Source: a virus
Taxonomy: Duplodnaviria > Heunggongvirae > Uroviricota > Caudoviricetes
Length of the DNA: 33,715 nt
Reading direction: 5' to 3' (one strand)
IMG/VR virus record: IMGVR_UViG_2534682164_000009
The number at the start of each line of letters is the position of its first letter. The stretch's first letter is position 1. The notes under the pieces were generated by a model. That model was not told the origin of the DNA. It saw nothing but the letters and a program-made list of their open reading frames with translations, and did not search any database. Positions 1 to 33,715 of the stretch are shown piece after piece. Both the position numbers and the translations under genes were made by a program.

Positions 1-100
1 TCTCCAGTTTTAGCCGCTCATCACTTTGTTTTCTGTCTGGGGGTTCATGCTGTACCCAGTTGTAATAACCGCTCCTGGATACACCAAATACCTGACACAT
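1..100 (-). CDS. IS600-like transposase OrfB, 5' fragment (cut by window edge)
   Basis: Reverse complement of 81-100 equals the orfB start ATGTGTCAGGTATTTGGTGT of copy B. Confidence 0.6.
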   Translation of the reverse strand, partial: MCQVFGVSRSGYYNWVQHEPPDRKQSDERLKLE

Positions 101-149
101 CGCTTCAATGGGAAATTGTTGTCGCCATTGTTCGATTAACGCGTATTTT

Positions 150-440
150 TCAGCGACTCCTGTGCAAAATACGCCTGTTGCTTTTTTTTAATATATCTCG
201 CTCAAGGCGAGCTTCATTTAACGCCTTACGCAGTTGCAGAATTTCAGATTCCAGTTCAGCCACAGTGCGGGAACCAGGAGTACCGAGCCCTTTTCTGGCG
301 GCGGTAACCCATTGTCCTAAAGTGCCTTCAGGAAGAGATAATCGGGAAGCGCCTTCACTGATCGAAAGTTGATTTTCAAGAACCGTTCTGACAGCTTCGG
401 CTTTGAACTCTTTAGAGTAACGTTGGGTTTTTCTGCTCAT
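150..440 (-). CDS. IS600-like OrfA (HTH protein) with variant 3' end
   Basis: 96-aa ORF identical to copy B OrfA up to ...RDILKK, then diverges because the slippery run is A8 (A7 in copies B and C) and an extra G follows 8 nt later. Confidence 0.8.
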   Translation of the reverse strand: MSRKTQRYSKEFKAEAVRTVLENQLSISEGASRLSLPEGTLGQWVTAARKGLGTPGSRTVAELESEILQLRKALNEARLERDILKKSNRRILHRSR

Positions 441-669
441 TATTAGCTCCTTCTGATGCCATTCTATTTCAGGAAGGAGTGTCCGTTAAACTCAGGCTAC
501 CTCACAATTATTTTCCCGATTGCCCAGACAAAAATTAGAGGGGATATCGGTATCATCAATACGATAAACAGAATGAGAAACAAAAATTCTGTCGCCCTAC
601 TTTTTTGCGGATATTCTTTTCTGAATAATGTAGTCATTTCTTACCGCCCTTTCGGGCGGCCTCCCGACA

Positions 670-882
670 TTAATCGTTGTGGTAACTCATGGCTTCATTT
701 GCAGCATCAACCGGATCAACCTCCCACCAGCAATAATTTGGTGCGTTTCCTTCAGGTGTCCACGGTTCTAATTCATTTTTTGCCACATTCTCGTCGCCAG
801 TAATTTTAAAAATCTGCTCAGAGAATTTTTTCACCCACTCGTTATATTTTTCAGTGTTAATAATTTTCTGTGTATTTGACAT
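670..882 (-). CDS. hypothetical small protein (70 aa), orphan gene between IS600 copy A and IS1
   Basis: ORF with strong Shine-Dalgarno (GGAGGT) 8 nt upstream of ATG at 882; no family recognised. Confidence 0.4.
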   Translation of the reverse strand: MSNTQKIINTEKYNEWVKKFSEQIFKITGDENVAKNELEPWTPEGNAPNYCWWEVDPVDAANEAMSYHND

Positions 883-940
883 AGATATACCTCCAGTTAA
901 GGATTAAATTTTATTTACAGTGCCGGGTAATGACTCCAAC

Positions 941-1444
941 TTATTGATAGTGTTTTATGTTCAGATAATGCCCGATGACTTTGTCATGCAGCTCCACCGA
1001 TTTTGAGAACGACAGCGACTTCCGTCCCAGCCGTGCCAGGTGCTGCCTCAGATTCAGGTTATGCCGCTCAATTCGCTGCGTATATCGCTTGCTGATTACG
1101 TGCAGCTTTCCCTTCAGGCGGGATTCATACAGCGGCCAGCCATCCGTCATCCATATCACCACGTCAAAGGGTGACAGCAGGCTCATAAGACGCCCCAGCG
1201 TCGCCATAGTGCGTTCACCGAATACGTGCGCAACAACCGTCTTCCGGAGACTGTCATACGCGTAAAACAGCCAGCGCTGGCGCGATTTAGCCCCGACATA
1301 GCCCCACTGTTCGTCCATTTCCGCGCAGACGATGACGTCACTGCCCGGCTGTATGCGCGAGGTTACCGACTGCGGCCTGAGTTTTTTAAGTGACGTAAAA
1401 TCGTGTTGAGGCCAACGCCCATAATGCGTGCAGTTGCCCGGCAT
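941..1444 (-). CDS. insB: IS1 InsB frame (expressed as InsAB' by -1 frameshift)
   Basis: 167-aa protein [58 protein letters not shown]... matches IS1 InsB. Confidence 0.9.
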
Positions 1445-1638
1445 CCAACGCCATTCATGGCCATATCAATGATTTTCTGGTGCGTACCGGGTTGAGAAGC
1501 GGTGTAAGTGAACTGCAGTTGCCATGTTTTACGGCAGTGAGAGCAGAGATAGCGCTGATGTCCGGCAGTGCTTTTGCTGTTACGCACCACCCCGTCAGTA
1601 GCTGAACAGGAGGGACAGCTGATAGAAACAGAAGCCAC
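1363..1638 (-). CDS. insA: IS1 InsA
   Basis: 91-aa protein [43 protein letters not shown]... matches IS1 InsA. Confidence 0.9.
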
Positions 1639-1765
1639 TGGAGCACCTCAAAAACACCATCATACACTAAATCAGTAAGTTGGCAGCATCACCACAGTGC
1701 TGAACTTAATTATTCAGATTTTGGATTATGCTTTCTCTTCACGAAGTTCCGATTGTTAATTTGGC

Positions 1766-2155
1766 TCACAACAGCACCTTCTGAAAATTACCCTGATAGA
1801 AAGCCAGTACACGCTGCATAGCTTCGCTCTTCCGGCACTCGCTACAGATTATGTTTTGACGCCTGTCGTAGCGGCGTATTTCTCCGTCTGGTAATGACCA
1901 GATAAGGTCAGGATCAACCACAGATGGTTTCTTCAGATTTGCCCTTGAGAGTTTTTTGCGGGCGTTTTGCCAGTCCTTACGCGCCTGTTCAGACGGGAAT
2001 AACCCGTAACCAGAGTTGTATACATCGCCACTGGCAACCAGCTCTCTGGCGAGAACACTCATCAGATATCTTGTCGCACCTGTCTTGGCTTCCAGTTGCC
2101 GCAACGTCTCGCGACCGCTCAGACGTACAAGTTCAACAACCTGCCCTTTAATTTT
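1766..2155 (-). pseudogene. 5'-truncated phage-like gene of unknown function; N-terminus removed at the IS600 copy B boundary
   Basis: Reverse-strand frame is open from the IS boundary (2155) to the stop at 1766 (…KIKGQVVELVRLSGRETLRQLEAKTGATRYLMS…); the track start at 2104 is a TTG codon; no start upstream. Confidence 0.45.
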
Positions 2156-2219
2156 TGAGGTAGCCTGAGTTTAACGGACACTCCTTCCTGAAATAGAATG
2201 GCATCAGAAGGAGCTAATA

Positions 2220-2522
2220 ATGAGCAGAAAAACCCAACGTTACTCTAAAGAGTTCAAAGCCGAAGCTGTCAGAACGGTTCCTGAAAATCAACTTTCGATC
2301 AGTGAAGGCGCTTCCCGATTATCTCTTCCTGAAGGCACTTTAGGACAATGGGTTACCGCCGCCAGAAAAGGGCTCGGTACTCCTGGTTCCCGCACGGTGG
2401 CTGAACTGGAATCTGAAATTCTGCAACTGCGTAAGGCGTTAAATGAAGCTCGCCTTGAGCGAGATATATTAAAAAAAGCAACAGCGTATTTTGCACAGGA
2501 GTCGCTGAAAAATACGCGTTAA
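2220..2522 (+). CDS. IS600-like OrfA
   Basis: 100-aa IS3-family OrfA (MSRKTQRYSKEFKAEAVRTV…KKATAYFAQESLKNTR). Confidence 0.9.
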   Translation: MSRKTQRYSKEFKAEAVRTVPENQLSISEGASRLSLPEGTLGQWVTAARKGLGTPGSRTVAELESEILQLRKALNEARLERDILKKATAYFAQESLKNTR

Positions 2523-2557
2523 TCGAACAATGGCGACAACAATTTCCCATTGAAGCG

Positions 2558-3376
2558 ATGTGTCAGGTATTTGGTGTATCCAGGAGCGGTTATTACAACT
2601 GGGTACAGCATGAACCCTCAGACAGAAAACAAAGTGATGAGCGGCTAAAACTGGAGATTAAGGTGGCACATATCCGCACTCGCGAAACATATGGAACCCG
2701 GCGGCTCCAGACGGAGCTGGCAGAGAATGGCATCATCGTTGGTCGTGACCGACTGGCACGTCTTCGTAAGGAGCTAAGGCTACACTGTAAGCAGAAACGC
2801 AAGTTCAGAGCGACTACGAACTCGAACCACAATCTGCCAGTTGCGCCAAATCTGCTGAACCAGACGTTCGCTCCTACAGCACCAAATCAGGTCTGGGTGG
2901 CGGACCTGACGTATGTTGCCACACAGGAGGGATGGTTGTACCTCGCTGGCATCAAAGATGTTTATACGTGCGAAATTGTCGGCTACGCCATGGGAGAGCG
3001 CATGACAAAAGAGCTGACAGGTAAAGCCCTGTTTATGGCGCTCAGGAGCCAGCGCCCACCTGCCGGGCTAATCCACCACTCTGATCGAGGTTCACAGTAC
3101 TGCGCATACGATTACCGGGTCATACAGGAGCAGTCTGGTCTGAAAACATCAATGTCGCGTAAAGGTAACTGTTACGACAACGCTCCGATGGAAAGCTTCT
3201 GGGGAACGCTGAAAAATGAGAGCCTGAGCCACTATCGTTTTAATAACCGGGATGAAGCCATCTCAGTAATACGGGAATACATTGAGATTTTCTACAATCG
3301 TCAGCGTCGTCACTCTCGTCTGGGGAATATCTCCCCGGCAGCCTTCAGGGAAAAATATCATCAGATGGCTGCTTAA
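2558..3376 (+). CDS. IS600-like OrfB (DDE transposase; made as OrfAB by -1 frameshift)
   Basis: 272-aa ORF in the -1 frame relative to orfA, with DDE-type IS3-family motifs (…HSDRGSQY…YDNAPMESFWGTLK…). Confidence 0.9.
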   Translation: MCQVFGVSRSGYYNWVQHEPSDRKQSDERLKLEIKVAHIRTRETYGTRRLQTELAENGIIVGRDRLARLRKELRLHCKQKRKFRATTNSNHNLPVAPNLLNQTFAPTAPNQVWVADLTYVATQEGWLYLAGIKDVYTCEIVGYAMGERMTKELTGKALFMALRSQRPPAGLIHHSDRGSQYCAYDYRVIQEQSGLKTSMSRKGNCYDNAPMESFWGTLKNESLSHYRFNNRDEAISVIREYIEIFYNRQRRHSRLGNISPAAFREKYHQMAA

Positions 3377-3628
3377 AAAAAGAACAAATGGTAGTGTCCG
3401 CTATTGCCAGTACACCTCATCCATCACCGAAAAAAATTGGCTTTTACACCATTGGCGATAAAAGCATTTACCTGTATGACCTACGCCGCATGGATGAAAT
3501 CATGGAGGCTCTTGATAATCGTTCGTCGATGGATTGGTGTGTTGCTGTTCATGATATGAATGCAGGGTTTGATGAAAAGATTTTGTTCCCCTCATCAGTT
3601 GAAAGCACTGCGGGTTAAGGAGTAACAC

Positions 3629-3796
3629 ATGACCACTATTACCAAAGAACGTATTGAATTGTTCATTAAAAACCCGCTTGAAAACGGGCTTACCCGTGGT
3701 GAACAAATGGAACTGGCACGGATTGCGCTGGCATCGCTGGAAGCAGAGCCGGTTGTGTTCTGGTTTGAAAAATATCAAGAAGGGGCTACGGCATGA
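3629..3796 (+). CDS. hypothetical small prophage protein (55 aa)
   Basis: Own translation: [61 protein letters not shown] upstream of ATG 3629; stop overlaps next start (ATGA at 3793-3796). Missing from the ORF track (under 60 aa). Confidence 0.5.
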
Positions 3797-4137
3797 CGAC
3801 TTTTACCAGAGAGCAGTTAATAGCTCACGCAGAGGAGACTATTGAAGCACAGAGACTGTGCATACCGGGCACAATCGACCATGACATCATCCGCACATAT
3901 AAGATGGATATTGCTGTTCTGGAAATCGCACTGGTATCGCTGGCAGCAGAGCCAGCCGGTAAATTGCATGAATACAAACCAGTGGGATATCAGCGTCTGG
4001 TCGATGAGTTAACCATGCTGGTAAAGCAGTTAACCTGGCAACTGAGAAAAGCGAAGCCAGACTGCAAATTACCGGATAAGGCGATGAGTTATCTGGAGCG
4101 GAACGGACTGATAAGCGTGGAGGATATTTTACGATGA
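3793..4137 (+). CDS. hypothetical prophage protein (114 aa), paralogous to the upstream 55-aa ORF
   Basis: Shares MTT(I/F)T(K/R)E start and (I)AL(A/V)SL(E/A)AEP motif with the 55-aa ORF; translationally coupled. Confidence 0.55.
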
Positions 4138-4217
4138 CCTGGCCTGAAGCATTAACAACGGTAGGAATTGCGATGGCGGTGGCGCTGGTGGTGTATTCGA
4201 TTTGCCGCTGGGGATAA
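4134..4217 (+). CDS. putative 27-aa single-helix membrane peptide
   Basis: Own translation [30 protein letters not shown] overlaps the preceding stop (ATGA). Confidence 0.3.
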
Positions 4218-4428
4218 AAACGGTTTGCGGGAAAAGGAGAGTTAAGTAGAATTGCAGCGGGTGCTTGAGGCTATCTGTCTCAGGCATGAACACCAAAAGG
4301 CAGATAGAGAAAAGCCCCAGTTAACATTACGCGTCCGGCAAGACGCTTAACATTAATCTGAGGCTCAATCTATGAACGGCAAATCTAGGTTAGCCTCTTA
4401 CGTGCCGAAAGGCAAGGAGAAGCAGGCT

Positions 4429-4584
4429 ATGAAGCAGCAAAAGGCGATGTTAATCGCCCTGATCGTCATCTGTTTAACCGTCATAGTGACGGCACTGGTA
4501 ACGAGGAAAGACCTCTGCGAGGTACGAATTCGAACCGGCCAGACGGAGGTCGCTGTCTTCACAGCTTACGAACCTGAGGAGTAA
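4429..4584 (+). CDS. hokD: Hok/Gef-family type I toxin (HokD/RelF-like)
   Basis: 51-aa MKQQKAMLIALIVICLTVIVTALVTRKDLCEVRIRTGQTEVAVFTAYEPEE matches the Hok family and, as recalled, HokD; intrinsic terminator follows; an in-frame upstream ATG (4372) could extend it. Confidence 0.85.
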   Translation: MKQQKAMLIALIVICLTVIVTALVTRKDLCEVRIRTGQTEVAVFTAYEPEE

Positions 4585-4652
4585 GAGACCAGGCGGGGGA
4601 GAAATCCCTCGCCACCTCTGATGGGTCAGGCATCCTCAATGCACCCACACTT

Positions 4653-4679
4653 AACCCGCTTCGGCGGGTTTTTGTTTTA
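4653..4679 (+). terminator. rho-independent terminator after hok
   Basis: Hairpin AACCCGC-TTCG-GCGGGTT followed by a T-run. Confidence 0.7.
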
Positions 4680-4800
4680 TTTTCAACGCGTTTGAAGTTT
4701 TAGATGGTGCCGGAATAGAATCAAAAATACTTAAGTAGCGCGCAGGGAGAAGAGGGATGGACCCCGAACAGGGGAGTGCTATTTATCTGGAAGGATTCTG

Positions 4801-5064
4801 TTGATGAAAATCGAAGAATTACGTGAAATTTTTAGTGAAGATGGCCTCTATACTGTGCGCGTTGAGAATGGCGCTATTGTCAGCCACTGCCGTATTAAAT
4901 GTTTACAGTCTCAACAAAGGAAGAGTGGAGCTGCGTTAATTCATTTTGTGGATGGGCTTGTGACGGATGGTTTTATTTCGCGTGCAAATGAATTTGTCAC
5001 ATCGTTGCCGTCTCTGAAAGAAGCTGGGATTAAGGCTGGTTTTTCTGCTTTTGAAGATGAGTGA
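4801..5064 (+). CDS. hypothetical small protein, Rem-like by position next to hok
   Basis: 87-aa ORF; neighbourhood hok - small ORF - YdfU-like - Q resembles recalled K-12 Qin order hokD-rem-ydfU-quuQ. Confidence 0.45.
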   Translation: MMKIEELREIFSEDGLYTVRVENGAIVSHCRIKCLQSQQRKSGAALIHFVDGLVTDGFISRANEFVTSLPSLKEAGIKAGFSAFEDE

Positions 5065-5130
5065 ATTCATCTACAATTCAGCGCAGGGCTGAACCCCTGT
5101 TGAGTAACACTGTGCCACCGGAGAAAGCCG

Positions 5131-5409
5131 ATGGCGCAAAATTCCAGACTACACAATTCTGATAATTCAGCCGTCTTTGCCAGCAGGCACGGGCGGCGCT
5201 CTCACGCATTTAAATCTGATTGGTACCAGCATCCCCCATGCACTGAAGAACAGGCCGAATGGCTCATTCAGTGTTACCGCAGGCGCGGATGCGAGGTTAA
5301 AAAAGCCCTTAGCCTCGACTACCGTCACTGGATAATCTCCGTCAGGCTCCCTTACTCCGAACGGCCAACGCGTCCGTCCCGCACATTCCAGCAACGGATC
5401 TGGAGGTAA
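5131..5409 (+). CDS. hypothetical ORF (92 aa), doubtful
   Basis: Has GGAGA Shine-Dalgarno but an Arg/Trp-rich product; may be an out-of-frame 5' part of the following gene. Confidence 0.25.
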   Translation: MAQNSRLHNSDNSAVFASRHGRRSHAFKSDWYQHPPCTEEQAEWLIQCYRRRGCEVKKALSLDYRHWIISVRLPYSERPTRPSRTFQQRIWR

Positions 5410-5410
5410 T

Positions 5411-6037
5411 GTGCGGGTATTACTTCGACCTGTTCTGGTACCGGAACTCGGTCTGGTTATCGTTAAGCCAGGCCGTGAATCAATGTCAGCATTCCATAAC
5501 GGCAGAATACTGGTGGAGCCGGAACCAAAAAGCATGCGTAATCTGCCGTCCGGGGTCGTTCCTGCCGCTCGCCAGCCGCTGGTGGAAGACAAAACATTGC
5601 TGCCGTTTTTCAGTAACGCACGGGTGATTCGTGCTGCTGGTGGTGCTGGTGCATTGTCTGACTGGCTGTTGCGCCATATTAAATCCTGCCAGTGGCCACA
5701 CGGCGATTATCATCACAGCGAAACCGTCATTCACCGTTATGGTACCGGCGCAATGGTGTTGTGCTGGCACTGCGACAACCAGCTGCGTGACCAGACATCC
5801 GAATCACTCGAGCAACTTGCTCATCAAAACCTGTCAGCATGGATGATTGACGTCATCGGTCACGCAATAAGCGGTACGCAGGAGCGTGAATTATCTCTGG
5901 CTGAATTATCCTGGTGGGCGGTCCGCAATCAGGTGGCGGACGCGCTACCGGAAGCGGTATTACGTCGTTCGCTGGGGTTGCGTGCGGAAAAAATTCGCTC
6001 TGTGTACAGTGAAAGCGACATCATACCGGGAGAGTAG
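5411..6037 (+). CDS. hypothetical prophage protein (208 aa), YdfU/DUF968-like N-terminal part; ends at in-frame TAG
   Basis: Frame is continuous with the YbcO-like ORF across a single TAG at 6035-6037; combined 5411-6469 is 352 codons. Confidence 0.45.
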   Translation: MRVLLRPVLVPELGLVIVKPGRESMSAFHNGRILVEPEPKSMRNLPSGVVPAARQPLVEDKTLLPFFSNARVIRAAGGAGALSDWLLRHIKSCQWPHGDYHHSETVIHRYGTGAMVLCWHCDNQLRDQTSESLEQLAHQNLSAWMIDVIGHAISGTQERELSLAELSWWAVRNQVADALPEAVLRRSLGLRAEKIRSVYSESDIIPGE

Positions 6038-6199
6038 ACAGCCACCAGCATACTGAAGCAGCGCACAAAAAATATTGCGTTACTGCCTCACGTCCACCAG
6101 CAACAGAACCCACCACAGGAAAAGACGGTGGTCAGCATTGCCGTTGATCCGGAGTCACCGGCTCAGTATCTCCAGCGCCAGAAATCACAACGGGAAGAG

Positions 6200-6469
6200 A
6201 TGCCTGTATACACGCGCTGGGTAAAAACGCAGAAATGCATGACGTGTGGCAATCAGGCAGATGATCCGCATCACATCATTGGTCATGGACTGGGAGGGAT
6301 GGGAACAAAGGCTGATGATTTGTTTGTTATTCCGTTATGCCGTAAATGCCGTAACGAACTACATGCCGGAGTAAAAGATTTTGAAGAGAAACACGGCAGT
6401 CAGCTGTTGTTGCTGATTCGTTTTTTAATGCACGCGAGAAATTCGGGTGTTCTGAAGTGGAAAGCATAA
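6200..6469 (+). CDS. YbcO-like (DUF1364) putative zinc-binding nuclease domain
   Basis: MPVYTRWVKTQKCMTCGNQADDPHHIIGHGLGGMGTKADDLFVIPLCRKCRNELH… shows the Cys/His pattern recalled for YbcO; stop abuts rusA start. Confidence 0.5.
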   Translation: MPVYTRWVKTQKCMTCGNQADDPHHIIGHGLGGMGTKADDLFVIPLCRKCRNELHAGVKDFEEKHGSQLLLLIRFLMHARNSGVLKWKA

Positions 6470-6850
6470 ATGACCGAGCGCATAGAATTTGTTTTACCTT
6501 ACCCGCCGACGGTGAACACTTACTGGCGTCGTCGTGGCAGCACATATTTTGTATCAAAAGCCGGGGAGCGTTATCGCCGGGCAGTGGCGCTTATTGTTCG
6601 CCAGCAGCGGCTGAAATTAAGCCTGTCCGGAAGGTTGGCAATAAAAATTATTGCAGAACCACCGGATAAGCGCCGCCGTGACCTGGACAATATTCTGAAA
6701 GCGCCGCTGGATGCGCTGACGCATGCGGGGTTGCTAATGGACGATGAGCAGTTTGATGAAATCAATATCGTTCGTGCTCAGCCAGTATCTGGTGGACGTC
6801 TGGGGGTGAAGATTTATCCCATAATGCTTGAAGGGCAGGTCAAAAAATGA
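6470..6850 (+). CDS. rusA: RusA Holliday-junction resolvase
   Basis: 126 aa with RusA-type sequence (…YWRRRG…PDKRRRDLDNILKAPLDALTHAGLLMDDEQ…); stop overlaps Q start (ATGA). Confidence 0.9.
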   Translation: MTERIEFVLPYPPTVNTYWRRRGSTYFVSKAGERYRRAVALIVRQQRLKLSLSGRLAIKIIAEPPDKRRRDLDNILKAPLDALTHAGLLMDDEQFDEINIVRAQPVSGGRLGVKIYPIMLEGQVKK

Positions 6851-7608
6851 AACTGGAAGATTTACCGAAATACTACTCCCCAAAATCCCCCGGCCTGACT
6901 GATGCATCGGCCTCAACGTCGAAAGATGCGCTGAGTATCACTGATGTGATGGCCGCGCAGGGCATGACACAGAATCGGGCTGAGATGGGGGTTTCTGCGT
7001 TCCTTGGGAAAATGGGCATTAGTATGAATGACAGAGAGCGGGCAACAGAATTGCTGACAGAATATGCACTCAGTCGGTGTGATCGCGTGGCGGCGTTAAG
7101 AAAACTCCCGGCAGAAATAAAACCGGCAGTGATGCGTATTATGGCTTCGTATGCGTTTGAAGATTATGCCCGTAGCGCGGCGAGCAAAAAACAGTGCCCC
7201 TGCTGTCACGGAAAAAATTTATTGAAAGCGAGGTTTTTACAAACAAGATCCAGTATCCGGATGGTAAGCCGCCGGTATGGGCAAAGTGTAACGAAAGGTG
7301 TGTATCCGTCTTACTGGGAAGAATGGAAAAAAGTCAGGGAGGTGGTAAAAGTTGCCTGTCCGGAGTGTGGCGGAAAGGGTGAGGTTTCCACCGCCTGTAA
7401 GGATTGCCGTGGGCGTGGTGTCGCCATTCATCGTGAAGAGTCGGTAAAACGTGGTATGCCTGTTATCAGAGACTGCCAGCGTTGTGGTGGTCGTGGCTAT
7501 GAAAGACTACCATCAACGGAGGCATTTAATGCTATATGCGAGGTGACAAACCAGATAACACGCGCGTCATGGGAAAAACAGTTAAGAAATTTTATGATGC
7601 GCTGGTGA
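6847..7608 (+). CDS. late antiterminator Q (phage-82/QuuQ type)
   Basis: 253 aa with repeated CxxCxGxG zinc-finger motifs (CPECGGKG, CKDCRGRG, CQRCGGRG); sits between rusA and a PR'/tR'-like unit. Confidence 0.7.
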   Translation: MKLEDLPKYYSPKSPGLTDASASTSKDALSITDVMAAQGMTQNRAEMGVSAFLGKMGISMNDRERATELLTEYALSRCDRVAALRKLPAEIKPAVMRIMASYAFEDYARSAASKKQCPCCHGKNLLKARFLQTRSSIRMVSRRYGQSVTKGVYPSYWEEWKKVREVVKVACPECGGKGEVSTACKDCRGRGVAIHREESVKRGMPVIRDCQRCGGRGYERLPSTEAFNAICEVTNQITRASWEKQLRNFMMRW

Positions 7609-7672
7609 CCCGGTTTGATATTGAAGAAGCATGGGCTGAGCGGCAGTTAAAAAAGGTAACTAGGTAACAAGG

Positions 7673-7700
7673 TTGATTTTTCCGGAATCTGTGGTAAATT
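7673..7700 (+). promoter_or_regulatory. candidate late promoter PR' (-35 TTGATT, 16-bp spacer, -10 TAAATT)
   Basis: Sigma70-like hexamers just downstream of Q; the -10 equals the lambda PR' -10 as recalled. Confidence 0.5.
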
Positions 7701-7749
7701 CGTCATAACGATGGGCGTTTTATGCCTGACGTTAGAAGAGTTTCTACAA

Positions 7750-7771
7750 CCCGCCGCCGAGCGGGTTTTTT
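7750..7771 (+). terminator. tR'-like intrinsic terminator (short PR' transcript of about 65 nt)
   Basis: Hairpin CCCGC-CGCCGA-GCGGG plus T6, about 60 nt after the predicted start. Confidence 0.65.
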
Positions 7772-7891
7772 ATGACTGAAATCGCGTCAGTACAGTAAAC
7801 GCGCTGGTGGCGGTGAATACCTGTCTTTCAGCTTGCTGGCTTTTTCGACAAGAGTTATTGGTGTGTCACGTTAACCGGAAAAGGAAAAGAC

Positions 7892-8089
7892 ATGCTAAAA
7901 CAGCAGGATATGACAGAAACCGCCAGAGTGGTGTTTAATGAATTAAGCGTTACCGAACCGGCGACAGTCGGGGAGATAGCGCAGAATACTTACCTTTCAC
8001 GCGAACGCTGCCAGTTAATACTGACCCAGCTGGTTATGGCGGGTCTGGCAGACTATCAGTTCGGTTGTTACAGACGCCTTCCGCAGTGA
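7892..8089 (+). CDS. small putative winged-helix DNA-binding protein (65 aa)
   Basis: HTH-like segment ATVGEIAQNTYLSRERCQLILTQLVMAGL; own terminator overlaps its stop. Confidence 0.45.
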   Translation: MLKQQDMTETARVVFNELSVTEPATVGEIAQNTYLSRERCQLILTQLVMAGLADYQFGCYRRLPQ

Positions 8090-8099
8090 AGGCTTTTTT
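8076..8099 (+). terminator. rho-independent terminator at end of the 65-aa ORF
   Basis: Hairpin GCCTTC-CGCAGT-GAAGGC followed by T6. Confidence 0.6.
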
Positions 8100-8239
8100 A
8101 TTTGTGGTAAATGGGCGGCTGGTGGGTGTTAGGGGCACCCACCAGCCATCTGCTCATGCGTTGGGTTCACAAGCAAACCTCAGGCCCACTGCTTTGCGCA
8201 AAAGCAGAATGAGCCTATCAGAGACAGGCTTAATGATCC

Positions 8240-16660: not shown

Positions 16661-17236
16661 ATGGCGATAAAAGGGCTTGATCAGGCGATTGACAATCTGA
16701 ACCGGGTTCGTAAAAACGCCATTCCGGCTGCTTCTGCAATGACCATTAACCGCGTGGCCACAACGGCGATTAATCAGTCTTCGTCACAGGTTGCCCGGGA
16801 AACCAGGGTGAGACGGAAACTGGTAAAGGAACGGTCCAGACTGAAACGGGCGACGGTCAGAAATCCGAATGCCAGAATTATCGTTAACCGCGGTGATCTC
16901 CCTGTGATTAAGCTGGGGATCAGAATGCTGGGGCGTCGTCCGAACAGCATACTCAAAGCCGGTCAGCATCGTTATCAGCGGGCATTTATCCAGCGATTAA
17001 ATAATGGGCGCTGGCATGTTATGCAACGTCTTCCCCAGGCCAGATATGAGGAGGGCAATGACGACAAGGGAAGGAAAAAGCGTAATCGCCTTCCCATTCA
17101 GGTGGTGAAAATCCCGATGGCGGCCCCACTGAAACAGGCATTTGATGAGAATGTTGACCGTATCCGGCGTGAACGCCTGCCTAAAGAACTGGCATACGCG
17201 CTGAAACAACAACTGAGGATTGCGATAAAACGATGA
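16661..17236 (+). CDS. Z: tail completion protein, lambda gpZ-like
   Basis: MAIKGLDQAIDNLNRV… and C-terminal …[24 protein letters not shown] match lambda Z. Confidence 0.9.
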   Translation: MAIKGLDQAIDNLNRVRKNAIPAASAMTINRVATTAINQSSSQVARETRVRRKLVKERSRLKRATVRNPNARIIVNRGDLPVIKLGIRMLGRRPNSILKAGQHRYQRAFIQRLNNGRWHVMQRLPQARYEEGNDDKGRKKRNRLPIQVVKIPMAAPLKQAFDENVDRIRRERLPKELAYALKQQLRIAIKR

Positions 17237-17628
17237 AACACACTGACATTCGTGCCGCAGTGCTGGATGCACTCGAGCAGCATGAACACGGGGCGACGCT
17301 GTTTGATGGTCGCCCCGTTGTTTTTGACGAAGAGGATTTTCCTGCGATCGCGGTTTATCTGACGGATGCAGAGTATACCGGTGAAGAGCTGGATGCAGAT
17401 ACCTGGCGGGCCACACTGCATATTGAGGTGTTTTTACCGGCACAGGTACCTGATTCGGAGCTCGATCAGTGGATGGAAAGCCGGATTTATCCGGCGATGA
17501 CTGCGATCCCTGCACTGGCAGGACTGATTACCACGATGGTTACGCAGGGCTATGAGTATCGTCGTGATGACGATATGGCGTTATGGAGCTCTGCGGATCT
17601 GACTTATTCCATTACATACGAGATGTGA
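17233..17628 (+). CDS. U: tail terminator, lambda gpU-like
   Basis: 131 aa [15 protein letters not shown]… matches lambda U. Confidence 0.9.
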
Positions 17629-17635
17629 GGACGAT

Positions 17636-18388
17636 ATGGCAACACCAAATCCCCTGGAGCCGGTAAAAGGTGCCGGTACCACTCTGTGGGTTTACAACGG
17701 CAAGGCTGATGCTTATGCAAACCCGTTGTCAGACGATGACTGGCAGCGACTGGCTAAGGTGAAGGATCTGACGCCGGGCGAGATGACGGCTGAATCCTAT
17801 GATGATAACTACCTGGATGATGAAGACGCGGACTGGAGCGCGACCGGGCAGGGGCAGAAATCTGCAGGTGATACCAGTTTTACGCTGGCCTGGAAACCGG
17901 GAGAGGAAGGCCAGAAAGGGCTTATAGGCTGGTTTGAAAGCGGCGATGTCCGGGCCTATAAAATCCGTTTTCCGAATGGCACGGTGGATGTGTTTCGTGG
18001 CTGGGTCAGCAGTATCGGTAAGGCCGTGACGGCGAAAGAAGTGATCACCCGCACGGTGAAAGTCACTAACGTGGGTAAACCTTCTGTAGCGGAAGAACGC
18101 AGCAAAATTACGCCGGTCAGTGCGATTAAGGTGACGCCGACATCCGGTACGGTGGCAAAAGGGAAAACAACCACCCTGACGGTTTCTTTTGAGCCGGAAA
18201 GTGCAACCGACAAGACGTTCAGAGCGGTTTCCGCCGATCCGTCGAAAGCCACCATTAGTGTGAAAGATATGACAATTACGGTAAACGGCGTGGCGACAGG
18301 TAAGGTGCAGATCCCTGTGGTGAGCGGAAATGGTCAGTTCGCCGCAGTGGCTGAAGTCACCGTTACTGAAGCGGGCGCTGCAGGGTAA
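17636..18388 (+). CDS. V: major tail protein, lambda gpV-like
   Basis: 250 aa …[11 protein letters not shown]…[37 protein letters not shown]… matches lambda V. Confidence 0.9.
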
Positions 18389-18401
18389 ACGGAGGTAATA
18401 C

Positions 18402-18833
18402 ATGTTTCTGAAAACAGAACAATTTGAATATAACGGTGTGTCTGTCACGCTTTCCGAATTGTCTGCGCTGCAGCGTATCGAGCATCTTGCCCTCCTGAAA
18501 CGGCGTGCAGAACAGGCAGAATCCAGCGGCAACCTGCAGGTAAGCGTGGAAGATCTCGTCAGAACCGGCGCGTTTCTGGTGGCGATGTCCCTGTGGCATA
18601 ACCATCCACAGAAAACGCAGTCACCGTCAATGAATGAGGCCGTGATGAAGATAGAGCAGGAAGTGCTCACCACCTGGCCTGCCGATGCCATTGCCCGGGC
18701 GGAAGACGTGGTGTTGTGCCTGTCCGGGATGATCGAAGCTGTTCGTCCGGATACTGATATTACTGAAGTGGCGAAAAATAACACGCTGACTGATGATGAT
18801 TTTTCTGCGGGAAAGTCTTCGACGGCGAGCTGA
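18402..18833 (+). CDS. G: tail assembly chaperone, lambda gpG-like
   Basis: MFLKTEQFEYNGVSVTLSELSALQRIEHLALLKRRAEQAES… matches lambda G. Confidence 0.9.
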   Translation: MFLKTEQFEYNGVSVTLSELSALQRIEHLALLKRRAEQAESSGNLQVSVEDLVRTGAFLVAMSLWHNHPQKTQSPSMNEAVMKIEQEVLTTWPADAIARAEDVVLCLSGMIEAVRPDTDITEVAKNNTLTDDDFSAGKSSTAS

Positions 18834-19273
18834 ACTTTGCCCTCAGACTGGCGCGTGAGATGGGGAGACCCGACTGGCGCGCCATGCTTGCCGGGATGAC
18901 ATCCACCGAATATGCCGACTGGCGCCGTTTTTACCGCACGCATTATTTTCAGGATACCCAGCTGGATATGCATTTTTCCGGGCTGACGTACGCTGTACTC
19001 AGCCTGTTTTTTTGCGATCCGGATATGCATCCCTCTGATTTCAGTCTGCTTGTCCCCCGGCATGAGGAAGAGCAGGTGGAGAGGCCGGATGAGGACAAAA
19101 TGCTGATGCAGAAAGCGGCAGGACTTGCCGGAGGCGTCCGGTTCGGTGGGGACGGAGGGCGCGATATTTTATCGTCTGCGGATGTGGCGGATGTCATGGT
19201 GGATGATGCCGCATTAATGATGGCTTCAGCGGGGATTCCGGGAGGTGTGAGATATGTCCCAGCCGGTTGGTGA
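18809..19273 (+). CDS. T: gpT-like frame, expressed as G-T fusion by -1 frameshift at GGGAAAG (18809-18815)
   Basis: Conserved slippery heptamer at the end of G; -1 frame open to 19273. Confidence 0.8.
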   Translation, partial: GKVFDGELNFALRLAREMGRPDWRAMLAGMTSTEYADWRRFYRTHYFQDTQLDMHFSGLTYAVLSLFFCDPDMHPSDFSLLVPRHEEEQVERPDEDKMLMQKAAGLAGGVRFGGDGGRDILSSADVADVMVDDAALMMASAGIPGGVRYVPAGW

Positions 19274-21827
19274 TCTTGTTATTGACCTGAGTCTGGATGC
19301 TGTCCGTTTCGATGAGCAGATGAGCCGGGTAAGGCGTCATTTTTCAGGTCTGGATACCGACGCCAGAAAAACCGCCAGTGCTGTTGAACAGGGCCTGAGC
19401 CGCCAGGCGCTGGCTGCACAAAAAGCCGGGATTTCCGTCGGGCAGTATAAAGCGGCCATGCGAACCCTGCCCGCACAGTTTACGGATATCGCCACGCAGC
19501 TTGCCGGTGGTCAGAATCCCTGGCTGATCCTGCTGCAACAGGGCGGTCAGGTGAAGGACTCCTTCGGCGGGATGATCCCCATGTTCAGGGGGCTTGCCGA
19601 TGCGATCACCCTGCCGATGGTCGGGGTCACCTCGCTGGCGGTGGCGACAGGTGCACTGGTGTACGCCTGGTACCAGGGAGATTCCACGCTTTCAGCGTTT
19701 AATAAAACCCTGGTTCTTTCCGGTAATCAGTCCGGACTGACTGCCGATCGTATGCTGACTCTCTCAAGAGCCGGGCAGGCAGCAGGGCTGACGTTTAACC
19801 AGGCGAGAGAGTCACTGGCAGCCCTGGTGAATGCCGGTGTGCGTGGTGGTGAACAGTTTGATGCCATCAACCAGAGTGTCGCGCGTTTTGCGTCTGCATC
19901 CGGTGTGGAGGTGGATAAAGTCGCTGAAGCCTTCGGGAAGCTGACCACTGACCCGACGTCGGGACTGATGGCGATGGCGCGCCAGTTCCGTAACGTGACG
20001 GCAGAGCAGATTGCGTATGTTGCACAGCTGCAGCGTTCCGGAGACGAGGCCGGGGCATTGCAGGCGGCGAACGATATCGCCACGAAAGGCTTTGATGAGC
20101 AGACCCGTCGCCTGAAAGAAAACATGGGAACACTGGAGACCTGGGCGGATAAAACAGGGAAGGCATTCAAATCGATGTGGGATGCCATTCTGGATATCGG
20201 TCGTCCGGAATCCTCAGCGGATATGCTCGCCAGTGCGCAGAAGGCATTTGATGAGGCGGATAAAAAATGGCAGTGGTACCAGAGTCGGAGCCAGCGCCGC
20301 GGTAAAACCTCCTCTTTCCGGGCCAACCTTCAGGGCGCATGGGATGACCGGGAAAATGCCCGTCTGGGTCTGGCAGCGGCAACGCTGCAGTCGGATATGG
20401 AAAAAGCCGGTGAACTGGCGGCAAGGGACAGGGCTGAGCGTGAGTCGTCACAGCTGAAGTATACCGGAGAGGCGCAGAAGGCGTATGAGCGCCTGCTGAC
20501 GCCACTGGAGAAATATACCGCCCGGCAGGAAGAGCTGAATAAGGCCCTGAAAGACGGGAAAATCCTGCAGGCGGATTACAACACGCTGATGGCGTCGGCA
20601 AAAAAGGATTATGAGTCGACGCAGAAAAAGCCGTCCGGTGTGAAGGTGTCTGCCGGTGAGCGCCAGGAAGACCAGGCGCATGCAGCCCTGCTGGCGCTTG
20701 AAACTGAGCTCAGGACGCTGGAGAAGCACAGCGGTGCGAATGAAAAAATCAGCCAGCAGCGCCGTGATTTATGGAAAGCGGAAAATCAGTATGTGGTCCT
20801 GAAAGAGGCCGCCACGAAACGGCAGTTATCTGAGCAGGAAAAATCCCTGCTGGCCCATGAGAAAGAAACGCTGGAGTACAAACGCCAGCTGGCTGAGCTG
20901 GGCGACAAGATTGAACACCAGAAACGGCTGAATGAGCTGGCACAGCAGGCGGCGCGGTTTGAACAGCAGCAGAGCGCGAAGCAGGCGGCAATCAGCGCAA
21001 AAGCCCGCGGACTCACCGACCGTCAGGCGCAGCGGGAGTCGGAAGAGCAGCGCCTTCGTGAGGTGTACGGTGATAATCCGGCTGCGCTGGCGAAGGCCAC
21101 ATCTGCACTGAAGAACACCTGGTCTGCGGAGGAGCAGCTTCGTGGAAGCTGGATGGCCGGGATGAAGTCCGGCTGGGGCGAGTGGGCGGAAAGTGCGACG
21201 GACAGTTTTTCGCAGGTTAAAAACGCGGCCACGCAGACCTTTGACGGTATTGCACAGAATATGGCAGCGATGCTGATCGGCAGCGAACAGAACTGGCGTG
21301 GTTTCACCCGTTCTGTGCTGTCCATGCTGACAGAGATTTTTCTGAAGCAGGCGATGGTGGGGATAGTCGGGAGTATCGGCAGCGCCATTGGCGGTGCTTT
21401 CGGTGGTGGTGCGTCTGCCTCCACGGGGACGGCCATTCAGGCTGCGGCGGCGAACTTCCATTTCGCGACCGGGGGATTTACGGGGACGGGGGGTAAATAT
21501 GAACCTGCGGGGATTGTTCATCGCGGGGAGTTTGTCTTCACGAAGGAGGCGACCAGCCGGATTGGTGTCGGCAATCTGTACCGCCTGATGCGGGGCTATG
21601 CGGAAGGTGGTTATGTCGGCGGTGCCGGAAGTCCGGCGCAGATGCGGCGGGCGGAAGGCATTAATTTTAATCAGAACAATCACGTGGTGATTCAGAACGA
21701 CGGCCCCAACGGGCGGGCAGGGCCGCAGCTGATGAAAGCGGTGTATGAGATGGCCCGCAAGGGGGCACAGGATGAACTCCGGCTGCAGTTGCGTGATGGC
21801 GGTATGTTATCAGGGAGCGGTGGATGA
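19254..21827 (+). CDS. H: tail tape-measure protein, lambda gpH-like
   Basis: 857 aa, collinear with lambda H (MSQPVGDLVIDLSLDAVRFDEQMSRVRRHFSG… …FHFATGGFTGTGGKYEPAGIVHRGEFVFTKEATSRIGVGNLYRLMRGYAEGG). Confidence 0.95.
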   Translation: MSQPVGDLVIDLSLDAVRFDEQMSRVRRHFSGLDTDARKTASAVEQGLSRQALAAQKAGISVGQYKAAMRTLPAQFTDIATQLAGGQNPWLILLQQGGQVKDSFGGMIPMFRGLADAITLPMVGVTSLAVATGALVYAWYQGDSTLSAFNKTLVLSGNQSGLTADRMLTLSRAGQAAGLTFNQARESLAALVNAGVRGGEQFDAINQSVARFASASGVEVDKVAEAFGKLTTDPTSGLMAMARQFRNVTAEQIAYVAQLQRSGDEAGALQAANDIATKGFDEQTRRLKENMGTLETWADKTGKAFKSMWDAILDIGRPESSADMLASAQKAFDEADKKWQWYQSRSQRRGKTSSFRANLQGAWDDRENARLGLAAATLQSDMEKAGELAARDRAERESSQLKYTGEAQKAYERLLTPLEKYTARQEELNKALKDGKILQADYNTLMASAKKDYESTQKKPSGVKVSAGERQEDQAHAALLALETELRTLEKHSGANEKISQQRRDLWKAENQYVVLKEAATKRQLSEQEKSLLAHEKETLEYKRQLAELGDKIEHQKRLNELAQQAARFEQQQSAKQAAISAKARGLTDRQAQRESEEQRLREVYGDNPAALAKATSALKNTWSAEEQLRGSWMAGMKSGWGEWAESATDSFSQVKNAATQTFDGIAQNMAAMLIGSEQNWRGFTRSVLSMLTEIFLKQAMVGIVGSIGSAIGGAFGGGASASTGTAIQAAAANFHFATGGFTGTGGKYEPAGIVHRGEFVFTKEATSRIGVGNLYRLMRGYAEGGYVGGAGSPAQMRRAEGINFNQNNHVVIQNDGPNGRAGPQLMKAVYEMARKGAQDELRLQLRDGGMLSGSGG

Positions 21828-22153
21828 AAACCTTTCGCTGGAAAGTGAAGCCGGATATGGAGGTGAACTCGCAGCCATCGGTGCGTGAAGTGCGTTTTGG
21901 TGACGGGTACTCACAGCGTATGGCGGCAGGGCTGAATGCTGACCTGAAAACATACAGGGTGACGCTTTCCGTGACCCGGGAGGAGGCCCGGCATCTGGAA
22001 GCGTTCCTGGCAGAGCACGGTGGCTGGAAGGCATTTTTGTGGAAGCCACCCTATGCATACCGGCAGATAAAGGTGACCTGTGCCGGGTGGTCTGCGCGGG
22101 TCGGGATGTTGCGCGTTGAGTTCAGCGCGGAGTTTAAGCAGGTGGTGAACTGA
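21824..22153 (+). CDS. M: tail tip protein, lambda gpM-like
   Basis: 109 aa MKTFRWKVKPDMEV… matches lambda M. Confidence 0.9.
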   Translation: MKTFRWKVKPDMEVNSQPSVREVRFGDGYSQRMAAGLNADLKTYRVTLSVTREEARHLEAFLAEHGGWKAFLWKPPYAYRQIKVTCAGWSARVGMLRVEFSAEFKQVVN

Positions 22154-22851
22154 TGCAGGATATTCGCGAAGAAAGTCTGAACGAGTCGGTTAAGTCAGAG
22201 CAGTCACCGCGGGTGGTACTCTGGGAAATCGACCTGACGGTACAGGGTGGTGAGCGGTATTTTTTCTGTAATGAGCTGAATGAAAAAGGGGAGCCGGTCA
22301 CCTGGCAGGGGCGTAAGTATGAGGCATACCCGATTGACGGCAGCGGCTTTGAGATGAACGGCCGGGGCAGCAGTGCCAGACCGTCGCTGACGGTGTCCAA
22401 TCTGTTCGGTCTGGTCACCGGGATGGCGGAAGACCTGCAGAGTCTGGTGGGGGCCACGGTGGTCCGCCGCCGGGTGTATGCCCGTTTTCTGGATGCGGTG
22501 AATTTCGTTGCGGGCAATCCGGAGGCGGACCCGGAGCAGGAGCTGAGTGACCGCTGGGTGGTGGAGCAGATGTCGCAGCTGACAGCCATGACGGCCTCGT
22601 TTGTGCTGGCTACACCGACCGAGACGGACGGGGCGCTGTTTCCCGGTCGCATCATGCTGGCGAACACCTGTATGTGGGATTACCGGGGAGATGAATGCGG
22701 GTATAACGGTCCTGCGGTGGCGGATGAGTTCGACAACCCCACCACGGATATCCGTAAGGACAGATGCAGCAAGTGCATGCGCGGGTGTGAACTGCGCAGG
22801 AATGTCGGCAATTTTGGCGGTTTCCTTTCCATTAATAAACTTTCGCAGTAA
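22153..22851 (+). CDS. L: tail tip protein, lambda gpL-like
   Basis: 232 aa MQDIREESLNES…FGGFLSINKLSQ matches lambda L. Confidence 0.9.
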   Translation: MQDIREESLNESVKSEQSPRVVLWEIDLTVQGGERYFFCNELNEKGEPVTWQGRKYEAYPIDGSGFEMNGRGSSARPSLTVSNLFGLVTGMAEDLQSLVGATVVRRRVYARFLDAVNFVAGNPEADPEQELSDRWVVEQMSQLTAMTASFVLATPTETDGALFPGRIMLANTCMWDYRGDECGYNGPAVADEFDNPTTDIRKDRCSKCMRGCELRRNVGNFGGFLSINKLSQ

Positions 22852-22861
22852 ATCCCGGTTT

Positions 22862-23605
22862 ATGACACAGACTGAATCAGCGATTCTGGCACATGCCCGG
22901 CGGTGTGCGCCTGCGGAGTCGTGCGGCTTCGTGATAAGCACGCCGGAGGGGGAGCGGTATATCCCTTGTGTGAATATTTCCGCAGAGCCGGAGGCGTATT
23001 TTCGTATCGCACCGGAAGACTGGCTGCGGGCAGAGATGCAGGGGGAGATTGTGGCACTGGTCCACAGTCATCCCGGTGGGCTGCCCTGGCTGAGCGAGGC
23101 TGACCGGCGGTTGCAGATAAAAAGCGCACTGCCCTGGTGGTTGGTCTGCCGGGGTGACATTCACAAATTCCGCTGTGTGCCACATCTGACAGGACGGCGC
23201 TTTGAGCACGGGGTGACGGACTGTTACACGCTGTTCCGGGATGCTTATCATCTGGCGGGGACTGAAATGCCGGATTTTCATCGCGAGGATGACTGGTGGC
23301 GCAACGGTCAGAACCTTTACCTGGACAATATGGCGGTCACCGGCTTTTACCGGGTGCCCCTGTCCTCTGCACAGGCGGGCGATATTCTGCTGTGCTGCTT
23401 TGGTGCTTCGGTACCGAACCATGCCGCCATTTACTGCGGCAACGGTGAGCTGCTTCACCATCTGCCTGAACAACTGAGTAAACGGGAGAGGTATTCCGAA
23501 AAATGGCAACGACGAACGCATTCAGTCTGGCGTCACCGCCACTGGCACGCATCTGCCTTCACGGGGATTTACAACGATTTGGCCGCCGCCTCAGCCTGTA
23601 TGTGA
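22862..23605 (+). CDS. K: tail tip assembly protein, lambda gpK-like
   Basis: MTQTESAILAHARRCAPAESCGF… matches lambda K; start ATG at 22862 (the track ORF begins further upstream in the same frame). Confidence 0.9.
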   Translation: MTQTESAILAHARRCAPAESCGFVISTPEGERYIPCVNISAEPEAYFRIAPEDWLRAEMQGEIVALVHSHPGGLPWLSEADRRLQIKSALPWWLVCRGDIHKFRCVPHLTGRRFEHGVTDCYTLFRDAYHLAGTEMPDFHREDDWWRNGQNLYLDNMAVTGFYRVPLSSAQAGDILLCCFGASVPNHAAIYCGNGELLHHLPEQLSKRERYSEKWQRRTHSVWRHRHWHASAFTGIYNDLAAASACM

Positions 23606-24183
23606 ACACGGCAGCGGAAGCCATTCGCGCCCTGTCGATGCAGATGCCGGGCTTTCGCCGTCAGATGAACGAAGGCTGGTACCAGATACGTATTGCCGGT
23701 TATGACACGGCACCGGAGGCGGTGTACGCCCGTCTTCACGAACAGCTGGGTGAGGGAACGGTCATCCACATTGTGCCGCGACTGGCCGGGGCCGGAAAGG
23801 GTGGACTGCAGATTGTGCTGGGGGCGGCAGCCATCGTGGGCTCTTTCTTCACTGCCGGGGCATCAATGGCGTTATGGGGTTCAGCCCTGGCAGCCGGTGG
23901 TTTTTCTGCCACCACGATGCTGTTTTCACTTGGAGCCAGCATGATTCTGGGCGGTGTGGCCCAGATGCTGGCCCCGAAGGCAAAAACACCGGATTACCGC
24001 GCAACGGATAACGGCAGACAGAACACGTACTTTTCCTCACTGGATAACATGATTGCCCAGGGGAACCCGATGCCGGTGCCTTACGGGGAAATGCTGGTTG
24101 GCTCCCGCCGTATATCCCAGGACATCAGCACCCGTGATGAAGGCGGGGGCGGAAAGGTCGTGGTTATCGGGCGGCAGGGGTAA
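23503..24183 (+). CDS. I: tail tip assembly protein, lambda gpI-like
   Basis: 226 aa …ARICLHGDLQRFGRR… …YFSSLDNMIAQGNPMPVPYGEMLVGSRRISQ… matches lambda I. Confidence 0.9.
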   Translation: MATTNAFSLASPPLARICLHGDLQRFGRRLSLYVNTAAEAIRALSMQMPGFRRQMNEGWYQIRIAGYDTAPEAVYARLHEQLGEGTVIHIVPRLAGAGKGGLQIVLGAAAIVGSFFTAGASMALWGSALAAGGFSATTMLFSLGASMILGGVAQMLAPKAKTPDYRATDNGRQNTYFSSLDNMIAQGNPMPVPYGEMLVGSRRISQDISTRDEGGGGKVVVIGRQG

Positions 24184-24394
24184 AAAGAATAAAAAATCCC
24201 GCAGTGATCGCGGACAGGAACTGCGGGAGAGTTACGAAGATTAAGTGTAAGGAATTATTCTTATATCACGACAAAAAATTAACGCAGAGAAATTATACGC
24301 GCCACAGTCAGTTTGTGAAAATGTGAAGATATTCAGAATTTTTATGCCATTACCGGTTTTAACCAACAGGATTATCGGTGGGCATGAAAGAAAA

Positions 24395-24427
24395 CCCCGG
24401 TATCTGCTGATACCGGGGTTTCTCTTT
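24395..24427. terminator. bidirectional intrinsic terminator inside the I-J intergenic insert
   Basis: Perfect 8-bp stem CCCCGGTA/TACCGGGG, 8-nt loop, A-rich 5' flank and T-rich 3' flank. Confidence 0.7.
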
Positions 24428-24524
24428 AGCATGGCAGAAATGTGTTTCATGCTTTTCGGGCGAAGGATATCCGACTTCTGTACGGAATGGCAAGTGGCGG
24501 TTAATTTATTCAGGGGAAGGCTGT

Positions 24525-27500
24525 ATGGGAAAAGGTGGCGGTAAGGCACACACGCCTCGTGAGGCGAAGGATAATCTCAAATCCACGCAGATGATGAGCG
24601 TGATTGATGCGATTGGTGAGGGACTGATAGAAGGTCCGGTGAAGGGACTGCAGAGTATCCTGGTGAACAAAACCCCGCTGACGGACACGGACGGTAATCC
24701 CGTGATACACGGTGTGACGGCGGTCTGACGCGCCGGGGAGCAGGAGCAGACACCACCGGAAGGCTTTGAGTCCTCCGGTGCTGAAACCGGACTGGGCGTG
24801 GAAGTGACGAAGGCAAAACCGGTGACGCGCACCATTACGTCCGCGAACATTGACCGCCTGCGGGTTACCTTCGGGGTGCAGTCACTGGTGCAGACCACGT
24901 CAAAGGGTGACCGAAACCCGACATCCGTCCGCCTGCTGATTCAGTTACAGCGTAACGGTAACTGGGTGACAGAAAAGGATGTCACCATTAACGGCAAGAC
25001 CACCTCGCAGTTTCTGGCGTCGGTGATTCTGGATAATCTGCCTCCCCGTCCTTTTAACATCCGGATGGTCCGGGAGACAGCGGACAGCACCACGGACCAG
25101 CTGCAGAATAAGACGCTGTGGTCGTCATACACCGAAATCATCGATGTGAAACAGTGCTACCCGAACACGGCCATTGTGGGGCTGCAGGTGGATGCGGAGC
25201 AGTTCGGCGGCCAGCAGATGACGGTGAACTACCATATCCGCGGTCGCATCATCCAGGTGCCGTCAAACTATGACCCGGAAAAACGCACGTACAGTGGTAT
25301 CTGGGACGGTAGCCTGAAACCGGCATACAGCAACAATCCGGCCTGGTGTCTGTGGGACATGCTGACTCACCCGCGCTACGGCATGGGAAAACGTCTGGGG
25401 GCGGCGGATGTGGACAAGTGGGCGCTGTATGCCATCGGGCAGTACTGCGACCAGACGGTCCCGGATAGTTTCGGGGAGACCGAGCCGCGGATGACCTTCA
25501 ATGCGTACCTGGCACAACAGCGTAAGGCATGGGACGTGCTCAGTGATTTCTGCTCGGCGATGCGCTGTATGCCGGTATGGAACGGCCAGACGCTGACGTT
25601 TGTTCAGGACCGCCCGTCGGATGTGGTGTGGCCGTACACCAACAGCGATGTGGTGGTGGATGATAACGGCGTGGGTTTCCGCTACAGCTTCAGTGCCCTG
25701 AAGGACCGGCACACGGCGGTGGAGGTGAATTATACCGACCCGCAGAACGGCTGGCAGACCTCCACGGAACTGGTGGAAGACCCGGAAGCCATACTGCGCT
25801 ACGGACGCAACCTGCTGAAGATGGACGCGTTCGGCTGTACCAGCCGCGGTCAGGCCCACCGTGCCGGACTGTGGGTGATAAAGACCGAACTGCTGGAAAC
25901 GCAGACGGTGGATTTCACGCTCGGGTCTCAGGGGCTGCGGCACACACCCGGTGACATCATTGAAATCTGTGATAACGACTATGCCGGGACCCTGACCGGC
26001 GGACGTGTCCTGTCCATTGATGCTGCCACCCGCACTCTGACGCTGGACCGTGAAGTGACACTTCCGGAGACCGGTGCCGCCACGGTGAACCTGATTAACG
26101 GCAGCGGTAAGCCGGTGAGTGTGGACATCACCGAACACCCCGCGCCGGACCGGATACAGGTCAGTACCCTGCCTGATGGTGTGGAGACATACGGGGTGTG
26201 GGGACTCTCCCTGCCGTCACTGCGCCGTCTCCTGTTCCGCTGTGTCTCCGTCCGGGAAAACACGGACGGCACCTTTGCCATCACGGCGGTGCAGCACGTA
26301 CTGGAAAAAGAAGCCATCGTGGATAACGGTGCCCGCTTTGAGCCGCAGTCAGGTTCCCTGAACAGCGTCATCCCACCGGCAGTGCAGCACCTGACGGCCA
26401 GTATCTGGCGCAGGCGAAATGGGACACGCCGCGGGTGGTGAAGGGTGTGCGCTTCAGTCTGCGCCTGACCAGTGGTAAGGGAACGGATGCCAGACTGGTG
26501 ACCACCGCCATCACCGCAGACACGGAGCACCGTTTCAGCGGCCTGCCGCTCGGGGAATACACCCTGACGGTGCGGGCGATAAACAGCTATGGCCAGCAGG
26601 GTGAACCTGCCACCACCACCTTCCGGATTGCCGCACCGGCAGCACCGTCGCGGATTGAGCTGACGCCGGGCTATTTTCAGATAACCGCAACGCCGCATCT
26701 TGCCGTTTATGACCCGACGGTACAGTTTGAGTTCTGGTTCTCGGAAAAGCGGATTGCGGATATCAGGCAGGTTGAAACCAGCGCCCGCTATCTTGGCACG
26801 GCGCTGTACTGGATAGCCGCCAGTATCAATATCAAACCGGGCCATGATTATTATTTTTACGTTCGCAGTGTGAACACCGTTGGCAAATCGGCATTCGTGG
26901 AGGCTGTCGGTCGGGCGAGCGATGATGCGGAAGGTTACTTGGATTTTTTCAAAGGAGAGATAGGGAAAACACATCTGGCTCAGGAGCTGTGGACGCAGAT
27001 TGATAACGGTCAGCTTGCGCCTGACCTGGCTGAAATCAGGACGTCCATTACGGATGTCAGCAATGAAATCACGCAGACTGTCAATAAGAAACTGAAAGAC
27101 CAGAGTGCGGCAATCCAGCAGATACAGAAGGTTCAGGTTGATACAAATAATAATCTGAACAGCATGTGGGCTGTGAAGCTGCAACAGATGAAGGACGGAC
27201 GCCTTTATATTGCGGGTATCGGTGCCGGTATTGAGAATACGCCAGCAGGAATGCAGAGTCAGGTGCTGCTGGCGGCAGACAGGATTGCGATGATTAATCC
27301 TGCGAATGGCAACACAAAGCCGATGTTTGTTGGTCAGGGCGATCAGATATTCATGAACGACGTGTTCCTGAAACGCCTGACGGCTCCCACCATTACCAGC
27401 GGCGGTAATCCTCCGGCATTTTCCCTGACACCGGACGGAAAACTGACCGCTAAAAATGCAGATATCAGTGGCAGTGTGAATGCGAACGCCGGGACGCTCA

Positions 27501-33715: not shown

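Follow-up and report, generated by a model that had tools for sequence, protein, structure and literature searches.

A 27-codon gene upstream of hok in lambdoid prophages probably encodes a single-pass membrane microprotein independent of hok

A 27-codon open reading frame (ORF) lying just upstream of a hok locus in a 33,715-nucleotide stretch of Caudoviricetes DNA (IMG/VR record IMGVR_UViG_2534682164_000009, the whole of which is called the window below) is probably a real gene for a single-pass membrane microprotein. To judge from sequence comparison, it would be a component of accessory early arrays, independent of hok and not a type I toxin, and hok would be merely its commonest downstream neighbor, with no functional tie between the two. 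An earlier note on this DNA had described the ORF as the last member of a translationally coupled trio, had likened its product to the small membrane toxins of type I systems, and had drawn attention to the hok locus next to it. The ORFs of 55, 114, and 27 amino acids (aa), and the ORF upstream of them, lie exactly where that note placed them (Table 1). Both of the ATGA overlaps that join the trio are present (3793-3796 and 4134-4137), and these overlaps, together with the ribosome sites, are consistent with a translationally coupled run. The adjoining hok/mok/sok locus is intact.

Table 1. Features of the window around the 27-codon ORF
Feature	Position	Strand	Remarks
IS600 (IS3 family)	2220-3421	+	orfA 2220-2522; orfB 2558-3376; right end at ~3421; RefSeq names
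Chimeric 76-aa ORF	3388-3618	+	First ~11 codons from the IS600 end, then the 3' two-thirds of a prophage gene from ~3421
55-aa ORF	3629-3796	+	N-terminal module (MTTITKER...) of an Eaa/DUF551-type accessory protein, a stub; AAGGAG site 7 nt upstream
114-aa ORF	3793-4137	+	Paralogous N-module (helical hairpin 6-51), flexible linker 55-62, conserved C-module; overlaps the 55-aa ORF
Shine-Dalgarno-like GGAGGA	4119-4124	+	Within the final codons of the 114-aa gene; 10 nt 5' of the ATG of the 27-aa ORF
27-aa microprotein gene (probable)	4134-4217	+	ATG shared with the stop of the preceding gene; ends in TAA (4215-4217); single transmembrane helix predicted
Putative hok promoter	4224-4252	+	-35 TTTGCG/TTGCGG ~4224-4230; -10 TAGAAT 4247-4252; read from sequence
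hok/mok/sok locus, intact	4259-4670	+	mRNA 5' element 4259-4434; mok 4372-4584; hok 4429-4584; terminator 4653-4670

Is so short a frame a gene at all? A peptide-anchored scan of viral contigs recovered 168 intact copies, which comprise 62 DNA alleles and 37 protein alleles, and the 27 codons are also kept in divergent phage and plasmid alleles. The earlier note had asked whether any homologue keeps the frame and whether the small ORF carries a translation signal. Some 170 viral-contig copies keep the frame, and a Shine-Dalgarno-like (GGAGG-like) site stands 7 to 13 nucleotides (nt) upstream in 155 of 164 copies. The 4-nt ATGA overlap with the upstream gene is found in 159 of these 164, and both signals recur in the divergent alleles of BP-4795, PhiR12_4, and an IncY plasmid. 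Even where DNA identity drops to approximately 63 to 70%, the start, stop, and ribosome site persist, the stop codon itself being TAA, TGA, or TAG. Chance does not explain the pattern, since frame, overlap, and ribosome site repeat across some 170 independent copies. Homology between copies ends approximately 18 nt upstream of the ORF and at its stop, and the intact ORF has 4 or more different upstream contexts and 10 or more downstream. Compared across copies, the gene thus behaves as a self-contained mosaic module made up of ribosome site, stop-overlapping ATG, 27 codons, and stop.

Comparison of alleles also shows the signature of purifying selection, in the forward frame only. Synonymous changes amount to 46%, against 25 to 27% expected (p = 0.002-0.008). 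Among seven divergent alleles, a set picked by protein similarity whose pairs are not independent, dN is 0.235 and dS is 1.07, a ratio of 0.22, against 0.98 and 1.70 in the control frames. Differences between divergent alleles fall 242 times on third codon positions, 117 times on first, and 94 times on second positions. A test confined to the pattern-unbiased interior codons gives a weak signal (41% synonymous against 30% expected, p = 0.07) and is superseded by this divergent-allele analysis, and in-frame length variants were discounted as evidence of selection in view of the 6-nt length of the repeat unit. The constraint on the peptide is moderate, since some copies are broken and changes in the 6-nt repeat make the helix anywhere from 25 to 35 aa long within the family. 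The broken copies include a 1-nt deletion in phage vB_EcoS-689R5 and its relatives and TGG-to-TGA or TGG-to-TAG changes, for example in Shigella phage POCJ13. When copies are anchored on the hok promoter instead (119 usable), the ORF is intact in 91, disrupted in 7, and missing from 21, and in those 21 loci homology breaks at the position of the ORF stop.

These data bear on another reading of the locus, in which conservation of the 84 nt concerns the DNA or RNA itself, for instance as a recombination linker, as an antisense ORF, or as an element that serves the hok promoter from upstream, and the frame is open by coincidence. The 3' third of the ORF is highly conserved in DNA, short conserved sequences are frequent at lambdoid mosaic junctions, and a minus-strand ORF (4129-4296) is open in the window, a 249-aa version of it being annotated in Stx2 phage I. 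This reading is nevertheless extremely unlikely. Third-position variation prevails, and dN/dS is low in the forward frame alone; the antisense frame has no synonymous excess and gains stops in other alleles. Furthermore, the ORF is retained where hok is missing, its start, stop, and ribosome site survive the fall in DNA identity, and folding z-scores give no sign of RNA structure.

How would the peptide be made? No promoter-like site was found upstream of the ORF within the window, and because the gene appears to lack a promoter of its own, it would be expressed only when the early operon is transcribed. That operon would be pR-distal in the prophage type of the window and, in Stx phages, pL-distal, by xis-int or att. 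Ribosomes ending the upstream gene would then reinitiate at the overlapping ATG, aided by the GGAGG site, and the peptide would insert into the inner membrane, where its helix may act alone or pack against a membrane partner. In the window, the spacing between the ribosome site and the ATG is rather long. The idea that a programmed -1 frameshift fuses the 114-aa protein with the peptide was rejected, as no X XXY YYZ slippery heptamer occurs at any junction type.

The trio in the window is probably silent, because IS600 and rearrangement took away the upstream operon. As the earlier note had observed, the ORF upstream of the trio begins inside the IS600 end and the native 5' context is lost. 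The remainder of this chimeric ORF derives from an 87-aa prophage gene (phrog_1714, WP_000224227) that is intact at locus L001 (5935-6198); homology between the two begins at ~3421, and the 5' half of the 87-aa gene is missing from the window. A second copy of IS600 is present at 13532-14350 on the minus strand, with an orfB identical at 817 of 819 positions.

The product of the 27-codon ORF is most likely an early-operon, single-pass inner-membrane microprotein. The one transmembrane helix predicted by the earlier note is borne out by a hydrophobic GRAVY score of 1.13 and Hessa insertion energies that sum to about 0 over the best 19-residue window (residues 6-24). The family has the core motif W-P-E/D-A-hydrophobic-x3-G-x3-A-x5-hydrophobic/aromatic-S/A-hydrophobic-x-R-W-G, and 26 of the 32 interior replacements among alleles remain apolar or uncharged. 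In composition the peptide is rich in Ala, Val, and Gly, with Trp, Tyr, and Arg at the ends, which is anchor-like rather than amphipathic and Lys/Leu-rich. A single conserved helix face (F7, G11, A15, L18) found no significant support in a periodicity test over positions 7-20 (p = 0.29).

Profile searches, which the earlier note had recommended for all three products, placed the 55-aa and 114-aa proteins in known phage families (see below) and returned only sub-threshold matches for the 27-aa peptide. Pfam gave DUF883_C (E = 0.029) and PHROG gave phrog_4612 (E = 0.011), both too weak to indicate a longer parent protein. Protein searches used a natural 40-aa read-through allele and a profile headed by a 30-aa allele, and the longer database entries are explained by read-through, by starts called too far upstream, or by expansion of the repeat. 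NCBIfam and PADLOC searches with the ORF gave no match, and membership in a PADLOC-recognized defense system was accordingly discarded.

Could the peptide instead be a type I-like toxin that damages the inner membrane in the manner of Hok, TisB, and DinQ, restrained by an antisense RNA or mRNA structure and perhaps working with hok? It is small and hydrophobic with one predicted helix, overproduced small hydrophobic peptides are often toxic, and the ORF stands directly upstream of hok, at the hok promoter, in 102 of 164 copies. The hok locus of the window is itself well defined, its 5' element scoring 112 bits against the Rfam sok/hok model and its mok frame matching Pfam HOK_GEF at 3e-23, and the putative hok promoter fits the mRNA 5' end. 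A toxin is nonetheless very unlikely, and the likeness to type I systems suggested by the earlier note is not supported. The ORF lacks its own promoter, and an overlap couples it to the gene before it. Its flanks are not conserved, either beyond ~18 nt upstream or beyond the stop, and so leave no space for a linked antisense gene. An in silico check opposite the ORF, another suggestion of that note, found no conserved antisense partner and no minus-strand promoter or terminator, and RNA folding (z-scores of +0.9 to +1.5, both strands) found no structure. The annotated Sok of 933W ends ~90 nt downstream of the ORF, without overlap; a literature search on hokW with 933W found nothing. No toxin family in Pfam, NCBIfam, or PADLOC matches the peptide, its composition resembles that of a membrane anchor, and cells tolerate as many as 7 copies in one genome as well as the in-frame joining of the peptide to a soluble protein.

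Nor is a link to hok, as that note implied, supported: the ORF is a separate mosaic module present with or without that locus. About 38% of copies lack hok, and the commonest 27-aa allele is found 28 times with hok and 29 times without. In the window, the putative hok promoter begins approximately 7 nt past the ORF stop and forms the left boundary of the hok module. Other sequences follow the ORF in 62 of 164 copies; these include strong terminators and also a gene that starts 2 nt after the ORF stop.

The 27-aa gene is recognizable instead as a member of the accessory "ea-type" early arrays that lambdoid prophages and phage-plasmids carry in Escherichia and Shigella. It always trails an ea-type gene, and most such genes have the Eaa N-module in common. 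Upstream of the commonest allele are genes of the phrog_660 type (24), the DUF551 type (19), and the L0139/phrog_1621 type (10). The ORF lies in the accessory region between replication and Q or in the ea region proximal to int, outside the lysis cassette, and so does not have the position of a holin; in a related phage locus (L002), the lysis cassette (11179-12810) is ~4 kb downstream of the small ORF at 6714. It is found in 1,636 of 5,426 complete E. coli genomes (30%), often in multiple copies (up to 7 places per genome), in 180 plasmids, and in 90 phage records, including the Shiga-toxin phages 933W and VT2-Sakai; BP-4795 is a further Shiga-toxin phage that carries it. RefSeq annotates the ORF in none of the five regions inspected, although the exact peptide has a database entry under the name "Prophage protein" (CAL6704654.1). 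In some phage records a spurious ORF on the opposite strand is annotated instead. The peptide was not found in the literature full text searched or in the supplement files examined from the Ribo-seq study of Sakai and the microproteome study of Enterobacteriaceae. Its grouping at 90% with DUF551 proteins of 185 aa is an artifact of clustering or naming; those proteins lack the peptide, and the neighboring gene is the apparent cause.

What of the two ORFs that precede it? The 55-aa ORF, which RefSeq annotates in E. coli (WP_000207997.1), matches phrog_3323 (1e-19) and phrog_60, and the 114-aa ORF (WP_000206826) matches phrog_660 (8e-43). Both are identifiable from these matches as members of the mosaic Eaa/DUF551 family, the 55-aa ORF being an N-terminal stub, and both have the accessory-array position of lambdoid prophage genes. 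Their N-terminal regions are 33% identical over 54 aa (BLASTP, E = 1e-5). The shared start and (I)AL.SL.AEP motif reported in the earlier note are present in both products, as MTTxT(K/R)E and IALxSLxAEP, but are not specific to this cassette, for they belong to the N-module/linker junction of the family as a whole. IALxSLxAEP would close the helical-hairpin N-domain at a flexible linker, the putative site of module exchange. The same N-module occurs in P0002, P0181, and P0205; in the last, a 197-aa Eaa protein, it is nearly identical to that of the 55-aa ORF, with two conservative substitutions up to EAEPV, as it is in the recombinant P0146. A Pfam search of the 55-aa and 114-aa proteins gave no match, the thresholds for DUF551 (PF04448) and Ead_Ea22 (PF13935) not being reached; these domains do occur in relatives with the same N-module. 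The AlphaFold2 model of the 114-aa protein has a pLDDT of 78, and searches with this protein gave no PDB sequence match and no fold match with E below 0.8.

Rare alleles raise the possibility that the peptide is a detachable anchor of the Ea22/Eaa/DUF551 proteins, a separate coupled chain, sometimes fused, that tethers or recruits the upstream protein to the inner membrane. In E. coli A8, an Ea22-like gene reads in frame into the motif to give a 143-aa protein (WP_425401920.1). E. coli OkiPb01678 has this gene in split form: it stops at AAA TGA, and a 27-aa ORF stands free behind the ATGA overlap. The two junctions differ in length by one nucleotide. The fused Ea22-like form is present on 6 contigs, at least 4 of them from separate sequencing runs, a 206-aa fused version also exists, and fusions to the 114-aa family occur as P0126 on 5 contigs and P0144 on 7. 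The constant place of the ORF behind an ea-type gene, usually one with the Eaa N-module, fits such an arrangement, and overlap coupling would favor matched synthesis. Set against this, fusions make up well under 1% of copies and may be neutral accidents in decaying prophages, and one identical peptide allele stands behind three upstream C-modules, of which phrog_1621 has no detectable relation to the others. Because of that identical allele, partner-specific coevolution is not indicated, and a search for covariation of peptide alleles with upstream genes found none. In the window the 27-aa ORF is separate, and the tail-anchored architecture is confined to the rare fused alleles (E. coli A8, L226 601-1032; P0251; P0257; P0126; P0144). 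We regard a detachable anchor as unlikely, and hold as similarly doubtful the specific proposal that single-nucleotide junction indels convert a separate 27-aa chain to and from a covalent C-terminal anchor. If the latter were true, the Ea22/Eaa/DUF551 accessory proteins would gain a membrane site of action and the locus would be a natural case of gene fission and fusion governed by one base. With fused and split alleles both available, the place where the accessory proteins act becomes easy to approach by experiment.

The preferred reading, a free-standing membrane microprotein of the early arrays, can be set beside several known systems. Lambda Ea22 and the Ea22 variants of Stx phages have portable C-terminal domains that include DUF551 (PMC10834534). 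They occupy the same early-gene neighborhood and likewise combine a shared N-terminal part with exchangeable C-terminal modules, and in some strains the 27-aa peptide forms the C-terminal end of an Ead/Ea22-type protein. The 55-aa and 114-aa ORFs differ in sharing only the Eaa-type N-module, and that paper describes neither a transmembrane tail nor a separately translated tail gene for Ea22. The 27-aa ORF also resembles the intergenic small ORF families of the Enterobacteriaceae, 67,297 clusters under purifying selection that are mostly hydrophobic (PMC11188072), in being unannotated, short, hydrophobic, and apparently under purifying selection. It differs from these in overlapping the upstream gene by 4 nt and in being prophage-borne, and it was not found in the supplement files examined. 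The family appears to be a well-supported addition to the phage-encoded membrane microproteins, and it corrects the natural assumption that a hydrophobic mini-ORF beside hok belongs to a toxin system. It is a useful finding rather than a surprising one, because the family is narrow and a great many objects of this general kind have already been described.

Like the type I toxins Hok/Gef, TisB, DinQ, ShoB, Ibs, Ldr, and Zor, the product is a very small hydrophobic peptide with one predicted helix, and its gene adjoins hok. Unlike them, it has no sequence relation to a toxin and no promoter, structured leader, or antisense RNA of its own; it appears overlap-coupled and hok-independent, and it is anchor-like rather than amphipathic. 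CydX (cydABX), KdpF (kdpFABC), AcrZ, and MgtS are 25 to 50 aa long, have one transmembrane helix, and bind a larger membrane protein, and their genes are often packed tightly against or overlap a neighbor. Those microproteins have defined partners, whereas the genes upstream of the 27-aa ORF encode soluble, variable phage accessory proteins and the 27-aa gene is itself a mobile mosaic module of prophages.

Judged by comparison of its copies, the 27-codon ORF that closes this run of small genes is a real gene, a coding module that stands on its own and evolves under purifying selection. The earlier note described a trio of small ORFs with ATGA overlaps and an adjoining hok, and all of this is found in the sequence: stop-start overlaps join the 55-aa to the 114-aa ORF and the 114-aa to the 27-aa ORF. 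The 27-aa product is strongly hydrophobic, with a single apolar stretch of helix length. The hok/mok/sok locus that follows is complete (Pfam HOK_GEF match, 3e-23) and has 5'/3' fold-back complementarity. Just past hok, at window 4801-5064 (+), lies an 87-aa ORF with a match to phrog_340 (1e-21), a family of no known function; in related prophages (L001, an intact Escherichia coli prophage), HTH and ImmA/IrrE genes occupy its place.

Features of the ORF run, the hok locus and two inactivated copies of the 27-codon gene
Feature	Location	Strand	Remarks
76-aa ORF	window 3388-3618	+	
55-aa ORF	window 3629-3796	+	
114-aa ORF	window 3793-4137	+	
27-aa ORF	window 4134-4217	+	
hok/mok/sok locus, complete	window 4259-4434 (Rfam sok model)		112 bits; downstream of 27-aa ORF
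hok terminator	window 4653-4670		
Inactivated copy, phage vB_EcoS-689R5	L002 6714-6824		1-nt deletion after ATGAC; 36-aa wrong-frame annotation resulted
Inactivated copy, Shigella phage POCJ13	L218 1201-1281		codon 3 TGG -> TAG

How often is the small gene kept? The locus was sampled independently of the ORF by scanning IMG/VR with a 20-mer from the hok promoter. The 27 codons are intact in 91 of 119 usable copies and related but disrupted in 7; in the other 21 the upstream DNA is unrelated, homology breaking off at the stop codon of the ORF. Between 933W and the window, DNA homology starts exactly at the ATG, and a different upstream gene, L0139, terminates in the same ATGA overlap. A second, peptide-anchored scan gave 168 intact copies (62 DNA alleles, 37 protein alleles). 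The hok promoter lies downstream in 102 copies, and elsewhere the ORF is followed by one of several distinct hairpin-plus-T terminators or by another gene, in one case beginning 2 nt past the stop. The stop itself may be TAA, TGA, or TAG, while the length is nearly always 27 codons. The 4-nt overlap with the upstream stop is present in 159 of 164 copies and a GGAGG- or AGGA-type site 7 to 13 nt 5' of the start in 155 of 164. More divergent alleles, found by tblastn in BP-4795 (MNWPEAFTAVGVAIAVAFILYSLFRWG), PhiR12_4, and an IncY plasmid (MNWPEAFAITGVAMAIAFLVYVICRWG), keep the 27-codon length without exception, along with the overlap and a GGAGG site. Some copies are clearly dead: the vB_EcoS-689R5 group has lost 1 nt, and others carry TGG -> TGA or TAG. 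The helix also varies from 25 to 35 aa through slippage of 6-nt repeats, GCGATG / GCGGTG (AM, AV, or LV; window 4170-4190 and homologous proteins P0092-P0101, P0085, and P0095), whose expansion and contraction have produced natural variants of 25, 29, 31, 33, and 35 aa.

The pattern of substitution points the same way. Synonymous substitutions make up 46% of the distinct changes in the hok-anchored set, where 25-27% would be expected (p = 0.002-0.008); pairwise dN/dS there is 0.31. Interior codons left free by the search pattern show a weaker excess (41% versus 30%, p = 0.07), with an apolar or uncharged residue kept in 26 of 32 replacements. Seven divergent alleles, a set picked by protein similarity and whose pairs are not independent, give dN 0.235 and dS 1.07, a ratio of 0.22, against 0.98 and 1.70 in the two control frames; their differences fall 242 times at third, 117 at first, and 94 at second codon positions. 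A conserved face of the helix is not supported (p = 0.29), and neither strand of the small ORF folds better as RNA than shuffled controls. An antisense ORF (4129-4296, minus) spans the gene and the hok leader, and has counterparts in L003 (2262-3011, minus) and L215 (101-850, minus), two comparison loci; Stx2 converting phage I lists it as a 249-aa protein (ORF-38). Synonymous changes are not in excess in this frame and stops interrupt it in other alleles, so the annotation is probably spurious.

Is the peptide a type I toxin, or a part of hok? The earlier note was right to draw attention to the ORF, which is a real gene; a type I toxin and a functional tie to hok are not supported. No promoter-like site was found for the small ORF itself or on the opposite strand. 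Its flanks are nonhomologous past about 18 nt upstream and past the stop downstream, so an antisense gene linked to it cannot be conserved with it, and in 933W the annotated Sok ends about 90 nt downstream. Family searches returned no toxin or defence match. In about 38% of copies hok is not directly downstream, and the commonest peptide allele follows three upstream gene types, with or without hok. The toxin reading is therefore very unlikely, and we regard hok as a frequent neighbour, not a partner.

What precedes the microprotein gene is always an ea-type accessory gene. Most have an Eaa N-module with the C terminus of DUF551, phrog_660, or another type; some are Ead/Ea22 (PF13935), and the 933W type (phrog_1621) has no detectable relation to the others. 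In E. coli A8 (L226 601-1032), an Ea22-like gene reads in frame into the hydrophobic motif, ...PPLENKK-MSWPDAFAIVGVAMSIALIVFAIYRWG, as a 143-aa protein. In E. coli OkiPb01678 (L225 ~1035-1118), the same gene ends AAT AAA TGA, and the 27-aa ORF is free, starting at an ATGA overlap. One nucleotide of length separates the fused junction (AACAAGAAAATGAGC) from the split one (AACAATAAATGAGC). The fused form occurs on 6 contigs, at least 4 of them from separate sequencing runs, and homologues P0126 and P0144 are fusions to the 114-aa family by frameshift or deletion. To judge from these in-frame alleles, the peptide is able to act as a membrane tail at a protein's C terminus. The free peptide might normally act in concert with the upstream protein; a specific pairing of the two is made less likely by how rare fusions are and by the absence of allele-partner matching.

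The 55-aa and 114-aa products are themselves paralogous at their N termini (33% identity over 54 aa, E = 1e-5). Every homologue of the 114-aa protein is an uncharacterised prophage protein of mosaic build: an N-module (M-T-T-x-T-K/R-E ...) is followed by a middle part that varies and then by one C-module from a set of several, among them DUF551 ending ...PEPPQEVNQ and a second of another sequence type. P0205, a 197-aa Salmonella "Eaa protein," starts as the window's 55-aa sequence through EAEPV, with two conservative substitutions, and ends in a diverged copy of the second C-module; P0146 (101 aa) joins the 55-aa N-module to the C-half of the 114-aa protein at IALASL/AEP. AlphaFold2 (pLDDT 78) predicts for the 114-aa protein a confident helical hairpin (6-51), a disordered linker (55-62) directly after that motif, and then a helical C-module; no significant PDB sequence or fold match was found. 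The motif that the earlier note saw in both products is present, and it thus marks a domain end and recombination junction, with the natural recombinant P0146 showing it at work as a crossover point. Sequence relationships identify the 55-aa ORF as an Eaa-type N-terminal stub. This mosaic build fits that of Ea22, with its portable C-terminal domains, DUF551 among them (PMC10834534).

The run lies in the accessory part of a lambdoid prophage, with replication and Ea22-like genes on one side and a DUF968-RusA-Q block on the other, a layout shared with L001 and phage vB_EcoS-689R5. This placement is pR-distal; in BP-4795-type phages (L216 1201-1531; L221 2501-3179) the microprotein gene or fused tail lies directly 5' of a DUF4222 gene and xis-int, in the pL-distal ea region. 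The IS600 end at ~3421 falls within an 87-aa gene (phrog_1714) whose 5' half was not found anywhere in the window, and to the left (window 1-2200) lie an IS1 and an inverted DUF977-type prophage fragment. Hence the run no longer has its native promoter context in this genome, as had been proposed. With a second IS600 copy at 13532-14350 (minus; orfB 817/819 identical), these elements indicate a prophage rearranged by IS elements, and the cassette, without its operon in the window, is probably silent. Window 9339-9588, 9664-9853, and 10131-10340 hold three tRNA genes (anticodons CAT, TCG, and TCT) and then two STnc100 sRNA-family copies (124 and 161 bits). Comparable tRNA clusters are known from Stx-type phages, where they lie downstream of Q.

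Where is the microprotein gene found? Of 5,426 complete E. coli genomes, 1,636 carry it; the places number 3,110, of which 164 are plasmid-borne, with as many as 7 in a single genome. It is also in 90 phage records, among them 933W, VT2-Sakai, Min27, BP-4795, and Shigella phage POCJ13, the last with a pseudogene, and on 180 plasmids (154 Escherichia, 25 Salmonella, 1 Klebsiella), mostly 90-100 kb and non-mobilizable. A strict-pattern scan of one genome per species found only E. coli, Shigella flexneri, one Escherichia sp., and three short contigs (369-1,780 bases) labelled with unrelated taxa, which look like contamination. Searching 1.84 billion representatives with a profile yielded just 50 matches at E <= 1e-3, a few of them remote relatives such as MEISWPEAIMWIGIAFAAALAIYSIMRWGD. 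RefSeq annotates the gene in none of the five regions inspected, and submitters sometimes name the peptide "Prophage protein" or "bacteriophage protein." Many 25- to 30-aa copies are called "DUF551 domain-containing protein, partial" by NCBI (P0059, P0061, P0063, P0069, P0080, and others), and a 90% cluster groups the peptide with DUF551 proteins of 185 aa that lack its sequence; both look like artefacts of the neighbouring gene. The peptide was not found in the literature full text searched, nor in the searched supplements of the Sakai Ribo-seq study and the Enterobacteriaceae microproteome census.

How might such a gene work? It would be expressed only along with the early operon, its translation started by reinitiation after the upstream gene. 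The peptide would form a single helix in the inner membrane, with Trp3-Pro4-Glu5 at one interface and Tyr21...Arg25-Trp26 at the opposite one, and may act there alone or with a partner. Within this scheme, comparison of the copies establishes the conserved ribosome site, the stop-start overlap, and purifying selection. Membrane microproteins of this sort are very numerous in Enterobacteriaceae (PMC11188072), and the evidence supports well the placement of this gene within a known kind, the phage-encoded, translationally coupled membrane microproteins.

Follow-up and report, generated by a model that had tools for sequence, protein, structure and literature searches.

The window analysed here, a stretch of viral DNA of 33,715 nucleotides, contains a hok gene, an upstream mok frame that runs into it, a predicted antisense Sok RNA with its own promoter on the opposite strand, and a set of short boxes that would form a switch in the hok mRNA. 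The coordinates of these features are collected in Table 1.

Table 1. Features of the hok/sok locus, numbered from the first nucleotide of the window
Feature	Position	Strand	Description
hok mRNA promoter	4225..4252	+	-10 TAGAAT (4247-4252), good; weak -35, TTGCGG 4225-4230 or TTTGCG 4224-4229
Full-length hok mRNA	4259..4678	+	Predicted, from +1 to the terminator T-run
tac (mRNA 5' end)	4259..4270	+	Partner is fbi in full-length mRNA and ucb once the 3' end is trimmed (predicted folds)
Predicted Sok antisense RNA	4304..4380	-	About 77 nt; 5' tail GCCGUUCAUAG, long hairpin, 3' tail GGGGCUUUUCUCUAU; ends by homology
ucb (anti-SD box, AGCCCCAG)	4313..4320	+	Would sequester the mok SD in full-length mRNA; role as in the R1 model (PMC9841398)
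mok translation initiation region	4360..4374	+	SD GAGG 4360-4363, 8 nt, ATG 4372-4374; aligns with R1, hokB, hokC, Rac and Sp5
Hypervariable patch around and after the mok ATG	4365..4386	+	Entropy peak, maximum 2.1 bits at 4377; target of the Sok 5' tail
mok reading frame	4372..4584	+	70 aa, in frame with hok: 19-aa extension MNGKSRLASYVPKGKEKQA plus Hok
Sok promoter	4387..4415	-	-35 TTGCCT (4415-4410), 17-nt spacer, -10 TAACCT (4392-4387)
dcb (AGCCUC)	4392..4397	+	Pairs with the mok SD region in 3'-shortened folds
hok translation initiation region	4414..4431	+	SD AAGGAG 4414-4419, ATG 4429-4431; read from the sequence; invariant across alleles
hok toxin gene	4429..4584	+	51 aa; ATG 4429, stop 4582-4584; 100% identical to K-12 HokD (RelF)
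fbi (fold-back inhibition)	4634..4646	+	Complementary to the mRNA 5' end
Intrinsic terminator of hok mRNA	4653..4680	+	7-bp stem (4653-4670), 5 G-C pairs, 4-nt loop, T-run; terminator scan

The hok ORF had been picked out, with its length and both of its ends, in a preliminary description of this DNA, and it is present exactly there. Its translation, MKQQKAMLIALIVICLTVIVTALVTRKDLCEVRIRTGQTEVAVFTAYEPEE, matched the Pfam profile HOK_GEF (PF01848) over positions 1-42 of 42 with 82.9 bits (E 1.2e-23), where the gathering score is 22 bits. The peptide follows the family pattern in its length of 51 aa, the sequence MKQQKAMLIALIVICLTVIVTALVTRKDLCEV..., an N-terminal hydrophobic helix and a TRK-LCE core, and a protein alignment showed that it has the invariant columns common to HokB, HokC, R1 Hok and HokW. 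The protein to which its computed identity is complete is E. coli K-12 b1562, and PGAP names the homologue HokD. Matches to NCBIfam profiles stayed below the curated cut-offs, which says nothing about a protein that is identical to K-12 HokD. The hok SD was partly paired in the predicted fold of the full-length mRNA. Toxicity was seen for HokW, which is 92% identical and whose 51-aa ORF alone suffices (PMC8621323), and by homology with HokW and other homologues the Hok of the window is probably toxic as well.

The hok mRNA would start from a promoter whose -10 hexamer, TAGAAT, aligns with TATAAT of K-12 hokC and TAGGAT of hokB and lies 7 nt 5' of the conserved GGGTGC start. A generic sigma-70 promoter scan of positions 4100-4850 missed the promoters of both hok and Sok, and its only match was an unrelated one on the + strand at 4692-4721. 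The hok promoter goes uncalled by a simple scan because its -35 is weak; both promoters are sub-consensus and below the scan threshold, and their placement is therefore by homology only. An Rfam-style search, which the preliminary description had proposed, gave a match to RF01794 ('sok antitoxin') at 4259-4434 on the + strand, covering the full model (1-157) with 112.4 bits (E 4.9e-25), where the gathering score is 59. Position 4259 corresponds to the first position of the model, and the first bases match the 5' end of R1 hok mRNA as represented by the hok F primer (PMC1635323). Because the model runs from the hok mRNA 5' end to the hok AUG, RF01794 represents the sense leader, with Sok on the opposite strand inside it. 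For annotation this means that an Rfam 'sok' match marks the sense leader and not the antisense gene. A terminator after hok and a structured 3' region had also been proposed. The stem at 4653-4670 with its T-run was found by the terminator scan, and the fold of 4259-4678 was far better than that of shuffled sequence (dG -169.2, z -6.76), so that both proposals hold.

The same description had noticed an ATG at 4372 in frame with hok, and had taken the resulting extension to stand instead of the overlapping mok frame of classic loci. The in-frame ATG is real: it lies 57 nt 5' of the hok ATG, and the ORF list shows the frame open through the hok start, giving a 70-aa ORF at 4372-4584 whose 19-aa extension is basic (5 K/R vs 1 D/E). 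It is also correct that classic loci have mok out of frame, insofar as this is true of plasmid R1, where the mok start, 58 nt upstream of that of hok, is in the +1 frame and the encoded Mok has 70 aa (computed from sequence). The R1 hok mRNA sequence used here matches many plasmids at 100% over 332 nt, and agrees with the R1 primers (PMC1635323) and with a 70-aa Mok starting at 116-118 (PMC9841398). The words "instead of", however, were mistaken. An alignment of the leader with those of R1, K-12 hokB and hokC, phage Rac and Stx2 phage I makes ATG 4372 the positional homologue of the mok start; its GAGG SD, its spacing and the TAGCCTCTTAC box downstream of it are those of R1, hokB and hokC. ATG 4372 is mok by position.

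The in-frame arrangement is not peculiar to the window. In the RefSeq annotation of K-12, mokC (16751..16960) and hokC (16751..16903) have their stop codon in common, and mokC starts 57 nt upstream and in frame. The hokW locus of Sakai Sp5 (ECs_1245) has a 213-nt, 70-aa in-frame ORF annotated as 'regulatory protein MokC for HokC', and one R1-like IncF plasmid also has mok at 57 nt, in frame. The spacing is 58 nt for K-12 mokB and likewise in the phage Rac record, where both mok and hok are annotated. Among 80 IMG/VR viral loci with an identical Hok, mok lies at 57 nt and in frame in 66, as it does in the window; in 11 it lies at 56 nt, so that Mok has 19 aa and its TGA overlaps the hok ATG, and in the remaining 3 the leader is absent, as in K-12. 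Five of the 80 have the window's exact 75-nt leader. We further surveyed the Enterobacterales with one genome per species, which yielded 50 non-duplicate leaders, 38 of them scorable and 12 outside the simple pattern. The spacing was 58 nt (+1 frame, as in R1) in 19 of the scorable leaders, 57 nt in 14, and 56 or 59 nt in 5. More than one mok frame was found inside each of the HokD, HokC, HokB and R1-Hok subfamilies, and spacings of 56, 57, 58 and 59 nt all turn up in single Hok subfamilies.

These results show that the mok frame does not define the hok/sok family. The R1-type frame, at 58 nt and in which Mok ends a little before the hok stop, is not that of the window at 57 nt, and the frame should not serve to diagnose hok/sok loci. 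Translation of mok is reported to be required and its product not, and stop codons placed after the hok ATG are harmless (PMC9841398). Because only the translation of mok up to the hok start matters, and not the Mok peptide, an in-frame mok is a common natural variant; the frame survey in turn gives comparative support to what experiments had concluded, that the Mok peptide has no relevance. In the searchable papers we found neither an explicit statement on the in-frame arrangement of mokC and hokC nor a systematic account of mok frame variability, and a 2026 preprint surveying Hok proteins set Mok aside as hard to predict.

The antisense RNA, which the preliminary description had considered impossible to place from sequence alone, can be placed by homology. 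K-12 sokC, which is annotated, has its 5' end opposite nt 9 of mokC, and its 3' sequence GGGGCTTTTCTCTAT is identical in the window. R1 Sok has its 5' end opposite mok nt 10, and the sokW Northern probe YO-592, when mapped, ends at mok nt 9 (probe from PMC8621323). On the basis of sokC, R1 Sok and the primers and probe for sokW, we predict Sok to be complement(4304..4380). It had earlier been expected opposite 4330-4430, which fits in part: the predicted RNA lies partly inside that interval and partly outside it, with the promoter at 4387-4415. The predicted fold of Sok (dG -32.9, z -5.98) consists of a 5' tail, a stem-loop and a U-rich 3' tail.

The Sok promoter is positionally equivalent to TTGCGC-17-TATCCT of R1, and its -10 is the very hexamer changed by primer YO-421 (sense TAGGTTAG to CCGGCTCG), the change that made the promoter-less sokW construct, which became toxic (PMC8621323). 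Among 66 unique alleles the Sok -35 is invariant and the -10 nearly so. R1 Sok recognises the loop at the mok start through an 11-nt tail (PMC1635323). At the sequence level the window has what is expected of a cis-antisense Sok, namely a promoter inside the leader, a 5' tail that can pair with the mok start, a stem-loop and a U-rich end.

Column entropy was computed over the same 66 unique alleles to assess conservation across the locus. It was zero or near zero in tac, ucb, the mok SD and ATG, dcb, the Sok -35, the hok SD, the hok coding sequence and fbi, and it peaked in the hypervariable patch around the mok start (Table 1). All six differences between the Sok RNAs of the window and of Sp5 lie within their first 10 nt. 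The mok frame is unconstrained, because indels occur in the patch that the Sok 5' tail targets. We infer that the patch may diversify in such a way as to prevent cross-talk between co-resident hok/sok copies, the frame shifts probably being a by-product. The frame survey suggests that, where one cell has several hok/sok copies, the Sok 5' tail and its target are what diversifies and determines specificity.

RNA folding was used to examine how the leader and the 3' region of the mRNA might pair. In the minimum-energy fold, tac (4259-4270) paired with fbi (4634-4646) through 12 base pairs with one bulge, and in the full-length fold ucb (4313-4319) paired with the mok SD region (4359-4365). In folds ending at 4622 or 4630, tac (4259-4265) paired with ucb (4312-4318) and SDmok (4360-4365) with dcb (4392-4397), and folds ending at 4618 or 4626 had a 5' hairpin (4261-4271/4277-4287) in place of the switch. 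The predicted folds reproduce the switch of the R1 model, from tac/fbi with SDmok/ucb to tac/ucb with SDmok/dcb (PMC9841398), and the 5' hairpin is plausibly the metastable hairpin which that paper describes for the nascent mRNA. The tac/fbi pairing was found in almost all related loci that have a leader and enough downstream sequence, and the TAGCCTCTTAC box (dcb) is kept in R1, hokB, hokC and phage loci. Among close relatives tac and fbi showed no covariation, both elements being invariant within the clade, and it is this invariance that leaves the pairing without covariation support there. RNAalifold, run on 15 variants of the mok hairpin, recovered only the invariant GAGGC/GCCUC stem and no compensatory pairs, a result limited by loop indels that defeat the alignment.

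The locus is widespread in E. coli. Megablast with the 471-nt region gave matches, annotated hokD, in 4933 of 5426 complete E. coli genomes (about 90%), with a median of 2 and a maximum of 9 copies per genome. It also matched 78 phage records, in which the labels were 'MokW', 'HokD toxin', 'host killer protein' and 'gef'. In the window the locus lies in the nin/Q region of a lambdoid prophage, in the early-right region and with hok upstream of Q. A prophage of E. coli 042 has the same order, from small nin-region ORFs through hokD, DUF968, RusA and antiterminator Q to a methyltransferase, followed further downstream by an Ile/Arg/Arg tRNA trio, a SASA esterase, a holin and a lysozyme, all on the hok strand. 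A hydrophobic 27-aa ORF upstream (4134-4217) was considered as part of the module and rejected, as it stands beside hok in only 12 of 80 loci. With hok and Q on the same strand, one might speculate that early rightward transcription collides with the convergent Sok promoter on induction. The Sp5 copy differs from that of the window in both place and orientation, which is a caution for the collision idea.

Taken together, the region 4225-4680 is very probably a complete and ordinary type I toxin-antitoxin locus belonging to the hok/sok family, of the hokD/hokW type and carried by a lambdoid prophage. The sequence shows the elements and their conservation, and with them the predicted alternative folds, and nothing in it contradicts this explanation. 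For the ends of its transcripts, for 3' processing and cleavage by RNase III, and for its toxicity and role in biology we draw on the homologues, which suggest the following course of events. Processing of the mRNA 3' end, cutting of the duplex by RNase III and killing when Sok is lost are known for R1 and in part for hokW-sokW. By homology with R1, a weak promoter would give a stable mRNA of about 420 nt, in which tac pairs with fbi and ucb locks the mok SD, making the mRNA inert both to ribosomes and to Sok. Slow trimming from the 3' end would remove fbi, after which the 5' end could capture ucb and the mok start region could refold into a hairpin with dcb, open to either ribosomes or Sok. 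The short-lived Sok of about 77 nt, made from the promoter inside the leader, would bind with its 5' tail the loop around the mok ATG and block translation of mok and hence of hok, and RNase III would cut the duplex. Should Sok be lost, ribosomes would translate mok through the hok start region, and the 51-aa Hok would depolarise the inner membrane.

Two other explanations were weighed against an active hok/sok locus. The first is that the sequence is intact and yet functionally silent, a chromosomal hok copy, decayed or domesticated, whose expression never reaches a toxic level. Such silence would agree with the weak hok -35 and with two promoters below the threshold of a generic scan; a weak hok promoter, however, is normal for the family. 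Earlier work cited by the Hok survey preprint reported that the chromosomal hokA, hokB and hokC were unable to mediate post-segregational killing, and for this reason a classical plasmid-stabilising activity is not guaranteed for the present locus either. Against decay, the locus is free of any IS element, frameshift or disrupting stop codon, and the near-identical hokW-sokW of Sp5 is expressed and functional (PMC8621323). The regulatory elements are moreover invariant in 66 alleles while the neighbouring sequence is variable, which indicates purifying selection. We hence consider a silent copy quite improbable. That the true or main toxin is the 70-aa in-frame ORF, with no separate mok, as the preliminary description had implied, and with Sok directly repressing an N-terminally extended Hok, deserves very little credence: ribosomes starting at 4372 must indeed make 70 aa, there being no stop from 4372 to 4584, and the basic extension would be compatible with a cytoplasmic N-terminus before the transmembrane helix, but the hok SD AAGGAG and ATG 4429 are invariant, the fusion is dispensable (loci with an identical Hok have mok at 56 nt, or at 58 nt in the +1 frame), the locus varies most in the first residues of the extension, K-12 hokD has the identical Hok without any leader, and the 51-aa HokW ORF is toxic by itself (PMC8621323).

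An ordinary hok/sok locus is hence the reading that we retain. Within it, we mention tentatively, as an idea that is on balance doubtful, that the 70-aa extended Hok of in-frame alleles could be an extra membrane-active isoform of the toxin. Sok would then control a toxin directly, where otherwise it acts through translational coupling alone, and indels in the hypervariable Sok-target loop would switch the frame and toggle the locus between one and two toxic products. For annotation, the value of the analysis is that the hokD-type locus of the window is complete and has the mok and Sok that routine annotation leaves out.

The closest known system is hokW-sokW of Sp5 in O157:H7 Sakai (ECs_1245; Takada et al., 2021; PMC8621323), the leader of which differs from that of the window at 12 of 173 nt. 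The two have in common the in-frame mok ATG at 57 nt with its 70-aa ORF, the tac and fbi boxes, and an identical Sok stem-loop, 3' tail and promoter (-35 TTGCCT, -10 TAACCT). They differ in the Sok 5' tail and its target after the mok ATG (at 6 of the first 10 nt), in a 3' terminator region that is unrelated, and in the last residues of the toxin, TAYEPEE in HokW against VDYESEK in the window, where the proteins are 92% identical overall. In Sp5 the locus is on the minus strand, close to attR and past the tail genes; in the window it stands upstream of Q. Experimentally, hokW-sokW is a type I toxin-antitoxin system with the antisense RNA sokW. It also gives the nearest evidence on a role in the prophage: after mitomycin C the sokW RNA vanishes and HokW appears in a RecA-dependent manner, and phage release falls to half when the locus is missing (PMC8621323).

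In K-12, hokD (relF) of the Qin cryptic prophage codes for a Hok that is 100% identical to that of the window, and the two 3' UTRs, fbi and terminator included, are almost the same. In contrast to the window, relBE there replaces the leader up to the hok SD, and tac, ucb, mok and sok are absent. Because the K-12 leader has been replaced by relBE, the window holds the complete form of the hokD locus. The K-12 hokC (gef)/mokC/sokC locus has the same architecture, with mok in frame at 57 nt and the 3' sok tail GGGGCTTTTCTCTAT as in the window. Its HokC is 82% identical to the Hok of the window, its sokC hairpin is 18 nt shorter (59 nt vs about 77 nt), and IS186 lies immediately downstream of hokC.

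The hok/sok (parB) locus of R1 is plasmid-borne, with a plasmid-stabilising role, and has tac, ucb, SDmok, dcb, SDhok and fbi all in common with the window. R1 Sok, of 64 nt, likewise consists of a 5' tail, a hairpin and a U-rich tail, with its promoter at the equivalent place. Unlike in the window, mok of R1 starts 58 nt upstream in the +1 frame, its 70-aa Mok is unrelated to Hok, and the Hok proteins are 41% identical. In summary, the locus is one that is already known, one more copy of the module studied in R1, K-12 and Sp5.

The Rfam family RF01794, named 'sok antitoxin (CssrC)', matches the window at 4259-4434 on the sense strand, a span that corresponds to the hok mRNA leader from +1 through the hok AUG. 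Because the family covers this sense-strand leader, automated annotation based on RF01794 would assign 'sok' both an incorrect strand and incorrect ends. The other features of the locus and of the prophage considered here are listed in the table.

Coordinates of features in and around the hok locus and in the downstream prophage region
Feature	Window position	Strand	Source or prediction
Small hairpin GUGCC-GAAA-GGCA, just upstream of the hok SD	4401-4414	+	
Hydrophobic 27-aa ORF	4134-4217	+	ORF list
hok codon 47, TAC (Tyr47), within CTTACGAAC	4567-4569	+	
Three tRNA genes	9339-9588	+	ARAGORN: Met(CAT), Arg(TCG), Arg(TCT)
STnc100 (Rfam sRNA family), two tandem copies	9664-9853; 10131-10340	+	Rfam, 123.6 and 161 bits

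Within the hok leader, the stem of the small hairpin differs between alleles by compensatory changes, TGCC/GGCA versus GACC/GGTC. The equivalent stem is GCGC/GCGC in plasmid R1 and GCC/GGC in hokB. On the opposite strand, the Sok -35 element is contained in this hairpin.

In the hok coding sequence, the Tyr47 codon lies in the context UACGAA, which resembles what we take to be the TadA target motif, and A4568-A4572 are unpaired in the predicted fold of the full-length hok mRNA. According to a preprint surveying Hok proteins, the mRNAs of hokC, hokD and hokE also show hokB-like editing, located at the Cys46 position. Since codon 47 is, by our count, one residue from Cys46, the two positions may correspond.

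Upstream of hok, the start codon of the 27-aa ORF overlaps the stop codon of a preceding 114-aa ORF (ATGA), and a Pfam search with the 27-aa ORF returned no match. Its first bases are present in primer YO-432 of the hokW-sokW study (PMC8621323), and therefore Sp5 has those bases upstream of hokW. Of the 80 related loci, viral contigs encoding an identical Hok protein, just 12 preserve the open frame, with a small number of substitutions; the ORF is therefore no fixed component of the hok module.

Exact or near-exact counterparts of E. coli or plasmid hok loci were also found in assemblies that carry the labels Veillonella, Acinetobacter, Xanthomonas, Streptomyces, Ferruginibacter, Oscillibacter, Dysgonomonas and Vagococcus (genome-contig matches L101, L110, L116, L121-L123, L137 and L155). 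Short contigs carry most of these loci. A genuine presence outside Enterobacterales seems less probable than contamination or mis-binning.

Further downstream in the prophage, for the first tRNA gene, called Met(CAT) by ARAGORN, the E. coli 042 and Sakai annotations give tRNA-Ile of the ileZ type. The trio is thus the ileZ-argN-argO set, which is typical downstream of Q in lambdoid and Stx prophages. Directly downstream of the trio lies the tandem STnc100 pair, at the site where Stx phages such as Sp5 carry stx2AB.

Follow-up and report, generated by a model that had tools for sequence, protein, structure and literature searches.

One gene of the YdfU/DUF968 family has very probably been cut by a C-to-T transition in Shigella sonnei 53G and a small number of its close relatives. 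The mutated base is position 6035 of the window, the term used here for the whole 33,715-nucleotide stretch of DNA that was analysed. The window is the draft contig ADUU01000022.1 (33,715 bp) of assembly GCA_000188795.2 from S. sonnei 53G, in which the two remnants of the gene are annotated separately, as EFZ54014.1 ("hypothetical protein SS53G_1376") for the 208-amino-acid (aa) product and as EFZ54015.1 for the 113-aa open reading frame (ORF). The first-pass annotation had proposed either one gene interrupted by an amber mutation or two genes, and the former alternative was borne out: relatives are single polypeptides, and near-identical intact alleles carry CAG at the place of the stop. This is an ordinary, recent and strain-limited pseudogene in a decaying prophage, of a known kind and without any new gene arrangement.

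Translation of positions 5411-6469 in one frame yields 352 codons and a terminal TAA, with a single internal stop, the TAG at codon 209; the first in-frame ATG, GTG or TTG after it is the GTG at 6128 (codon 240). The translation thus agrees with the earlier description of two ORFs (5411-6037 and 6128-6469) in a common frame, separated only by the TAG at 6035-6037, and the coordinates and count of the 30 stop-free codons downstream of it are correct. The chance of such an open stretch had been put at about 1 in 4; the arithmetic holds ((61/64)^30 = 0.24), but the comparison with homologues described below makes the estimate irrelevant. At the 5' end, the TAA of the upstream ORF (5407-5409) sits between the GGAGG and the GTG start, the predicted duplex with the anti-Shine-Dalgarno sequence is strong (-10.6 kcal/mol), and RefSeq homologues begin with MRVLL at the same GTG. 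The features of the locus and of the surrounding prophage are collected in Table 1.

Table 1. Coordinates of the interrupted gene, its parts and the surrounding prophage features in the window.
Feature	Position	Strand	Remarks
DUF968/YdfU-family gene, one amber inside	5411-6469	+	352 codons plus stop; pseudogene in this strain
Ribosome-binding site GGAGG (5402-5406) and GTG start (5411-5413)	5402-5413	+	read from sequence
Truncated 208-aa product, N-terminal domain	5411-6034	+	CQ...CWHCDN and ELSWWA motifs; annotated EFZ54014.1
Amber TAG from CAG (Gln209), C-to-T transition at 6035	6035-6037	+	alignments with three E. coli genes
Interdomain linker, variable length	6038-6145	+	codons 210 to about 245, now untranslated
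Residual ORF, 113 codons, whole C-terminal HNH/His-Me finger domain	6128-6469	+	GTG start, weak Shine-Dalgarno
HNH motif	6236-6364	+	C276-x2-C279, H287-H288, D303, C310-x2-C313, R314, H318; conserved columns of alignment A2
rusA, Holliday-junction resolvase	6470-6850	+	Pfam RusA, E 1.5e-16; RefSeq annotation of homologous loci
IS1 transposase ORF	941-1444
IS3-family element, two inverted copies	about 2149-3400 and 13489-14751
IS21-family element (IstA/IstB)	14744-16470
Holin	12460-12780		IS elements directly after
Tail genes Z through J, then tail fibres	from 16661

There is next to no chance that the TAG arose as an error in sequencing or assembling the draft contig. When the first 12 kb are compared, the draft does differ from the finished 53G chromosome (HE616528.1, locus L004) at 10 positions, namely two substitutions (40 and 264) and eight single-base indels (174, 182, 4674, 7211, 7290, 7573, 9620, and 11219). 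Seven of these eight indels lie in or adjoin a run of at least four identical bases, and they are probably draft sequencing errors rather than biology. However, the amber is a substitution and not a homopolymer indel, and the finished chromosome is identical to the window across all 1059 nt of the gene, TAG included. The Logan contig SRR6760301_457 likewise matches positions 5411-6469 without a difference, and a further Logan assembly, SRR041667, has the TAG as well. Its presence in the finished chromosome and in two independent read-set assemblies therefore excludes a sequencing error, and the artefact explanation is effectively refuted. The draft indels do touch two other coordinates in the window, those of the antiterminator gene Q (6847-7608) and of an SASA/DUF6645 esterase gene (10563-12415); because of them, Q is 253 aa here versus 273 aa in the finished sequence, and the esterase looks fragmented. 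Farther downstream than the 12 kb compared, the tail tip gene J is divided between two ORFs (24798-26441 and 26435-27976) that overlap and use different frames; the cause could be a genuine frameshift or one more homopolymer error of the draft.

The homologues are continuous across the junction, as single polypeptides of 343-376 aa. A megablast search of 5426 complete E. coli genomes found the region in 4546, and 3002 E. coli records covered at least 80% of the query. In each of the 30 matches listed, the matching place carries one "DUF968 domain-containing protein", and at the three E. coli loci that were examined the annotation shows a single DUF968 coding sequence of 351-352 aa. Similarly, the best 120 protein clusters all comprise 343-449 aa, with 351 or 352 aa in 105 of them. 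More distant relatives were searched for among 1.84 billion cluster representatives: many proteins with 27-50% identity, 320-370 aa long, align uninterruptedly with residues 1-348, so that single polypeptides run over the junction down to about 27% identity. In 148 of the 151 relatives compared, Gln directly follows the conserved D[IV][IV]PGE motif, and a product ending at ...PGE was seen in 53G only. Homologues consistently split at this position, the pattern that would have pointed to two genes, were not found. The window copy does not encode an uninterrupted polypeptide of about 350 aa with both domains; since its TAG falls at codon 209 and its relatives are uninterrupted, it is a pseudogene of the DUF968 family rather than an intact member.

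Family profiles also span the stop. The Pfam DUF968 profile aligns with its positions 1-47 before the stop and 59-169 after it, scoring 40.7 bits for the N-terminal fragment, 160 for the post-stop part, and 215 for an intact homologue (cut-off 27.8). PHROG 96 ("HNH endonuclease", 334 positions) behaves in the same manner, with positions 1-207 before the stop (E 1e-95) and 226-334 after it (E 1e-55). Of the two families against which the first-pass annotation had suggested a search, DUF968 was thus recovered and DUF1364/YbcO was not: the Pfam YbcO model gave no match to the C-terminal fragment at E up to 10, while K-12 YbcO itself scored 144.8 bits. An internal duplication of the two CxxC/His regions was also considered and is unsupported (BLASTP of the N- against the C-terminal fragment, E 0.34).

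Other irregular members of the family came to light. In a metagenome scaffold (SIRA22-1 scaffold_4580; L020:2131-3324), another broken DUF968 gene has aa 1-184 and aa 251-348 on the plus strand and a match to aa 167-235 on the minus strand, which points either to an inversion confined to the linker region or to a faulty assembly. Two E. coli proteins contain internal tandem duplications, one of the N-terminal 60 or so residues (P0046, 411 aa) and one of the linker region (P0047, 449 aa), which suggests that the gene readily undergoes rearrangement or is easily misassembled.

The closest intact gene, from E. coli MLI121 (352 aa; WP_052977201.1), differs from the window at only 3 of 1059 positions. 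At 5811, the window encodes Glu134 and MLI121 Gly; the difference at 6040 is synonymous; and at 6035 the window has T where MLI121 has C, i.e., TAG versus CAG (Gln209). Codon 209 is also CAG in two further E. coli genes in the alignment, and in two partial S. sonnei proteins (P0006 and P0009) Glu134 occurs together with Gln209. Furthermore, the exact read-through sequence with Gln209 exists as a "DUF968 domain-containing protein [Shigella sonnei]" (P0315), which an exact-protein look-up placed on at least 1000 contigs, complete chromosomes among them. By comparison, the 208-aa truncated product was retrieved from two NCBI contigs only, both from 53G, plus Logan assemblies. The amber is thus the sole difference from the intact alleles that disables the gene; within S. 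sonnei it is rare, and the intact allele from which it derives remains the usual form in the species. Given that the Gln209 allele is common and the 208-aa product rare, the amber is a recent and rare change on the standard S. sonnei allele.

A second amber was found in the same gene. In a Logan contig (SRR30464070_584, L013:665-1723) reported for at least 20 read sets, Ser187 is changed from TCG to TAG by a C-to-A substitution at gene position 560, equivalent to position 5970 of the window. This contig has the S. sonnei-type background (Glu134, A at 6040) and keeps CAG at codon 209, so that the Ser187 amber knocked the gene out a second time, independently. Since it occurs in the same allele, selection instead of drift alone may have played a part, and on other contigs the gene contains 1-nt indels. 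However, it is unlikely that S. sonnei benefits from losing the full-length nuclease and that knock-outs recur for this reason. The intact allele, on its at least 1000 contigs, is by far the commonest in the species; the indels fall within homopolymer runs and could be errors in the reads; and with thousands of isolates sequenced, drift is expected to yield two hits in a 1-kb gene whose prophage is decaying. Neutral decay of a gene in a prophage remnant broken by insertion sequences (IS) is the simplest reading.

The amber is situated at the start of the linker between the N-terminal domain and the C-terminal HNH (His-Me finger) domain. In an alignment of 40 diverse relatives (A2), the N-terminal domain is conserved, with the motifs CQ...CWHHDN and ELxWWA, and the linker starts directly past the ...ESDIxP motif, which is the site of the TAG. 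The linker itself is gap-rich, poorly conserved, and carries a 3-nt (one Gln) CAG length polymorphism. The C-terminal domain is again strongly conserved, with the signature C276-x2-C279, H287-H288, D303 (invariant), C310, H314, and H318. In an AlphaFold2 model built from A2 (mean pLDDT 89), residues 1-190 are modelled with high confidence, and pLDDT falls below 50 solely in residues 229-242, inside the linker. In the window allele, C276, C279, H287, H288, D303, C310, and H318 are all present, but codon 314 (6350-6352) encodes Arg where at least 90% of relatives have the His of C-x2-C-H. Among the proteins compared, the sequence is RKCRN in two, versus RKCHN in 94 and RKCHS in 43. As Arg314 is common to the intact S. 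sonnei and MLI121 alleles, the nuclease site may have been altered before the amber arose.

The position of the stop in an interdomain linker raises the question of whether gene fission is in progress, with both parts of the two-domain protein still working: the N-terminal domain on the one hand and, on the other, a separate YbcO/Ref-like HNH protein whose translation starts at GTG 6128. The residual 113 codons encode the complete HNH domain and show no further damage. In addition, a genuine stand-alone homologue of 113 aa occurs in the nin region of another lambdoid element (L019; order P, 62-aa ORF, DUF968-C, ..., Q), and it begins at the equivalent of codon 240, precisely the start of the residual ORF; this shows that the family is modular here. 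YbcO is itself a stand-alone protein of 96 aa, encoded upstream of rusA. However, the Shine-Dalgarno sequence before GTG 6128 is weak (-4.3 kcal/mol versus -10.6 at the true start), and a strong ribosome-binding site was looked for at this GTG without success. The GTG follows the stop at a distance of 91 nt, which precludes coupling, and a promoter and terminator scan of positions 4200-7700 found promoter-like sites no more often than in shuffled sequences and nothing that marks 6128 as a separate transcription unit. Moreover, the same stretch is ordinary coding sequence in the intact alleles, the amber allele is rare and recent, and in the S. sonnei allele the nearly invariant His314 of the HNH motif is replaced by Arg. 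Taken together, these points make a fission into two working products very unlikely. Whether invoked singly or jointly, natural domain fission from GTG 6128 and selection against the full-length protein as the cause of the two S. sonnei ambers form an improbable account.

Under the preferred reading, that of one gene disabled by a point mutation, the C-to-T transition converted Gln209 (CAG) into an amber stop (TAG). Translation would then end there, releasing a 208-aa fragment that keeps the folded N-terminal domain but is devoid of the nuclease-like one, and the 113-codon C-terminal ORF would be made poorly or not at all, because of the distance of its GTG from the stop and its weak Shine-Dalgarno sequence. 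Translation of rusA would probably drop as well: its ATG directly abuts the TAA of the DUF968 gene (TAAATG) and its own Shine-Dalgarno sequence is weak (-3.3 kcal/mol), so that ribosomes would no longer arrive via the upstream gene. From the sequence, the predicted outcome is loss of function of the gene. However, the existence of natural stand-alone C-domain genes with the same boundary means that the fragment may have residual activity.

Full-length protein would still be produced if the UAG were read through in a programmed or suppressor-mediated manner. UAG can be decoded by tRNA-Gln as a near-cognate codon, and both near-cognate and supE-type decoding insert Gln, the very residue of the lost codon; trace read-through would therefore be expected to restore the wild-type Gln, although a use of such read-through finds no support in the data. 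On the other side, the window contains no suppressor tRNA, its tRNAs carrying only the anticodons CAT, TCG, and TCT; the stop is not conserved, Gln being the residue in nearly all relatives; and we know of no read-through signal for the DUF968 family. Read-through is thus highly improbable. In the annotation, a single DUF968/YdfU pseudogene, marked as having an internal stop, should replace the two separate "hypothetical proteins" EFZ54014.1 (SS53G_1376) and EFZ54015.1.

The genomic context is that of a defective, IS-riddled lambdoid prophage. No terminase, portal or head genes were found between the holin gene (12460-12780) and tail gene Z (16661), and since the prophage is defective, relaxed selection on genes of its nin region is expected. 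The DUF968 gene lies in this nin region and adjoins rusA, the location known for the family. The gene order, sok/hok, rem, orf92, DUF968, rusA, Q, is the same in the E. coli loci. A synteny with the Qin prophage had been noted earlier; it stands for hok/sok, rem, the ydfU-like gene, and Q, but rusA, which is absent from Qin, intervenes here between the DUF968 gene and Q. Several RNA genes are also present in the window. Rfam models identify the sok antitoxin RNA upstream of hok (4259-4434) and two copies of the STnc100 sRNA (9664-9853 and 10131-10340) downstream of a tRNA cluster. The tRNA at 9339-9414 is a tRNA-Met (anticodon CAT) according to ARAGORN, but its homologue in E. coli prophages is a tRNA-Ile in RefSeq, in a cluster of the ileZ-argN-argO type downstream of the DNA methyltransferase gene.

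As for the function of the intact protein, DUF968 and DUF1364 proteins together form group 7 of the His-Me finger nucleases, in which YdfU and YbcO are named and for which RusA and Q are noted as neighbours; a role as recombination nucleases, like NinG and RecA-dependent nucleases, has been hypothesised (Jablonska et al., 2017, PMC5714182). The HNH motif of DUF968 proteins has also been described elsewhere (Curtis et al., 2014, PMC4118853). In line with this hypothesis in the literature, the intact protein probably acts as a DNA nuclease in recombination, in the manner of P1 Ref or YbcO; no experiment on DUF968 function was found in the literature. The C-terminal domain fits the His-Me finger fold of PDB 3g27, the sole match of the family profile in the PDB (E 0.3), and a pairwise BLASTP comparison with YbcO aligns the H..G.GTK..C..C core (E 6e-5). 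The links to YbcO at this level are weak but consistent. A phmmer search of PDB sequences with the intact homologue returned one match only, a spurious one to a mitochondrial NADH dehydrogenase subunit (E 0.81).

More generally, the locus offers a clean and datable example of prophage decay in S. sonnei, with little weight beyond annotation. In addition, a stop at the boundary where stand-alone homologues begin constitutes a small natural experiment on the modularity of YdfU/YbcO/Ref-like HNH proteins.

Among the closest known systems is YdfU of the K-12 prophage Qin (b1560; PF06147; PHROG 96), whose length of 349 aa had been given correctly by the first-pass annotation, and which aligns without gaps at 78% identity over 348 aa. 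The two share the two-domain layout, the site between rem and the Q antiterminator gene, and the Pfam and PHROG families. They differ at codon 209, which is Leu in YdfU and TAG in the window, at residue 314, which is His in YdfU and Arg in the window, and in that rusA follows only the window gene. YbcO of prophages DLP12 and 82 (PF07102; PDB 3g27) is a single-domain protein, whereas the corresponding domain of the window is the C-terminal part of a 352-aa protein. Ref of bacteriophage P1 (recombination enhancement function; PDB 3plw) is also an HNH nuclease, but it lacks the N-terminal domain of the window protein and has no significant sequence match to it. Finally, the locus closely resembles the nonsense-mutation pseudogenes of Shigella prophage remnants, in which a single-base stop likewise interrupts an otherwise intact gene within a prophage riddled with IS1, IS3-family, and IS21-family elements; no notable difference separates the window gene from these pseudogenes, of which it is a typical member.

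Follow-up and report, generated by a model that had tools for sequence, protein, structure and literature searches.

The spacer between the tail genes I and J in the window (by which we mean the whole stretch of 33,715 nucleotides analysed here, IMG/VR virus record IMGVR_UViG_2534682164_000009) is most likely made up of two things, a small RNA (sRNA) gene carried as a moron on the reverse strand and a 173-bp spacer module that we call M2. We put the probability of this reading at roughly 85%. Judged from its sequence, the sRNA belongs to the family of PasB and EcOnc22-24, and it is apparently an uncatalogued member of this already known family. With this, the insert in the gap is explained by an RNA already demonstrated in two pathotypes, and no new biology has to be invoked.

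The gap between I and J

The gap spans exactly positions 24184-24524 (341 bp), from the I stop codon at 24181-24183 to the ATG of J at 24525 (Table 1). The initial annotation had described it as an AT-rich, non-coding insert, and both statements agree with our results. Its GC content is 41.9%, compared with 60.1% in I, 56.5% in J and 52.1% in the whole window. The ORFs of 40 aa, 66/73 aa and 102 aa in the gap gave no PHROG match with E < 0.08, and PGAP annotated nothing over the gap in the E. coli records listed. Among these records the gap was never the 3' end of a known gene. The sole phage record with a protein there is that of phage ASU11, in which a 66-aa hypothetical protein (ASU11_gp9c) is annotated over M2. 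The gap has neither the ORF with a ribosome-binding site, nor the family matches, nor the consistent annotation of a protein-coding moron.

Gene I was taken as the longest ORF, and the PGAP version in a 99.8%-identical E. coli genome is shorter (193 aa). J is a pseudogene in the window. It is broken into three ORFs there, and an E. coli ST69 chromosome of 99.8% identity has J annotated as a pseudogene with a frameshift.

Table 1. Positions of the features in and around the I-J gap of the window.
Feature	Position	Strand	Details
Tail assembly gene I	23503-24183	+	Longest ORF; TAA at 24181-24183
PasB/EcOnc22-family sRNA, window allele ('type B')	24191-24285	-	Covariance model R1 and alignments
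Rho-independent terminator of the sRNA	24198-24227	-	CCCGCAG 24227-24221, 16-nt loop, CTGCGGG 24204-24198, A, U6 24196-24191
Single-stranded conserved core UUCCUUACACUUAAUCUUC	24236-24254	-	Candidate seed
(A-R-N)3 motif AAGAAUAAU	24254-24262	-	Candidate contact for the Hfq distal face
Sigma-70 promoter of the sRNA gene	24292-24319	-	-35 TTCACA 24319-24314, 16-nt spacer, -10 TATAAT 24297-24292
Module M2	24338-24510		Optional, nearly invariant 173-bp stretch of non-coding DNA, flanked by the sRNA promoter and the J ribosome-binding site
First M2 hairpin	24341-24388	+	AUGCC..ACCGGU / AUCGGUGGGCAU; directly abuts the terminator hairpin
Bidirectional terminator-like hairpin	24392-24427		Stem 24392-24421, loop TGCT, T-rich tails on both strands
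Weak promoter-like site	24464-24493	-	TTGCCA, 18 nt, TATCCT; 9/12 matches
J ribosome-binding site GGGGAAGG and ATG	24513-24527	+	

The sRNA gene is a complete transcription unit

The sRNA gene fills the left 150 bp of the gap. Its promoter matches the sigma-70 consensus at 11 of 12 positions and was detected in a promoter scan that found 3 promoter-like sites against 0.9 expected; the distance from this promoter to the end of the terminator U-tract is about 95 nt. The predicted start is the G at 24285, 7 nt past the -10 hexamer, and the predicted 3' end follows the U6 tract, which gives an RNA of about 83-95 nt. In E2348/69, the annotated 5' end of PasB lies 14 nt downstream of the predicted start (homologous window position ~24273). 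Because of this difference, the true 5' end of the window sRNA is uncertain.

The terminator had been noticed in the initial annotation as a terminator-like hairpin of the reverse strand. The consensus terminator scan also flagged a terminator on the minus strand, as an inner alternative stem (24214-24198). It works one way only, since no T-run follows the hairpin on the plus strand. The GC content of the sRNA unit is 37.5%, against 60% in I and 56.5% in J. Its own near-consensus promoter and its terminator make it a complete transcription unit facing the tail operon and, together with the low GC content, let it fit the classical 'moron', with an RNA as cargo. In the description by Juhala et al. 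2000 (as cited in PMC4104026), lambdoid morons are independent units of promoter, gene and terminator that are inserted between phage genes which are themselves conserved. The sRNA unit shares with them the promoter and terminator of its own, the GC content below that of its neighbours and the place exactly between two conserved genes. Unlike a typical moron, it carries an RNA rather than a protein and faces the late operon.

The U6 tail, an (ARN)3 run and a 5' U-run of the window sRNA are features compatible with Hfq binding. The meaning of the ARN motif for Hfq contact was reported previously (Tree et al. 2014, PMC4104026). An ARN run combined with a U-tail is as expected of an Hfq-dependent RNA, and the window allele may well be one. 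Its U-tail has 6 U, compared with 7 in most alleles, and its 5' U-run is likewise one shorter. The whole RNA folds modestly better than its shuffles (z = -2.3). Within the core UUCCUUACACUUAAUCUUC, AUCUU is constant across alleles, and UCCUU is the complement of the Shine-Dalgarno-like AAGGA.

A reverse-strand sRNA gene ending at this terminator had been proposed in the initial annotation, and the kind of gene was rightly recognised, as the promoter and the homology show. The RNA itself was drawn differently there. It was to be 150-200 nt long and bracketed by two terminators, starting just downstream of the hairpin at 24395-24427 and carrying the CA-rich stretch CACATTTTCACAAAC, which would then be single-stranded and functional. 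Prophage sRNAs can indeed have longer isoforms (PasA has a minor form of 236 nt, PMC8550237), and weak read-through from upstream is compatible with the data. However, the homologues were measured at 83 and about 85 nt, the near-consensus promoter at 24319-24292 places the start near 24285, and the promoter scan found no minus-strand site between 24320 and 24390. The stretch CACATTTTCACAAAC overlaps with the -35 hexamer (TTCACA) as well as with the sequence just upstream of this hexamer, which makes the stretch promoter DNA and not RNA, so that it does not provide a GcvB-type target mimic. The second hairpin, which had been seen as the other bracket, lies about 70 bp upstream of the promoter in a separate, optional module, and E2348/69 and Sakai produce the sRNA without that hairpin. 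An RNA of the longer form is very improbable.

The sRNA belongs to the family of PasB and EcOnc22-24

A comparison of the I-J junction among lambdoid prophages revealed homologous sRNA loci in E2348/69 and Sakai, and a hairpin before J in lambda and others. The homology was quantified with a covariance model (R1) built from 7 PasB-type alleles and the Sakai EcOnc22, all window-type sequences being left out. When R1 was searched against the 33.7-kb window with filters off, it matched 24190-24285 on the minus strand over positions 1-94 of 94 (53.9 bits, E ~7e-13), and the next-best match in the window had E = 0.017. The RNA identity is 72% between the window allele and PasB, 74% between the window allele and EcOnc22, and 74% between PasB and EcOnc22. 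The longest exact run common to the window allele and PasB is 24 nt.

PasB, the 'pathogenicity-associated sRNA B' of prophage PP6 in EPEC O127:H6 E2348/69, is one of five prophage sRNAs from Hfq RIL-seq in this strain (Pearl Mizrahi et al. 2021, PMC8550237). It is given in Table S6 of that work at NC_011601.1 1466343-1466261 (minus strand, 83 nt, northern probe AATCCCGCAGTGATCGCGGAGCT), was confirmed by northern blotting, and needs Hfq for its stability. It took part in 37 RIL-seq interactions, stood in second place in at least 98.7% of the chimeras that contain it, and had ler, perB, bfpB, bfpI, ftsZ and galE among its partners (PMC8550237).

In the RefSeq record of E2348/69, the PasB interval lies between the tail assembly protein gene (ending at 1466255) and gpJ (starting at 1466496). 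The locus aligns with window positions 24190-24330, and in this alignment the two loci match in their promoter hexamers, in the 5' GCGUUA-U-run and in the terminator. PasB thus resembles the window sRNA in its I-J slot, its reverse orientation, its -35/-10 hexamers with the 16-nt spacing, its terminator stem, its U-tail, its 5' GCGUUA..U-run and the position of its ARN run. The core common to both is UCCUU.ACA.U.AUCUUC. In contrast, the 5' block, the flanks of the seed and the terminator loop are different cassettes in PasB.

EcOnc22, EcOnc23 and EcOnc24 are homologous Hfq-crosslinked RNAs from Sp15, Sp14 and Sp11 of EHEC O157:H7 Sakai; northern blots show them at about 85 nt, and they lose stability when hfq is missing (Tree et al. 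2014, PMC4104026). Their function was given as unknown in a 2021 review (PMC7873438). The published coordinates are about 123 bp off relative to NC_002695.2, and the three RNAs were placed by the sequence of their northern probe. In NC_002695.2 each of them lies in a gap of 240 bp that separates the host-specificity gene from the tail-assembly gene, and is encoded on the strand opposite to these genes. The reverse complement of the probe GGGAGAGAACGATGAAGATTAACTGATGAGTTA has a 23-nt core that exactly matches the RNA body, directly 5' of the CCCGCAG terminator. EcOnc22-24 share with the window sRNA the I-J slot, the orientation, the terminator stem CCCGCAG/CTGCGGG (with U7 in EcOnc) and the core UUAAUCUUC. 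They differ from it in a -10 hexamer AATAAT, in having no TTCACA at the right spacing, and in the lack of M2.

Because of the probe sequence and the synteny, PasB is of the same locus family as EcOnc22-24. The RNA described from EPEC in 2021 and those described from EHEC in 2014 therefore form one locus family, a link missing from the papers on PasB cited here: neither the table of the PasB paper nor the 2026 census of PasB (see below) mentions EcOnc22-24 in connection with PasB. The window, E2348/69 and Sakai Sp15, Sp14 and Sp11 all have the gene between I and J on the strand opposite the tail genes. The terminator of the family has the form CCCGCAG-loop-CTGCGGG followed by A and U6-8. In the window it stands within about 10 nt of the I stop, and a sigma-70 promoter belonging to the gene itself precedes it by about 95 nt.

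A discrete, Hfq-bound RNA of about 83-85 nt has been demonstrated for the alleles of E2348/69 and Sakai, and by homology the window allele would be expected to give the same. The initial annotation had held that its proposal would fall if the gap gave no transcript; in EPEC and EHEC, RNAs from the homologous gaps were seen on northern blots, although these come from other alleles. The gap could also be a passive spacer with terminators and no RNA product, given that both hairpins are terminator-like and that the genomes listed have no annotated feature there. We consider this extremely improbable, as the homologous loci yield northern-validated, Hfq-bound RNAs in two pathotypes and the promoter is near-perfect and conserved.

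Allele diversity and distribution

With two exact-pattern scans of IMG/VR the number of loci rose to 167, and these carry 29 distinct RNA alleles. In an alignment of 16 of the 29 alleles, the fixed parts were the 5' GCG.UA, the U-run, the terminator stem and the U-tail. The interchangeable cassettes were the 5' block, the flanks of the core UCC.U..AC...U.AUCUUC and the terminator loop. The terminator stem was identical in all 16 alleles and only its loop varied, in both length and sequence. As the stem never varied, the covariation test on these 16 alleles gave no covariation support and was uninformative. An (ARN)3-5 run starts at RNA position 22-24 in all three major classes (window, PasB and EcOnc22).

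The window-type RNA body was found in 800 of the 5,426 complete E. coli genomes, including CFT073, ATCC 25922, ST131 and ST69. The window type is the version present in these reference extraintestinal strains, and it is common among extraintestinal E. coli. Two records were identical to the window RNA body, and most of the others were one base off in a homopolymer run. The PasB type was found in 956 and the EcOnc22 type in 542 of the same 5,426 genomes, the latter usually with at least two copies each. No annotation was present under the window-, PasB- and EcOnc22-type loci among the matches listed.

The 2026 census of PasB (Zhu, Shabalina and Storz, bioRxiv 10.64898/2026.05.13.724894) was made by BLAST with a word size of 28 and a query coverage >75%, and described PasB as the least diverse Pas sRNA. 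The window allele does not show identity to PasB at this level. It was beyond the reach of the census because its longest exact run with PasB (24 nt) is shorter than the word size. Since the window allele cannot be seeded in such a search, the description of PasB as the least diverse probably reflects the search settings. The sRNA family is bigger and more varied than the census suggests. The combination of a blastn word size of 28 with a coverage >75% defines the census, not homology.

These patterns would also fit a bolder view of the locus, as a swappable-seed cassette in which a fixed promoter on one side and a fixed Hfq-binding terminator on the other enclose blocks of the RNA body that are exchanged by recombination between prophages. 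The major alleles (the PasB, EcOnc22 and window types and several mosaics) would then each rewire different host genes, the window allele would be the one associated with ExPEC, and M2 would contribute either a bidirectional insulator or another transcript and thereby determine the expression of the cassette in lysogens. If this is true, the ranking of PasB as the least diverse Pas sRNA is an artefact of the search settings. As a whole, we regard this view as tentative and rather doubtful.

Module M2 and the hairpin before J

M2 was present in 1446 of 5426 E. coli genomes, with at least 99% identity in 1441 of 1451 records, and no annotation lay over it in the E. coli records listed. It can be present or absent with either sRNA allele type. 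In IMG/VR, M2 is always just upstream of the J start, save for one IS-disrupted and one rearranged copy. When M2 was sought in other contexts, all 1694 places in E. coli were the same segment with at least 95% identity. E2348/69 and Sakai have no M2; a segment of about 70 bp with a different hairpin is in its place.

Two hairpins stand side by side on the plus strand of M2. The region 24330-24432 that holds them folds with -42.6 kcal/mol (z = -6.4). The second, terminator-like one had been described as bidirectional with a perfect 8-bp stem at 24395-24427. The hairpin is present and could act in both directions, but the stem is longer than described, with 10 perfect pairs rich in G/C, which become 13 when the A-T extension is counted (AAACCCCGGTATC / TGCT / GATACCGGGGTTT). 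Its fold reaches -27.1 kcal/mol on the plus strand (z = -6.3) and -26 kcal/mol on the minus strand (z = -5.5), and none of 200 shuffles folded equally well. The T-rich tails are interrupted, with 7 U in 9 positions on each strand (TTTCTCTTT on the plus strand and TTTTCTTTC on the minus strand). The simple consensus terminator scan did not list this hairpin, we think because the extended stem takes up the T-runs. The A-tract upstream of the stem is what would allow the hairpin to work in both directions.

In lambda, I and J had been said to abut, which is roughly right: I ends at 15444 and J starts at 15505, leaving a gap of 60 bp. This gap also has a hairpin (J02459, ~15462-15490; AAACCGCC TGCG GGCGGTTTTGTCATTT). 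Like that of the window, it is GC-rich, has a T-rich run and lies upstream of J. The window hairpin has a longer stem (13 bp) with an A-tract beside it, and it is set inside the 173-bp module, about 100 bp away from J. To our knowledge, the lambda hairpin has no named function. A GC-rich hairpin in plus sense with a T-run shortly before J was found in lambda, E2348/69, Sakai and prophages of Enterobacter, Rahnella and Pantoea (I-J spacers of about 50 bp in the last three), all with unrelated sequences. As the structure is kept despite the unrelated sequences, the window hairpin is the local form of a conserved tail-operon feature and not a part of the sRNA.

M2 might instead have a product of its own, such as a minus-strand sRNA of about 65-70 nt that starts at the promoter-like site 24493-24464 and ends at the hairpin, a two-hairpin 3' fragment of the late mRNA on the plus strand, or the 66-aa ORF. 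The near-identity of M2 (at least 99% in 1441 of 1451 records) beside a mosaic sRNA body, the two adjacent stable hairpins (z = -6.4), the weak promoter-like site and the annotated ASU11_gp9c would all speak for it. However, near-identity may come from mere recent spread, and the promoter match is poor (9/12, -10 TATCCT). The 66-aa ORF has no ribosome-binding site, crosses the 13-bp hairpin and has no PHROG match, PGAP calls nothing over M2 in the E. coli records listed, and no Rfam match is better than E = 0.01. A product of M2 is thus quite unlikely, and it is speculative that the weak site could drive a minus-strand RNA of about 65-70 nt ending at the bidirectional hairpin.

A proposed mode of action

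In the mechanism we propose, the sRNA moron would have been inserted just past the I stop codon and oriented against the tail operon. By homology to PasB and EcOnc22-24, host RNA polymerase would transcribe the window sRNA in the lysogen, independent of phage late transcription, and Hfq would bind and stabilise it through the U-tail and the ARN run. The single-stranded middle UUCCUUACACUUAAUCUUC, the presumed seed, could then pair in trans with host and accessory mRNAs. As this middle differs from that of PasB and EcOnc22, its target set is probably different. At 72-74% identity and with a differing presumed seed, the targets of PasB and EcOnc22 are not transferable to the window allele.

Antitermination by Q is established biology of lambda. 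The hairpin before J would stop polymerase that lacks Q from either side, and Q-modified late transcription would read through it. In the prophage it would insulate J as well as the sRNA promoter. With the A-tract, it would be able to hold up antisense transcription too, which would otherwise run from J into the sRNA promoter. M2 may thus serve as an insulator.

The position of the gene also suggests a role in cis, with trans effects secondary. Here the RNA or its promoter would lower or uncouple J expression in lytic growth, through an RNase III-sensitive duplex or through transcriptional interference. The sRNA is the exact complement of the late mRNA in its intercistronic I-J part, and transcription from the sRNA promoter would meet that of the late operon head-on. 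The whole gene is contained in this operon on the opposite strand, 7 nt past the I stop, a position conserved in EPEC, EHEC and the window. On the other side, the RIL-seq partners of PasB lie on other replicons and are targets in trans, both PasB and EcOnc22 were seen in lysogens without induction, and the window locus is kept next to a dead J. In addition, the RNA body is highly variable across alleles whereas the flanking I and J are conserved, a pattern closer to that expected of diversifying seeds that act in trans than to that of a cis role. We therefore consider the cis role unlikely as the main one. The two roles are compatible with each other, and an extra cis-antisense effect on the late I-J transcript is possible beside the proposed action in trans. 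The survival of the sRNA locus beside a dead J fits host domestication of a phage-borne regulator.

Other prophage RNAs and the I-J junction as an insertion site

AgvB and AsxR (Tree et al. 2014; RF02702 and RF02703), anti-sRNAs of lambdoid prophages with a conserved 42-nt 3' region among the marks of their family, are related to the window sRNA in type. They are short moron RNAs of prophages and are bound by Hfq, and, like the family in the gap, they combine a constant terminator-proximal part with variable, target-defining parts. They differ from the window sRNA in lying downstream of PR' beside Q and stx, in their length of 51-60 nt and in their unrelated sequences. An AgvB-like anti-GcvB RNA, to which the CA-rich stretch had seemed to point, was considered and rejected, on the grounds of the location of AgvB/AsxR downstream of PR', the lack of an Rfam match and the identity of the CA-rich stretch as the -35 region. 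RF02702 and RF02703 gave no match in 24000-24700, neither at the gathering threshold nor at E up to 10, and the GcvB-target motif CACAACA is absent from the window RNA. The Rfam search that the initial annotation had suggested for the candidate sRNA gave nothing better than E = 0.01. At E up to 10, the matches in the gap were terminator-driven noise, with Ysr202 (E = 0.011), sR32 (0.019) and SSRC34_2 (0.03) as the best.

Several other prophage RNAs were also set aside. PasA, PasC and PasD are located at the lysis/Q region and not in the tail operon. HnrS (EcOnc10-12) is a different multicopy sRNA of Sp9, Sp10 and Sp12, and its paper names neither PasB nor EcOnc22. PreS/LPR1 of lambda is placed between ea10 and ral.

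When species-representative genomes were scanned with protein I, they yielded only 12 loci, and outside Escherichia none of these had an sRNA homologue. Three non-enterobacterial protein I matches in that scan look like E. coli contamination. In prophages of Pseudocitrobacter faecalis and Enterobacter wuhouensis, the same I-J junction holds a 181-aa lipoprotein-like ORF (phrog_8179).

Tail operon junction between genes I and J

In lambda and in prophages of Enterobacter, Rahnella, Pantoea, EPEC and EHEC, J is directly preceded by a GC-rich hairpin and a T-run on the late-operon strand (see the table). The stems of these hairpins are unrelated in sequence among the prophages. The pre-J hairpin is a conserved terminator-like element within the tail operon, and to our knowledge no function has been named for it.

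In the prophages of Pseudocitrobacter faecalis and Enterobacter wuhouensis, a 181-aa ORF was found between I and J. Its signal is lipoprotein-like (…LLISAC), and its PHROG match is phrog_8179 (E = 7.5e-73), a family of unknown function. The I-J junction is therefore a recurrent moron insertion site.

Coordinates of features at the I-J junction and of RNA genes
Feature	Sequence	Position	Strand	Remark
Pre-J hairpin	lambda J02459 (L184)	15462-15490		
Pre-J hairpin	L176, L177, L179, L180, L182, L183			directly past I stop
Pre-J hairpin	L003	about 1433-1460		
Pre-J hairpin	L168	about 1040-1065		
181-aa ORF	L175	2136-2678	+	equivalent region in L178
Host-specificity gene J, three ORFs	window	24525-24728, 24798-26441, 26435-27976 (overall 24525-27976)	+	split
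RNA matches	window	4259-4434, 9339-9585, 9664-9853, 10131-10340	+	Rfam, gathering level
STnc100, second of two tandem copies	window	10131-10340	+	Rfam, gathering level
sRNA-like unit	window	10341-10429	-	ends in terminator

State of the sRNA gene and gene J

The annotation of a genome 99.8% identical to the window lists J as a frameshifted pseudogene, and the window prophage is probably defective. The PasB/EcOnc22-family sRNA gene in the I-J gap is intact despite the split J. The two homopolymer runs of its window allele, the terminator U-tail (24191-24196) and the 5' U-run (24273-24278), each lack one base that the commonest allele has. A match to the window allele at 99% or above was found in only 2 of 804 E. 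coli records, and the best of the E. coli matches listed was 100% identical. The shorter runs could reflect either genuine variation with an effect on Hfq binding or a sequencing error in the homopolymers.

Two IMG/VR contigs, L125 (about 5810-6030) and L134, have lost the sRNA gene and retained J together with M2, the optional non-coding module upstream of it. One of them has an insertion directly upstream of the M2 hairpin, ending in the 3' end of a putative transposase gene; in the other, a rearrangement fuses unrelated sequence to the -35 region.

The pasB-family locus was also present on all three contigs (L172, L174, L181) labelled Streptomyces flavalbus, Parendozoicomonas haliclonae and a Clostridiales MAG, where tail gene I is of E. 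coli type (91-98% identity). All three contigs are short. They most likely represent E. coli contamination of these assemblies.

Other RNA genes in the window

The Rfam matches comprised a sok antitoxin RNA, three tRNAs and two STnc100 copies, which are cargo typical for the Q-lysis region of a lambdoid prophage. STnc100 is related to PasD according to Zhu, Shabalina and Storz (2026, bioRxiv 10.64898/2026.05.13.724894).

An sRNA-like unit abuts the second STnc100 copy and is convergent with it, and the two look similar to the "convergent sRNA pairs" of the lambdoid prophage PR' moron site. The unit weakly matched R1, our covariance model of PasB-type alleles and Sakai EcOnc22 (E = 0.017). Its OmrA-B match was also weak (25 bits, under the OmrA-B gathering score). 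A candidate promoter, TTGCGC...TATTAT, lies upstream on the minus strand.
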